From the NCBI GenBank assembly GCA_964486045.1, contig CAZALK010000006.1, positions 171,385-235,384 of the forward strand: 64,000 bases of DNA, read 5' to 3'. Below the pieces are notes generated by a model. It was not told where the DNA came from. It was given only the letters and a program-made list of their open reading frames with translations, and ran no database searches. The number at the start of each line of letters is the position of its first letter. Positions within the stretch are counted from its first letter, which is position 1. This stretch comes from an uncultured archaeon. Lineage in GTDB: Archaea > Asgardarchaeota > Lokiarchaeia > Sigyniarchaeales > SOKP01. The translations under genes and the position numbers were made by a program. This document shows positions 1 to 64,000 of the stretch, in pieces.

Positions 1-181
1 CACTATGGTTTTCTGGGAAGTAAACGTAGAATCCTAGAGCTCTTAAAATTTCAGCAGGTCCAACGCTAGAACACCACGCAATTTTCTTATTTTCATGTTT
101 AGATGCGTCATCTAATTCGTTATAATAATCAGCCATAATTTGCTTTAATTCATTTGTCGAAGTTATTTCTTTTCTATGCAA
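1..181 (-). CDS. 2-hydroxyacyl-CoA dehydratase / class I BCR family subunit (HgdA/FldB-like), 5' part only, runs off window
   Basis: Not in the ORF track. Manual translation from TTG at 181 gives MHRKEITSTNELKQIMADYYNELDDASKHENKKIAWCSSVGPAEILRALGFYVYFPENHS, with the family-typical KIAWC..GP.E.LRA.G....PENH N-terminus. AGGTGA ribosome-binding site at 187-192. Confidence 0.8.
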   Translation of the reverse strand, partial: MHRKEITSTNELKQIMADYYNELDDASKHENKKIAWCSSVGPAEILRALGFYVYFPENHS

Positions 182-241
182 ATAATTCACCTAATTATTG
201 ATTTAACAGAATTTCAATTTAGAAATTTTAATTATTTAATA

Positions 242-1450
242 CTAATCTACTATTACTTCTAATACCAAAGCTGCTGCAGTATCCCCAGCTGCGCAACCAT
301 CTGCGAGTCCATAACCCCCTCCTTTCAGAACTAATTCTTCAATTAATTCAATTATTATCCGTAACATTGTAGGTGCTTGTGGATGGCCAAATATCAGTGA
401 ACTTCCATAGTTATTCATACTGTTCCAATCAATATCCATCTCCTTACAGAAATATACATCATTTACTGCAAATGGGTTATGAGTTTTAATTACTGACAAA
501 TCAGCTATAGAAACATTGGCTCGCTCTAAAGCTTTTTTTGCCGCAGGGACAATAGCCATAGCCATATATCCCTTTTTTGTTTTATAATCTCCATAAGAAA
601 CTATTTTAATCTCGATATTCTCCCTTTTTCTTAAGTTTTTGGCATGTTCTTTTGTAGTAACTATTACACCACAATTTGCATCAGCGGGATGCGTTTGAGT
701 CCCATAAGTAATAGTACCCTCTGGAAGTACGGGTTTAAGTTTTAAAAGCCCTTCCATTGTAGTTGGATATACACCCTCATCTCCTTCTATAGTAGCTACT
801 ATCTTTCGACCTGAGCGATTTTTTATCTCGATTGGATCAATCATATATGTCTTTTGGAAGGCTCTGTCATCCTTTAATGAGTCTTGATACTGGTTGTATC
901 GTAATAGGGTGATGTTATCTTGATCTTTTCTTGTAATACCTGCTTCTTTTGCCACATTTTCGCCAGTTTCTAACATTGAATTCTTAGCATAAGGGTCATA
1001 ACCAAAATTATCCCAAACCCAGTTCTCAGAGTCCACCGTGTTACCAGGTGCTTGAGGATTAGGATAGGCAAGATGCGGTCCATTGGAACATCGATCAGTG
1101 CATACTAGAAGGATATTTTTGTGTACTCCCGTCTCGATATTCTGTGCTGCAATGGATACGGAACTGGTTCCTGTAGCACATGCTTGACTAATAACAGGAC
1201 CAGTAATATTTTCCGCTCCGATCATACTCGCTAACCAAGGTCCTCCATAGAAACAGTTGAGTTGTGGTATTGTAATTCCTAATATAAGCTCATCAAAATC
1301 CTTGGGAGATATTCCACTACTATCTAAAAATTTTGTAGTTATTTCCGCTGCAAATTTCATGGCATGGAGATTTTGAAAACTACCTTGCCATCTACTAAAC
1401 GGTGTACTCCAATATTGACCATATGGTATGAATGCGTTTTTAAAAGACAT
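242..1450 (-). CDS. thiolase (acyl-CoA C-acyltransferase) family protein
   Basis: Nucleophile motif QACATG, GETxENVA-like segment, GHP motif and C-terminal CAAGD. HNPF replaces NEAF. Confidence 0.88.
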   Translation of the reverse strand: MSFKNAFIPYGQYWSTPFSRWQGSFQNLHAMKFAAEITTKFLDSSGISPKDFDELILGITIPQLNCFYGGPWLASMIGAENITGPVISQACATGTSSVSIAAQNIETGVHKNILLVCTDRCSNGPHLAYPNPQAPGNTVDSENWVWDNFGYDPYAKNSMLETGENVAKEAGITRKDQDNITLLRYNQYQDSLKDDRAFQKTYMIDPIEIKNRSGRKIVATIEGDEGVYPTTMEGLLKLKPVLPEGTITYGTQTHPADANCGVIVTTKEHAKNLRKRENIEIKIVSYGDYKTKKGYMAMAIVPAAKKALERANVSIADLSVIKTHNPFAVNDVYFCKEMDIDWNSMNNYGSSLIFGHPQAPTMLRIIIELIEELVLKGGGYGLADGCAAGDTAAALVLEVIVD

Positions 1451-1494
1451 TTATTTTATATCCTCTTAGTTCTTATTCAATTTTTTAATGTAAT

Positions 1495-3075
1495 TTAATC
1501 ATTCTTTTTTTGTTCATTAAATCTTTCGCGTAGAATCCGGTGAATAACCTTACCAGAACCAGTTCTTGGAATCTCTTCAGAATTAATACATATAACCTTT
1601 TTTGGAATTTTAAATCGTGTAAGCTTATCCTCACAAAATTGACGAATTGTTTTGGTAATTTCGCTTGAAGGTGCCATTTTTTCCTTTAAAACACAAACAG
1701 CAGTCACTTCTTCTCCCCATTTATAATCTTGTAAACCAATTACAGCACATTCAACTACATAAGGATGTGTTGCTATAATTTTTTCAACTTCAGAAGGAAA
1801 AACATGTTCTCCACCGGTAATAATCATATTAGCTTTCCTATCTACAATGTAATAGAATCCATCCTTATCTTTTTTAGCCATATCACCCGCACTAAAAAAT
1901 TCTCCTTTAAATGAGTCTTTAGTCTTCCCAGATAATTTATAATACTCATCAAACATTTGAGGTCCGCGCGAATACAATTCACCAATTTCACCTAATTGTG
2001 CTGGGTTTCCTTGTTCATCTAATATTTGAATACAATCAGTTCCAATACATTCTTTTCCAATTGAACCTAGCTTATCCATCTGATCCTCAGGTCTAAGGAT
2101 TGTTACCAAACCAGCCTCCGTTGAGCCATAAGCTTCAAAAAGATGAGTTTGATTAAATAATTCCATTACATTAAGTTTCATTTGTTTAGTTGCTGGAGCT
2201 GAGGAGGTCAGAAGAGCTCGCATGGAACTTAAATCGTATATCTTTTTAACATCTTCGGGTAGATTTAATATTAAATTGTAATGAGTGGGAATCATAGATG
2301 TGAAAGTTATTTTCTCTCGATCAATAATCCTTAAAACATCTTCAGGGTTAAAGTTATATTCAATATGAATATATACAGGGGCTCCTAAGTAAGTAAAAAC
2401 AAAAGAATAAAAAGTGGAATTTACATGAGATAATGGCATCAATATCATCCCATAATCTTGAGGAGTAAAGGAGAATTCCGCCCCATTAATTAAAAAAAAA
2501 GCTATATATGACCGATGTGACCGTACTGCACCCTTAGGACTCCCTGTTGTACCTGATGTATAAAGAATAACCCACGTATCTTCTGGATTAACTTTAATAG
2601 GAGGGTAATTATTTTCACCCAATTCTACAATATCCTCATAATGAGTCCAATTTTTTACAGGATTATCAGATATCAGTACACGTTCAATATTATCATATCC
2701 CAGTTCATTTGATCTTTGCCAAATTTCTTCTGTAGCTTCACGGAATCGAGATTCTACAATTAAATATTTAGCATCGCAGTTAGTAAGTATGAATGAAATC
2801 TCATTTGGATGCAACCGAAAATTTAATGGTACGATAATAAATCCTCCTTTTGCAGCTGCTATGTATACTTCCATAAATTCAATTGAATTATTAGATAGGA
2901 TTGCTACCTTATCTCCCTTGGATATCCCACTCTTAAGAAATCCATTAGCCAGTTTGTTTGTTCTTTCGTTAAGTTCATTAAATGTTAATTGTTGTTTTCT
3001 ATCTTTTAATGCAAGTTTATTTGGATATTTTGATGCATTTACAGTAATTATTTCACCAATATTAAGCCAAGTCAT
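1495..3075 (-). CDS. AMP-forming acyl-CoA synthetase (ANL family), probable aromatic/carboxylic acid CoA ligase
   Basis: YTSGTTGSPKG, AYGSTEAG, GD..(K)D.DG, R..MIITGGE and PRTGSGK motifs. Lies within the benzoyl-CoA cluster. Confidence 0.9.
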   Translation of the reverse strand: MTWLNIGEIITVNASKYPNKLALKDRKQQLTFNELNERTNKLANGFLKSGISKGDKVAILSNNSIEFMEVYIAAAKGGFIIVPLNFRLHPNEISFILTNCDAKYLIVESRFREATEEIWQRSNELGYDNIERVLISDNPVKNWTHYEDIVELGENNYPPIKVNPEDTWVILYTSGTTGSPKGAVRSHRSYIAFFLINGAEFSFTPQDYGMILMPLSHVNSTFYSFVFTYLGAPVYIHIEYNFNPEDVLRIIDREKITFTSMIPTHYNLILNLPEDVKKIYDLSSMRALLTSSAPATKQMKLNVMELFNQTHLFEAYGSTEAGLVTILRPEDQMDKLGSIGKECIGTDCIQILDEQGNPAQLGEIGELYSRGPQMFDEYYKLSGKTKDSFKGEFFSAGDMAKKDKDGFYYIVDRKANMIITGGEHVFPSEVEKIIATHPYVVECAVIGLQDYKWGEEVTAVCVLKEKMAPSSEITKTIRQFCEDKLTRFKIPKKVICINSEEIPRTGSGKVIHRILRERFNEQKKND

Positions 3076-3122
3076 AAACCCATCATCTATTTCTTCTTTT
3101 AATCAATTAAATATCTCAATTA

Positions 3123-3371
3123 TTAATTTTTTTTTTGCTTGATATAGATTGTTCTCAAATTATCAAAATCAGCTTTAAAGCATGCCTGACAATTAGCTGC
3201 CTCATTGGGAGTTGCAGGTTCAATAAGCACATCGTAACCAATTGATTCATACAGTTCTACATATTCTTTTACTCTATTTTCTTCAATTGTGAATCCCCTC
3301 TCCCAGTCTTTCCCTCTCACTGGAATCCCAAGACTTTTTTTTTCATAGGATTTTTCTTTATCGGAAACCAT
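3123..3371 (-). CDS. small hypothetical protein with CxxC, first gene of the leftward operon
   Basis: 82 aa: WERGF...VELYESIGYDV.IEP...CQAC...RTIY. Co-oriented with and 47 nt upstream of the CoA ligase. Confidence 0.7.
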   Translation of the reverse strand: MVSDKEKSYEKKSLGIPVRGKDWERGFTIEENRVKEYVELYESIGYDVLIEPATPNEAANCQACFKADFDNLRTIYIKQKKN

Positions 3372-3597
3372 AATAATTCTGAGTCATTTTCAATTTTTTT
3401 CGAATATACAATATGTATTATTATAATCTTCTGTTTAAACATTACTTTTTTCCAATTCCCTTCTGATTTATAATCATAGTGGTACTTTATTCCCACCATA
3501 CGTTCCCCATTAAAAAATTTTAAATTGATTTGTAAAATTATCTAAGAATAATAATAAAAATAGAAGAAATCAAAAAAGAATAAAGATGTGATTTATA
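3372..3597. promoter_or_regulatory. divergent promoter region of the benzoyl-CoA cluster
   Basis: AT-rich spacer of about 225 nt between head-to-head operons. Individual TATA/BRE elements were not pinned down. Confidence 0.45.
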
Positions 3598-4566
3598 ATG
3601 ACTTATACAAAAGAACCAAATTTTATACCTAAAGCTCCAAAAGATTTTGATTTTAAAGAAATAATATATGAAAAGAAAGACTGGAAGGCAAAAGTAACAA
3701 TTAATCGTCCGGAGGTTTATAACGCTTATTCAACTCTTACGTTAATGGAAATGATTGAGGCTTTTCATGATGCCGCCTGGGATAACAAAGTCGCAGTGAT
3801 AATCTTAACAGGTGCAGGTGATAAAGCATTCTGTACTGGTGGGGATGTAAAAGAATATAGGGAACGTTTTACGGTCCGACCTGCTGAGTATTGGAAATGG
3901 ATGAGTATTTTTCAAGAAGCTCATGATGTATTCCGTAATATAGGAAAACCTACTGTGGCAAGGCTTAATGGAATTGTCGCAGGCGGAGGGAATGAATGGC
4001 AAATGGCTTGTGATTTAGCGATAGCAGCAGAACACGCAACAATCCAACAAGTAGGAACTCGAGTGGGTTCAGTGGCTTGTGGGGGAGCAACTCAGTGGTT
4101 ACCCATTATAGTTGGTGATCGACGTGCGAGGGAAATTTTATTCTTATGTGAACCAATCTCCGCTAAAAAAGCATTAGATTGGGGATTAGTGAATGAAGTA
4201 GTACCATATGCAGAAATAGATGAGGCAGTTGATAAAATGTGCCAGAAGTTGATTGATAAGTTTCCAGAATGCATGAGATATACTAAACAACAAGTTAATT
4301 TCTGGAAGGATTTTGTATGGCATCAAACAATTGGGCATGCAAAAGATTGGTTATCTATACACTATGCAAGTTGGGAACCACTCGAGGGGATGTCAGCCTT
4401 TGTAGAAAAACGCCCTCCAAACTATAGAGGTGTACGTGAGAGTCCACATCCAGAATTTTTATGGGGTCCACCTTCGATAACATGTCCTTCATGTCAAGCT
4501 AAAAGTTTACCTTCTGATTTCGAATTTTGTGGAAAGTGTGGTACTAAATTAAAGGAAAATTCCTAA
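3598..4566 (+). CDS. oah: 6-oxocyclohex-1-ene-1-carbonyl-CoA hydrolase-like (Oah/BamA/BzdY), crotonase fold with C-terminal Zn ribbon
   Basis: FCTGGDVKEY...P.EY..WM..F, GGG.E..MACD, Q.G...GS...GGAT..LP and LCEP.SA match Oah-type crotonases. Upstream of dch/had. Tail CPSC...CGKC. Confidence 0.75.
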   Translation: MTYTKEPNFIPKAPKDFDFKEIIYEKKDWKAKVTINRPEVYNAYSTLTLMEMIEAFHDAAWDNKVAVIILTGAGDKAFCTGGDVKEYRERFTVRPAEYWKWMSIFQEAHDVFRNIGKPTVARLNGIVAGGGNEWQMACDLAIAAEHATIQQVGTRVGSVACGGATQWLPIIVGDRRAREILFLCEPISAKKALDWGLVNEVVPYAEIDEAVDKMCQKLIDKFPECMRYTKQQVNFWKDFVWHQTIGHAKDWLSIHYASWEPLEGMSAFVEKRPPNYRGVRESPHPEFLWGPPSITCPSCQAKSLPSDFEFCGKCGTKLKENS

Positions 4567-4625
4567 ATATCATGTACCTTCTTTTTTTTTCTCTTTAGAA
4601 AAATCAATATAATTATAGAAATTAG

Positions 4626-5402
4626 GTGAAAAAGGTGGAAAATGATCTAATTATAATCGAAAAAACGAAAGAGATTGCGAAAATAATTTTCAACAATGGA
4701 GATTATAATATAATGAATATGAAAATGATGGAGCAAATCAATGAAGCAATTAAAAAATTCATTGGGGATGATTCATTAAAGGCTTTGGTTTTTGATCACA
4801 ATGGAAAGGCTTTTTCTGCGGGTGTTGATATAGGAGACCATATGGGTGATAAGGCACCAAGGATGATTAAGATATTTCATGATATTTTTAGAAATTTAAA
4901 TAAACTGAAATGTTTAACGATAGCATCTGTGAAAGGATCCGCGCTTGGAGGTGGGTGTGAAATTGCCATGTTTTGCGACATAGTAATAACTTCTGAAAAG
5001 GCAAAATTTGGACAGCCAGAAATAAAAGTGGGTGTATTCCCACCCATAGCCATGCTTGTACTACCTCAGATTATTGGAAATAAAAAAGCAATTGAAATTC
5101 TTTTATTAGGTGAATCAATCACTGCTAAAGAGGCTCTTCAATTAGGTTTAACTAATCATATCTTCCCGAAGGAATCTTATGAACAAAATTTTACCCAATT
5201 TATTGATTCTTTAAGAAATTTAAGCACAATCGTATTAAAATACTCAAAAAAAGCTTTTTATGATGGATTGGGATTAGATTTTGAAACTCAACTTGACCAA
5301 ATTGAAGAATTCTATCTTAATGAATTGATGACAACTCATGACGCAAATGAAGGACTCAAGGCATTCATGGAAAAAAGACCCCCAAATTGGCAAAATCGTT
5401 AA
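4626..5402 (+). CDS. dch: cyclohexa-1,5-diene-1-carbonyl-CoA hydratase (Dch/BamR/BzdW)
   Basis: FSAGVDI.DH, GGGCE, GQPEIKVGVFPP and ELMTTHDANEGL.AF.EKR.P.W motifs, plus gene context. Confidence 0.82.
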   Translation: MKKVENDLIIIEKTKEIAKIIFNNGDYNIMNMKMMEQINEAIKKFIGDDSLKALVFDHNGKAFSAGVDIGDHMGDKAPRMIKIFHDIFRNLNKLKCLTIASVKGSALGGGCEIAMFCDIVITSEKAKFGQPEIKVGVFPPIAMLVLPQIIGNKKAIEILLLGESITAKEALQLGLTNHIFPKESYEQNFTQFIDSLRNLSTIVLKYSKKAFYDGLGLDFETQLDQIEEFYLNELMTTHDANEGLKAFMEKRPPNWQNR

Positions 5403-5479
5403 AAAATATCATAGTTTTAAATATTTTATTGGTTAAATTCATAATAATAAAAAAATTAAAAAATGTGTAGGAAATAAAG

Positions 5480-6526
5480 ATGAGAGCGGCAATTTTTGAA
5501 AAGGTTAAAGAACCATTTAAGTTAATAGAAGACTATCCTTCCCCAAGTATTTCTGGTGAATTAGGAAAAATCATAATTGACGTTGTAGCGTGCGGTGTGT
5601 GCCATACTGATATAGGATACATAGATCATGGAGTTCCAACTGTTACTCCACCACCACTTATTTTAGGTCATGAAATTTCTGGAATTGTTAAAGAAGTTAG
5701 TGAGGATGTTACTACTTTCAAACAAGGAGATCATGTTATTATCCCAGCAGTTCTTACTTGCGGATATTGCTTTAATTGTCGAAGTGGACGGGAAAACATC
5801 TGCAATAATCAACAAATGCTCGGTAATCATATTAATGGAGGATTTGCAGAACAAATAATGGTACCTGTGAAAGATATTGTTCATCTCCCTAATGAATTAT
5901 CATTAGAAGAGAGTTGTATTATAGCTGATGCCGTATCAACACCCTATCATGCAGTTAAAAATCGAGCAAAAGTACGGCCAGGTGACTGGGTTGTAGTTTT
6001 CGGATGCGGTGGAATTGGTTTAAATGTGATTCAGAATGTAAAAATAGCAGGAGGGTTACCTATTGCTGTTGATTTAGTCTCAAGAAAACTCGAAGTCGCA
6101 AAACAACTTGGGGCTGTAAAGACGATATTAGCTAAAGATTTAGATGAACGCGAAGTTGTAGGAACCATTCGCAAAATTACTGGGGGTGGGGCAGACATTG
6201 CTATCGAAGCTATTGGAAGCCCAATCACAATGAAACAAGCATTTAACAGTTTGCGAACTGGTGGGAGATTAGTTGCTGTAGGATATTCACCTAAACGTTG
6301 GGATGGATTTGATATCGGAAGAGTAATGTTTAGAGAAATGGAGATAAAGGGTAGTCTTGGCTGTCGTCCGGTTGATTACCCAAGAATTATAGATTTAGTC
6401 CAAAATGGCTCAATTTTATTGAAACCTTTAGTTACGCACAAATTTCCTCTTTCAGAAATTAACAAGGCTTTTGATATGATGAGAAGAGGTGAAGGAATTC
6501 GGATTGTAATTTTATGCCAAAACTAG
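5480..6526 (+). CDS. had: 6-hydroxycyclohex-1-ene-1-carbonyl-CoA dehydrogenase (Had/BamQ/BzdX), Zn-dependent MDR
   Basis: CGVCHTD.GY...GV.T, LGHEISG, structural Zn CxxCxxC...C and GCGGIG motifs, plus gene context. Confidence 0.82.
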   Translation: MRAAIFEKVKEPFKLIEDYPSPSISGELGKIIIDVVACGVCHTDIGYIDHGVPTVTPPPLILGHEISGIVKEVSEDVTTFKQGDHVIIPAVLTCGYCFNCRSGRENICNNQQMLGNHINGGFAEQIMVPVKDIVHLPNELSLEESCIIADAVSTPYHAVKNRAKVRPGDWVVVFGCGGIGLNVIQNVKIAGGLPIAVDLVSRKLEVAKQLGAVKTILAKDLDEREVVGTIRKITGGGADIAIEAIGSPITMKQAFNSLRTGGRLVAVGYSPKRWDGFDIGRVMFREMEIKGSLGCRPVDYPRIIDLVQNGSILLKPLVTHKFPLSEINKAFDMMRRGEGIRIVILCQN

Positions 6527-6907
6527 AAATACTAAAAATCTAAACAGAACAAGTTTCTAGGCAATCAATAAGGAGAAAAATATAAATACACTAATAAGTA
6601 CACTTATTCTTCAACATCAAAATTAGAAAATAATTTTTAAATACAATAATTGACACATTTAATTTGCAAAAATTTTATACTAAAAATAAAAAAATTTAAA
6701 ATATTCAAGTTTGTTTACTGAGGTTGAATAACTTGGAAGTTCAAAATTTCACTTCTATTCATTCCTAGTGGGGCAGAAGTTTACCCACAAATTTCCCGTT
6801 TTGAGACTTAATGATAATAATTTAATATGGATTTATAATTATAGTAATTTGACTTCCCTATAATTAGAAACATAAATAAAAATTATTTTTATTTTTCAAT
6901 TTTGGAA

Positions 6908-8032
6908 ATGTTTAATCAGTTTAGAGTTTGGTATGAAAATCGACACGATTATGCTAAAAAGTGGAAGGAACGCACTGGTGGTAAAGTAATAGGCTACTTT
7001 TGTACATATGTGCCGGAAGAGATATTATATGCTGCTAATATTCTCCCCGTAAGAATACTAGGTAGTCATGAGCCACAAGATGTTTCAGAACAATATATTT
7101 TTGCTATGTTCTGCCCTTTTTGTCGTGATTGCTTAGCGCAAGGTTTGAAAGGGAGATTTGATTATCTTGATGGAATTATGATTGCTCAAAGTTGCTTACA
7201 TATTAGGCAAGCTTTTACAAGCTGGGATCTTCATATTCCTGTTGATTTTAAATATTATTTACCTCATCCAATGAATGTCCAAAGTCCTCATGCAATTCCT
7301 TATTTAACGGAGGAATTAAAATTATTCAAGAAAACTGTTGAAGAATGGATTGGAAAACAAATCACAGATGATGATATTAAACGAGGAATTGAGTTAATGA
7401 ATAAAAATAGACAACTTTTACAAAAAGTATATGAATTTAGAAAAAAACCTAACCCACCATTAACTGGTCTTGAAGCGATGATCATGGTAGTTTCTGCGCA
7501 GACAACAGATAAACTAGAACATAACCAAGAATTAGAAGCTGTTTTGCAAAAACTCCCATCAAGGAACATCGATAATTCAGGTGAACGACTTATGATCATA
7601 GGTTCCGAAGATGACGACACGAAATTTATAGAAATGGTTGAAAATTTGGGAGCAAAAATTGTGATTGATGACCATTGTACAGGCACAAGATATTTCGATA
7701 AGGAAATAAAAATTGTTGGAGATTTGCTGAATTCAATTTCAGAAAGGTATATAAAACGTATACCATGCCCAAGTAAGGATTGGCCTCAAAGAACAAGACT
7801 AGATCATATTGTACAATTCGCAAAGGATTATAATGTTCAAGGTGCTATCATAATGCAAATGAAATTTTGTGATCCCCATGAGCTAGATACTGTTGCAATC
7901 AAGGATAAACTAGAGAAAGACCTTGGTATTCCTACTATATTCCTTGAATTTGATGTTACAGTTCCGATGGGTCAATTTAAGACTCGGGTTGAGGCATTTC
8001 TTGAAATCCTTAGGGAGGAGGATCTTTTTTAA
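6908..8032 (+). CDS. bzdN: benzoyl-CoA reductase, bzd-type, subunit N
   Basis: [53 protein letters not shown] and KFCDPHE. ATG at 6908 preferred over TTG at 6902. Confidence 0.92.
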
Positions 8033-8043
8033 GAGATAATAAA

Positions 8044-9360
8044 ATGACAGAAAGTAAATATCCAACGGAAAATTTGAAATGTTGGGGTAATGCTAAAGCC
8101 CTTCGAAAGAAATATTACAAAGATTTTGCAGAGGCTCACGATAAAGGTGGATTACGCTGGGCTGGTGGTGCTTGGGCTTTTGATGCGATACCCGCTGGTT
8201 TGGGGGAGGATGTATATTCTCTAACGGGAGAACCTTATGGAGCAACTATAGCGTTTAATAATAAATTTGCTTTAGAATGCCAAGAAGCAACTGAAGCGAG
8301 AGGATTTGCACGAGATCTTTGTTCTTACATGAGGAATTATTGGGGATCTATACTTATTAATAAATATGCTTGGCCTCAATTTAGTGAAGAATTCCCAAAA
8401 CCAGATTTTATGTGGCAAGATCAGATCTGTTGTTCCCATTCTAAATGGTATCAAGTAGCAAACGATCTTGAAGGAGGTGGAATTCCACTCTTTAGCATCG
8501 ATGTTTCAGTCGGTCCCTATAGTGACCTTACAGAGCACAGGATCAACTATATAGTTAACCAGATGCACGATGGAATTAAATGGCTCGAAAAAGTAACTGG
8601 ACGAGATTATGATGATGAGCTTTTGATAAAAGCAGTACATAATGAATTCCGTTCCTGTCACTATTGGTCAGCAATATGTGAACTCAATAAAGCAATCCCA
8701 GCACCATTGGATGAAAAATCAATGTACTCACTATATGTTCTCGGTACATTAAGAAAATCGGCACAGTGGACGGCAGATTTTTATGAAAAGGAATTATATC
8801 CTGAAGTAAAAGATAGAGTAGCTCGGGGAATAGCGGCAGTTCCAAATGAACGATGCCGTATCATGACAGATACTCAACCGCCATGGGCTTTTTTGCGAAT
8901 TTTCCGCTATTTAGAACAATATGGATGTGTATCTATAGGTAGTCTTTATTCGTTCGGTCTAATTGGATTATGGGACGTAAAAGAAGATGGCACATGGGGA
9001 CCTAAACCTATTCCAGAAATAGAAATCACTAATCGGGATGAAGCACTGCGTGCCTTGGCCGATTGGAATTTGAGTAAACCAGAATGGCAACATTTTTATC
9101 ATCCTAAACTCAAATCTGAGATGATGATTCGAATTGCACGTGAATGGAAGGTAGATGGTGTATTTCTTCATTATAATAGAGGGTGCGAGGGTTTAAGTCT
9201 TGGAATCGCAGAAAATCGATTAGCAATTCAAAAAGCAGGTATACCAACCATGCCTTTTGAAGGAAATATGGGTGATGAGAGAGAATTCGATCTTGCTAGA
9301 ACTATGCAACGTGTTGATGCTTTTATGGAATCAATAGGAATGGAAAAAGATGTTTTATAA
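8044..9360 (+). CDS. bzdO: benzoyl-CoA reductase, bzd-type, subunit O
   Basis: [40 protein letters not shown] and HYNRGCEG motifs. Confidence 0.92.
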
Positions 9361-9437
9361 TATTCAAAGTTAGATGTAGAATAATAAACTATCCTCTTAA
9401 TAAAATTTTTAAAAAAGAATGGAGAAAATGTTTTAAT

Positions 9438-10223
9438 ATGAGAACTGCAGGAATTGATGCTGGAAGTAAATTTACTAAAGTAATCATTTTGAATGACAAT
9501 TCTATTTTGTCTATGGCTTCCATTTTAAGTGGCTTTGATCAGGAAAAATCAGCAAAGGAAGCATTAAATAACGCTCTTGAAAAAATTAAAGTTTCTTCTG
9601 AAGAAATTAAACATATCACAGCTACTGGAGCTGGAATGGAAGCAATTTCTTTTGCTGACGATACTATTACAACAATCACTGCTAATGGTCGTGGAGCGAA
9701 CTTTTTATTTCCTACTGCACGAACTGTGATTGATATTGGAGCAGAGGAAGGGCGAGTATTACGAATCGACGACCAAGGAAAGGTTAAAGATTTTGGTATT
9801 AATGAGAAATGTGCGGCGGGAGCGGGTGCATTCATAGAGGCGATGTCAAGAGCTTTAGAGGTAGATATTGACATGATGGGGGTGCTTTCTTTAAGATCAA
9901 CAAAGAAAATCCCAATAAATGCTCAATGTACGATTTTTGCTGAATCCGAGGTTGTATCATTAATCCACCAAAAAACAGCAAAAGAGGATATAATTCGCGC
10001 TGTGCACGATGCAATAGCAGATAGGAATACAAGTATGGTGCGACAATTAGGTATCGAAAAAGAAATTGCATTGATAGGTGGCGTTGCAAGAAACACTGGC
10101 TTTGTAAATTCCATGAACAGAAATTTAGGATTTGATCTTTTGGTACCGAAAGAACTTGTTTCACCAGAATATGTTACTGCTTTAGGAGCTGCGCTTGTAG
10201 CTCGTGATAAAATTGGAGGTTAA
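9438..10223 (+). CDS. bzdP: benzoyl-CoA reductase ATP-dependent activase subunit P (ASKHA ATPase)
   Basis: GIDAGS, DIGAEEGR, NEKCAAGAGAF.E and C.IFAESEVVSLIH motifs. Confidence 0.9.
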   Translation: MRTAGIDAGSKFTKVIILNDNSILSMASILSGFDQEKSAKEALNNALEKIKVSSEEIKHITATGAGMEAISFADDTITTITANGRGANFLFPTARTVIDIGAEEGRVLRIDDQGKVKDFGINEKCAAGAGAFIEAMSRALEVDIDMMGVLSLRSTKKIPINAQCTIFAESEVVSLIHQKTAKEDIIRAVHDAIADRNTSMVRQLGIEKEIALIGGVARNTGFVNSMNRNLGFDLLVPKELVSPEYVTALGAALVARDKIGG

Positions 10224-10227
10224 AAAA

Positions 10228-11115
10228 ATGCCAGATTCAGAGTCGGAAAAGGAATATTGGAGATGGACAGAATCACGTTATACAAATCCTGATACAAAAT
10301 GGGAAGCTGGAGATATCATTTCGGCTGGAGTAGATGTAGGATCAGTGAGTACTCAAGCCGTAGTTATGGTAGACAGTAAAATCTATTGTTATGCAAGTAT
10401 GCGAACTGGGAGTGATAGCCCAGACAGCGCTAATAATGCAATAGATTGGGCATTAGAAGGAACAGGTCTTACACTAGATAAAATTGAATTTGCTGTAGGA
10501 ACAGGATATGGAAGAGTTAATGTTCCATTTGCAGATCGAGCCATTACTGAAATTGCATGCCATGGGAGAGGAGCCAACTTTATCTATGGTCCTGAGATTA
10601 GAACAGTATTGGATATGGGTGGGCAGGATTGTAAAGCAATTCGAGTTGATAATCGTGGAAAGGTTACAGCATTCCTCATGAATGATAAATGTGCTGCAGG
10701 TACTGGAAGAGGGATGGAAGTATTTGCCGATTTACTCCAAGTTCATATAAATGATGTTGGAGAAATGTCATTAAAAGTTGAAGAAGAGCCAGAACCAGTT
10801 AGTAGCACATGCGTAGTGTTCGCTAAGTCTGAGGCTGTTGGATTACTTAGAAAAGGATGGGGAAAAGAAAAAGTTTTAGCAGCTTATTGCTCAGCTATGG
10901 CTCATCGCGTGGTAACTCTCTTATTGAGACTTGGAATAGAAGAGAAATTTGCGATAACAGGTGGAATTGCTAAAAATATTGGAGTTGTTAAAAGAATTGA
11001 AGATGAGCTGAATATTAATGCCCCAAAACCAAAAATTGACCCACAACTTGCCGGAGCGATTGGAGCGGCATTATTTGGTAAAGCTCTCGTTGAAAAACAA
11101 CGTAAAAAAACCTGA
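10228..11115 (+). CDS. bzdQ: benzoyl-CoA reductase ATP-dependent activase subunit Q
   Basis: N-terminal EYWRW.E, GVDVGSVS, TGYGRV, TEIACH.RG, DMGGQDCK and NDKCAAGTGRGME. ATG at 10228 follows GGAGGT, so it is a better start than GTG at 10204. Confidence 0.92.
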   Translation: MPDSESEKEYWRWTESRYTNPDTKWEAGDIISAGVDVGSVSTQAVVMVDSKIYCYASMRTGSDSPDSANNAIDWALEGTGLTLDKIEFAVGTGYGRVNVPFADRAITEIACHGRGANFIYGPEIRTVLDMGGQDCKAIRVDNRGKVTAFLMNDKCAAGTGRGMEVFADLLQVHINDVGEMSLKVEEEPEPVSSTCVVFAKSEAVGLLRKGWGKEKVLAAYCSAMAHRVVTLLLRLGIEEKFAITGGIAKNIGVVKRIEDELNINAPKPKIDPQLAGAIGAALFGKALVEKQRKKT

Positions 11116-11148
11116 ATTTAAATTATAAATTAAAAATGGAGAAATTGA

Positions 11149-11439
11149 GTGACAAAAGCAAATTATGGTTATAAGGATGGTTCAGGAGAGTATTTTATAA
11201 CTATAGACACAGATTTATGTAATTCTTGTGGAAAATGTGTTGAAGTTTGTCCAGAAGGTGTTCTTGAAATGGCTGAAGATGATTTAGATCCTTTGGGTGA
11301 TGAAGTTATCGCAATCGTTAATGAAAAACACCGAAAGAAAATTAAATATTCATGTGCTCCTTGTAAATCCGCTGGTGAAACAAAATCTTTAATTTGTGTC
11401 CAAGTTTGTGAGTCTGGAGCTATTAAACACTCATGGTAA
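11149..11439 (+). CDS. bzdM: 2[4Fe-4S] ferredoxin, BzdM-like electron donor to BCR
   Basis: ANYGYKDGSGEYFITIDTD N-terminus, CxxCxxCxxxCP, KKIKYSCAPCK...CxxxC and a HSW end. Confidence 0.88.
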   Translation: MTKANYGYKDGSGEYFITIDTDLCNSCGKCVEVCPEGVLEMAEDDLDPLGDEVIAIVNEKHRKKIKYSCAPCKSAGETKSLICVQVCESGAIKHSW

Positions 11440-11547
11440 TCTATATTTTCCCCCAAATTTTAATTAAATCACTGGTTGTATTTAATTAAGTTTTTGGTGA
11501 AAAGAAATTAATTTAAAGACAAATTTTTATTTTCGAGATTGTTAACC

Positions 11548-14082
11548 ATGGAAACAACTTTAATAACAATAAATGGAATCAAAATTGAAGCACAAGAAGG
11601 AGAAAAGATCTTAGAAGCTTCTCTTAATGCCGGAATCTATATTCCAAGCTTATGTGCTCACCCTGATTTACCCGAATTAGTAGGAATGAAACCAACGGAA
11701 TGTATTTACCAAGGTAATAATCAAATTAATAATGAAAACACTATAAATTCTTCCAATGGGCATGAAGGGTGTCAATTATGTGTTGTAAAGTTAAATCGTT
11801 CTGAAGGACTTATAACATCTTGTAGCACTACTGTAGAACAAGGGATGAGTATTCAAACAGAAACTCCAGAGATTAAGGAATATAGGAAAGAAAAATTAAT
11901 GAATATTTTTTCAACTCATCCACATGCATGTTTGATTTGTGCCCAAAAGGAGGGTTGCAGCCGAGAACCCTGTTCAACTAATGTTGCTGTTGAAGAACGA
12001 TGTTGTCCAGAATTGGGACGATGTGAACTACAGAAGATTGCTGAATACATTGGAATTCGCGAAGACACTTTACGTTATAAAACACGTGGACATGTAATTA
12101 TCGAAGATGAACCTCTGTTCATCCGCAATTACGAGTTGTGTATTGGTTGCACCCGATGTGTAAGGGCTTGTGGAGACCTTCGAGGAGTTAAAGCGCTAGG
12201 ATTTGTTTATTCTAATGGGGATACTGTAGTTGGAAATATAGCCCCTACGCTTAGAGAATCAGGGTGTAAATTCTGCGGAGCCTGTGTGGAGGTTTGTCCT
12301 ACAGGAGCACTTACAGATAAAGATATTTTTTGGGCTGAACGAGAAAAATTACTTGTTCCTTGTAAAAATACTTGTCCATTAGGAATGGATGTACCACGAT
12401 ACATTAGATTAATTACAGAGAACAAATATAGTGAAGCAGCAGCAGTCATACGGGAAAAAACACCTTTTCCCTACGTTCTTGGTAGAGTTTGTTTTCATGA
12501 TTGTGAAGTTGCATGTCGCCGAAACCAAATTAATGACCCTATAGCTATTTGTGGTCTAAAGCGTTTTGCAATGGATCAGGATGATGAAGCATGGAAATCA
12601 AAATTAATAATGGGTACGACAACGGGGAAAAAAGTAGCGATTATAGGTTCTGGTCCTTCAGGACTCACAGCAGCATATTATTTGAGAAGATTGGGTCATT
12701 CGGTTACAATATTTGAATCTAATTCTTACGTAGGAGGTATGTTGAGCATAGGAATTCCTGAATATCGATTGCCACGATCGGTTCTTCAAAAAGATCTTTA
12801 CCATATTTTAAGTATTGGAATTGAAACCCAGGGAGATACGGTTGTAGGTGATCACCTATCATTAGAAGATTTGAAATCTCAAGGATTTAATGCAACATTT
12901 CTAGCTATTGGTGCTCAGAAAACTAAAAAACTTAACATAGAGGGTTCTGAACTTCCATCTATTCTGTGGGGTCTTGAATTTCTTAGAAGAGTTAATACTG
13001 GTATAAAATTTGAATTACCTTACAAAATCGTTGTTATAGGTGGAGGGAATGTAGCTATAGACGTTGCTTTAACAGCCCAACGACTAGGTGCTAAAGAAGT
13101 TCAACTATTTTGTTTAGAATGTAGAGAAGAGATGCCGGCTCATGAATGGGAAATTCAAAAAGCAATAGATGAAGGTATAACTCTCAATTGCTCTTGGGGG
13201 CCAAAAACAATTGTTGATACTGGCAATGAAGTATCAAATTTAGAATTTATCCGCTGTGATTCAGTTTATGATGTTATGAATCAATTTAATCCCGTTTTTA
13301 ATGAGGCTAATGTTAAATCTATTCAAACTGATGTTGTAATTATAGCCATAGGTCAATCTCCTGATCTATCTCTGCTAGGAACTGATAGTAATTTGAATAT
13401 TTCACCAAATGGGTTAATTCAAACAAAAGAAGGAACATTTGAGACGAACTTACCTGGAATTTTTGCCGGTGGTGAAGTTATCAAAAATCCTAGTTCTGTA
13501 GTTGATTCGATTGGTATGGGACGAAAAGTAGCTTCTTCGATTGATAAGTATTTAGGAGGAAATGGTAAAATAGGTGATATATTCGTTAATGTTGATGGTT
13601 CTAATCCTTTATTGGGACGTGATGAAAGTTTTAATAATAAAACACGTATTCAAATGCCCGTTTTATCATTAAATGAACGTCAGAATAATTTTAAGGAAAT
13701 TGAGTTAGGTTTTGACGAGAAATTAGCAATAGAAGAGGCTAATAGATGTTTAAGATGTGATTTACGCTTTGAAATCTCGCATGTTGTGCTACCGCCTCAA
13801 AAATGGTTAGAATTGACCACAGAAAATATCCAAAACGTTCCTGAAACAGAAGGGACTATTCAAATCTTAAATGAGAATCAAGAAATAGTCTTAATTCAAG
13901 GGACTCAGAATATGCGTCTGGTATTGGGGGGGCAGTTATCAACGAATCCGAAAGCGTGCTTTTTTAATTATGAGGAAGACCCAATGTATACAAAAAGAGA
14001 GAGTGAATTACTCCAGCAATTCATGCAAGAATTCGGAAGATTTCCCGAAGGAAATGAAGATCTTGATGATGATCTTTTTTAG
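11548..14082 (+). CDS. bzdV: BzdV-like NAD(P)H:ferredoxin oxidoreductase (2Fe-2S + 4Fe-4S + GltD-like FAD domains)
   Basis: N-terminal hydrogenase-like 2Fe-2S domain, CIGCTRCVRAC, CKFCGACVEVCP, PC...CP, GSGPSG, GGGNVA.D and EA.RCLRC. Directly follows bzdM. Confidence 0.8.
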   Translation: METTLITINGIKIEAQEGEKILEASLNAGIYIPSLCAHPDLPELVGMKPTECIYQGNNQINNENTINSSNGHEGCQLCVVKLNRSEGLITSCSTTVEQGMSIQTETPEIKEYRKEKLMNIFSTHPHACLICAQKEGCSREPCSTNVAVEERCCPELGRCELQKIAEYIGIREDTLRYKTRGHVIIEDEPLFIRNYELCIGCTRCVRACGDLRGVKALGFVYSNGDTVVGNIAPTLRESGCKFCGACVEVCPTGALTDKDIFWAEREKLLVPCKNTCPLGMDVPRYIRLITENKYSEAAAVIREKTPFPYVLGRVCFHDCEVACRRNQINDPIAICGLKRFAMDQDDEAWKSKLIMGTTTGKKVAIIGSGPSGLTAAYYLRRLGHSVTIFESNSYVGGMLSIGIPEYRLPRSVLQKDLYHILSIGIETQGDTVVGDHLSLEDLKSQGFNATFLAIGAQKTKKLNIEGSELPSILWGLEFLRRVNTGIKFELPYKIVVIGGGNVAIDVALTAQRLGAKEVQLFCLECREEMPAHEWEIQKAIDEGITLNCSWGPKTIVDTGNEVSNLEFIRCDSVYDVMNQFNPVFNEANVKSIQTDVVIIAIGQSPDLSLLGTDSNLNISPNGLIQTKEGTFETNLPGIFAGGEVIKNPSSVVDSIGMGRKVASSIDKYLGGNGKIGDIFVNVDGSNPLLGRDESFNNKTRIQMPVLSLNERQNNFKEIELGFDEKLAIEEANRCLRCDLRFEISHVVLPPQKWLELTTENIQNVPETEGTIQILNENQEIVLIQGTQNMRLVLGGQLSTNPKACFFNYEEDPMYTKRESELLQQFMQEFGRFPEGNEDLDDDLF

Positions 14083-14187
14083 CTTTCACTTTTTTATAAA
14101 TTAATAATTGTGAATATAAAAAATAGATTGGATCTAACTATTCTATTATTGTAAAATCTGTAAACTCTTTTGATATGATTCCGAGAT

Positions 14188-15231
14188 TTATGGTGTTAAC
14201 CAGGATCCCAACTTCAGTTTTGATTCCTTGAAGGCTTCTCTATCATAAGTGCTGATTTCCTTTTCAGCCAAGTTGAGGTAATAATTAAAACTCTTTGGGT
14301 CGAACCCAGCAAGATTACCAAGGATAGCATCAAGAGAAACGAGATCTCTCCCGAAAGAAATAAATCCTAGATTTTTTATAATGTTGTATTTAAGTCCCGA
14401 ATATTCGTCATCAAATTTTCCTTCAGGATGAAGGACTGACCGAGTATTCAATCCCTCACAGATACCATACACGTTGAAGAGAGCATGGTAGATTTTATTA
14501 ATACCAATGATACTTCTAGGGAGTAAAACGTCTTTTGTTCCATGCCACCAAGGTCTTAAAGGATCGGGGATCATTCCAAAAATATTTTTCATCGTGAAGC
14601 TAGCATAATGTTTCAGCTTAGCTAGGCTGATGAACATTGCTCCGCGTAGATCGTAAAGTTTTTTTGGTACCATATTGTAGAGTTTATCAATCTGAACGGG
14701 TTTGAAAGATTTTTCAACGTCTTTTTTTACTTCATTTTGATCAGCTATTCTACCACTCCATATTTCATCTGTCACATTGATGTATTTAACATTAAACTCC
14801 TTGAAAAGATCGGTAAACCCATTTTGGTCTAGGAATATTTTAACGCCCTTCTTAAGCCGATCCCAATGCCCGTCTCTTTTAAACCAATCCCAACTTGGAT
14901 TTTTAATCAACCATTTCCAACCATGGCCTGCTAATAACCATTTCCAGTTTACTTCCTTGCCTTCAGCAATGAAATTCAACCCATCCTCTAAAGGTTCATT
15001 GAATACATGAGTAGAAGACTCTGTGACCACTATTTTGGAATCAAGACTTTCTAACAACAACCTTAATGTTTTTAAGCTAGTGAAATGTCCAGGCAAAGTT
15101 GAAACCCAATTAGGCTTGATAATGATTGTTTCTGATTCAAACCAGGGATCAACCAAAATCTGGTTTAATTTATATGAGTTGCTTAATTTTGCTATTGTGG
15201 TCTTTCCGAACAAATGTTGAGTGACAGTCAT
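14188..15231 (-). CDS. DUF362 family protein
   Basis: IIIKPNWV, S.AKLKH...FTMKN.FG and D.V..DA motifs. Confidence 0.7.
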   Translation of the reverse strand: MTVTQHLFGKTTIAKLSNSYKLNQILVDPWFESETIIIKPNWVSTLPGHFTSLKTLRLLLESLDSKIVVTESSTHVFNEPLEDGLNFIAEGKEVNWKWLLAGHGWKWLIKNPSWDWFKRDGHWDRLKKGVKIFLDQNGFTDLFKEFNVKYINVTDEIWSGRIADQNEVKKDVEKSFKPVQIDKLYNMVPKKLYDLRGAMFISLAKLKHYASFTMKNIFGMIPDPLRPWWHGTKDVLLPRSIIGINKIYHALFNVYGICEGLNTRSVLHPEGKFDDEYSGLKYNIIKNLGFISFGRDLVSLDAILGNLAGFDPKSFNYYLNLAEKEISTYDREAFKESKLKLGSWLTP

Positions 15232-15242
15232 CTTTATCTACC

Positions 15243-15650
15243 TTAAGTTTCAAATATTGTGAGTCCACTCTTTTCTAGAGTTTGTATGGATTTTAAAATA
15301 TCATCATTATTTACACGCAAGATAAGCATAGGATCTTCCTTAACTATCGTAGAATAACAGTAATCAATGTTGATATTATTATCTCCTAATGTTTTTGGAA
15401 TCTCATATAAAGCCTTAGGGTGACCATTCAGTTTTATAGCGATAACATCAGTAGTAGACAGGAGATAACCATTTTCTTCTAAAAGAGTAATACATTTTCT
15501 TGGTTTATCAACCAACACCAATAGTAATCCATATTCGGGTGTTTTAGCAACAGTTAAGGCTCTTATAAAGATTTTATTATCCATTAGACTCTTAATTAGT
15601 TTTGCTAACGCTCCAGGACGATCTTCTAAGAATACACTAAGTTGTATCAT
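15243..15650 (-). CDS. tandem ACT-domain (amino-acid-binding) protein
   Basis: QLSVFLEDRPG.L...I.IRAL and PKAL...LGDNNINIDY.Y repeats, as in PaaK-associated ACT proteins. Confidence 0.85.
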   Translation of the reverse strand: MIQLSVFLEDRPGALAKLIKSLMDNKIFIRALTVAKTPEYGLLLVLVDKPRKCITLLEENGYLLSTTDVIAIKLNGHPKALYEIPKTLGDNNINIDYCYSTIVKEDPMLILRVNNDDILKSIQTLEKSGLTIFET

Positions 15651-15748
15651 TATATTTCAAATCTTTCATTAATAGATGTAAATTTTAATATTACTTTTGT
15701 TTTAAACTTAATATAGAATTTCTTTTTAATTGGTCGGTCTCAAAACAG

Positions 15749-16537
15749 ATGTTAAAAGATTTTTACGACAAACATAGAAATTTCTCTTGTAGATCTTTAA
15801 CAGAATACAACATATCTCCCGGGATAAGATGTAAATTTGACATTTTAAAAGCGAACCTAAACACTAAAAAACCTTTTAATAACGCGCTGGATCTTGGTTC
15901 TTCTGGAAATTCATTTCTATTCTTATTAGAAAATTTGAAGACCAGATCATTCTTAGATATCACAGAGCTTCCATTACAACAATATAAATATAGAATTACA
16001 GGGCACCCCGTATGTGCTGATCTAAAAAAATTACCTTATCGGAATGAATTCTTTGATTTTATTAGTGCTCTAGATGTTCTAGAACATATAAAAAATGACC
16101 AAATTGCTGTTTCAGAAATTAGCAGAATATTAAAGAATGCAGGGATAATCGTTATTACTGTTCCTCATAGAATGAAATACTATACGAATCAAGATCGAAT
16201 AATAGGTCATTATAGAAGATATGAAGTTCATGAATTAGTAAATCTATTTAGAAAATTTAATTTAATTCATTTAAAGACTTTCGGAATATATGGACGGTTA
16301 ATGCGAATTTCTGATATCCAGTCGGTAAATCCCAATAATATTGAAGAAAATATTGCAAATTTGAGATATCGATATGAAAATAATCAAACTTTTCGCACTG
16401 TCTGGAATTTAATTGTTAAGATTTTATCTAAACTGATGAAGATTGATGCAAAATATCAACCTCTAAAGAAAATTATGAATATTGGGTTAATATTTAAAAA
16501 AAATTCTTCTCTCGGTAGCAGTAAAAATTTATGTTAA
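15749..16537 (+). CDS. class I SAM-dependent methyltransferase
   Basis: LDLGS, AD...LPY....FD, LDVLEHI, EI.RILK..G.I.ITVP and GHYRRY motifs. Confidence 0.85.
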   Translation: MLKDFYDKHRNFSCRSLTEYNISPGIRCKFDILKANLNTKKPFNNALDLGSSGNSFLFLLENLKTRSFLDITELPLQQYKYRITGHPVCADLKKLPYRNEFFDFISALDVLEHIKNDQIAVSEISRILKNAGIIVITVPHRMKYYTNQDRIIGHYRRYEVHELVNLFRKFNLIHLKTFGIYGRLMRISDIQSVNPNNIEENIANLRYRYENNQTFRTVWNLIVKILSKLMKIDAKYQPLKKIMNIGLIFKKNSSLGSSKNLC

Positions 16538-16945
16538 GTCTTCTTTTATCTTGTCAAATAACTTCTTATAGTCTTCGATGTATTTCTCGTCATTAGATTC
16601 ATCTATTTTTTGCAATAGTTCGATTGATTTTGTCAGTGCTTGAGATCTTTTCTTAATTCTCTCTAAAAATTGTTGTTTATTAAACTCAGTTTTTGAGATA
16701 TCAATTTTATCTTTGACTTCTAAAATTGAAGCTTCAATTTCTTTATGTGATTCGATTACGTTGTTTAATACACCCAATTGTAGTTGTTTCTTTCTTTTTT
16801 CTAATTTTATACAATTTTCACATACTATTTCTTCATTGTTTTCTTGTTTTCTTAATTTTTCTCCCTCTTTCATCATAAAGGGATTTTTACAACGATTACA
16901 GGCGACTAATTCAAGGAGAAGTTTATCAGCATTAGAATCGGGCAT
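16529..16945 (-). CDS. hypothetical protein, N-terminal CxxC...CxxC Zn finger plus coiled coil
   Basis: CNRC...CENC followed by heptad-like charged helices. Confidence 0.65.
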   Translation of the reverse strand: MPDSNADKLLLELVACNRCKNPFMMKEGEKLRKQENNEEIVCENCIKLEKRKKQLQLGVLNNVIESHKEIEASILEVKDKIDISKTEFNKQQFLERIKKRSQALTKSIELLQKIDESNDEKYIEDYKKLFDKIKEDLT

Positions 16946-17076
16946 ATCAACACAAAAATAAATCCAAATTTTAAATATTTTTCTATAATATTGATCTCGT
17001 TTAACTAATTTATTATTGTTCCATTTGGCTCCCCATTTTTAGAAAACTAATAATTGAGTTTTATATTTCACTTTTT

Positions 17077-17877
17077 ATGGATGTAATTTTAATCATCATT
17101 TTACTTGCATTTGGTGCGTTATTTGGCATTATTGGCACTGTCGCAGGAATAGGCGGTGGAGCTCTTCATATGAGTTTAATGATTTTATTATTTGCTATCC
17201 CCATAGATGAAGCGAGAAATACATCTTCGTTTATCATTTTTCTCTTCTCTGGCATAGCATTCATTAACTATTTTAAACAGGGGAAAGTTAATATCAAACT
17301 TACTTTAATCTTTGCTAGTTTTGCATTATTGGGTAGTATTACCGCAACTGTCTTATTTATGTTCTTGCCAATTGATAATACAGCTTTAAAGATTATTATA
17401 GCATCAGTAGTCCTGGCTTCAGGATTAAACATGATCCGGAAAGCTTTTGCATCTTTAAAACTAGAAAGATTAAATAATAATGAAGAAATACAGTTTTTTT
17501 TTGATAATTTTGACTATAGTTCAAATTTAAAGAAGGGAATCCCTTTATTTTTCTTGGCAGGTTTTGTAGCCTATCTAAGTGGAATTGGGGGTGGTATGTT
17601 ATTTGTACCAATTCTCAGCATTATTTTTGGAATGCCAATATTTATTTCAACTGCAACATCAACAACGATGATATTTTTCATTGGAATATATAATGCTTCT
17701 GCTAGAATGGTTGTTGGAAAAATTCATTATTTAATAGGTATTTTAATAGGAATGGGGGCTATCTTAGGTTCACTTTATGGAACCAGGTTATCTAAAAAAA
17801 TAAAAAAGCAGAATTTACAATTTTTTGTTGCAGTGATTCTATTAGGGTTAGCAATTAGAATGTATTTTATTGTTTAG
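17077..17877 (+). CDS. TauE/SafE (TSUP) family membrane transporter
   Basis: Two repeats of G..AGIGGG / SGIGGG...VP, A.ATS motif and about 8 hydrophobic segments. Confidence 0.88.
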   Translation: MDVILIIILLAFGALFGIIGTVAGIGGGALHMSLMILLFAIPIDEARNTSSFIIFLFSGIAFINYFKQGKVNIKLTLIFASFALLGSITATVLFMFLPIDNTALKIIIASVVLASGLNMIRKAFASLKLERLNNNEEIQFFFDNFDYSSNLKKGIPLFFLAGFVAYLSGIGGGMLFVPILSIIFGMPIFISTATSTTMIFFIGIYNASARMVVGKIHYLIGILIGMGAILGSLYGTRLSKKIKKQNLQFFVAVILLGLAIRMYFIV

Positions 17878-17901
17878 TATAAAAAAATTTCATCTAAAAA
17901 T

Positions 17902-18372
17902 TTACTTAAAGCTTCTGTGTTCGTGTTTGAGTTCAAAATAAGTCTGGTCACTGAGGATGTCATTGTGTATTTCACCTAAATATTTGTTTTGCAAAATTTT
18001 ATCAAAATATCGTAAAATTGATTCATAAATTTCTTTAAGGAAAGTATCTGTTTGAGAAAATCCGTAAGAAATTTCCTTCATTAATTCAAAATCAAATTTG
18101 AGATCAACTTCTTTCATCTCAAAGATTTTTTTTTTTAAACGTTTGTCATGAAAATTAGTCCATACTGATTCATAAATAAAATAATTAATAAATTAAACTG
18201 ATTCTGTGATAAGTCCAAGGGAAAGGGCAGCAGCTAAGCTTCCCGTAATTATAAAAGCAACTAACATTCCGAGAGAAATTGTTATTACTCTATAAATCAT
18301 GCTTTTTAAGAGACTCTCTTTTAAATTCTCTTTCCACTCTGTTGGTTTCTCTTTCCATTTAATTTTTCTCAT
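17902..18372 (-). pseudogene. DUF2061-like membrane protein interrupted by a single in-frame TAA (18193-18195)
   Basis: From ATG 18372: MRKIKWKEKPTEWKENLKESLLKSMIYRVITISLGMLVAFIITGSLAAALSLGLITESV*FINYFIYESVWTNFHDKRLKKKIFE. It continues in frame into the 17902-18117 ORF. Confidence 0.7.
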
Positions 18373-18627
18373 AGATAAATCTTTCCAATAAAAGGAGTGC
18401 TATTTTGATAATAATAATATCTATTTTAAATATAATCCTTTAGATGATAGTAAGGATAATACAAAGACTACTTTTTATGTGTTTTTAAATCCCTTCAGAA
18501 AAAACAATAGAAAAAAAGTTTTAAAATTAGTGAATTCTAAATTAGATAAAATATATACTAAATTTAACACATCAATGTTCAAGGTAATATATCCATCAAA
18601 TATTGATTAAGATTAGGTAATTGAAAA

Positions 18628-18858
18628 ATGGTTAAAGTGAAGGATCTCGAAAAACTTATGGATGATTTTATGATTGAACCAGATGAAAAATTTATCGATA
18701 TAAAAAGATATCTCCTAAGTGAATTTAAATGGGAAATTAATCCTCTAAAAAAATCCCAATTTATGATTAGAGGGATTCCCATAGCGGACGACAAGAAACT
18801 CGGTGATTTGTTAAAAAGTTTTTTACCAGATGAAGTAGTTGTACTTAAAGAATTTTAA
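18628..18858 (+). CDS. ubiquitin-like (beta-grasp) small protein lacking C-terminal GG
   Basis: 76 aa that align by eye with ubiquitin: VKDL/VKTL, IEPDEKFIDIK/VEPSDTIENVK, INP/IPP, FMIRGIPIADDKKLGD/LIFAGKQLEDGRTLSD. Confidence 0.6.
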   Translation: MVKVKDLEKLMDDFMIEPDEKFIDIKRYLLSEFKWEINPLKKSQFMIRGIPIADDKKLGDLLKSFLPDEVVVLKEF

Positions 18859-18868
18859 AGGAAATACC

Positions 18869-19720
18869 TTACTCGAAGATTATAGTCTTATTATTGCTTA
18901 AAAAAACTCTATCTTCAAAAACAAGTCTTAAAGCTTTCGAGAGAGTCGCTATTTCTACTTCCCTACCCGCTTGTTTCATATCTTTCACAGTATATTTATG
19001 ATTAACACTTATTATTTCTTGAACTATTATAGGCCCTTTATCTAATTCTTCTGTAACAAAGTGTGATGTAGCTCCAATAATCTTTACACCTCGTTTGAAT
19101 GCTCGCTCGTAGGGATTTGCACCAATAAAAGCGGGTAAGAAAGAATGATGGATATTTATAATTCGGTCTTTGAATATAGATACAAAATTAGGAGTTAAAA
19201 TTCTCATGTATTTTGCGAGGATCAAATAATCAGTCTCATATTTACTTAGGATTTCTAAAATAAATTCCTCATGTTCTTCTCTGGTCTTATCTTGGTGGCT
19301 CTCATAATGAAAGGGGATTTTAAATTTTTTAACAAGTGTTTCCAAATCGGGGTAATTGCTGATAACAGCAAGAATTTCAGCGTTTATTTCATTATACTCA
19401 TTCTTAATTAACAAATCTCCCAGGCAATGATGTTCTTTACTAACTAGTATTACTATCTTCTTTTTCCTAATTTTAATAAGCTTGAAAGTTGCATCTCTTG
19501 GTAATGTCTCCTTTAAATTCGTAAGAATGGATTTCTTATTGACTTCTCCCGGAAATTCTGAACGCATGAAAAAATGATTGTCTTCTTCTTCAACAAATTC
19601 ACTATTACTAATAATATTTAAACCTTCATTGTACAAAACTCCGGTTATTTTATGAATAATACCTATTTCATCCGTGCAATCTACTAAAAGAATATAGTTT
19701 TCCATGAACATATCATTCAA
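18869..19720 (-). CDS. purU: formyltetrahydrofolate deformylase
   Basis: N-terminal ACT domain, VSKE.HCL.DLL, LAKYMRIL, INIHHSFLPAF.GANPY, GVKIIGAT.HFVT..LD.GPII.Q. The true start may be one of the downstream ATGs. Confidence 0.95.
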   Translation of the reverse strand: MNDMFMENYILLVDCTDEIGIIHKITGVLYNEGLNIISNSEFVEEEDNHFFMRSEFPGEVNKKSILTNLKETLPRDATFKLIKIRKKKIVILVSKEHHCLGDLLIKNEYNEINAEILAVISNYPDLETLVKKFKIPFHYESHQDKTREEHEEFILEILSKYETDYLILAKYMRILTPNFVSIFKDRIINIHHSFLPAFIGANPYERAFKRGVKIIGATSHFVTEELDKGPIIVQEIISVNHKYTVKDMKQAGREVEIATLSKALRLVFEDRVFLSNNKTIIFE

Positions 19721-19898
19721 ATTTATGTTCTAAGATAAAGTGTTGGATTTTTCTTTTAATTTAACGAGATAATATAACTCATTTATTAGATTTGCTCCTT
19801 TCTCTCTTTTAATTTATATGCATTTATCTAAAAAATCTTAAATCTTTTTGATTATACTATACATTAATTTATTAATATTAGTAATGTGATTAACGTAA

Positions 19899-20723
19899 AT
19901 GAGTAAAGGTTTTAGACTCCTCCGAGTTGAATATGTTTTTTCTGTATTAATACCATGTTTACTGTCTATTTTTTTAAATAATTACGATTTGATGTCTAAT
20001 GTTTGGATTTTAGCAGGTTTTGTGTTTTATGCTATAACCGGTAATACACTTAATGATGTAATAGATATGAAAGATCCGGGTGAGAAAGAAACTCTTGAAA
20101 GAGTTGAAGGATTTTCTCGTAAGGAAATATTAGTGATCTCAATTGGGAGCTTTGTCTTAGGAACTACCTGTTTTATGAATGAGATATTAATAAATCCATT
20201 AGGTTTAGTATTGGGTATTTATCTAATAATTATCGTTTTTATGGTTATTTTTTACTGCTTATTCAAATCTCTAGTAGTTATAAACCATATAATATTAGGT
20301 ACTTCACACATAGTTTTACCATGGTTTATGATAAAGATAAATGCTGGAGATAGTTTCATGGGTTTTTTACCAAGTCTCACCTTGGACGAATCGTTAATCT
20401 TAGGCACAATTGTTTCTGTAGCTTTTACAGGACAAATGGTTCATGAAATGATTGACGGAGATTCTCTGTCTAAATTAAAACCGAGAAGGTCTCAATTAGT
20501 AATATGGTGTGCCTCTATTGTATCATTAATCATTGCAATAGTTTCTTTTTTTATAACTCGAGATTTAGTGTTTCTCCCAATTTTATTCTTTCCAATTGGA
20601 ATATTGTACATATTTAGGAAACCGAGATATAATCTATTAGGGAGATCTTCGTTAAAGGATACAGGGATAATATTAGGCAATTTAATGCTTGTGTACATAA
20701 TAATTTTGATTGTAGCCCCCTAA
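19899..20723 (+). CDS. UbiA prenyltransferase family membrane protein
   Basis: NTLNDVIDMKD aspartate motif, second motif HEMIDGD, multiple TM helices. Confidence 0.72.
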   Translation: MSKGFRLLRVEYVFSVLIPCLLSIFLNNYDLMSNVWILAGFVFYAITGNTLNDVIDMKDPGEKETLERVEGFSRKEILVISIGSFVLGTTCFMNEILINPLGLVLGIYLIIIVFMVIFYCLFKSLVVINHIILGTSHIVLPWFMIKINAGDSFMGFLPSLTLDESLILGTIVSVAFTGQMVHEMIDGDSLSKLKPRRSQLVIWCASIVSLIIAIVSFFITRDLVFLPILFFPIGILYIFRKPRYNLLGRSSLKDTGIILGNLMLVYIIILIVAP

Positions 20724-20935
20724 AAATTTATCAAAAAAAAATTTATGAAAGGAGTGAAGTAGTCTTTTTTTTTTACTAATCTGATATACACTTGGTTTTT
20801 AAATATTATTTGAGAATAAGACATACTCACCAAGACATAAAAATTAACAATTTGTATTATTTACGTTTCAATTTTTTATGATTGTGATAATTCAATTTAG
20901 AACGTTTCTTGAAATGAGTAATTAAATTAAGAAGT

Positions 20936-22189
20936 TTGGAGGAAAAAACAATTTTAATCTCACAAAACCAAAATAAAATAAGATATATTCAACAAAATGA
21001 TGAATTCGATTATTTAAGGAATTTAATTAAATCAGTTGAAAAAGGAACTTGTATGGGTGTTTTATTACATGGTCCTCCAGGGACAGGAAAAACGTTATTA
21101 GCAATCACGTTATCAAATTCTTTTAACGCTCATTATTATATTATAGATGGCTCCCCTGATCTTGATCGACGAGATATCGAAGGTTATTGGGAATTATTTA
21201 AAGGGGAAACAAGATTTAATTGTGGACCCTTGACAAGAGCTATTGAAGATGCTAATAAGAATGGAATTGCGTTTATAATTATTAATGAAGTTAATGCTAT
21301 TAGGGAAAGTGAACAAATTTCATTAAATTCATTGTTATCCGAGAACCACATTAATTTAATATCAAAGGGGTTTGAAAGGTATGAATTGAATCCAAAAAGT
21401 AAACTTATAATAATTGGTACACTAAATAAGGGAGTAATTGGAATTAATAAACTTCAAGAAGCTTTTGAAGATCGCTTTATTGCAAGTCCTGAGATAGATT
21501 ATCCGGTGAAACAAAAAGAAATTGAAATTGCTACTAAAATGTCGGGGTGTAATAGAAATTTAGCCGAAATCGTCGTAGACGCAGCTAGGCAAATAAGAAA
21601 GCAAGCTATTAAAGATTTTTCAATTACAAAAATTTTTTCAACTCGTTTAATTGTAAATTTTTGTTTAGTCGTTTCCAGCATGGCTCCCAAGTTTCTAAGA
21701 CATAATATCGAAAACATTATTATCAATAAATTAGGGGAAAATCAAGAAGAGAAAAAGAGTATAGCGATGATATTAGATGGAAAAATGTTTGAGAGTAAAT
21801 TAAGAGGATTAATTAACCCTAAAGATAATTCTAAGGTTGTTCAAGAGGAAGAAATAGAATTAAGTGAAGCAGAAGAACAAAAAATTGTAATAATTATGAG
21901 GAAACATGTTAGCAAATATATCCAATTTTACAGTAAAGATAATGCTTTAAATAAAAAAGGGGAGATAATGTGGAAGTTTATTGAGTGGTTTTGGTGCTAC
22001 AATAGAAAGATCTTAAGGGAGTATTTTCATTTAACAAAAAAGCTAAATTTACATGATGTATATAGAAAAGAAACAGGAAAAAGTTATCTCTATCATGGAG
22101 AAATTACTCTCAGTTATATAAAGTGGTTATACCGTCATGAAAAGCAGGAATTATTGAACTTTATGAAAAATACATATCCAATTTTTTAA
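20936..22189 (+). CDS. MoxR/CbbQ-NirQ-type AAA+ ATPase with C-terminal extension
   Basis: Walker A GPPGTGKT, GPL.RA, Walker B IIINE, GT.N sensor, L.EAF.DRF and STR motif. Confidence 0.88.
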   Translation: MEEKTILISQNQNKIRYIQQNDEFDYLRNLIKSVEKGTCMGVLLHGPPGTGKTLLAITLSNSFNAHYYIIDGSPDLDRRDIEGYWELFKGETRFNCGPLTRAIEDANKNGIAFIIINEVNAIRESEQISLNSLLSENHINLISKGFERYELNPKSKLIIIGTLNKGVIGINKLQEAFEDRFIASPEIDYPVKQKEIEIATKMSGCNRNLAEIVVDAARQIRKQAIKDFSITKIFSTRLIVNFCLVVSSMAPKFLRHNIENIIINKLGENQEEKKSIAMILDGKMFESKLRGLINPKDNSKVVQEEEIELSEAEEQKIVIIMRKHVSKYIQFYSKDNALNKKGEIMWKFIEWFWCYNRKILREYFHLTKKLNLHDVYRKETGKSYLYHGEITLSYIKWLYRHEKQELLNFMKNTYPIF

Positions 22190-22216
22190 TATATATTATT
22201 AACATTATCAAATTTA

Positions 22217-24388
22217 GTGGTGAGTGTTTTCACAGAATTATATGAACTTTTTGAGAAAGATTTTCTTACAGATTTACTTGCCTTAACAAATACTGCTAAA
22301 AGGATCAGTGGTAACAATGATATTTTAATAAATTTCAACCAACGTTCACACATAGCTTTTACCGATGGTCGTTTTATCTACTTACCAAGCGATATTAAAA
22401 GTGACATAAAGTCATCGCAGGGTTTGGTTGCTCATGAAAGCGGTCATATAGGTTATGGATCATATGAATTATCTTTTATTAAACTGGCTAAAATAATTTC
22501 CACTAAGTATTCCTTCCCTGAATATATTGTGAAAAAAATTATTAATGTTGTAGAAGATGTAAGAATTAATGTATTAAATGACATAAAATTTCCAGGTTTC
22601 TATAAAAATTTAAGGACACTTACTAAAAAGTTGTTACCTGAATTAAAATTAAGAATGAAAAAATCAGGTGATATTTTAGTTTATTTAAATTTGTATATGG
22701 AAGATTATAAAGATTTTCAGAAAAAGCCAAAATTTAGAACACGGCTAATGTCTGATGAAGATTGGAAAGCAATTTTGGTTGCAAAAACGTTTTTATTGAA
22801 GACTTTAACACCAGCTTCTTCAATTATTACAATCGATCAATTATCTAAGGTTTTAAAAAAATATTATATCAAAAGGACGATTGTTAAAAACCCACCTCCA
22901 TTCACAAGATCAGTATCATCTCAAGGTAGGGATGAAGAATATTTCTTTGGTGATGATGAATTCGATATTGTGGAAAATAAAAGTGATGCTGAAGAATTCA
23001 CATCAAGTGTTAAAATTGAAAGTAATTTTAATGTAGATGGTGATTCAGATTTAATGGAAGATCCATGTTATTATGATGAAATTGATAATAATTCGTATCC
23101 AGATTATAATCCCTCAGGAGATGAACCCTTACTAAATCATTATGAAGATTTTACAGACAAATGGAAAAAATCAAAAGATACAGAGCTAGATCTTACCAGT
23201 GAGAAAATTATTGATAAAATAAAAGATGCGGATTTATCTACTAATGATATAGAAAGATTAATAGAAGAAATAGACTCAATTAAAGACACAATAAATGAAA
23301 TATCCGATTTTGATATCAATAATGACTCTGATACTATAAAGATTAACGATAGTGAAAAAATTGATCAAAAATTAGATTCAGAGAGCGAATGTGCTAAAAA
23401 TTATGAATATGATAAAATAAAGGAATTAGGAAAGATATTAACTAGTGTTATTGATAAAGAAAGGGTAAGTACAGAAGATGTTGAAAAAGGAAATTATCTT
23501 GAAGAATTTATAAAAATTGTTACTGATGCCCAAAATGCGATGGGAGAAAGACTCTTAACAATTGATGAAGGGATAAGCTTTATCAAATTATCTGAAGGAA
23601 AGGGAAAAAGAAAAGTAGTTGAAGCGAGGATCGAAAATGAAACTATGAAATCTATTGAGCTTTCTTATAACCAAATTATTAACGAATTTAAAAATTTAAT
23701 TGCCAAGATAAAATTTATTTTTAGAGATTTTAAGAATCAGATTGATATAGATAGCTTCCAAAAAAGGGGAAGATTAAACAGCAAATTCATTAAAGCAGTT
23801 ACCAGTGATTATAAATATAAAAAATGTTTTTCAAGAAAGAAAAAACAAAAGGAGCTTAAAATTCTTTTATTAGTTGATATCAGTGGGAGCATGAAAGGTA
23901 TCAAATTAGAATGTGCTAAAATCGCTATGATAATGCTATGTGAAGCTCTTTATGAGATTGCTCAATTACGTATTGTGCTTTTTACTGGAGATTATGATGC
24001 GATAAATATATTATTAAAAGATTTTAATGATAAACCAGATCCAAAGAAATTTGATAAATTTGGATGTCATGGAAGCGTTTGTAGTAATTTAGATGGAATT
24101 TCGTTAAAGCATGAAGCTGCAAAATTGGAAAAAAACGTGTTAATCATTGTCATATCGGATGGCCAACCAGCAGGATCCGGAAATTATGGATTGAATGATG
24201 CCATAAAAGAAATTCATAATGTAAATAAAATTTTTAAAGTTTTTGCATTTTCTATTGATGCCAAAGGGGATTATTTAGATAAATTATATGATAAAAATTG
24301 GATTTTAACTCACTCATCTGATAAAATAGACTTGGGGGAGAAATTAATCAAATTTTGTAGACTAGTTGTTAAAGAGTTTTTTAGATAG
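22217..24388 (+). CDS. vWA-domain partner of MoxR ATPase (CbbO/NorD/CobT-like) with N-terminal HExxH domain
   Basis: AFTDG..IYLP, AHESGH, NVVEDVRIN, an acidic linker, GRLN, MIDAS DISGSM, NLDG and ISDGQP. Confidence 0.85.
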   Translation: MVSVFTELYELFEKDFLTDLLALTNTAKRISGNNDILINFNQRSHIAFTDGRFIYLPSDIKSDIKSSQGLVAHESGHIGYGSYELSFIKLAKIISTKYSFPEYIVKKIINVVEDVRINVLNDIKFPGFYKNLRTLTKKLLPELKLRMKKSGDILVYLNLYMEDYKDFQKKPKFRTRLMSDEDWKAILVAKTFLLKTLTPASSIITIDQLSKVLKKYYIKRTIVKNPPPFTRSVSSQGRDEEYFFGDDEFDIVENKSDAEEFTSSVKIESNFNVDGDSDLMEDPCYYDEIDNNSYPDYNPSGDEPLLNHYEDFTDKWKKSKDTELDLTSEKIIDKIKDADLSTNDIERLIEEIDSIKDTINEISDFDINNDSDTIKINDSEKIDQKLDSESECAKNYEYDKIKELGKILTSVIDKERVSTEDVEKGNYLEEFIKIVTDAQNAMGERLLTIDEGISFIKLSEGKGKRKVVEARIENETMKSIELSYNQIINEFKNLIAKIKFIFRDFKNQIDIDSFQKRGRLNSKFIKAVTSDYKYKKCFSRKKKQKELKILLLVDISGSMKGIKLECAKIAMIMLCEALYEIAQLRIVLFTGDYDAINILLKDFNDKPDPKKFDKFGCHGSVCSNLDGISLKHEAAKLEKNVLIIVISDGQPAGSGNYGLNDAIKEIHNVNKIFKVFAFSIDAKGDYLDKLYDKNWILTHSSDKIDLGEKLIKFCRLVVKEFFR

Positions 24389-24409
24389 TTTTACTTAATT
24401 TAAAACAAG

Positions 24410-24979
24410 ATGGTTAACAACATTCTCATATTCTTAAGGCACGCTGAAACTAAAGTCGTTAAAAGAGTTAAAAATTCAGAATGGCCTCTAACTAATAAAG
24501 GAGAATTGGATGCTCTCGATATTGCAAAATCTAAATTTTTTGATGATATTGATATTATCATTGCATCAGCTGAAGAAAAGGCTTATGAAACCATATTACC
24601 CTTAGCAGAGAAACTTAAAAAGAAAATTTTGAGAGAAGCAGACTTAAATGAAATAATGAGAGATCATGGGAAATTTCTTGGGACTAAAGAATACCTCTCC
24701 ACAATGAAACTATGTATGATAAATAAAGACCAATCATTTAACAATTGGGAAACCGCAAATAAAGCTTTAATGAGGTTTTCTAAAAAAATTGAAGAGATAG
24801 ATTACAAATTTGATGAAAAAAAGATATTAATTGTTTCACATGGAACCGTAATCAATTTATATTTCGCTAGCTTTCTTGGGAAATTGGATTCTGTATTTAT
24901 TAGAGCTCAGACAAATACTTTTTGTGATTATGGTATAATTCAGAATAAAAAAGTAATAAAGGATATTGCAAAACTTTAA
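24410..24979 (+). CDS. histidine phosphatase (phosphoglycerate mutase-like) family protein
   Basis: LRHAET, PLT.KG, L.E and IVSHG motifs. Confidence 0.85.
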   Translation: MVNNILIFLRHAETKVVKRVKNSEWPLTNKGELDALDIAKSKFFDDIDIIIASAEEKAYETILPLAEKLKKKILREADLNEIMRDHGKFLGTKEYLSTMKLCMINKDQSFNNWETANKALMRFSKKIEEIDYKFDEKKILIVSHGTVINLYFASFLGKLDSVFIRAQTNTFCDYGIIQNKKVIKDIAKL

Positions 24980-24981
24980 AA

Positions 24982-26034
24982 TTGATATTAATGGATTCAG
25001 TATTCATAAAGAAATCTAAATACCAAAAAATAATTGATAACAAGTACTCTCAATGTTTAACATGTGAAAGAAAATGCAAAATTCCAAAAGGAAAATCTGG
25101 ATTTTGCCAAACTCGAATTAATAAAGATGGAGAGATATACACAATCGTTTACGGATTATTTCCTGCTCTATCATTTAATCCAATTGAAAAAAAGCCACTT
25201 TATCATTTCTACCCAGGAAGTAAAGCATTAACTATAGGCACTTATGGGTGTAACTTTTCATGCTTTTGGTGCCAAAATCATCACATTTCAAAACAAAATC
25301 CTCTAAAATTAGAGCATTTGGGAATATCTCAAGACTATATATCCCCCGAAAAATTTATAGATATTGCTTTAAAGAATAATTGCAAAGGAACTTCAATATC
25401 CTTTAATGAACCTACATTATTGTTTGAATATTCGATAGAGGCCTTTAACCTTGCGAAACAGAATGGTTTATATAATACATACGTTACAAATGGTTATATG
25501 ACTACAGATGTTTTAAATGATTTAGTGGATGCGGGGCTTGATGCTATGAATATTGATATTAAAGGAGATTCAGAAATGGTTCAGAAATATTGTGGTGTTG
25601 ATGTGGAAATAGTATGGAGAAATGCTAAATTAGCAAAGGAATTGGGTGTTCATATTGAAATTACAACATTATTAATACAAGAATTAAATTCTAAGAATGA
25701 AATTATCAGGAAAATTGCTGAAAGGATTTTTAATGAACTAGGTGATTCAATCCCTTATCATATAAGTAGATTCTTCCCGCATTATGAATCATATAATCAC
25801 AGACTCAATGAACCTACACCACTAAAATGCTTATATGATGCATATGATGAAGCAAGAGATGTCGGATTACAATATGTATACCTAGGAAATTTACCTAATA
25901 ATGATTTTAATCATACAAATTGTCCAAAATGTTTTAAATTAGTTATTAAAAGAAAATTGTTAGGTATCCAAGAGTTGAATTTAGATAGTAATGGAAATTG
26001 TAAATTTTGTGGGTTTCCAATTTGTGTTATTTAA
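24982..26034 (+). CDS. amrS: AmmeMemoRadiSam system radical SAM enzyme
   Basis: C..C.R.C...G.C..R.N, PIEKKPLYHFYPG, GCNFSCFWCQN, NEPT, VTNGY, H.SRFFPHY and C-terminal CPKC...C..CG. ATG at 24991 is an alternative start. Confidence 0.9.
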   Translation: MILMDSVFIKKSKYQKIIDNKYSQCLTCERKCKIPKGKSGFCQTRINKDGEIYTIVYGLFPALSFNPIEKKPLYHFYPGSKALTIGTYGCNFSCFWCQNHHISKQNPLKLEHLGISQDYISPEKFIDIALKNNCKGTSISFNEPTLLFEYSIEAFNLAKQNGLYNTYVTNGYMTTDVLNDLVDAGLDAMNIDIKGDSEMVQKYCGVDVEIVWRNAKLAKELGVHIEITTLLIQELNSKNEIIRKIAERIFNELGDSIPYHISRFFPHYESYNHRLNEPTPLKCLYDAYDEARDVGLQYVYLGNLPNNDFNHTNCPKCFKLVIKRKLLGIQELNLDSNGNCKFCGFPICVI

Positions 26035-26148
26035 AAGTCTTTTTGATTTTTTTTTTACTAATTCAATTATGACGTAGTTTTTAAATAGCTTTTTAGAACT
26101 CTTAAAAGAAAAGCAAAAATCAAAATTCATTTTTTAAAGGTTTAAGAA

Positions 26149-26766
26149 ATGGCAAAAAAATCATCGACTTATAAGTCAGCCCCATCAAAATCTGCTCCTA
26201 AGAAGCAACAAACTCAGGCTGCTATGAAATCCAACACTTACTTAAAAGTAATTAATAAGTCTAATTACCAACAGAAAGTTCTAAATATGATTGGATTTGA
26301 ACGGTACTCAAGGATCTTCAAAAAGCAAAATATCTTAAACCCATTTAAAACTGAAGGTCTTAAACGGGATTCACTTCCAGAATTAAAGCTAGATTTTAAG
26401 AAATATGTTTCAAAAAAAATAACTGAAAGTATACAAAATAAAGATTATGAATCAACCGATCTTAAATCTTTAAAAAAATTACCAAATTTCAGAAAGTGGA
26501 CTGTAAAATTAATCTATGAATTAAAGAAGGAACTTGAAAGAAGCAAAATCCATAAGATTGATAAAGATAAATTTGACATTAAAAACCTTTTAAATAACTA
26601 CTATGGTAGAATAATTGTAAAAGAAATTGTGGGAGATATATCAGAAAACAAAAGAAAAATGGAAGATCAAGAATTTATAATCTCAGAAAATGACCTTTTT
26701 AAGATAAATGAGAGTTTTAAATTTCTTAAACTCAAAAAACCCAAAATTGCCAAAAGAATAGCTTAA
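26149..26766 (+). CDS. hypothetical lysine-rich protein
   Basis: 205 aa ORF with a low-complexity basic N-tail (KSAPSKSAPKK). No recognised domain. Confidence 0.6.
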   Translation: MAKKSSTYKSAPSKSAPKKQQTQAAMKSNTYLKVINKSNYQQKVLNMIGFERYSRIFKKQNILNPFKTEGLKRDSLPELKLDFKKYVSKKITESIQNKDYESTDLKSLKKLPNFRKWTVKLIYELKKELERSKIHKIDKDKFDIKNLLNNYYGRIIVKEIVGDISENKRKMEDQEFIISENDLFKINESFKFLKLKKPKIAKRIA

Positions 26767-26874
26767 TGTGTAATTAATTTGACCCTATAAGACCAGAAAT
26801 TCTTTTAATGAATCACTTGAAGTAAATTAAATTATTATAGATTTCCTTAAAAGCTAAGAAATGTAATAATTAGT

Positions 26875-27711
26875 ATGGTAGAAGCATTTGCCGAAGTTAA
26901 TGATATAAAAATTTGTTATAAAAGCCAAGGAGAAGGATTTCCAACATTTCTTCTTCATGGTTTTGATTCTAAGAAGGAAGGCTTTATGGCTCAAATCCCT
27001 GAATTATCTAAATATTATAGGATTATCAGTATTGACATGCGTGGGGCAGGAAAAAGTTCAAGACCTAACTACCATTACACTATGGAAATGTTTGCAGATG
27101 ATGTTAAGGGATTGATGGATTACTTGTCAATACAGAAAATAAATTTAATAGCACACTCATTTGGAGGAATATTTGCCCAGAATTTTGTAGTGAAGTATCC
27201 TGAGAGCGTAAATAAACTTGTTCTCATAAATTCGTTGCCAAAAATTCCTGAGGAGTATGACCCTGAGCCGTATATTCAGATGAGAATTAAGGGATTGGAA
27301 CTCAGGAAAAAAGATCCCGTTAAGGCATTTTGGGATTGCACACAGTTTGGATTTTATCCTAATTTTCGGAAAAGAATGCTAGATAATCCCAAGGAAAAGT
27401 TTCATGGATTATGGTCTGCAGAAGACCTTATCGACTATTATACTACGGACCCTCCTACTCCGCAGGATATTCGAAATATTTCTTACTCTTTTAAAGACCA
27501 TAACGTTATTAATAATTTGCAAAAAATAACACAGAAGACTTTGTTACTTACAGCTTCTCATGATGTGCTTGTTCCTAAAGAACGGATGATGGAGATTCAC
27601 AATTTGATGCCAAATAGTACCTTAAAAGTAATAGAAAAAGCAGGACACGAATCCCACAAATCTAATGCACCAGAAGTAAACAAAACGATTATAGAATTTT
27701 TGAGTAACTAA
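26875..27711 (+). CDS. alpha/beta-fold hydrolase
   Basis: LLHGF, DMRGAGKS, nucleophile elbow AHSFGG, acid D (HDVLVP) and His (AGHE). Confidence 0.9.
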   Translation: MVEAFAEVNDIKICYKSQGEGFPTFLLHGFDSKKEGFMAQIPELSKYYRIISIDMRGAGKSSRPNYHYTMEMFADDVKGLMDYLSIQKINLIAHSFGGIFAQNFVVKYPESVNKLVLINSLPKIPEEYDPEPYIQMRIKGLELRKKDPVKAFWDCTQFGFYPNFRKRMLDNPKEKFHGLWSAEDLIDYYTTDPPTPQDIRNISYSFKDHNVINNLQKITQKTLLLTASHDVLVPKERMMEIHNLMPNSTLKVIEKAGHESHKSNAPEVNKTIIEFLSN

Positions 27712-27824
27712 TTTTCTCATATTTAATTAGAAATTTTAAAAGGGATTCTATATTTTCGAATCTAATTACAAATATTACTTTTTTTGAATTTAATATCGAT
27801 TAACCATTACATCGAAACAAAATT

Positions 27825-29063
27825 ATGCAACCTCCTAATAATGTAAAAAAGAAATATCCCGAATTAACTAATTTATGGATAGGACTATTTGTAGATATTT
27901 TTGGGTTTTACATCATAATTCCCTATTTACCTTCTCTCATGATTATTTATGATACAACACCTTTAATTCTTGGATTACTTCTTGCTACAAATGCTATTTT
28001 TACGCTTTTTTCCGCCCCTATTTGGGGGCGTTTAAGCGATAAATTTGGTAGAAAACCTATTCTTCTAATCGCAGAAGCGGGAACATGTTCAGCTTTTCTA
28101 ATTCTAGCCTTCTCAAACTCTCTTTTCCTACTTTTTGTGGCTCGGGCTGTAGATGGAGTTTTCGGTGGTAATTACCCTATTACAAAAGCGATAATTACTG
28201 ATAGTGTTCCTCCAAAGGATAGAGGGCTTCAAATGACAAATATTGGAGTTGCTCATACTTTAGCCGGATTATTAGCACCAGGTTTAGCAGGACTTTTATC
28301 AATATTCCTAATATTTGGTCCTGATTATCCACTTGCTCTCCCTGGTCTAGTGTCGGCTTTTTTTTCTTTTTTAACTATTATTATCACATTATTCTTTATA
28401 AAGGAATCATGGCCAAAATCTAAGCGAGAAAAAGCAGAGAGAGAAGTTAAAATAAAATTTAAGTTAGTAAATAATAGGGATGCTTTATATTCATTAACTC
28501 AGTTTGCATTCCATACTTTCTCTTTCATAATGTATGTTTCAACCTTGGCTATTTTTATAGGTTTAATACTTGGATTAGATACTCTAGGTGTCAGCATATT
28601 CCTAATGATATCCGGTGTATCACGTGCTATTGTCCGTTTTACGTTATTTAAACCAACAATTAGGATTTTAGGTGAAAAAAAGATGAAAATTCTTGGTTTG
28701 TCTATTCTAACAATAGTGTTTATTCTAATAGGAATTTTTGGTGCATTTTATCCCGCACCTTGGATTTTTATAGTTCTAGTGGTTTTTGCTAGTTATGGTG
28801 TGTCATGTGCGAGAGGACTCATGATGAGTAAAGTGACGGAAACGGTCTCTTCAAAGGAAATAGGAAAAATTAATGGTTATACATCAACATTGGATAGTCT
28901 TGCTCAGATTTTTGGACCCATATTAGGAACATTTCTATTATCCCCACCATTATTGTCCCCATTTTTATATGGATCCATCATGGGAATACTCGCATTTGTA
29001 GCGCTTATGATGGTATTCAGAAAGATTGTATCCTATATGGAAAAAGTGGAAGTTCCATTTTAA
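27825..29063 (+). CDS. MFS transporter (DHA1/TetA-like)
   Basis: Motif A GRLSDKFGRKP, ARAVDG..GG and about 12 TM segments. Confidence 0.9.
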   Translation: MQPPNNVKKKYPELTNLWIGLFVDIFGFYIIIPYLPSLMIIYDTTPLILGLLLATNAIFTLFSAPIWGRLSDKFGRKPILLIAEAGTCSAFLILAFSNSLFLLFVARAVDGVFGGNYPITKAIITDSVPPKDRGLQMTNIGVAHTLAGLLAPGLAGLLSIFLIFGPDYPLALPGLVSAFFSFLTIIITLFFIKESWPKSKREKAEREVKIKFKLVNNRDALYSLTQFAFHTFSFIMYVSTLAIFIGLILGLDTLGVSIFLMISGVSRAIVRFTLFKPTIRILGEKKMKILGLSILTIVFILIGIFGAFYPAPWIFIVLVVFASYGVSCARGLMMSKVTETVSSKEIGKINGYTSTLDSLAQIFGPILGTFLLSPPLLSPFLYGSIMGILAFVALMMVFRKIVSYMEKVEVPF

Positions 29064-29150
29064 AGATCTGGGTAACACTAAATAAACATTGTTGTCCATT
29101 ATTAATGAGAAATGATTAATTTTAAATAATTCTTCATTAATATTTATATC

Positions 29151-29951
29151 ATGGGAACTGATAAACTTATAAACTTGAACAACTCAAATTTTAAAGAGAA
29201 GTTAGAAAAAACAGTGAACCTTCCTGCATTAGATTTTTTTAAAATAAATTTCATTAGTTTCTTAGTACCTCTTTATGTTTGCTTAAGTCTTTTCTTACTT
29301 TTCGAATACGGATTTATTAATTTGCTATCTATTTCACCTGTAATTCATTTATTTGCTTTACCGGTAGTTTTTTTAATCCTCTACTATATTTACATTATTA
29401 TTTTAATTGAATTTACAGCATTCTGGGTTCAGAGTTGGAATAAGAAATCCCCACCAAAACAAGGTGTTTTTAGAAGAGCACTTGACGAAGTTGATAGTCA
29501 AGAGGGAGAAATGATGAAATATTATCACAAGAGGGGTTTTATAATTAAATATCCTACGTGGTTAGCTTCAAAATCACCATTTCCATGGCTCATTAATAGA
29601 GTACTTCGAAGAATTGGCCATAATAAAATTGGTAAAAATGTTATTTATTGTGATAGCTATGTTGGATTAGAATTTACTAATTTAGGAGATAATGTATTTA
29701 TCTATCCTTCAAGTGGTTTGTCAAGCCACGCGGTTAATACAATTTTTGGAAAAATAACTATGATGGAAATCAAATTAGGAAAAAACACCACTTTATACCC
29801 AGGAAATATAGTTGGACCAAACGTAGTGACTGCTGATCATAATGTAATATATCCTAATACAATTTTGCATAAAAATTGGCGAGGAAAATCAGGAAAATTT
29901 TATTATCAAGGCAGCCCTGGACGTCCTATTGATGCTAAACATAATAATTAA
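29151..29951 (+). CDS. membrane-anchored hexapeptide-repeat (left-handed beta-helix) acyltransferase-like protein
   Basis: Two N-terminal TM helices, then KIGKNV, LGDNVFI, SSH, KLGKNT and Y.GSP.RPI. Confidence 0.72.
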   Translation: MGTDKLINLNNSNFKEKLEKTVNLPALDFFKINFISFLVPLYVCLSLFLLFEYGFINLLSISPVIHLFALPVVFLILYYIYIIILIEFTAFWVQSWNKKSPPKQGVFRRALDEVDSQEGEMMKYYHKRGFIIKYPTWLASKSPFPWLINRVLRRIGHNKIGKNVIYCDSYVGLEFTNLGDNVFIYPSSGLSSHAVNTIFGKITMMEIKLGKNTTLYPGNIVGPNVVTADHNVIYPNTILHKNWRGKSGKFYYQGSPGRPIDAKHNN

Positions 29952-29957
29952 GTAAAT

Positions 29958-31457
29958 TTACATTTTAGGATATTTTCCATGTTTTTGTAAAAATTCTCTA
30001 TAACTATTCACTTTATCCAAAACAGTTCCAGCTAAGTCTAAGCTTTCAAAAACAGGTACATTACGATTTAAAAGTTTTAATTTAAATTTATATCTACTTT
30101 TATATTCCTCGAATCCTTCACTTATTTTGAGCATGACACAATACATTGGTTTTGTAATGGTGCTTTTTGCTTTAGCTATATATCTTATAAATTCTCGGTT
30201 TAAATCTATACCATTAAAATTTACAACTCCCTTGTTATAACGAAAAATTTCTTTCATTAACTTCTGAAAATTTCCAAATCTTTCAGGATCCTTAATGAAT
30301 ACAATCGAGGAGATATTTGAGTCTTTATCTAAAGCCATTATTGTACGATAATAAGTATTTGGTTGTATTCCTGAACCACCTAAGTCAAGTGGATTTGTTA
30401 CATTAGTATTTACGTCTGGTACAAACCTCTTCAACTTATTGATAGTTTTTTCGGTTAAACTAGGGATAATTAAATTATGTTTTTCAAAAATATCGATTGC
30501 TTCGATAGTAGAACCTCCTCCTATACCTATTACACCAACATTTCGAGTGTTTGGTAGACGAGTTAAATTAAATGTTGAAGCCAAAGCAGCTAATTCATTA
30601 GAATTTCCAACCATACAACAACCAGTTTGCTTGCCCACAGCCTTCCACATCTCGTTATTTCCAGCAAGACCACCTGTATGTGATAAAATTGCCTTTTTTG
30701 TGGCTTCACCATATCCAGCCCTCCAAAGTAAAACTGGTTTTCTATTTAAATTACAATTCTTTACCATCTTCATTAATTGTCTCCCTTGTATTGCATCTCT
30801 TAAATTCTCAATATATAAACCTATGATTTTTGTAGATTCATCGCTGTTAAAGTACTCTAAAAATTCTACTGGTGATAAATCTAAGGCATTTCCAATTGAT
30901 ATAAATTTAGAAACATATAACCCATTTGAAACCGCTAATTGTGACATATTTTGGGCAATACCACCGGATTGAAAGACTCCCGAAAAATTACCCGATGTTC
31001 TGGATTGTGCAAATGCAAAATGAAGCCCTGCTTTTGGATTATAAACTCCTAAGCAATTAGGACCAATAATTCTGATATTATATTGTTTAGCAACATTTAA
31101 AAGTTCTTGTTCAAGTGTATCATTGCCTACTTCTCGAAATCCTGATGCAAAAACAGTTACAAAGGGAACACTCTTTTTACCAATCTCCTCCATTACCCTT
31201 GGACATAATCGAGCAGGAATAGCTAAAATCACATAATCTATTGGATCATTAATTTCGAGAATTGAACTATAAATTTTATAGCCGTACAATTCTTTCCCTG
31301 GAAACTTAGGATTAAATAGATATATTGGTCCCTTAAACCTGTCTTTCATATATCTAATAAAAAAACTCCCTCCCCTCATATCTGGAGATACTCCAATTAT
31401 TCCAATGGCTTTAGGGAAAAATAACCTTTCAAAATCAATTTTTTGAGATCTTTTCAT
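29958..31457 (-). CDS. NDP-forming acyl-CoA synthetase alpha-subunit (CoA-binding) family protein
   Basis: P..I.IIG.S, GF.E, IIGPNCLG, QSGG, S.GN..D, phospho-His SHTG.LAG and NPLDL motifs. Confidence 0.88.
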   Translation of the reverse strand: MKRSQKIDFERLFFPKAIGIIGVSPDMRGGSFFIRYMKDRFKGPIYLFNPKFPGKELYGYKIYSSILEINDPIDYVILAIPARLCPRVMEEIGKKSVPFVTVFASGFREVGNDTLEQELLNVAKQYNIRIIGPNCLGVYNPKAGLHFAFAQSRTSGNFSGVFQSGGIAQNMSQLAVSNGLYVSKFISIGNALDLSPVEFLEYFNSDESTKIIGLYIENLRDAIQGRQLMKMVKNCNLNRKPVLLWRAGYGEATKKAILSHTGGLAGNNEMWKAVGKQTGCCMVGNSNELAALASTFNLTRLPNTRNVGVIGIGGGSTIEAIDIFEKHNLIIPSLTEKTINKLKRFVPDVNTNVTNPLDLGGSGIQPNTYYRTIMALDKDSNISSIVFIKDPERFGNFQKLMKEIFRYNKGVVNFNGIDLNREFIRYIAKAKSTITKPMYCVMLKISEGFEEYKSRYKFKLKLLNRNVPVFESLDLAGTVLDKVNSYREFLQKHGKYPKM

Positions 31458-31549
31458 TGCTGAAATAAAAAAATACTATAAGATTTGATAGATAAATCAA
31501 ATAGAAGAATAAAACTCGATTAAAATATTTTATTAGAAGGCATTATTAC

Positions 31550-32320
31550 TCAAGTGAATTGCATTGAAGTAAAAGGTATACTTAAATCTCCTGATTTTAA
31601 AATTGATTGAACTTTATCAATATCATTTGTAATAATTCCATCTACTCCAAATCTTATTAATCTTTTTATAGAATGCTTAAAATCAACTGTCCATGGGAAA
31701 ACCTTAATATCGTGATTGTGAGCATAGTCTACAAACTGTTGATCAACTATATGATAATATGGATTTATTGCATAGAAGTTATTATCAATACAAATTTTTA
31801 TCATCTTCTTTTTGATGGGCCAGCTATAATTCTTTCTATATTGAGAAGGCTCTAAGGAACATAATCTCAACTCGGGTTCATTTTTCTGAAATTTTAAAAG
31901 TTCTTCATGTAAAAAAGAACTTACTATTACTGAATCTATAACATTGTATTCTTTAAATAAATCAACCACTTTTTTTGAGACAGAATCTACCTTAATTTCA
32001 CAATTGAGGCTAATTTTCCCTTCTATTAACTCAATGGTCTCTTGAAGTGTTGGAATCCTTTCACCTTCACCAAAATTAAGAGTTTTTAGTTCTTCAAGAG
32101 TGAAGTCTTTAATAAGACCATTTTTTCCAGTTATTCGAAAGAGATTTTCATCATGAGCGATTACAAGTACTCCATCTTTAGTTTCGTGCACGTCTAATTC
32201 AATAAAGTCAGCATTTAGCTCTATTGCTTTTTGAAAAGCCTTCATTGAATTTTCTGGAGCTACTTTACTTGCACCTCTGTGAGCAAATACTATTATTTTT
32301 TCTCCTTCATAATAGCCCAT
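31550..32320 (-). CDS. glycerophosphodiester phosphodiesterase
   Basis: AHRGAS..APENS..AF, IELDV..TKDG.LVI.HD, IPTL.E, WTV and GVDGIITN. The likely start is ATG 32320 rather than TTG 32407. Confidence 0.92.
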   Translation of the reverse strand: MGYYEGEKIIVFAHRGASKVAPENSMKAFQKAIELNADFIELDVHETKDGVLVIAHDENLFRITGKNGLIKDFTLEELKTLNFGEGERIPTLQETIELIEGKISLNCEIKVDSVSKKVVDLFKEYNVIDSVIVSSFLHEELLKFQKNEPELRLCSLEPSQYRKNYSWPIKKKMIKICIDNNFYAINPYYHIVDQQFVDYAHNHDIKVFPWTVDFKHSIKRLIRFGVDGIITNDIDKVQSILKSGDLSIPFTSMQFT

Positions 32321-32712
32321 TTTAAAATCTCTTTGTTCTTTTTTTTTGTTAAGATGACAAATATTCAATCGTTTTATTGATTTTCTTTTACAAAACTGTT
32401 TTATCAATTTTTTATCTATTTAACTAGGTATAAATTTGAGCATTTTGTAGTAAATTCAAAATAAATTTACTTTCAAAATGTAAGACACAACCTTAATATC
32501 TGATTATCAACTTAAACAAAAGTTTTATTAATATGAATTGTGTAAAGTTATATAAAATTAGTTTGAAACGTCAACACATAAGTTTATAGAAAGAATAAAT
32601 TTATAAAGCTATAATATTTTTAATATTTCTGTAAATGGTTAAAATAGATTAGAAATAGCGTAGTGAAACGAAAAGTTTAAAAGCATAAAAAAAGATTTAG
32701 GTGGTGTAAACC

Positions 32713-32964
32713 GTGAGATTCTGTAATAACTGTGGAAATATGCTTATCCCAAAAAACGGAAAACTATACTGTAAAGCCTGTGAAGAGGAATTTGACCTAG
32801 GAACAAAGAACGCAGAGTATAAAATACAAAAGAAATTTCATCATGATGAAAAAGAATCAGCCCCAATCGTTATGAAAGAAGGATTGAGAAGGGAACGAAT
32901 ATCTAGCGAAGATCGAAAAGCTTATGAAGACCTATTCTCGGGTTCGGATGGGGATGCTTATTAA
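32713..32964 (+). CDS. TFS/RpoM-like N-terminal Zn ribbon protein lacking the C-terminal ribbon
   Basis: MRFC..CGNML.P....L.C..C N-ribbon only. GTG start after a GGTGGTG RBS. Confidence 0.72.
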   Translation: MRFCNNCGNMLIPKNGKLYCKACEEEFDLGTKNAEYKIQKKFHHDEKESAPIVMKEGLRRERISSEDRKAYEDLFSGSDGDAY

Positions 32965-33147
32965 AAATAAGTTTCCCTAATTTTTGGGTTAGGTCACTTA
33001 TTCTTCATTAAAATTGCAAATTTTTCGTATTCTTTTTAGCTGTTTCAATATTTCATAAATTTAAGTTCTTAAATCATTTCAGAACAGATTGAGAATGTGT
33101 TTTTTTCGATAATGTAAAAAATTATTGAGAAAAAGTTTATTAATAGA

Positions 33148-33555
33148 ATGATGCATATGATCGACGATAAAAAAAAGAGACTACACGGTTTCGCAAGTAT
33201 TTTATCCAAATTAGTTGAACCTTTAAATGAGAGTAGAAAGTTTAAAGAGAAATTCAAAAACATTGAAAAAAAAATTCTCTTAAATGCTAAAGATGGAAAA
33301 TTCGCAGCGCTAATAGTTATTGACAACGGTAGAATTTATATAGAGGGTATAAAAAACAACCCTAAAATGAACCTGAAAAAAAAGATAGTTGGTTGGGATG
33401 GGATGCTTCAAACTAAAACTTCGATATTTTTAGAGCTTCTAAATAGCAAAAATATTTCACGTGGAAAATTTATTCGAAAGATCCTAACAGGAAGAATCAA
33501 AATAAGAGGAATAAAGCATGTTGTTGTTTTGCAAGAATTATTTAGATTCAGATAA
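33148..33555 (+). CDS. SCP2 (sterol/lipid-carrier)-like protein
   Basis: I.IDNG.I.I, D..L......F..LL and TGRIKIRG pattern of SCP2 domains. Confidence 0.6.
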   Translation: MMHMIDDKKKRLHGFASILSKLVEPLNESRKFKEKFKNIEKKILLNAKDGKFAALIVIDNGRIYIEGIKNNPKMNLKKKIVGWDGMLQTKTSIFLELLNSKNISRGKFIRKILTGRIKIRGIKHVVVLQELFRFR

Positions 33556-33575
33556 AAGTCTGCAAAATACTAAAA

Positions 33576-33998
33576 TCATAAAAAAATCTTGACGAGAGAA
33601 GTCATTTTTTCTTTTAGTTTATCTACATTTTTCTCATCTTGTAAGGAGTTTAAGATTACTTCTTTATCTTTATTAGATATTGATTTGAATTTGTCAAGAA
33701 ACTCTCTTAGATATATTATTTTTTTAGCTGGGTTCTCTTGAATCTTAAACACGCAACTATCTATCATTTCTTGAGATAAATTAGTGGCTTCTTTTGTTCC
33801 AGAGTGTAAGAAAGGTCCTTTAGAACCGTCCATTTTCATTAAAACATTGTTTTTTTCGATGATACTATTCATAATTTCTTTTAGTGACTCATTTCTAGTT
33901 AAAACTGATAAACCAGAGATATAATTCTCAATCTCTGAATTTTTATCTTCAATCTCTCTTATTAACTCCAAAATTTTGTCCTTTTTTTCTCTTTCCAT
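33576..33998 (-). CDS. hypothetical helical protein
   Basis: 140 aa ORF filling the gap between neighbours. No motif recognised. Confidence 0.55.
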   Translation of the reverse strand: MEREKKDKILELIREIEDKNSEIENYISGLSVLTRNESLKEIMNSIIEKNNVLMKMDGSKGPFLHSGTKEATNLSQEMIDSCVFKIQENPAKKIIYLREFLDKFKSISNKDKEVILNSLQDEKNVDKLKEKMTSLVKIFL

Positions 33999-34061
33999 AA
34001 TTAATTAAGTTTCCTCTAAATTTTTAAATTTAACTGAAAATATTTGTATAATAAAGTTCTC

Positions 34062-34787
34062 ATGACAAAGGAAGAAAAGATAAGAAAATTCCAAGAATTT
34101 ATCGATTATGTGTTTAAAAATGAAGACTATTTAGTCCAATCCTTAACTACACCAAGACTTGCTAATGAAACTGGTGAGCAAAGCTATGAGTTCTTGGAAA
34201 CCTTGGGGGATGCTGTAATAAAGGTAATATTGATTTTAAAAATATACCAAAAAGGAATACTAGATCCAGGTAAAATCACAAAATTAAAAGCTTCTTTAGA
34301 GAGCGATATTGCTTTAAAAAAGGTTGCAAATAAAATTAATTTGCAAAGATTTATTTTCAAGAGTGGAAAACAGCACATTAAAGGAACAAGGATATTAGCA
34401 GATGTTTTTGAGGCAATTTGCGGGGCAATATTTCTGGATTCAAATCAGAATTTTAATTTGGTGGAAGAGAAGATGATTACTCCATTTTTTGAGGATATTG
34501 ATGAAATAATAAAAAAATCAACAATGAATTCTAAGAGCGAATTATTAGAATTTTTGCAGAATAAATTTAAAACTAGTATCAAGATAAATCTTGAATATGA
34601 TAAGAGGGGCTTAGCACATAGCCCAACCTGGATCGCGAGGAATCCTAAAATTTATAACTCAAGTACTCAAAAAAAGTTGACAAGTTTGCCAAAAAATATG
34701 ATATCAAGTAAATTTGGAAATAAACCCGATGCTGAGAAAGACATTTATTTTAAAATTTTGGTTTATTTAAAAAGCAAAGAGAAATGA
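34062..34787 (+). CDS. rnc: ribonuclease III with C-terminal dsRBD-like domain
   Basis: Y.FKN...L.Q.LT, signature EFLETLGDAVI, LADVFEAI.GAIFLDS, K..L.E.LQ and G..H.P. ATG at 34062 preferred over TTG at 34044. Confidence 0.85.
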   Translation: MTKEEKIRKFQEFIDYVFKNEDYLVQSLTTPRLANETGEQSYEFLETLGDAVIKVILILKIYQKGILDPGKITKLKASLESDIALKKVANKINLQRFIFKSGKQHIKGTRILADVFEAICGAIFLDSNQNFNLVEEKMITPFFEDIDEIIKKSTMNSKSELLEFLQNKFKTSIKINLEYDKRGLAHSPTWIARNPKIYNSSTQKKLTSLPKNMISSKFGNKPDAEKDIYFKILVYLKSKEK

Positions 34788-34999
34788 TATATTTGTTTTA
34801 TTTATACTCAAATAGGTGAATGTTCTAACAAAAAGAACGTCAATTTTTAAAATAATTCTCGTATTTACTTATCAGTAGTAGGTTAAATGTCTGAAAAAGT
34901 TTATTTTCACAATAAGATATTATAATCTTAAAAAATCATAGAAAATTATAGAATCTATTAATTACCAATAAAGAACTTTTAAAAAAGAGCAGATATCAT

Positions 35000-36178
35000 A
35001 TGGTCAATACTCGATATATAAAGAAAACTCCATTGATGGAACAGTATGAAGAAGAAACTGGAAAGTTGGCGATTTGGAAAGGAGAAGTTTCTCAACAATT
35101 CGAAAAATGGAAAAAAAAGAGAGGAAAAGAATCTATTAGGAAGCAAAAGTTAGAGATTGTTTCCCAATCTCGTGAAGAAAAGAAAAAGATGAAAAAAGAG
35201 GCCAAAGAAGATAAGATACCTGGTAAGGATTATGATCATTTGATTGTGGTGGACCAGATTCATAAGACTTATTTATTAGGTACTACAGCTGTAGCAGCAC
35301 TTCGCGGTATAAACCTAACAATAGACAATGGGGAATTTATTGACATAATGGGCCCTTCTGGTTCAGGAAAAACTACTCTATTGAATTTAATTGGAGGTCT
35401 TGACACTCCGACAAGGGGAAAAATCTTCCTTGAAGGAGCCAATATTTCTATGCTAAATGATAACTCTTTAAGTGTTATAAGACGGGAAAGAATTGGTTTT
35501 GTCTTCCAATTTTATAATTTACTACCCCAAATGACCGCAATGGAAAATATTATGGTTCCGTTACATTTTTCAGGAAAGCTAAGTCGTCGAGGAAAAAGAA
35601 AAAGAGCAATGGATCTCTTGAGATTAGTAGAATTAGAAGAACGAGCTCATCACACACCTTCAGAATTAAGTGGTGGAGAACAGCAGAGAGTTGCGATTGC
35701 TAGAGCTTTTGCTAATGATCCTGCGATTTGTGTTCTTGACGAACCTACTGGAGATCTTGATAGTAAAACAGGCGTAATGATTTTAAATCTGCTCAGAGAC
35801 TTAAATCGAAGAGGTGCAACTTTTATTGCAGTTAGTCATGATGCTGCTGTTTCAGAATTCGCAACAAAAGTTTTTCATATGAAAGATGGAAAGTTAACTC
35901 ACGAAGGGAAAATAGATGGATTGAAAGAGACTGAAATCATGCAACTAAAAAGAAGACAAGAAACAGAAATTAATAAGGAGAAATGTAAGAGCAAAATATT
36001 CCAGTATCTCTTCGCAAATCAAGGCAAGATTGAGATAAATATAAGTGAAATTAAGGAAAGTATCCCAAATCTTATTGTAGCTAATTTACCAGCCCATTTC
36101 AATGACCTTTTGCAGGAATTAATAGAAGAAAATAATCGATTTGCAAGAATTAAGGGAGATCTTTTAATTTTACGATAA
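35000..36178 (+). CDS. LolD/MacB-type ABC transporter ATPase with N- and C-terminal extensions
   Basis: GPSGSGKTT, IGFVFQFYNL, LSGGEQQRVAIARA, DEPTGDLD and SHD motifs. Confidence 0.95.
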   Translation: MVNTRYIKKTPLMEQYEEETGKLAIWKGEVSQQFEKWKKKRGKESIRKQKLEIVSQSREEKKKMKKEAKEDKIPGKDYDHLIVVDQIHKTYLLGTTAVAALRGINLTIDNGEFIDIMGPSGSGKTTLLNLIGGLDTPTRGKIFLEGANISMLNDNSLSVIRRERIGFVFQFYNLLPQMTAMENIMVPLHFSGKLSRRGKRKRAMDLLRLVELEERAHHTPSELSGGEQQRVAIARAFANDPAICVLDEPTGDLDSKTGVMILNLLRDLNRRGATFIAVSHDAAVSEFATKVFHMKDGKLTHEGKIDGLKETEIMQLKRRQETEINKEKCKSKIFQYLFANQGKIEINISEIKESIPNLIVANLPAHFNDLLQELIEENNRFARIKGDLLILR

Positions 36179-36216
36179 AGAAATCAAAATTATCTTTATA
36201 TTCAATATTTAGAAAT

Positions 36217-39200
36217 ATGACACATTTTAAATTAATTTTAAAATATGCGTTTTCGGATTTAAAAAAGCAAAAAATTCGCACGATATTTGCTATAACAGGA
36301 GTTTTAATTTCAATTGGTTTATTGACAATTATTTTATTCTTATCTGATTCTATTTCTGCTAGTTATGTGGACTTTCTTACAGTTGAAGCGGGTAATCAAG
36401 ATGCTTCTATTTCTGTGAGACATTATACAGGAGAACCAGAAGATAGATCGTCGTATTTTCAATTCAACCCCATCATAGATACTATCAAAAATACAACAAA
36501 TGCGATAGAAAGTTATATTCCAAGAATGGATGTTTCAGGAAGTGTAAAAAATAAATTAACAGGTGAAGTTGAATGGAGTGTGATCTCTGCAATTAACTTT
36601 TCTTTAGAAACTGAGATTAATTTTGGAGCTTTCATTGACCCAGACTCAGGTAATGAGCTTAACCTGAGCGAATTACCCTTAGATCGCTGTGCGATCTATT
36701 ATGGGTTTAATGACGTGATTGGATATTCACAAAACGATGTTATTGAAATAGATTTTCGATTAACAGATGGAAATCAAACATTATCCGTTATAAAAAACTT
36801 AACGATTAATGCAATCTTTGATTTCAGTCTAAAATGGCCAGATGATTATCGAAGTGACCATCTAATAGTAGTTGACATGAGTACTCTATATGAATATTTT
36901 GGTTTTGCTGAATTTAATGGGCGCAGTAATGAACTTATTTTGACCTTTCAACAGAGTAGTGGGCTCTATGATATAAGGAACATTGAGGGAACAAAAACAA
37001 TTGTTAAAGATATAATGGGTAACATTCAAATGGCAATTGGAATTAAAGAATATAACATTGATATGCCAAAATTACGAATATTGGGATATTCCGAGTTTGT
37101 AAGCGTATTAATTGTTATTGTTTTTATTTTTGTTTCGGTCGTGGCTATGCTCATTTCTGGTGTGTTGATTAGTGGAATATTAAAAACTTCAGTAGAAGAA
37201 AGAATTAGAGAATTTGGCGTGTTTAGAACCTTAGGAGCTAGTAAGAAGTATAATCTTGCAATAGTTTTAATGCAAGGTTTCTTATTATGCAATTTTGGGA
37301 CAATTCTAGGTATCTTTACTGCAAATTTACTGACTAGATTTCTTATAATACCCTTTGCAAATAGATTAATCACCGCGAGCACTCTTGGTTTCACTCAATT
37401 AAACTTTTCTTTTACGTGGTGGTCACTACTAATATCTTACTCTATGGGAATTGGTGTTGGAATGGTAGTTAGTATATTTCCTGCTCTAAAAGTAATGCAT
37501 CTTCAACTTATTGAATCTATCCATCCATATCGCCATGAGGATACATTATTTCATTTGCGGAAAAAACCCACGATCAATTACAAAATATTGCTCATGGGAA
37601 TAATTTTGGCATTGAATGGGGGGTTTGTCTTTTTCATCATCCCAAGACTCCTAATTTCAACAGATTCTACTATTTTTTCGGGAACTTTCGTGTCTATCTT
37701 ACTTCTTTTTAATATTGGGTTAACTTTAGCTGGTTTAGGAATAATGCCAGTAATGTTAAGACTCGTAATTCAATTATTTAGACCTATTGCTAAACATTTA
37801 CATGATGTAATCAAAATTTTTGTCTTTCGATACCAACGAAGAAATTCAAGCACTGTTATAATTTTTGCATTATCGTTTTCGTTTGTAATTTTTACTTCAA
37901 CGGTAATTAACACCCTTTCAGCACAAAATTCAGCAATGACGCAACTAACGTATGGATCAGATTTAGTGATTGAAACTTCTGGCTGGAAGGAGCCAGAAGA
38001 GATTTTTGAAGGAGGATTTGGTGGCGGAGATTCCTTTTTATTATCATCTATAAGTAATAATTATGATAATCGACTGCAGGGAAATCTTGAGACTCTCGAT
38101 AGAGGTAACTATGAATCTGAAATTAATCCAAATAAAATAATGACCACAGAGTTTGAAGAAATTTTGTTAGGAATTAATGGAGTAGAGAAAACGTCTTCTG
38201 TTTTAGCAAGACCTTATCAATTAACTCAGATTTATTCTGATGCAGAGAAGGAATTTAAAGCGGAGCTGGGGGATTATGCCGGATTAAATACTCAAGATAT
38301 AACGTTATTAGGCATAGATGAACAGTATTTGTTTACAATTAAGAGGGAATACGTAGAAATGACTTCTAGTAATGCAGAAATAGCATTTACGGATATATTT
38401 ACTAAATTTGAACAATTTTTCAGTTGTATAATATCAGAAGCCATTGCTATTGGCTTAAATTTATTAATTGGTGATTATATAAGGATTGTCATTCATCGAG
38501 GAGATGAAATGGAAGTTTATCCTTTCAAGATAGTGGGAACAGCAAGGAGTATGCCGGGTTTTTCTCAGGAGTTTGGCGGATCTACGATACAGGCACCAAG
38601 AGGAGGAGTATTGGTTTCTCAACAGACTTATATTGAGATAATGAATATTCCGTCTGTTCCTTATGTAGACAGAATTTTTATTAAACTTAGAGAGGATCAA
38701 TCAACTTCTGCTTATTATATTGAAGATTTAATTAATGAAGAGTTTAGGTCAGATTATAATTATAACATCTATAATCTCAATAGATTAGTAATTGCTCAAG
38801 AATCTTCTTTTTTCGTGTTAGATATATTATTTACACTAATCGCTATGACAACAGTTTTGATTTGTATTTTTGGATTACTTTCTTCATCTTATTCTACGAT
38901 TCTTGAAAGAAAGAAAGAGATAGGAATAGTTAGAACTTTAGGGTTAAAAGCAAAAGAAATTAATCGCCTATTTATAATCGAATCACTCATAATACTAATT
39001 AGTAGTGGAACTATTGGAATAGTAGTTGGTTGGCTCTCAGCTTGGATTGTCACATCAAATTTAAGCATACTATCAGGGGAACCAGACATATTATATATAC
39101 CCTTATTTAATATAATCCTCATTTTTTCTGTTTCATTGGTACTGGTTCTAATTGGAATGAAACTTCTTTTAAGGAAAGTTCGGAAGAAAAAAATTGTTGA

Positions 39201-39222
39201 AATATATAGAGAGACTATGTAG
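36217..39222 (+). CDS. FtsX/MacB-type ABC permease (duplicated architecture) 1
   Basis: R...AI.GV.I..., SVEERIREFGVFRTLGA and ERKKEIGIVRTLG motifs, with two large extracellular domains. Confidence 0.9.
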   Translation: MTHFKLILKYAFSDLKKQKIRTIFAITGVLISIGLLTIILFLSDSISASYVDFLTVEAGNQDASISVRHYTGEPEDRSSYFQFNPIIDTIKNTTNAIESYIPRMDVSGSVKNKLTGEVEWSVISAINFSLETEINFGAFIDPDSGNELNLSELPLDRCAIYYGFNDVIGYSQNDVIEIDFRLTDGNQTLSVIKNLTINAIFDFSLKWPDDYRSDHLIVVDMSTLYEYFGFAEFNGRSNELILTFQQSSGLYDIRNIEGTKTIVKDIMGNIQMAIGIKEYNIDMPKLRILGYSEFVSVLIVIVFIFVSVVAMLISGVLISGILKTSVEERIREFGVFRTLGASKKYNLAIVLMQGFLLCNFGTILGIFTANLLTRFLIIPFANRLITASTLGFTQLNFSFTWWSLLISYSMGIGVGMVVSIFPALKVMHLQLIESIHPYRHEDTLFHLRKKPTINYKILLMGIILALNGGFVFFIIPRLLISTDSTIFSGTFVSILLLFNIGLTLAGLGIMPVMLRLVIQLFRPIAKHLHDVIKIFVFRYQRRNSSTVIIFALSFSFVIFTSTVINTLSAQNSAMTQLTYGSDLVIETSGWKEPEEIFEGGFGGGDSFLLSSISNNYDNRLQGNLETLDRGNYESEINPNKIMTTEFEEILLGINGVEKTSSVLARPYQLTQIYSDAEKEFKAELGDYAGLNTQDITLLGIDEQYLFTIKREYVEMTSSNAEIAFTDIFTKFEQFFSCIISEAIAIGLNLLIGDYIRIVIHRGDEMEVYPFKIVGTARSMPGFSQEFGGSTIQAPRGGVLVSQQTYIEIMNIPSVPYVDRIFIKLREDQSTSAYYIEDLINEEFRSDYNYNIYNLNRLVIAQESSFFVLDILFTLIAMTTVLICIFGLLSSSYSTILERKKEIGIVRTLGLKAKEINRLFIIESLIILISSGTIGIVVGWLSAWIVTSNLSILSGEPDILYIPLFNIILIFSVSLVLVLIGMKLLLRKVRKKKIVEIYRETM

Positions 39223-39231
39223 GAGGAGATT

Positions 39232-42200
39232 ATGGCGCAGTCTAAAAAAAAGTTTCGTTTCTTCTTTATCTTTCTAATTTTTCTATCCCCATTATATTTT
39301 CAGTTAAAGAGTCACAACCTAAATTTCCCCATTTTAAAAGATGATTCTAAATTGAATCATAATGATAGAAAGGAGGTTTTAAGGTCATCTGACATAGCAG
39401 GTTCGGATCTATATGCAGAACAAATTAACGCTTATGTAGCTGGTAATAAATCTATTATAAAGCATTCTCTTTTTACAAATGATACGAATATCTTTCCTCA
39501 ATTTGATTTAAATGATCCAGCTTTTTATAAATGTAACGCTTTAATTAGTGCTTCTAATACGATTAATCCTGGAATTTTTCCAAAACTTTTAACAGAAAGT
39601 AAGATAGGTTCTCAATACGAATTAGGATTCAATAGTTTTATAGGATTCCTTTCTTATGATGAAGAAATGAATATCAATGATGTTCAATTGAGAGCGGAGA
39701 GAGCTCTTGAAATCATAAAGAGAAAATTTGAGATTGATCTCATCATGGTAAATGTATCAAAGATAAATAGTTTCATTTTTATAGGCGATTTCCCAAAATG
39801 GGATTTATTTTTCGATGAAATTACTCGGAATTTACCTATGGATGGTTATTGGAAAGCATTAGATCTCTCACGTATAACTAGCAAAAATTATTATGAAAAA
39901 TTTCATCTATCTTCGACTTTTATGATAATAAATTCTCTAAGCTTTATTGAGGAAGAACCTGATTTCTCAACTGACCAATTAAACTTCAACTTTCAATCTC
40001 TTGATTTGTCTTACTTGGAAAATCTAGAATTGAACCCTCTTATTGATCAATTTGGTACCATTGGGGGTAATTTCGGAGAAATTATTAACGCAACTATTTC
40101 AGAAGAAGAACTGGATCAATTCATTGATGTTCTAAGCTCCTTTTCCTTATCAAATGAATCTAGCTATACGAGCTTAATGATTCAATATGAAGGTTTGAGT
40201 GATGGAATAAAAAAGATTGGAATAAATCAATATGAGTTTGATCTATGGAAATCTTTAGGATATATAGGAACGCCATTAGCACCTAGTGAAAAAATTTATA
40301 TTGCTTTGGTAGGGGCTTTTATGAGTGATATCGAGATAAATATTTTGTGTACTGATATTGTAGACCAAACACCAAGTAATTTTGAATTTTATGATTATCT
40401 TCTTGAACAGATTGATTTATTAATGTACATTGCAGGAATCGAATTTGATATTCAAACACTAAAGGATTATTCATTTGAATTATTTTGGGTTAATGAAGAA
40501 GGATTTAAAAAATCCTACGTTAAACCAGTAAATCTTAACGATCCAAGCGATACTATCAATTTTTTTCAACAATTAGGATTTGACGGGTTCCCCTATATCC
40601 CTACAGGGATTGTAAATCCACCTGATGATTTTTTAATTACATATAATTCCTCTCATTCCGAACCCAATATGATTCTTAAAAAAGAACTAATAGGAGAAAA
40701 TGCATCCTATGGAGCGTATCGTGATTTTACTTACAGAATAACAGCAGAGAATATAGGAAATACGACTGCTTGGGGTATACCTACTTCAATTCCACTGGAA
40801 CTCAATGATTTCTTTTTATTACTTACTTTAGGGAATCAGCCATTAGCAGATGAATTTCAAAATACGATTTGGGATGTTGTAAGAATAGAATATCCGAACC
40901 AATACAATTCATTAGAGAGTTTTTTTAATTTTGATAAAGACCCTTTAATATTCTATTTTGATTCTTTAGGTATTGGAGTCTATGATACATTCTTTCCAAA
41001 TATCTTGAACTTTACTAACTTGTCGCCTTATAATGGAGAAATGGATCACATAATTGATATAATAATTGCGGGATATCCTCAATTAATAACTACTTTGGCT
41101 ATAATAGGTGTAACTACTGATGAACTTAAGGATACATTTACTAATAAGTATAGTGTATGGAATGACGATAACTGGAAGTTAATACCAGGAGAATCTCTTT
41201 CTTATGAGATTGGAAATGTATCAATCGCATATTTAGATTCATTTAAGCCCTTTTATTCAACCAATTTTACAATAAATTCCACCCCTCAGACTCCTGAAGT
41301 GATTTCAGGAACAACGATTAGTGACACACTACCAGAAATGGCATTGTCTATGAATAATGAAAGTTGGATAATTGGATCAGAAGAAATATTTTTAAAACAA
41401 AGAATTGAGGTAGATTTTGTTTTTAGGAATGATACTGCTATAGATTTAGTTAATAACAACATTGAGAGAGTTTCATTGATAATGAATTTTAGTGCGAGAG
41501 AAAACTTGGAATCTTTAGATTTTGAGATTTTTAATTTTAGTAGTGAAGAATTTCTTGATATGACCCCGTATTTAGATTCTATAGAAAACAATACTTGGAC
41601 ATTTTCTTTTATCAATAATAATGAAAGTTTAAATTGGTTATTTTATACCGAAGATAAACCAAATTTTACCACCTTATTTAAGATTAACGGTGTTGACTCT
41701 GAAAGGTTTAATATATCTATAGATGATCTTGATGTGGAATTTTCAACTCGTGAAATTAACATTAATAATGATACTGGATCGAAAGTTCTTTTTGGTTCAC
41801 TTTCAGGCAATGTCGAATTTGAAAGATTTTCTAATTCAATACCATTAAGTACTTATGATATGTCATCAATTATCGCAACTTCATATATTGTAAACTACAG
41901 TTCAAAACCAGGAGCTCTAAATACTTATATTATTGATTTAAAAAATATTGGTTCTAACACTGCTAAAAATGTTAGAATAAATATGCAAATTCCAGGTATC
42001 ATGGAGGATGTTAACGAATTTACACTTGAAAATAGCAATCTGACATATTTTTTACCTAGTTTAGCACCTTCTGAAGAAAAGACCATAAATTTTTCTTTTT
42101 ATTCCCCCAATACAAGATCTATAAGTGATGTCTTAATTACATATGATAATTTAGAAAAAATTCAGGGAGGAAATTCATCTCAATTAAGATCTTTAACAAA

Positions 42201-43158
42201 TCAAGTATATATATCAGCTCCGGTAGATTATATGGAAATATTTCCTTTTATCAGATTTATTAAGTTTGGGTATGATTCAAATACTAATGTTCTACCTACA
42301 ATTGGCTCTGAGTTTAATTTAACAATAAGTTTAAAAAACATGGGACCAAATGGTTTTAGAATTCCAGATTTAAATATTTCTATGAATGATCAAATTGGAG
42401 ATTTAAGAAGGGTAAATAATAATAGTTTAGATTTTGAAGGGATTGATTATGATGAGAAAATTTTCTTTAATATTACACTAAAAAAGACGGATTGGAAAGC
42501 CTACTATTATTCTCCTATAAATTTTATAAACGGCTCGGAAGGCATAACAATCCAAATTTTAAATTCATCTTCAATAATCTTAGGAAAAATCAACTTTTCA
42601 CTAATAAAATCTGTGAATAAAAACCAAATCGAGATTGGTGATGAGATAAATGTCTCTATTGAAATTAAAAATACGGGCACTATTACTGTCAAAGATATAA
42701 TGGTCAATGATTTAATTAGTTATTCTCAATCTCATTTCTCGTTGATTGAGGGTAATTTGGTAATTTTTATAAATAGTCTAAAACCAGGAGAATATGTTTC
42801 TTTAAATTACACTATAAGAGCAAAAAGACAATCTTTTGTAGCGTTAAGACCCGCAAGCATTATATTTTATTATCTGGGAAAAGAGATAGAGCAATCAAAT
42901 ATTCTATACATAAAAATCATTACGCCACAACTAACTCAATTCTTATATGTTTTTATTCCTAGTTTAGCTGTTTTATTTATTTTAGCAGGATTTTTTTGTC
43001 AAAACAATAAGCATAAAACGAGGAGTGGGGAACTGAGAAGAATTGAGAGGCATTTATTTAAGATGAGCTCAAGAGACTCAGTCTTAAAATTCAAATCTAC
43101 TTTAAGAGAAAGATTAAAAATCATTACGAAAGAATCCAAAGTGAATGAGGAAGAATAG
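39232..43158 (+). CDS. large surface protein with signal peptide, Ig-like (CARDB/DUF11/BatD-like) repeats and C-terminal TM anchor
   Basis: Basic-hydrophobic N-terminus. Repeated I...N.G...A motifs (ITAENIGN, IDLKNIGS, ISLKNMGP, IEIKNTGT) with L.PGE/PSE. TM FLYVFIPSLAVLFILAGFF, basic tail and many NxS/T sequons. Confidence 0.75.
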   Translation: MAQSKKKFRFFFIFLIFLSPLYFQLKSHNLNFPILKDDSKLNHNDRKEVLRSSDIAGSDLYAEQINAYVAGNKSIIKHSLFTNDTNIFPQFDLNDPAFYKCNALISASNTINPGIFPKLLTESKIGSQYELGFNSFIGFLSYDEEMNINDVQLRAERALEIIKRKFEIDLIMVNVSKINSFIFIGDFPKWDLFFDEITRNLPMDGYWKALDLSRITSKNYYEKFHLSSTFMIINSLSFIEEEPDFSTDQLNFNFQSLDLSYLENLELNPLIDQFGTIGGNFGEIINATISEEELDQFIDVLSSFSLSNESSYTSLMIQYEGLSDGIKKIGINQYEFDLWKSLGYIGTPLAPSEKIYIALVGAFMSDIEINILCTDIVDQTPSNFEFYDYLLEQIDLLMYIAGIEFDIQTLKDYSFELFWVNEEGFKKSYVKPVNLNDPSDTINFFQQLGFDGFPYIPTGIVNPPDDFLITYNSSHSEPNMILKKELIGENASYGAYRDFTYRITAENIGNTTAWGIPTSIPLELNDFFLLLTLGNQPLADEFQNTIWDVVRIEYPNQYNSLESFFNFDKDPLIFYFDSLGIGVYDTFFPNILNFTNLSPYNGEMDHIIDIIIAGYPQLITTLAIIGVTTDELKDTFTNKYSVWNDDNWKLIPGESLSYEIGNVSIAYLDSFKPFYSTNFTINSTPQTPEVISGTTISDTLPEMALSMNNESWIIGSEEIFLKQRIEVDFVFRNDTAIDLVNNNIERVSLIMNFSARENLESLDFEIFNFSSEEFLDMTPYLDSIENNTWTFSFINNNESLNWLFYTEDKPNFTTLFKINGVDSERFNISIDDLDVEFSTREININNDTGSKVLFGSLSGNVEFERFSNSIPLSTYDMSSIIATSYIVNYSSKPGALNTYIIDLKNIGSNTAKNVRINMQIPGIMEDVNEFTLENSNLTYFLPSLAPSEEKTINFSFYSPNTRSISDVLITYDNLEKIQGGNSSQLRSLTNQVYISAPVDYMEIFPFIRFIKFGYDSNTNVLPTIGSEFNLTISLKNMGPNGFRIPDLNISMNDQIGDLRRVNNNSLDFEGIDYDEKIFFNITLKKTDWKAYYYSPINFINGSEGITIQILNSSSIILGKINFSLIKSVNKNQIEIGDEINVSIEIKNTGTITVKDIMVNDLISYSQSHFSLIEGNLVIFINSLKPGEYVSLNYTIRAKRQSFVALRPASIIFYYLGKEIEQSNILYIKIITPQLTQFLYVFIPSLAVLFILAGFFCQNNKHKTRSGELRRIERHLFKMSSRDSVLKFKSTLRERLKIITKESKVNEEE

Positions 43159-43163
43159 GGGAG

Positions 43164-46100
43164 ATTATAACGTTAAAAAAGAAATTTAAAATATTTTTTA
43201 TATTATTTGTTATACTTTTAATTCAGTTTTGGTATAATTCTTCTTATTTTGATTCATACGGTTCAGCAGTATATGATGCAAACCAGGATATTATTGAAGA
43301 AAAAATTGTATCTTCCAAGATTTTCCAAGAAAATGTAATTGTATTCTTTAATGAATCTTCATACAACAGTTCTGTTATTTTAAGATTCCAATATTACGGG
43401 GGATTGGTCACTAAAGAGTGGAATGATGTGTTTTCTTCATTTTCAGGTTTTACTGGGATTATGGCTTCAGATCAAAATATTACTCTATATCAAAATGATT
43501 TTCCAGACTCTCAAATAGAAAATAATGAACTGCTAAGAATACAAATGAATTATGCTTCAATTCAAACGGGGGCATTCAATTCATCGTGGTTGTTAAATGG
43601 GTATAAAGGAGATACTAATTCTTCAGTGGCGATATTAGATACAGGGATAAATCCAAATCACGACTATTTTCCAAATGGTTATAACTCATCAGATCTAAGT
43701 GGAAATATCGTTGGTTGGGAAAATTTTGTTGACAGTGAACCAATTGATGATGAAAATGGTCATGGAACTTTTATATCATCCATTATCTCTGGGACAGGAA
43801 AAAGTTCAAATGTAACTACAACAGTAAAAATCCACGGAAATTATACCCATTCGGATTTGTTTGAGGAATATACTCCTTCGAAAAACTTTAGTTTTAAAAT
43901 AGCTTCCTTAAATGCATCAAATCCAGCTTCATTTATTTCAATTAATTCAACTTCAAATTGGAAAAGCAATGAAATTGATGCATTTTGGGTTGAATTATTT
44001 TATGACAATTCTTTAGTAGCTTATACCCATAACGAGAATCCTAATGATCATTATAGCATAAATCACCCGTTATCGCAAGAAACCCTTGGAATTTATGACA
44101 TTTATATAAAGTATCATAAAACATTTCAAAGTAACCCTCTATTCTCATATAATTCTACTATCACATACTTCCCTGAATCTTATTCCGGAGACAGTAAAGA
44201 CTTTACAGGAATAGCAAATGCCACAAAATTAGTGGCTTATAAGATATTAAACCAATCTGGGATAGGATATTCATCTGACTTAATCTCAGCATTAGGAAAT
44301 GTCATAAATAATAGAAGTAATTATCATATAGTTAGCACATGTTTAAGTATTGGTACATTGGGAGAAGATGTAGAAGCAGTCAATAAAGCAATAAATGAAG
44401 TCATAGAAAATGGTGTTTTAGTTGTGATTGCTGCGGGGAATAATGGAATTGAGACCTTAGAATCTTTAAATAAATTAGCAAGAAATAAAAATGCGATAGT
44501 TGTTGGTGCGATCAATGATAATGATCAAGTTACGTCATATAGTAGCATTGGTAATAATTTTGGGAACATAATTAAACCAGATATTGTCGCTCCAGGTGGA
44601 AGCAAAGTAGATCAACACAGAACAATCATTTCTGCTGATAAAGAATCAAATTCTCTTACAAGTTACTATGGAACTTCAATTTCAACTGCAATAGTCTCTG
44701 CTGTTATTAATCTTTTAATTGAAGCAAGGTGGAACAATTGGAGCCAATGGAATTCTTTAAACCTTACTAATTGGGTTAGATATATTAAAGCTATTTTATT
44801 AATGACTGCTTCAGAAACTAATCTTGAGAGAGAAGATGACCCCTCTACAATAGAAGATGAAAGTGAATATTCACCGAATGTTTCGATTTCACCTTTAACT
44901 TCTGGTTTAAAAGATATTCATGAAGGATATGGGAGATTAAATATTCAGGGGGCTATAGATGCATTAACGAAGGCAATGGGTGTAAATACATCTATCAGTG
45001 ATAATTTAATTAGTTCCCAAGATAATCCTTTAGCAACTCATGTGTTTGCTCGTAAAATAAAATTACTTGAAGATAATCAATATTTATTTAATTTATCGAT
45101 AACTGATGTAAATGCTGATTTTGATGTGTTCTTATTTTCAAATGTGTCAAATCAATATGGGGAGCCTATTTTACTCGAAGCTTCAAGAAAATTTTATAGT
45201 GATTTAGATTATTTTTACTTTATCCCTAAGGAAAATCAAACGGATTGCATTGTTGTAATTAAAGCAATTGAAGGCAGTAGCTCGTTTACCTTAAATGTTT
45301 CTACGGTCGAAAATAAATTTGAACCCTTGTTATCAGTTCCAGAAATAAGCTATATTGGGAATTCTAGGAATGTAACAGTTATGGGTTTTCAAGAATTTTT
45401 AGGGAATAGTCCATTAAAGAATTATAGTATTGATAGCTTTAGGTTTTATATCGATTACTTTGATAATGATAGCTCAAGTGTTCCCCCTCAAGAAGTGTAT
45501 GTTTCTATTATGGAAATTTCAATAAATTTTACCCTTACTCAGTTTTTTCCCCCAGATGATAATTATGCGGATGGAGCTTTATTTATAAGTGATTATATTC
45601 AATTTTCAGAAGCGGGGACTTTCCAGTATTATTTTGTTGCCAGTGACGGTAAATTTAGTATAAGGTTTCCAGAAGTAGGATCTTTAAATATAACTATTGA
45701 ATTTCCAACGGAAAGCGTTCAATTTCCTTCTCAATACAGTTTTAATAACGGGATCGGTAATTGGACTAAGATTGGAACAGGTTGGGATACATTACATCAA
45801 TTAAATAATATTGATAATAGATCTCGAGTTTACCAAAACTCTTGGGAATCTCTGTATTTTGGTACAAATCATATTTTTCCTCCAAATTACACATATCAAC
45901 CAATAAAAATAACAGAAGATCCTTACCCTAATGGTTCGTTAACAAGTCCATTGTATAACTTAACTCAAATAAATAAAAATATGACTAAGCCATATGCTAG
46001 ATTTGGCTTACGGGTGAGTGTTAACTTTGGTGATTTTGTTTATTTACAGATTAATCTAAATTGGACAGGTTGGCAAACGATTAAAACCTATACAAATGAA

Positions 46101-47990
46101 GAGAGAGATTGGTATATGGAGGAGGTTAATCTTTCTGAATACATCGGATATTTCGTTCAGTTCAAATTTCTAGCGTCTTTAGATGAAAACTTCGACACAG
46201 TAAATTATAAAGGATTCATATTAGATTATTTTGCTATTGAAAACAATACAAACCAGTACGCACCAGATATCAAATTCAATTTAGATCAGGATTTACCAAT
46301 AACTCAAGAATCTCAATTTTATCAATTTGAATTTTCTTGTGAGTATTATGATCTAGATAATAATTATCCACAGTTTACATACCTAGAGATAGGTGACACC
46401 AACTACACAATGTATAATATTTATGGCGATTGGAATGCCAGTTCAGACAATTTGGGAGATTGGGGTATTTTCTTTAAATTATCTTTAATTCTTGAGCATG
46501 TATCAAACCTAACTTTTAGGTTTCATGTCTCTGACGGAAAATTTATTCATACATCTCAATGGTATAATGAAGAAAATACACTAATTCATTTTACTAACCC
46601 TGTTCCTCTAAGTTTCAATATCTTTAAAGATAATAAATACATTGGATATACTTTTTCTAATGAAAATTTAACAAATTATTACGTTACTGGAACACCGACA
46701 CCAAAACAGTCTACAACTTGGCTAAAGGGAGACAACACATGGCATCTTTTTGAACGATTAGGACAAAAACTCATTTATTGTGGAATTGGCCAAAGTTATG
46801 GAGGGATAGGTCAAGGTTATGGGTTAAACTGGGATGCCATGCTGATTACGAAGCCAATACATTTAAAAAGTGAATATAATGTCTTTCTTGAATTTGATTA
46901 TGAAATTTCATTACAGAATGAATTTTTTCAACCAGAAGATCAACTTGATCGAGGTATAATTTCTATATCCAAAGATAATGGTAATTCTTGGATTGTATTA
47001 AAGGAATATACATATGAAACTGAGCCTATTTCTGGTAGAGAAAAGATAGATCTTTCTCAATATGTTGAAGAAGACATAATGATTAAGTTCACTTTACGGT
47101 CTAATAATATTGTATTGGGAATAGGATATGGGTGGTTGATAAATAATATATACATAGGTTATGAAAAAACGACAGATTTTATTTCTCCAGAGATTGAAAT
47201 TTTTAATCCGAAAAATGATACCACTATTAATTCTATTACGGTAATTAAGTGTAATATATCTGATAATGTTGAAATAGACGAATCTAGATTACATATTTTC
47301 TTGAATGGTAAAAGTGTTAACAGTGCAGATATATTATTTAATATGAGCACTGGTATTTTGGAGTTTAATTGGAACACGAATAGATACAATGATGGGATTT
47401 ACGAAGTGAAAATTGCAGCCTATGATAAAACGGGAAATTTCGCCGAAAATATTGTAAGAATTCGAATAAATAATATGAAATGGTGGAGTATTTGGGGTCC
47501 TTATCTTGTTTTAATTATCTCCGCTGTAACTATTGGAATTTTTATCTATATTTACTTGGAAAAAAAAGGAAAAATAAAGATTGAAAGAATTAGAGAAAGC
47601 CGTGCTGTAAAAATTAGGTTGAAAGATATTGATAGAGATCAGGTAATTAAGAAGATTGAGCTTGTTGAGTTAGAAGAAGAATTAAAACGACCTTTAACAC
47701 TATATTGTAAATATTGTAAGTCTTGGTTTTCATCAGAAGAATTTGATATTGTATGCCCAATTTGTGAGCGTGATCAAATATTTCCGACTTATATATGTCA
47801 AAACTGTGAAAAAATCTATTTTAAAGATGAACCTGCTGAAAATTATTATTGCAAAAATAAAAATTGCGAAGGTGTTAGATTAATAAGAAGAAAAAAAGAG
47901 GTTATTCAAGATTTTTTAGCTAAAAAAGGCTTAGTTTTAAGAAAATTTAAAAAAAAAAGGAAGAAATTTAGTATTTTAGATAATGAGTAG
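43164..47990 (+). CDS. membrane-anchored S8 (subtilisin-like) serine protease with C-terminal TM and cytosolic Cys-rich Zn fingers
   Basis: Triad D (VAILDTGI), H (NGHGT), S (YGTSIS), oxyanion AAGN, KPDIVAPG and GYGR.N. The frame is open upstream of TTG 43404 to a stop at 43146, and this extension encodes a signal peptide. The start coordinate is uncertain. Confidence 0.85.
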   Translation: MITLKKKFKIFFILFVILLIQFWYNSSYFDSYGSAVYDANQDIIEEKIVSSKIFQENVIVFFNESSYNSSVILRFQYYGGLVTKEWNDVFSSFSGFTGIMASDQNITLYQNDFPDSQIENNELLRIQMNYASIQTGAFNSSWLLNGYKGDTNSSVAILDTGINPNHDYFPNGYNSSDLSGNIVGWENFVDSEPIDDENGHGTFISSIISGTGKSSNVTTTVKIHGNYTHSDLFEEYTPSKNFSFKIASLNASNPASFISINSTSNWKSNEIDAFWVELFYDNSLVAYTHNENPNDHYSINHPLSQETLGIYDIYIKYHKTFQSNPLFSYNSTITYFPESYSGDSKDFTGIANATKLVAYKILNQSGIGYSSDLISALGNVINNRSNYHIVSTCLSIGTLGEDVEAVNKAINEVIENGVLVVIAAGNNGIETLESLNKLARNKNAIVVGAINDNDQVTSYSSIGNNFGNIIKPDIVAPGGSKVDQHRTIISADKESNSLTSYYGTSISTAIVSAVINLLIEARWNNWSQWNSLNLTNWVRYIKAILLMTASETNLEREDDPSTIEDESEYSPNVSISPLTSGLKDIHEGYGRLNIQGAIDALTKAMGVNTSISDNLISSQDNPLATHVFARKIKLLEDNQYLFNLSITDVNADFDVFLFSNVSNQYGEPILLEASRKFYSDLDYFYFIPKENQTDCIVVIKAIEGSSSFTLNVSTVENKFEPLLSVPEISYIGNSRNVTVMGFQEFLGNSPLKNYSIDSFRFYIDYFDNDSSSVPPQEVYVSIMEISINFTLTQFFPPDDNYADGALFISDYIQFSEAGTFQYYFVASDGKFSIRFPEVGSLNITIEFPTESVQFPSQYSFNNGIGNWTKIGTGWDTLHQLNNIDNRSRVYQNSWESLYFGTNHIFPPNYTYQPIKITEDPYPNGSLTSPLYNLTQINKNMTKPYARFGLRVSVNFGDFVYLQINLNWTGWQTIKTYTNEERDWYMEEVNLSEYIGYFVQFKFLASLDENFDTVNYKGFILDYFAIENNTNQYAPDIKFNLDQDLPITQESQFYQFEFSCEYYDLDNNYPQFTYLEIGDTNYTMYNIYGDWNASSDNLGDWGIFFKLSLILEHVSNLTFRFHVSDGKFIHTSQWYNEENTLIHFTNPVPLSFNIFKDNKYIGYTFSNENLTNYYVTGTPTPKQSTTWLKGDNTWHLFERLGQKLIYCGIGQSYGGIGQGYGLNWDAMLITKPIHLKSEYNVFLEFDYEISLQNEFFQPEDQLDRGIISISKDNGNSWIVLKEYTYETEPISGREKIDLSQYVEEDIMIKFTLRSNNIVLGIGYGWLINNIYIGYEKTTDFISPEIEIFNPKNDTTINSITVIKCNISDNVEIDESRLHIFLNGKSVNSADILFNMSTGILEFNWNTNRYNDGIYEVKIAAYDKTGNFAENIVRIRINNMKWWSIWGPYLVLIISAVTIGIFIYIYLEKKGKIKIERIRESRAVKIRLKDIDRDQVIKKIELVELEEELKRPLTLYCKYCKSWFSSEEFDIVCPICERDQIFPTYICQNCEKIYFKDEPAENYYCKNKNCEGVRLIRRKKEVIQDFLAKKGLVLRKFKKKRKKFSILDNE

Positions 47991-48080
47991 AAAAAAGCAG
48001 ATAACAAAGAAAATAGAACTTGCGGTGGTATTAAGATAGACATAAAAACCAATATATACAGACTTAAAAAACGCATAAAT

Positions 48081-51008
48081 TTGCAATTTCTCAAGCATTC
48101 TTTGCTTGATCTAAAACGTGACAAAGCTAAAGTCATATTTGGTGTCTCTGGAATTGCCATTTCATTATTTTTGCTAACTTCTATTGGAATGTTAAATGAC
48201 ACAGTCAATTATAATTATATGTTATATGTTACTTCTACAACTGGAAAGATGGATATCATGATTAGTAAGTCCATTCAAACAGATTTAACATTTAATCCCT
48301 TTTATGATCAAGATATTTTGGATAATGAGTTGAAGGATATTGAAGGTGTAGAAGAATTATTCCCACGAATTTTAATGCTAGTGAAAACAACATCAGAAAA
48401 AATGAATACGAGTGGTTCACTTCAACTGTATGGTATTGAATTTCAAAAAGAAGCGGATAATGGAAACTTAGGGGATCTCATAGTTTTGGATGAAGAAGGT
48501 GAAGAAACTAATGAAATTTATAATGGTGAACCTCAAAATGGTGAATGTGTAATCCTTGGGAGTGTTGCAGAGATATTAAATGTTTCAAAAGGAGATACAA
48601 TTAGTTTAGAATATCAAAATTATAATCTGGACTTAATAGTTGTTGAAATCTGCAGTCAAGATCAGAAATTTATGCAGTTTGAAACTGCTTTAATTCTGGT
48701 TAATTTAAATCAAGCACAAATTTTTTTACAAAGAGAAGGTAAAATCAATCTTATCGTTGGAACAATAACTAACCCTAAAATTATTTACGATGCAAGTAAT
48801 TTAAGAGCTACAACACGCGCTTTACGAAGAATTAGTACTAAAATCCAGAATAGGCTGAACATCAATGAGTTTAGTATAACATTACCAAAGTTAGAAGAAC
48901 TCGAGGGAGGAGAATTTTTATTATTGAGCATAACTATTATGTTTTGGTTTATAACTATCCTTTCAATGTTAATAACAGCGATTTTAATAAATAGTATCCT
49001 TTCGACTTCAGTGGAGGAACGAGTTCGTGAATTTGGTATTATAAGAGTAGTTGGAGGAAAAAAAATATATCCTGTTAAAATGGTATTATTCGAGGGATTA
49101 ATGTTGGGTGTAATAGGATCAGTTATCGGAATGATATTTGGGGGAATTTTTATGATACCAATTGCTCGAAGTTTATTTCACCTATACAATTTCCAATTTG
49201 GTATTTCTGATGTAGAATGGATTATCAAGCCCCAAACGATAATTTTAACTTTTACTCTTGGAGCAGTTGTTTCTTTGGTAGTAGCTTTGCTCCCAGCTCT
49301 TAAAACTGCAAAGAAGGAATTAATCAAATCCATCACACCTTTCCAATCTAAAGAGGAAGCATGGGAAATTAAAAAAGAAGGAAGTATGAATGTAAAAAGT
49401 TTTCTTGTAGGAATAGCTATTGCAACGATTGGAATAATTGTATTTGTTTTACTTCCCAATATTGTGGTAACAGGAGATTTCATGTTAATTTCATCATTAT
49501 TCATTGGTTTACTTGCTGCTGTATTGATCGGTTTAGTTTTTGCTTCAATTGGGATTGTGCCACTGATCCAAAAGTTTTTTTTAGGAATAATTTCTCCTGC
49601 AATCAGAAAATATAAAAATATCATTGGGATCTCATTAAAAAGATACAGAAGGCGTAATACAAGTACAGTTCTAATGTTTGCGATTAGTTTTTCATTTATT
49701 TTCTTTATTACAAGTACATCTGAAATACAATCAGAAACAATGGCATTAAATATTAACTTTCAATACGGTTCAGATCTAGTTTTGATAAACCAGGCGTTAG
49801 ACAATGAAGTCGATGCTCTAACAATGGAAATGATTGAAGAAATAAAAAATCTACCAGGAATAGAAAAAATTTCTACTTCACTCCACAATACATTTGACTT
49901 TCAAGCTACTTTAGCAGCAGCATTCGAAGTTAATGAAGGGCAGGTAGGTTTTGGGGGAGGGGAATCGGAAGAATTGTTGATAAATTTGTTTCAATTCTAT
50001 GCTTCTCAAGAAAAGACGAAATTTAAAACAACTGCAGGTGATCTATTGGATTTTGATGTTGTAGATGCTGGTTTTATCGGGATTGATGAAGATTTTATAA
50101 ATATTGTCAATCGTGATTTTATAATTTGGAGCAGTGAAGGAAGTAGCACGAGTTATTCTTTTAATGAATTATTTATGTATAATAATACATGCATACTTGC
50201 GAAATCTATTGCTAATATACTCGGGATTCATGATGTAGGGCAATATATTAGATTAACATTTTATGATCCCCTAATTGAAAATGATCCCGGTATTGTAACG
50301 ATATTAAGAGTTGTAGGAATTTCAGGAGGTATACCAGGATTTTTCAATTTTCGAAGCAATGAGCTTTCTGCTTATGGGGGAGGAGTAATGGTATCATTAG
50401 ATAATTATATACGCCTAATGAGGGTCAAAAATCCTGAGGGACCTAATATGATTGTAGATAAGGCTTTTGTAAATTTGATTGATAATTCGGAAGAAAATGT
50501 AGATGAAACTAAAAGTAATCTCCGACTAATGTACCAAGACAAAGATATCGTTGTTGATGATGCAATAACAAAAATAAATTTCATTAGGCAGATGTCTGAT
50601 AGACAAAGTTTTTTGATGGAACTCATATTGTCTTTTACAATTATGATTAGTATATTTGGATTAGTGAGTAGTATGTATGCAATCATGTTAGAAAGAAAAT
50701 TTGAAATAGGGATATTACGCTCAATGGGTATGAAAACCCGAAATGTACGTAATATGTTTTTAATTGAGAGTATGATCATTTTGCTTTCCTCGGGAATAAT
50801 GGGTGTTATCATAGGGACCTTTACATCGTACTTTCTTGAAATTAACATGAGTATTATTACTGAAATGCCCAGCATTTTCAGAATTCCCACCGAGACCTTA
50901 ATTAGAGTTTTTTCGATTTCGGTATCAATCGGATTTATTGGTACTTACGTGATTCTAATAAAATTGAGTCGACAAACAATTATGGAAACATTTCGGGAGA
51001 CTTTTTGA
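48081..51008 (+). CDS. FtsX/MacB-type ABC permease (duplicated architecture) 2
   Basis: SVEERVREFGIIRVVG and ERKFEIGILRSMG motifs. Paralogous to 36217-39222 (RRN.STV..FA.SFSF.FF, YGSDLV, I.E..RET end). Confidence 0.9.
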   Translation: MQFLKHSLLDLKRDKAKVIFGVSGIAISLFLLTSIGMLNDTVNYNYMLYVTSTTGKMDIMISKSIQTDLTFNPFYDQDILDNELKDIEGVEELFPRILMLVKTTSEKMNTSGSLQLYGIEFQKEADNGNLGDLIVLDEEGEETNEIYNGEPQNGECVILGSVAEILNVSKGDTISLEYQNYNLDLIVVEICSQDQKFMQFETALILVNLNQAQIFLQREGKINLIVGTITNPKIIYDASNLRATTRALRRISTKIQNRLNINEFSITLPKLEELEGGEFLLLSITIMFWFITILSMLITAILINSILSTSVEERVREFGIIRVVGGKKIYPVKMVLFEGLMLGVIGSVIGMIFGGIFMIPIARSLFHLYNFQFGISDVEWIIKPQTIILTFTLGAVVSLVVALLPALKTAKKELIKSITPFQSKEEAWEIKKEGSMNVKSFLVGIAIATIGIIVFVLLPNIVVTGDFMLISSLFIGLLAAVLIGLVFASIGIVPLIQKFFLGIISPAIRKYKNIIGISLKRYRRRNTSTVLMFAISFSFIFFITSTSEIQSETMALNINFQYGSDLVLINQALDNEVDALTMEMIEEIKNLPGIEKISTSLHNTFDFQATLAAAFEVNEGQVGFGGGESEELLINLFQFYASQEKTKFKTTAGDLLDFDVVDAGFIGIDEDFINIVNRDFIIWSSEGSSTSYSFNELFMYNNTCILAKSIANILGIHDVGQYIRLTFYDPLIENDPGIVTILRVVGISGGIPGFFNFRSNELSAYGGGVMVSLDNYIRLMRVKNPEGPNMIVDKAFVNLIDNSEENVDETKSNLRLMYQDKDIVVDDAITKINFIRQMSDRQSFLMELILSFTIMISIFGLVSSMYAIMLERKFEIGILRSMGMKTRNVRNMFLIESMIILLSSGIMGVIIGTFTSYFLEINMSIITEMPSIFRIPTETLIRVFSISVSIGFIGTYVILIKLSRQTIMETFRETF

Positions 51009-51012
51009 ATTA

Positions 51013-51615
51013 TTACAATTTATTTTTATTTTTCAGGAAGGAAATCAATTTTCTCATAGCTTGACCTCTATGAGAGATTTGGTTTTTCTGATGTGTAGTT
51101 ATTTCAGCAAATGTCTTATCTATGATTGAATCAGGAATAAAGATAGGATCAAAACCAAACCCACCCTTACCTCTATTTGTTTCTGAAACTCTTCCTGTAA
51201 TTGAGCCCTCAAAAAATAAAACTTTATCAATAGGTTTAAAGTAAAGAGCCACAATTGCAGAGAAATGGGCTTTTGATTTTTTAAAATTGTCGATTAATTT
51301 AAGGATCCCTGCATTACCGATAGTTTTTAAGACATAAGAAGAATATACTCCAGGAAAACCACCAAGTGGATTATCTACGAAAAAACCTGCATCTTCAACA
51401 AAGAATGAAGTGTTAATCTTATGTTTTACACTATTTAATTTAAAAGAAGCAACATCTCTTAGAGTATTTGCTTGGATTTCGATAGGTTTAATATCTTTTT
51501 GTCTTAGTTTATAACTCAATTTTTCTTTTGAAAATATTTCTAATCCTTCATTAAACTTATGTGTATTTCCAGTAACAAAAAAAATTGTATTTTCTTCTTC
51601 AGTCATAAATACCAT
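51013..51615 (-). CDS. rdgB: non-canonical purine NTP pyrophosphatase (RdgB/HAM1)
   Basis: TGN.HK..E, EIQA, EDAG, GFPGVYS, GFGFDPIF and K..ISHR motifs. Confidence 0.95.
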   Translation of the reverse strand: MVFMTEEENTIFFVTGNTHKFNEGLEIFSKEKLSYKLRQKDIKPIEIQANTLRDVASFKLNSVKHKINTSFFVEDAGFFVDNPLGGFPGVYSSYVLKTIGNAGILKLIDNFKKSKAHFSAIVALYFKPIDKVLFFEGSITGRVSETNRGKGGFGFDPIFIPDSIIDKTFAEITTHQKNQISHRGQAMRKLISFLKNKNKL

Positions 51616-51781
51616 AATAGCATACTACTTTTAGTTATTGTTTAATTTACTTTATGGTTTCTGAAGGCCATAGCTAATAATTTTCCATATCTTTAACAAA
51701 AACTTTATTTTGTATATTTCTTTACCAATGGTATACTAATATTTTACAAATCATTAAAGCATTATAACAGATGATCGATTA

Positions 51782-52240
51782 ATGGCTCGTATGCACTCTC
51801 GTAAGAAGGGAAAGGCAGCCAGTACACGTCCTGCACGTCTAGAAAAACCGGTATGGGTTGAATTGTCACCTGACGAAGTTGAGAATGAAGTAGTCAAGTT
51901 AGCAAGGAGAGGACGTTCAAAATCAATGATTGGTACAATAATGAGAGATTCTCAAGGAGTACCATTAGTTAAAATTGTAGCTGGTAAAAAAATTAGTCAT
52001 ATTCTTGAACAACATGATATCAAGGCACCACTTCCAGAAGATCTTGGCAATTTAGTGAGAAAAGCTTTAAATACTAGGAAGCATCTTGAATCTAATCATA
52101 AAGATTTAGAAGCAAAAAAAGGGTTGAATCGAACTGAATCTAAAATTTACCGCCTTATAAAATATTACAAAAAGAAAAAAGTATTAGTTCCTGATTTCAA
52201 ATATGATCCACAGCAGATTAGAACATTGGTAGCGAGATAA
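51782..52240 (+). CDS. rps15: 30S ribosomal protein uS15 (S15p/S13e)
   Basis: MARMHSRKKGK.S.RP, S.IG...RD..G.P, LPEDL..L and ESKI.RL.KYYK motifs. Confidence 0.98.
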   Translation: MARMHSRKKGKAASTRPARLEKPVWVELSPDEVENEVVKLARRGRSKSMIGTIMRDSQGVPLVKIVAGKKISHILEQHDIKAPLPEDLGNLVRKALNTRKHLESNHKDLEAKKGLNRTESKIYRLIKYYKKKKVLVPDFKYDPQQIRTLVAR

Positions 52241-52253
52241 GGGGGAAGAAAAA

Positions 52254-52985
52254 ATGAGCTCGAGAGAAAAAAAAAAAAAATTAAAAGGAAAAAAAGTTTC
52301 TTTTAAAGATAAACAATGGTACGAGGTAGTTACCCCTAAAACATTTGATTTCAAACCAATAGGGGAGATATCAGGGTTAGAAAATAATCTTGTTGGAAGA
52401 ACTCTTGAGACATTGTTATTTGATTTCACGAATAAGTATTCTGACATTAGCTTGAAATTAAAATTTCGAGTCAAAGATCATAATAAAGAAGCAAAAAAAT
52501 GTAATACTATTTTTGTTGGTCATCAATACACAAATGATTTTATAAGATCTTTAATTGGGAGAGGAAGTTCAAAGATACAAATAATTTTAAACCTAACTAC
52601 AAAGGATGAGTATGTTTTTCGATTGACTACTGTTTGTACTACTTTAAAAAGAGCAAGAAATTCTCAAATTGTTTTAATTCGGAAAATTATGAGAGAAATC
52701 TTAGTAGAATTTGCACAGTCTTTGAATCATGAGAAATTTGTAGCTGGAGTAATTTACGGTGAATTTGAGACCCAAATTAAAAGAGTCGCTAAAACTATTT
52801 ACCCATTATCTAATTGTGTAGTAGTTAAGAGCAAACTCGTATCAATACCAGCAGGTGGGGAGGATAAAGAGATCCCTGACAGCCAATTTGAAATTGTTGA
52901 GGTTGATGTAAAACGTTCCAGAAAGTCAGAAATTAGACGAACTGAAAGAGTTAACGTAAAAAAATTAGTTAAACGTAAGAATTAA
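52254..52985 (+). CDS. rps3ae: 30S ribosomal protein eS1 (S3Ae)
   Basis: K.K.WY.V..P..F, GR..E..L.D, KLKF, D.IRSL..R.S and IYPL motifs. Confidence 0.95.
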   Translation: MSSREKKKKLKGKKVSFKDKQWYEVVTPKTFDFKPIGEISGLENNLVGRTLETLLFDFTNKYSDISLKLKFRVKDHNKEAKKCNTIFVGHQYTNDFIRSLIGRGSSKIQIILNLTTKDEYVFRLTTVCTTLKRARNSQIVLIRKIMREILVEFAQSLNHEKFVAGVIYGEFETQIKRVAKTIYPLSNCVVVKSKLVSIPAGGEDKEIPDSQFEIVEVDVKRSRKSEIRRTERVNVKKLVKRKN

Positions 52986-53114
52986 CCTCCAAATTGATAG
53001 TAGGACGATTCAACAATAAAATTTAATAGCTTATAAAGATCTATTTTATATTGTTATCAAAATAAACTCCAAAACTTCTAATAATACTGCTTTTAAGAAG
53101 AGAGATTGTTAATA

Positions 53115-54008
53115 CTAATGATCGAATTCTTCAATAATTTCATTAAGAGTATATTTCAAGTGTTTAAACGGTTTTAAATCTCCTAAAAACTCCTCCTCAA
53201 AAATAGTGTCTAAGGACATCTTAGCTTTAAATTCTTTGAAGATCTCACTTATTTTATAGAAGTTTCCTGATGCAATAAAATCCAAAGAGTACCCGTTAAT
53301 ATTTCCAAATAAAATGATCATTTGATTTTTTGTATTCTCAATATCACTGATATGAATTTCCTTAATTTTTGTTTTCGCCCGTATTTGAGTGTTCATTGCA
53401 ATTGTCTCTAATTTTGCGGAGAGATCAGATGTAAACAATTCGATATTTTCATTGGATTTCTCTACAGTCAAATTCATCAAAATACTTAGGTCACACAGTT
53501 GAGATATAAGGGGGAGACCCTGAGAGGATATACCTGCATAGATTATCAAATTTTTAATATTGTTTCCTTTCTCTTCAAAGATTATTTCTTCTTCTAGTGG
53601 TTCTGTGTATTTATCCGTTAAATAAGCGACAATCAAATCAATTATTTCCTTAAAAGTTGGTTCTTCAGAGGAGTATTTTAATTCAGTTAAATTTCTATAT
53701 TGAATATTAACTTGTTTGCTAAATTCATCTATTATTTTTAGAGTCTCTGAAGAACTCACATCAAAATTACCAACAACACAAAAGAATAAATTCTGGTTTT
53801 TGGATGTAACTACATGCTTTACTACTATTCTTTCTCTGCCATTTTTTAGATTTTTTAGACAGATTTTCTGTAAACGCCACGTATTTCTAGGATTTATACT
53901 ACTAATTAATTTCTCTACAAAGAGTACGATTTCAAATGCGTTATATTTTAAGTCATCTGAACAATAAAGAATGTCCTCACCTAAAATAATTGTAAAACCT
54001 GTTATCAT
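53115..54008 (-). CDS. tandem longin-like domain protein (Asgard eukaryotic-signature type)
   Basis: Two beta-beta-alpha-beta3-alpha units. Second unit IIYAGISSQGLPLISQ...LFTSDLSAKLETI. Fold call made by pattern only. Confidence 0.55.
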   Translation of the reverse strand: MITGFTIILGEDILYCSDDLKYNAFEIVLFVEKLISSINPRNTWRLQKICLKNLKNGRERIVVKHVVTSKNQNLFFCVVGNFDVSSSETLKIIDEFSKQVNIQYRNLTELKYSSEEPTFKEIIDLIVAYLTDKYTEPLEEEIIFEEKGNNIKNLIIYAGISSQGLPLISQLCDLSILMNLTVEKSNENIELFTSDLSAKLETIAMNTQIRAKTKIKEIHISDIENTKNQMIILFGNINGYSLDFIASGNFYKISEIFKEFKAKMSLDTIFEEEFLGDLKPFKHLKYTLNEIIEEFDH

Positions 54009-54214
54009 AGAAAAAACTTTAAAAAATCAAAATCGCAATAAATAAAAGCTTATAATGTAAAAACCATCAACAAATTTAATTTTTTTTAATTTCATTAAAT
54101 CAAAGGATCAACAAAAATTTAGGTCCAATTATTTTCAAATTCATACATATAAATTTATTAGAAATATACCTCTAATAAAATTAAAGATTAACAGTTAGTA
54201 TATTTCTATCCCTG

Positions 54215-55018
54215 ATGACAACGCTAAAACCATTAGATAGGGAAAGTATAACGGAGGTTGCGGAGATTCTTCTAAATTCCCAAAATACAATTGTACTAAC
54301 AGGAGCCGGTATATCAACAGAGTCAGGTATTCCTGATTTTCGAGGAGAAGATGGTATTTGGGAAAAGTATAAACCAGAAATTTATGGGGATATTCAATCT
54401 TTTTTAAAAGATCCTTCAAAATTTTGGAAAATGGCAGAGGAGATTGCTCCTACTCTATTTAATGCTAAACCAAATCCCGGACATCTTGCGTTAGCTGAAC
54501 TTGAAAAAATGAAACTAATAAAGGCTATCATAACTCAGAATATAGACGAACTACATCAAAAAGCTGGGGCTGTTATTGTTTATGAAGTACATGGAAATAT
54601 TAACCGATTTACTTGTCTGGGTTGTCGTGCTAGTTATTCAAAAGATCAAGTTTTACATAAATTAAAGAAAGAAAAGGATTCTCCACCTCAATGTGATTAT
54701 TGCACTGCTCCTCTTAAACCCTCAGTGGTATTATATGGTGAAAATCTTCCAAATTTTGAAAAATATATGTCCGTAGATTTAGCGAAAAAGTCAGAAGTCA
54801 TGTTGATTGCAGGTTCATCTTTAACAGTAGCACCTATTTGTGATTTGCCACTATATACATTAAAAAGAGGAGGTAGATTAATAATTGTGAATGATCAACC
54901 AACAAGTTTAGATAATAAGGCAGAAATTGTTATCAATAATAAGACTGGGATCATTCTACCTTTAATTGTAGAAGAGATTAAAAGAATTAAAACTGAAAGT
55001 GAGATTGAATCTAAGTAA
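54215..55018 (+). CDS. cobB: Sir2-family NAD-dependent protein deacylase
   Basis: TGAGISTESGIPDFRG, TQNIDELH, EVHG, CxxC...CxxC, P.VVLYGE and GSSL.V.P motifs. Confidence 0.95.
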   Translation: MTTLKPLDRESITEVAEILLNSQNTIVLTGAGISTESGIPDFRGEDGIWEKYKPEIYGDIQSFLKDPSKFWKMAEEIAPTLFNAKPNPGHLALAELEKMKLIKAIITQNIDELHQKAGAVIVYEVHGNINRFTCLGCRASYSKDQVLHKLKKEKDSPPQCDYCTAPLKPSVVLYGENLPNFEKYMSVDLAKKSEVMLIAGSSLTVAPICDLPLYTLKRGGRLIIVNDQPTSLDNKAEIVINNKTGIILPLIVEEIKRIKTESEIESK

Positions 55019-55021
55019 TAT

Positions 55022-56608
55022 ATGTATACTGAAAACATTATCGTTAAAGATTGGAGAACAATAGATTGTTCCTTTGGGTTAATATATCCTAATGTATACA
55101 AAATTGGGATGTCATCGTATTCTATTAGACTCCTCTATTCTTTATTAAATTCTAATGATAGTATAGCGTGCGAAAGAATATTTTTACCAGAAACTAATAT
55201 AAAATATCCCGCTTCAAGAGACTATTCAACAGAAAATATACTTCGATCCCTTGAAAATAAAGTACTACCAAGAGATTTTGATATTCTGGGATTTTCATTT
55301 CATTTTGAAAATGATTTTAAGAATATTTTATGGATTCTTGAGAAAGCAAATATCCCTTTTACAATTCAAGAACGTCAAAAATTAAAAACTCAAGGTGAAG
55401 GGATATATCCGATTATAATTGGTGGTGGACCTGTAGTGACCTCAAATCCGATAATTCTAAGCAGCATTTTTGACTTTCTCTTTATTGGTGATGCTGAACC
55501 AAACTTAATTTTATTCTTAAATTTATTCCAGGGTTTTAAAAATGATGAAATTTCTTTTCAAGAACTCTGTGATAAAGTAATTCAAATAGAAGGGATATAT
55601 TCATCTCTTCTCAATAATAATGTTAAGAGGGCAATTCTTAAAAATTTGGATGAATCGACTATACCTGTATCACAATTATTATCCAGCAACACTACAGAAA
55701 GATCAATTTTCCAAGGCAATTTTTTTGTTGAAGTAAATCGGGGCTGTCCATTTCAATGCAATTTCTGTATTTCATCATTTCATAACTCTCCATTTAGGAA
55801 TCGGACTTATGAAAATGTAATAAAAACAATTGATGAAGGGATAAAATACTCAAAGTTCAAGACAATTAGCCTAATAGGATCATGTGTTTCAGCACATCCT
55901 AAACTTAAGTTAATATGTGAATATATAATTAATAAAGGGAAGCGATTAACAATTCCATCAATTCGAGTTGAACATATATCTGATGAAATAATCAAGACAC
56001 TTGAATCTTCTGGTGTGAAAACTATTACAATTGCTCCAGAAACGGGATCAGATAAACTTAGATATTCCTTAGGGAAAAAAATATCTAATGACAAAATTAT
56101 TTCTGTTTTAACCAAAATCCAGAAATCAAGAATAAAAAATGTTAAGTTTTATTTTTTAATTGGGTTACCTGATGAAGCTGAAAAAGATATTTATGAGATA
56201 ATTAATTTGTTAAGGAAGATTGAACAATTAGGATTTGAGAAAGAATCGTTGAGGGTAAATATCAACCCCTTTATCCCTAAATTAAATACACCCTTTAAAA
56301 AGGAAATAACTTTTTATTTAAAAGAAGAATTAACCAAATTAACTCAAAAATATCATTTAATTGAAAGAGAATTAAAAGGTTTAAGATCAGTAAAATTAAA
56401 GTTTAAAAATTTTAAAAAAATAGTAAAAGATGCTAAACTTCAAACAATTATTTCTTTAGGAGATCAAAGTATCACAAAACTTCTCCTTAATTATTACTAT
56501 AATGGTGCTAATTATAGTTCATTAACAAAGGCAGAATTGCTTACTAATCTTTCAATTGATGAATATTTTTTAAAAATAAAAGGATGTTATTCCCCTTGGA
56601 TAATGTAG
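55022..56608 (+). CDS. radical SAM protein with N-terminal B12-binding-like domain
   Basis: YPN.Y.IGMS, CERIF, FDILGFS..FE, GGP, EV.RGCPFQCNFC, IAPETGS and YFLIGLP motifs. Confidence 0.88.
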   Translation: MYTENIIVKDWRTIDCSFGLIYPNVYKIGMSSYSIRLLYSLLNSNDSIACERIFLPETNIKYPASRDYSTENILRSLENKVLPRDFDILGFSFHFENDFKNILWILEKANIPFTIQERQKLKTQGEGIYPIIIGGGPVVTSNPIILSSIFDFLFIGDAEPNLILFLNLFQGFKNDEISFQELCDKVIQIEGIYSSLLNNNVKRAILKNLDESTIPVSQLLSSNTTERSIFQGNFFVEVNRGCPFQCNFCISSFHNSPFRNRTYENVIKTIDEGIKYSKFKTISLIGSCVSAHPKLKLICEYIINKGKRLTIPSIRVEHISDEIIKTLESSGVKTITIAPETGSDKLRYSLGKKISNDKIISVLTKIQKSRIKNVKFYFLIGLPDEAEKDIYEIINLLRKIEQLGFEKESLRVNINPFIPKLNTPFKKEITFYLKEELTKLTQKYHLIERELKGLRSVKLKFKNFKKIVKDAKLQTIISLGDQSITKLLLNYYYNGANYSSLTKAELLTNLSIDEYFLKIKGCYSPWIM

Positions 56609-56639
56609 ATTTATTAAGATAAAAAAAAAAATGAAAATT

Positions 56640-57143
56640 TTACTTAATTTCTTGAAACACTTTTTTGACTGCTCCACAAACAGGACATTTTTCTGGTAGT
56701 TGCCCCTCATGAGTATAACCACATACTGGACATATGTAAACGTCTTGTTTTTCTAGGTCTTTACCATTTTCAACTGCTTCAAGGGCGTTTGTGTAAAGTT
56801 GGTGATGGATCTTTTCAACCTCGTTAGCGTAATTAAATGTACGCTCGGCACCTTTATTTACCTCACTCTTAGCATCCTCTAGAAATTCGGGATACATTTT
56901 TGTAAACTCATAGTGTTCCCCTTCTATCGCAGCACGAACGTTTTCTTGGGTAGATTTAATACCACCAAATTCTCTAAGGTGATTGTGAGCATGGACAGTT
57001 TCTGCTTCTGCTGCTGCTCTAAAAATTTTTGCTACTTGTGGAAATCCATCTTTATCTGCCTTCTTTGCAAAGGCTAGATACTTGCGATTTGCTTGTGATT
57101 CACCTGCAAATGCAGCTTTTAAGTTTTCTTCTGATTTTGTCAT
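56640..57143 (-). CDS. rbr: rubrerythrin
   Basis: AFAGESQA..KY, AE..HA, GE..E...MY, E..H and rubredoxin CPVCGY...CPVCG motifs. Confidence 0.95.
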   Translation of the reverse strand: MTKSEENLKAAFAGESQANRKYLAFAKKADKDGFPQVAKIFRAAAEAETVHAHNHLREFGGIKSTQENVRAAIEGEHYEFTKMYPEFLEDAKSEVNKGAERTFNYANEVEKIHHQLYTNALEAVENGKDLEKQDVYICPVCGYTHEGQLPEKCPVCGAVKKVFQEIK

Positions 57144-57315
57144 ATTTTCTTCACATGGAAAATTCTAATTTAAAATTATATAGAGAAATTTTTTAATTTG
57201 GTTGTTATAAATCATAAATTTAAAACAATTTCCTTAGAGTTCAACAATCACAAAAAGGATTTAATATTTTAAATTATAAATCGAGAACGAATCTTTTCAA
57301 AGTACTAAATTCTAT

Positions 57316-58110
57316 CTAATCTGATATAGTGTTTTTCATTTTATTCACGATTTGAGTTAGATAATGTTCAGCTAGCCCAAATTTCACTTTTGAGTTGAAA
57401 ATTAGCATAATAAAGTAGGTATCTAGCACATATTCAGAGAATATGAATTTATCTTTAAGAGTGTAGAATAATTTTAAGATTGAATTATCATAAATCTTTA
57501 CTCTAAATTCGACCTCTTTTAAAAATACTTTCAAGTCTACTTTCCCATAAGAGGAATATATTACTTTTCCTCGATTGGTTAATAAAGTAATCCCCTCTAT
57601 ATCGTCTTTTAACTTAAATTCTTTTAAAAATTTTATAAATTTTTTTTCTTTCTTAGAATCAAACTTTCCTCTTAAAGCCTCACATATAACATTTTCAATG
57701 GTATCATTTAAGTTACTATCATAAATGATCTCAGCATCGATATTAACATTGTTCTTGATGAGATATGAGGTGAGTTTCTTATTAATCTTGGAAATGATAT
57801 CATCTAATAATGTTAAGTTTTCAATTGTATCACACAAAACACAGTAATAAAGGTAACTTTTTTCAAAGAGAACAATTTTAACATCTTCCATTTCGATTAT
57901 TTTAAAGCGCTTTCCTATCATCTCTTTAGCAAATGTCATTAAGGCAGTAATAAAGGGAGATATCAAATTTTTCTCAACATTAATGTAATCTGTAAAATTT
58001 CTCCCATAAAAGCACACCCCGGACTTGTTAAATACAAATAGGTTATGAATTAATGAAGTATTATTTCCTTTAGTTTTAGTCTGAAATGATACTTGATCTT
58101 GAATAATCAT
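57316..58110 (-). CDS. longin + roadblock/LC7 fusion protein (Asgard eukaryotic-signature type)
   Basis: N-half IHNLFVFNKSGVCFY...LIS.FITAL..FAKE (longin). C-half IEGITLLTNRGKVIYS...KFGLAEHYL..IV.K (roadblock). Confidence 0.68.
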   Translation of the reverse strand: MIIQDQVSFQTKTKGNNTSLIHNLFVFNKSGVCFYGRNFTDYINVEKNLISPFITALMTFAKEMIGKRFKIIEMEDVKIVLFEKSYLYYCVLCDTIENLTLLDDIISKINKKLTSYLIKNNVNIDAEIIYDSNLNDTIENVICEALRGKFDSKKEKKFIKFLKEFKLKDDIEGITLLTNRGKVIYSSYGKVDLKVFLKEVEFRVKIYDNSILKLFYTLKDKFIFSEYVLDTYFIMLIFNSKVKFGLAEHYLTQIVNKMKNTISD

Positions 58111-58188
58111 ATAAATGTCTTTTATCTAAACTATAAAAAGCACTTACTTTTAAATAAAAATCATTTGTAGAGTGTTAAACCATAAAAA

Positions 58189-59187
58189 TTAGGTCACCCA
58201 GGTCTGAACTCCATTGAAGTCTAATTTTGCAGGGAGGATCTTGAAACCTTCTTTTATTAAATTTTTTTTAATTGAATATACCCTGCCGATGTCCGCTAAA
58301 ACAGTGGCGGACCCACCGCCTCCAGCTCCATTTAATTTGAATCCCAATGCTCCACTATTAAACGATATGAGTTCAGCTTTATTAATAAAAGGATTAGCCA
58401 TTAATTGATGTAAACTCTTTTGAGCACTCCAATTCTTATTCATAAGTTCCCCCATATAAGCAAGATCTTTAGAATTAATTGCTTTCTTCATATCATATGC
58501 ACAGTTTTTAATAATTTCAAAAGATTTAAGAGTTTTTAAATCACCTTTTTTATAGTTCTTAATTACAGCCTTATGCATTTCACTGGAACTTCGGGAGCTT
58601 ATAAATACCAATATCAATTGATTCTCTAATTCGCATATTTTTTCTTTATTGATTGGAATTGATGTTATTTTCACTGAAGGATAAGAAATGTTCATGAAAT
58701 TAATACCTCCAAATGCAGTAGCAAATTGATCTTGAACACCACTTTCTAATTTTAATTCTTCTACTTCGAGTTTATGAGCAAGGATAGCAATTTCTTCATT
58801 ATGCAAATTTATTCCTGAAAATTTCGCTAAGGCGGCAATTAACGCAACTGCTACACTTGCACTTGTTCCAGTCCCACACCCTGGAGGTGCCTCTGTTCTA
58901 ACAAAGATTTTAACCCCTTTTTTAATTCTCATTCGCTTTACAGCAGACTTTAGTAGGTCAAGGTTTCCATCATATTCAATCTTGCTTAAGTTATCAATTT
59001 TTGTTTGTAGATTAAGATTTTCTGAAACAATTTTTATAGAATTGTCGCTTGAAGGAACAATCCGTACATAACTATAAAGATCAACACAAATATTAAACAC
59101 AGCACCATTCGGGTAAAACCATGTATCAGTCCATCCGCCAATATCACAAATTCGAACTGGTGCCCTTGAAAATACAACCTTACTCAA
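58189..59187 (-). CDS. GHMP-family sugar kinase (HddA / heptose-7-phosphate kinase-like)
   Basis: RAPVRI..GGWTD, APPGCGTGTSAS, GVQDQ...AFGG and KL.GAGGGG motifs. Confidence 0.85.
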   Translation of the reverse strand: MSKVVFSRAPVRICDIGGWTDTWFYPNGAVFNICVDLYSYVRIVPSSDNSIKIVSENLNLQTKIDNLSKIEYDGNLDLLKSAVKRMRIKKGVKIFVRTEAPPGCGTGTSASVAVALIAALAKFSGINLHNEEIAILAHKLEVEELKLESGVQDQFATAFGGINFMNISYPSVKITSIPINKEKICELENQLILVFISSRSSSEMHKAVIKNYKKGDLKTLKSFEIIKNCAYDMKKAINSKDLAYMGELMNKNWSAQKSLHQLMANPFINKAELISFNSGALGFKLNGAGGGGSATVLADIGRVYSIKKNLIKEGFKILPAKLDFNGVQTWVT

Positions 59188-59652
59188 GAATTATCACACA
59201 ATCAGTTATTCCATTTAATATTTTTATTTTGTTAATCTTAAATGTGGAATAGAATTTTTCAATATAATTAATTTTGGTCAACATAATAAAAAATAAAGTA
59301 GTATAATAGTTCCATTATATTTACAACCAAGGTTTTTTAAAATTAGAAAAATCTCCTTATCGCATGAAGAAATAGTTTTCATGTGCGTGTTCATTACAAT
59401 TTGAGTAATTCGATTATTACAGAGCGAGATTTTAAGAAGTCTTCTCAAACTTTTAAATAATTATAAAACTGAGCCTGCTTATTATACAATTTTGATTTCA
59501 CAAGAATTGCATTTAGGAGGTGATTATTCATCGTTTAAGATGATTTGACCTTAAAGTTTAAAAATAAGAAAGACAGAATTATATTTAATTAATATTTAAA
59601 AAATAATTTAATTTAAATCATTTGTGAATCATTATAGGAGGAATAAAAAAAA

Positions 59653-59850
59653 ATGGCTAAAAAAGCTTCTGTAGATGTTCTTTTTGTAAAAAGCAAAGTA
59701 CGAGAATATATTAAGAGTAAGGAGTGTAATACGAGCGGAGATGTTATAGATGGTCCAGCTCTTAATAATGCAATTATCGAAGTTCTTGATAGAGCAATTG
59801 GTCGTGCGAAAGCTAATAATAGAAAAACTGTTCAAGAAAAAGATTTATAA
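59653..59850 (+). CDS. short alpha3-type histone-fold protein (face-to-face / bacterial-type histone-like)
   Basis: L.V.SKVREYIK....TSGD..D...I...L..AI.RAKAN.RKTVQ.KDL*. Strong GGAGGA RBS. Confidence 0.85.
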   Translation: MAKKASVDVLFVKSKVREYIKSKECNTSGDVIDGPALNNAIIEVLDRAIGRAKANNRKTVQEKDL

Positions 59851-59872
59851 TTTTCTTGTATTAAAAAATCAA

Positions 59873-59899
59873 ATTTTTTTTTTATTTAATTTTTTTTTT
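59873..59899 (+). terminator. oligo-T archaeal-type terminator after histone gene
   Basis: Two consecutive T tracts of about 10 nt, about 25-50 nt after the stop codon. Confidence 0.55.
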
Positions 59900-60208
59900 C
59901 ACTTTCATCATAAAAATCAATAATTTGTTGGTGTATCTCGATTAAAATTTTTAAAATTTCATATATTTATTACACACACAACCCAAAATAAAGAGTAAAA
60001 GACCCTTCCCAAATCGCCTTATACCTTAAACTACTTCTAACCAGTGAGGATCTAATATTCTTATTTTTACTATTTTTAAGAATCAGAGTTGTTTTTTTTT
60101 TCAATCATAAAAAATCCAATTGATATAACACTTTCTAATTTCTGTAAATCGTTTATATTCCTCTATTTTTAGCAGACTATTCAGCATTTTCTTATACAAG
60201 GATTGTGA

Positions 60209-60943
60209 CTATTTCTTTATGAAAATCGCTATTGGCACACTTGCTTCCCGCCATTGAGCTATTTTACCCGAATATTCCAAATCTAATTTGCTTCTACCGT
60301 GATCACCAATAATAATCATTAAAGAATTTTTCCTTAATTGTTTATAATTACTGAGAATCCATTTATCGGTCCGATTTATTAACTTTTCAATAAGATCTTC
60401 AGGTGTTCTCTGTCTTAACTGCTGTTGTTTCTTATGTAAATTCTCAAAATCTAAATAGTGCATCCAAGAAAAATCATGGGTATTAATAACCTGAGCGCTT
60501 TGAACCCAAGTACTCATATCCGAATCTTTAGGAATAGATTTAGTACCTCCATCATAGCGTTCAATGTCTTTTTTCCTCCCAATGAAACAAGATGTCTTTT
60601 TATTATTATTTAAATGTCTTAAAAGGTGGAATCCATTGGGCTCCTTTTCGAAACCACCATACATAAGTTGGTGTAGTACTCCTAATGTATATGGATTTTT
60701 AGTACTTAATAATAACATAACTTCTGAGTTTGTGATCATAAACGAGGGTTTGTGTAGTGTCACCTCGAAAAGCCCGAAATTATCAATTAAATTTATGCTA
60801 ACACGTTCAACATCTTGATAGAGATTAAGAACTTGCCATACCGGCTCAGGAATAATCCCTTGAGGTGGGGTAATATCAAATAGTTTCAGAATAGTTGCGG
60901 GCATTTGGTTTAAGTAGCATTTTAAAGTTTTTAACTCACTCAT
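60209..60943 (-). CDS. alkaline phosphatase/NPP superfamily-like protein (divergent)
   Basis: LIDNFG (cf. LIDGLG), Y.DF..L.H and IIIGDHG motifs, C-terminal VP..I. Confidence 0.6.
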   Translation of the reverse strand: MSELKTLKCYLNQMPATILKLFDITPPQGIIPEPVWQVLNLYQDVERVSINLIDNFGLFEVTLHKPSFMITNSEVMLLLSTKNPYTLGVLHQLMYGGFEKEPNGFHLLRHLNNNKKTSCFIGRKKDIERYDGGTKSIPKDSDMSTWVQSAQVINTHDFSWMHYLDFENLHKKQQQLRQRTPEDLIEKLINRTDKWILSNYKQLRKNSLMIIIGDHGRSKLDLEYSGKIAQWREASVPIAIFIKK

Positions 60944-61175
60944 AAAACAACATCAGAAATATTTCTCATTATACTTATAGGATTAAATGAAATCATAACT
61001 ATAAAAATTATTGCACAAATATTGAAACAACAAAATTGCATTATGTAGTGAACTTAGGGAAACAGCCCAAAAATGAACCAAAAACTTATTTTAATGAATA
61101 AAAATACAGAACAAGAAAAATATTCACTACCTAAAAAATTTGATTAAATTAATACCTTAAACTAACCCTAAGACT

Positions 61176-61502
61176 TTATTTACAAGGACAAATATTGTTA
61201 TAACATTCAATACAAAACCACTGATTTCGAGATATATTAAACTTCATATTCTTTTGTGACGAGTGACACCAACCACACATACATATTGAGGATTTCACGA
61301 TTTTTCGAATTTTATTTATTTCTCCTAATAACGAAGCTAGATATACCTCTACCCCCCCGCGATGACAAAGTAATACTTTCTTTCTTTCTTCTAATAGCTT
61401 AAATTCCCTTTCTTCGGCAACAGCTAACCATAGGGCTCTAAGATTATTTCTTATCTTTCTAAGCTGATAACTCTTTAAAAATATTGTTCTTTCTGTCTTC
61501 AT
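61176..61502 (-). CDS. hypothetical protein with C-terminal Zn finger
   Basis: SSICMCGWC....NM.FN....WFCIECY motif. Confidence 0.6.
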   Translation of the reverse strand: MKTERTIFLKSYQLRKIRNNLRALWLAVAEEREFKLLEERKKVLLCHRGGVEVYLASLLGEINKIRKIVKSSICMCGWCHSSQKNMKFNISRNQWFCIECYNNICPCK

Positions 61503-61552
61503 AAAGTTGAAAAAAAAGATTATTTAAATTTAATAATCTAGTGAGAATTACT

Positions 61553-63286
61553 TTATATAAAATTTAGGATGCCCATCTGGACTCCAAAAACTTTCCTCAT
61601 CAACAACAAATCAGGAATAGAAATATAAGAACTTATCGGTTTCCCCATTCTAAGTAACTCTACATAGTTCTCATTTTCTTCGACACCTATTTCCCAAAAC
61701 CTATTATAAGCGGTTCTATAGTAGTGATATATAAACTGTTTAATAGTATTACCGCTTCGGAGATATAATACCCGGTCATTGAATCTCGATAACCTCACTT
61801 GAAATGATGTCGATTGAGAGACTGTTGAGCTCCCTTGCTTCCACCATTCTAAAACTGTTCTCCCGTCAGCGAGAGTGTAATCAACACCGTTATTTAATTG
61901 TGAAAAGACTAGCTTTATATCTGCTTCACTTATGAGACCATTTGTACCGCTACCTTTATTACTTACACCCATTTTAATTAATCTTTGGAACCCTTCAAGT
62001 AACACATCTGAATCCTTCGATGATACTTCAGTCCCACTATATACACCGTGATATTGTCTATTCGTTAACATCATTCCTGAAACATATAAAGACCACCAAC
62101 TAGAGGGGTTACGATGGTGCCTCATGATTTGATTCATACCTTGTATAAAATCTGTATCTTCTAGGTTATCAAAGAAAATGAAGTCGAAACCTATGTCTCT
62201 TCCTAATAACATTAAGTTATCAAACGCTTTAATAGGTTCATCATTAAGAAATAAGCTCCTTCTACTTAATAAACTGGGGGAAGGTCTATACTTCTTGAGC
62301 AAATATCTTTTTATTGATTTTTCTCTATGATCTAAAAATTCATACACTTGCTCAATTGCAGACTCATATATAGTTGTAAAGGCTAGAGGATTTAGTAAAT
62401 ATTCGTCATCGTTAAAATTTTTCAAGGTAGAGACTATTTTATTTAAGTCAGGGATAGTTGTAGTATAATCATCAGTAGTAAGAGCTGAGGGTAATTCTCT
62501 CCTAGCTCCAGATAGGGCTTTAATTTTCTCAAATGTAATTTTTGGATCATTTTCGTGATATGCAAAGGCATCCCTGATAGTGTCTATTAAAGCTAACTCT
62601 CTTCGTTGAACGTCTTGACCGTATTTTTGTAGGAACCAATTAGAATTTTCAGCTAGGTGAGCAGAATTAAAGAAGTTATTCTCCATCCAAATATTTACAA
62701 TATCTAGACATTCAGATTTTAGAGATTCCAGAGTATCATGGTCTAGGTCTACTCCAAGTGTTTGTAAGTCAGGACCATTCCAGTTCGATATTACATTCTT
62801 CATCCAAAGTAAAGTAGTATGGGTGGGTCTACCATTCACTGCTGATGGTAATAAAAATATAAATTCCAAATATGACTCATCATTGAAAAATAGTTTGGAA
62901 AGAGTGTCAATTCCTCTGATTTCACCTAAGAATAATGATCTGTAAGAAGGACCAAACTTTTCATAACCGTATCCTTCTTTTCCCATTAAAAACTCAATTA
63001 AGATCCTCCTTGGATTATTCTCTGGGTATCTGCTTAAAAGTCCATCAATACTGAGGAAGTGTTCCACCTCAGAGATATAAGGCATTGCACTTGAATCCAA
63101 CTTCTGAAAGATATCTGTGACTTGTTGATGTGGTAAGGTTAATTTTTGCGTAATTGCATTCTTTATAGCATCTACATATCTATTGACAATCCCTATGTCC
63201 AGATGTGGTGTCTTACGATTTAATGAATTTAATGAAAGATAAAAAGCCTTAAAATTTAAGTAAGTTACGATTAACAAATCGTTCAT
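61553..63286 (-). CDS. hypothetical protein with possible HTH-like repeats and HNH-like motif
   Basis: 577 aa uninterrupted ORF containing RHHRNP...LTNRQYHG. Function uncertain. Confidence 0.55.
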   Translation of the reverse strand: MNDLLIVTYLNFKAFYLSLNSLNRKTPHLDIGIVNRYVDAIKNAITQKLTLPHQQVTDIFQKLDSSAMPYISEVEHFLSIDGLLSRYPENNPRRILIEFLMGKEGYGYEKFGPSYRSLFLGEIRGIDTLSKLFFNDESYLEFIFLLPSAVNGRPTHTTLLWMKNVISNWNGPDLQTLGVDLDHDTLESLKSECLDIVNIWMENNFFNSAHLAENSNWFLQKYGQDVQRRELALIDTIRDAFAYHENDPKITFEKIKALSGARRELPSALTTDDYTTTIPDLNKIVSTLKNFNDDEYLLNPLAFTTIYESAIEQVYEFLDHREKSIKRYLLKKYRPSPSLLSRRSLFLNDEPIKAFDNLMLLGRDIGFDFIFFDNLEDTDFIQGMNQIMRHHRNPSSWWSLYVSGMMLTNRQYHGVYSGTEVSSKDSDVLLEGFQRLIKMGVSNKGSGTNGLISEADIKLVFSQLNNGVDYTLADGRTVLEWWKQGSSTVSQSTSFQVRLSRFNDRVLYLRSGNTIKQFIYHYYRTAYNRFWEIGVEENENYVELLRMGKPISSYISIPDLLLMRKVFGVQMGILNFI

Positions 63287-63376
63287 TCGAATATGAAGCT
63301 GATCCTTCTTTCGATCTTATTGACGGGGGAGGGTATAAGGCATTAAAGAATTTGTTTATGATGAGGCTTGTCCTAA

Positions 63377-63943
63377 TTGCAGGTAAATACTAAGGTGACG
63401 ATTTTGAAGGAAGAAAACAAAAATAAAGAGGAATTTCAGAAAAAAGTTAAGCTATTTACCGTGCTGATGGATGATATTGCTAAAAAAATTGAAACCATTT
63501 GTGAAGAGAATAAAGAGGATGATCAGTTCAGGGAATACTACGAAGGTTATGCTAAAAAAGTCCCTTATGTAGAAGTTATTGAATCTAACACCAAAATTCT
63601 AAGATTAAACGGGTACTCATATGATTTAAAAGAAGCTTTTAGATACAATCCCCTTAATTTTGGATATTTACAAAAAATTAAGAAAGTTTATAAACAAACT
63701 CATAGAAAAGGACTTTATATTGTTACTGCTATGAAATTGGTCTTTTTTCGATTAGCAAGAAGGAATATAAGAGAAATTGATATTGAGAATACAGGCAAAA
63801 GAACAAAGATATCCGTAAAAAGGAATCTGCAGAGCAAATTTAGCGTCTTAGATGTATTAAATATTCAAGAACCAAAGGAAAAACTATTTATTCCGCTTAG
63901 ATCTTTTATTCAGGTATCTTATAAAGAAAAGGATTTCAATTGA
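63377..63943 (+). CDS. hypothetical basic protein
   Basis: 188 aa ORF. Start codon uncertain (TTG). Confidence 0.5.
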   Translation: MQVNTKVTILKEENKNKEEFQKKVKLFTVLMDDIAKKIETICEENKEDDQFREYYEGYAKKVPYVEVIESNTKILRLNGYSYDLKEAFRYNPLNFGYLQKIKKVYKQTHRKGLYIVTAMKLVFFRLARRNIREIDIENTGKRTKISVKRNLQSKFSVLDVLNIQEPKEKLFIPLRSFIQVSYKEKDFN

Positions 63944-63946
63944 GGG

Positions 63947-64000
<54 letters not shown>

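Follow-up and report, generated by a model that had tools for sequence, protein, structure and literature searches.

A 76-residue, tail-less protein of one Lokiarchaeial family as a candidate remodelled derivative of an archaeal ubiquitin-like protein

E1 enzymes require a flexible Gly-terminated tail. Among the small ubiquitin-like proteins (UBLs), Hub1 is a canonical beta-grasp protein which is conserved across eukaryotes and binds the HIND helices of Snu66, and YukD/EsaB and EccD belong to type VII secretion loci. The ubiquitin systems of Asgard archaea attract study as precursors of the eukaryotic one. Two papers present Hub1/UBL5 as a UBL devoid of Gly-Gly that is thought to bind non-covalently (PMC8431670, PMC4141198), and a structure-based survey of Asgard archaea found Ufm1 homologues in nine Asgard clades (PMC12962969). 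The present analysis concerns a 76-aa protein, P0001, encoded in a stretch of 64 000 nucleotides (the window) from the genome of an uncultured Lokiarchaeial archaeon (G000). No description of the P0001 family was found in the literature, and the presence of Ufm1 homologues in nine clades, far broader than the distribution of P0001, does not fit it.

With Hub1/UBL5, as portrayed in those papers, P0001 shares a stand-alone existence, a similar size and the lack of a C-terminal Gly-Gly, and by analogy Hub1/UBL5 may be regarded as its nearest functional counterpart. However, Hub1 is canonical in fold and eukaryote-wide, whereas P0001 is remodelled in its predicted structure and present in two archaeal genera. 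No sequence link or preferential structural link between P0001 and Hub1 was seen in Pfam or among the listed matches of the fold searches; Hub1 itself was not among the fold matches listed for P0001, and being unlisted does not exclude a likeness. YukD/EsaB and the UBL domain of EccD, which are small, stand-alone, non-conjugated beta-grasp modules of prokaryotes without GG, may be likened to P0001. The EccD5 UBL superposed on P0001 with a Z of 4.3 and an rmsd of 2.9 A over 66 residues, tied with dozens of beta-grasp proteins, and a cluster named EsaB/YukD appeared among the weak language-model neighbours of P0001 (0.89). In contrast to the location of YukD/EsaB and EccD, there are no type VII secretion genes near P0001.

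The probable closest relative of P0001 is a GG-ending PF00240 protein of its own genome. This protein (the C10 UBL) is encoded by an 87-aa ORF ending in AGG (C10:126245-126433 of G000; locus L038:1438-1701, + strand) and matches PF00240 at 35 bits. C10-type UBLs display 90% mean column identity over 18 genomes, are present in 11 of the 13 sampled genera of the family and carry 0-3 extra residues after AGG. Both proteins occur in the same organisms and can be aligned over ~50 columns with the elements from alpha1 to beta5 in register. The C10 UBL alone has the beta1-beta2 hairpin, the flexible AGG tail and the PF00240 assignment, and it alone matches ubiquitin and ISG15 at high Z; in P0001, by contrast, a predicted helix stands where the hairpin would be, and the tail, a terminal Gly and any Pfam match are all lacking. 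The C10 UBL gene does not stand beside an E1, its neighbour being a 136-aa ORF without Pfam match.

The P0001 gene (18628..18858, + strand) begins with an ATG at 18628 and stops with a TAA at 18856-18858, and the translation is a 76-aa product ending VVVLKEF, in full agreement with a preliminary description of this DNA, made from the sequence alone, which had reported a 76-aa ORF without Gly-Gly. The gene is present as a single copy in the 5.18-Mb genome, and at 29% G+C, against 31% for the window, its composition is unremarkable. Across 16 orthologues taken from genomes, pN/pS was 0.25 (mean pS 0.61, mean pN 0.16) and the median dN/dS was ~0.11, indicative of purifying selection, while the genus-wide identity of the protein was ~75-80% as against ~52% for the neighbouring TauE and ~63% for the methyltransferase. 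P0001 is a real gene, and strong constraint acts on most of the surface of its product. Conservation of the ORF, on which the preliminary description had made its reading depend, is borne out by ~300 homologues and a low dN/dS. A 71-aa antisense ORF (18579-18794, - strand) which overlaps the gene was rejected as a true gene, as the frame is open in the window's genome only; in 15 orthologues the longest open stretch antisense to the gene is 32-50 codons. An origin as a mobile element or as foreign DNA was also rejected, given that the chromosomal block is syntenic and the G+C content of the gene is close to that of the window. The public runs listed as containing the stretch are marine-sediment and related DNA metagenomes only, with no RNA run among them.

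A promoter-like conserved block, the TTTATAAA block, lies upstream of the P0001 gene. In the orthologues a block of the form AAAA-n-TTTATAAATTTT...TAAA..TTAATT stands ~95-58 nt 5' of the start codon, and of the 16 orthologous upstream regions 15 have kept it, across both genera and regardless of the upstream gene. The copy in the window (~18514..18547, + strand) is degenerate. By its reading the block resembles an archaeal BRE/TATA element and may serve as the promoter of the gene. Two longer regular expressions covering the block's right half (CTTAAAT / TAAATTTT onward) gave 0 matches genome-wide, the degenerate copy of the window included, and TTTATAAATTTT, its TATA-like left half, has 45 occurrences in the genome, or 10 when lengthened by four bases. 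A putative Shine-Dalgarno-like site, AGGTA (18615..18619, + strand), precedes the ATG by 8 nt, and in most orthologues its position is taken by GGAGA, GGTAA or GGGAA. A scan for sigma-70 promoters and terminators addresses bacterial-type signals and is uninformative for an archaeon.

Pfam contained no family matching P0001 at E<=1 and NCBIfam gave no match; in particular, P0001 is not recognised by the PF00240 profile, which the UBLs encoded in the genome match at 31-35 bits. PADLOC returned nothing for P0001, and the best PHROGs matches of P0001 (E 0.38) and of the neighbouring 71-aa ORF (E 0.014) were not meaningful, both being to families of unknown function. HMMER searches of all PDB chains, among them hundreds of ubiquitins, brought up no ubiquitin at E<=10 with either the single sequence or a 34-sequence profile, and the best profile match there was to a non-UBL protein, UPF0297, at a non-significant E of 0.3. 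The lack of any sequence match in Pfam, NCBIfam and the PDB, together with the UPF0297 result, favours the alternative that P0001 is an independent, lineage-specific small alpha/beta protein without UBL descent, in which the likeness in motifs and fold would be due to convergence or to a common helix-on-sheet arrangement. We regard this as rather unlikely, and as the foremost of the alternatives.

Against such an independent origin, the P0001 family and the C10 UBL were found near the top of each other's genome-wide searches. A P0001 family HMM searched against the 34,073 six-frame ORFs of the genome gave the C10 UBL as its best non-self match (E 0.011), and in the reverse search of the same 34,073 ORFs the C10 UBL HMM ranked the P0001 ORF fourth (E 0.058). 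Direct comparison of the two families by hhalign yielded a probability of 77-80% (E 1.3-1.9e-5, score 31, 49-50 columns), with P0001 residues 10/11-61 placed on UBL residues 16-64/65 at an identity of ~26-28%. In control alignments, 150 column shuffles scored 10.5 on average (sd 2.2, maximum 17.1) and the reversed profile scored 11.8, so that the score of 31 is ~9 sd above the shuffles, again arguing against independent origin. The ubiquitin encoded in the E1 operon of G000 was aligned with the P0001 family at a probability of only 0.8%, and the link of P0001 is thus specific to the C10-type UBL.

The motifs common to P0001 and the C10 UBL read D/E-P-D/N ... IK ... E-F/Y-K ... NP ... QF..+G ... 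D. Since these are largely the matches to ubiquitin that the preliminary description had picked out, the central pattern in that description was a real, if faint, signal. It had, however, been presented as a near colinear resemblance to eukaryotic ubiquitin. Of that claim, the central portion (EP-D...IK; NP; QF..G...D) is upheld by the alignment with the genome's own UBL; the pairing of the N-terminal VKDL with VKTL of ubiquitin is not, the segment being predicted as helix and not as strand beta1, and the absence of ubiquitin from the PDB and Pfam results leaves no direct match to ubiquitin itself.

An AlphaFold2 model of P0001 was built on a 39-sequence alignment (pLDDT 95.8, pTM 0.81), and an independent model of the family's cluster in the ESM Atlas agreed with it (TM 0.74, 2.4 A over 73 residues). 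The predicted elements are a short strand remnant at residues 2-3 with a one-residue bridge at 3, a helix at 4-13, a bridge at 21, a helix at 23-32, strands at 43-47 and 50-51, a bridge at 57, a helix at 58-64 and a strand at 70-75. As a control, the genome's true UBL from C10 was folded and searched likewise. Its model (pLDDT 88.2) was a textbook beta-grasp, comprising strands 2-7 and 16-20, bridge 26, helix 27-37, strands 44-50 and 53-54, bridge 60, helix 61-64, strand 72-79 and the AGG tail. When the two models are related by the hhalign offset (+5 from P0001 to the UBL before a 2-residue gap and +3 after it), each DSSP element of P0001 from bridge 21 onward has a UBL counterpart in register, two single-residue bridges included, and this correspondence also weighs against an independent origin. 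At the N-terminus, ~five residues are missing in comparison with the UBL, and a helix replaces the end of beta1, the loop and beta2, so that residues 4-13 are helical in the model where ubiquitin has its first beta-hairpin. In the sequence of this segment, hydrophobic residues are spaced at i, i+3, i+4 and i+7, as in an amphipathic helix. That the N-terminal third of the protein is helical in the model is a point in favour of an independent origin.

Foldseek against the PDB listed only ubiquitin-like proteins for P0001, namely the Get5 UBL, NEDD8, ubiquitin and ISG15, with E ~1e-2, TM ~0.5 and rmsd values of 3.6-3.8 A over ~60 columns. VIA-align, run against 48,161 representative chains, gave a best Z of 4.6 for Atg12, with SUMO, the EccD UBL, Atg5, FERM and a bacterial Ubl as near-ties behind it. 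The top 50 matches in each of three fold searches were all beta-grasp proteins, a further result that tells against an independent origin. On re-alignment of Foldseek's best 997 chains to P0001, the maximum Z was 4.7 and none reached 5, and the best structural matches had an rmsd of 3.2-3.4 A over ~59-66 residues; by the fold tool's own caveat, a Z below 8 may reflect merely a common arrangement. In contrast, the best matches of the control UBL had Z values of 11.5-12.0 (1.9 A, 74-76 residues); 749 chains reached Z>=8, and 1ubq scored 11.5. This disparity between P0001 and a bona fide UBL indicates that P0001, as modelled, does not have the canonical ubiquitin fold, and it is counted in favour of an independent origin.

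The predicted model of P0001 thus lacks the full canonical beta-grasp arrangement of a beta1-beta2 hairpin, a helix and beta3-beta4-beta5. With regard to a broader beta-grasp core, the family alignment and the elements in register are positive and the structural scores are low. As modelled, P0001 would share at most the C-terminal two-thirds of the ubiquitin fold, which superposes loosely. The preliminary description had looked to AlphaFold and Foldseek for a beta-grasp fold; the matches were indeed of beta-grasp and ubiquitin-like type, but the hairpin was missing and the best Z fell far below that of the control. Prediction of a homodimer from two copies of P0001 with alignment A2 scored 0.00 in both runs and has no bearing either way.

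The chain of P0001 closes with ...LKEF, where the last strand, beta5, also ends, and no tail extends beyond it. Among the 39 aligned members of the family the terminal residue is not fixed (I, V, L, F, A, S or K), there is no conserved Gly near the end, and two members have unrelated short extensions. The Gly or Gly-Gly tail that characterises the conjugatable modifiers (ubiquitin, SUMO, NEDD8, SAMP and ThiS/MoaD) is therefore absent from P0001, and the preliminary description was correct in calling it a protein without di-glycine and non-conjugatable. It was equally correct that the window has no E1, E2 or JAB genes: no match to PF00899 (E1), PF00179 (E2) or PF01398 (JAB) was found on contig C6, which carries the window, all such matches of the genome lying on C1, C2, C5, C10 and C12, and P0001 has no genomic association with any of the three. 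With no tail beyond beta5, no linked E1 and the requirement of E1 enzymes for such a tail, activation of P0001 is implausible, and its conjugation likewise. Elsewhere in G000, a eukaryote-like Ub(...STAG)-E1-E2-JAB cluster is present at C5:173036-175780 and a JAB-E1-E2 cluster, also eukaryote-like, at C2:173095-174913, with more E1 and E2 genes on C1. The E1 genes of G000 include those at C5:173390, C2:81306 and C2:173613.

On balance, the reading that we favour is that P0001 is a lineage-specific, N-terminally remodelled and tail-less UBL derivative which acts non-covalently; its descent from a Lokiarchaeial UBL, considered by itself, appears likely. P0001 would have arisen in a single Lokiarchaeial family, by divergence of a copy of the highly conserved GG-ending UBL of 82-87 aa that is represented on C10 of G000. 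It would have kept the helix-alpha1/beta3/beta4/short-helix/beta5 core of the ubiquitin fold, lost ~five N-terminal residues, exchanged the first beta-hairpin for an amphipathic helix and dispensed with the entire flexible C-terminal tail and its glycines. With the hairpin remodelled and the tail lost, such a protein could not be adenylated by E1 or conjugated. P0001 would instead be a small soluble module that most likely binds non-covalently, by way of the retained alpha1/beta3-beta4 surface. The 'non-conjugatable UBL adaptor' of the preliminary description was, in this respect, half right, in that the lack of GG and a probable kinship with the ubiquitin family both stand, while its assignment to a Hub1, UBX or RAWUL type finds no support among many tied, weak beta-grasp matches.

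A word-indexed search of 5.8 billion proteins retrieved 228 homologues of P0001 at 72-99% identity, nearly all of exactly 76 aa, and a family-profile search retrieved 317. The named homologues are all 'hypothetical protein' entries of Promethearchaeota or Lokiarchaeota MAGs, apart from a few labelled Thorarchaeota or Hodarchaeota by their submitters, and where the source gives a taxon label it is in every case an Asgard archaeon. At E<=1e-3, an exhaustive HMMER search of 1.84 billion cluster representatives detected only 10 clusters. A search for fused or longer forms of P0001 found none, which by the tool's own caveat is weak evidence, and the protein may be called stand-alone, as the preliminary description had it.

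In a sample of 301 genomes across the phylum, covering 30 families and 70 genera, the P0001 family was present in 20 genomes belonging to 2 genera of one family (15 of 22 genomes of genus g1, 4 of 5 genomes of genus g6 and, as the twentieth, the window's own genome). Three g1 genomes that are 99-100% complete lack the gene from its syntenic slot, where TauE is followed by an unrelated ORF of 367 aa or 449 aa; the possibility of a hidden divergent copy in these genomes was rejected, as the family HMM finds nothing in the slot. P0001 is a narrow, dispensable lineage invention. The preliminary description had further suggested an unrecognised Asgard eukaryotic-signature family, for which broad Asgard presence and eukaryotic orthologues would be expected. 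The survey across Asgard genomes contradicts this: with 2 of 70 genera, one family and 10 clusters, an Asgard-wide eukaryotic-signature family is ruled out.

The P0001 gene is always located inside one conserved chromosomal block, which is ordered ACT protein, methyltransferase, Trm112-like protein, TauE, P0001 gene and UbiA, followed by, sometimes, MoxR-VWA and a histidine phosphatase, an AmmeMemoRadiSam rSAM, one or more alpha/beta hydrolases and an MFS transporter. This constant position could be taken to indicate that P0001 is an accessory subunit or regulator of a neighbour in the block, its UBL origin being secondary, a proposal which overlaps partly with the remodelled UBL derivative that we favour and which we consider improbable. 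In its favour are the close spacings seen in individual lineages. In most g1 genomes TauE lies ~100 nt upstream on the same strand, in genus g6 the start codon of the rSAM gene abuts the P0001 stop codon, and in the two most divergent contigs an alpha/beta hydrolase is found 27-38 nt downstream. However, the immediate neighbour differs between lineages, and in the window itself two small opposite-strand ORFs, a 71-aa ORF and a DUF2061 ORF, part the gene from TauE. The promoter-like block described above belongs to the P0001 gene itself and also speaks against the proposal. Moreover, a UbiA orthologue (~75% identity) persists in genomes without the P0001 gene, for which reason a co-occurrence of P0001 with UbiA was rejected, and a TauE orthologue persists in G171, G177 and G279, which all lack the P0001 gene; in two other genomes without it, G008 and G049, no TauE was found at E<=1e-40. 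Because every genome concerned is from a single family, inheritance of the synteny suffices to account for where the gene lies. With a neighbour that varies by lineage and a UbiA that persists without the gene, we read the context in this way and do not count it towards a partner.

Two further features of this region were observed. The 71-aa ORF between TauE and the P0001 gene (17902-18117, - strand), which has no family match, is conserved in two further genomes of this genus (60-65% identity). There, too, it is located between TauE and the P0001 gene and is read in the opposite direction to the latter. Further along the window, the genes for a MoxR/CbbQ-type AAA+ ATPase and, after it, a 723-aa protein with a VWA domain (20936-24388, + strand) form a pair that is present only in some orthologous blocks (e.g. 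L028), as a variable insertion in a syntenic region.

It could also be envisaged that P0001, with its first hairpin turned into an amphipathic helix but the alpha1/beta3-beta4 recognition surface of the parental UBL retained, is a non-conjugatable decoy which competes with, or regulates, the partners of the conserved Lokiarchaeial UBL. We give this an outside chance; if true, an archaeal ubiquitin-like pathway would have in P0001 a modulator of its own. Lastly, a role as a sulfur carrier of the ThiS/MoaD/SAMP type or as a conjugatable modifier, to which the weak beta-grasp-like fold matches and the nearby TauE (sulfite-exporter family) and radical SAM genes might point, is scarcely credible for a protein with neither a C-terminal Gly-Gly, a tail past the last strand nor an internal conserved GG, with no E1-like gene on its contig and with no ThiS or MoaD match in Pfam at E<=1.

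Under the preferred reading of a remodelled UBL derivative, the P0001 family suggests that the ubiquitin-family scaffold was duplicated and reshaped within Lokiarchaeia into a stand-alone, non-conjugatable form. If the predicted change from hairpin to helix is real, P0001 would represent an uncommon structural form of a fold that is among the best studied, and would offer a handle on binding by the conserved Lokiarchaeial UBL.

A second UBL derivative was noticed in the same genome. A 623-aa protein (C13:8743-10749 of G000; locus L041:109-1980, - strand) has near its N-terminus a domain close to the C10-type UBL, which ends in ...DEQAGAG and is followed by ~450 residues without an assigned family; the arrangement resembles a UBL fusion or a UBL precursor. 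In addition, contig C7 of G000 opens with a single uninterrupted frame of 9,498 codons or more (C7:1-28494, + strand), which has a weak UBL HMM match (E 0.0015) and encodes an apparent giant protein.
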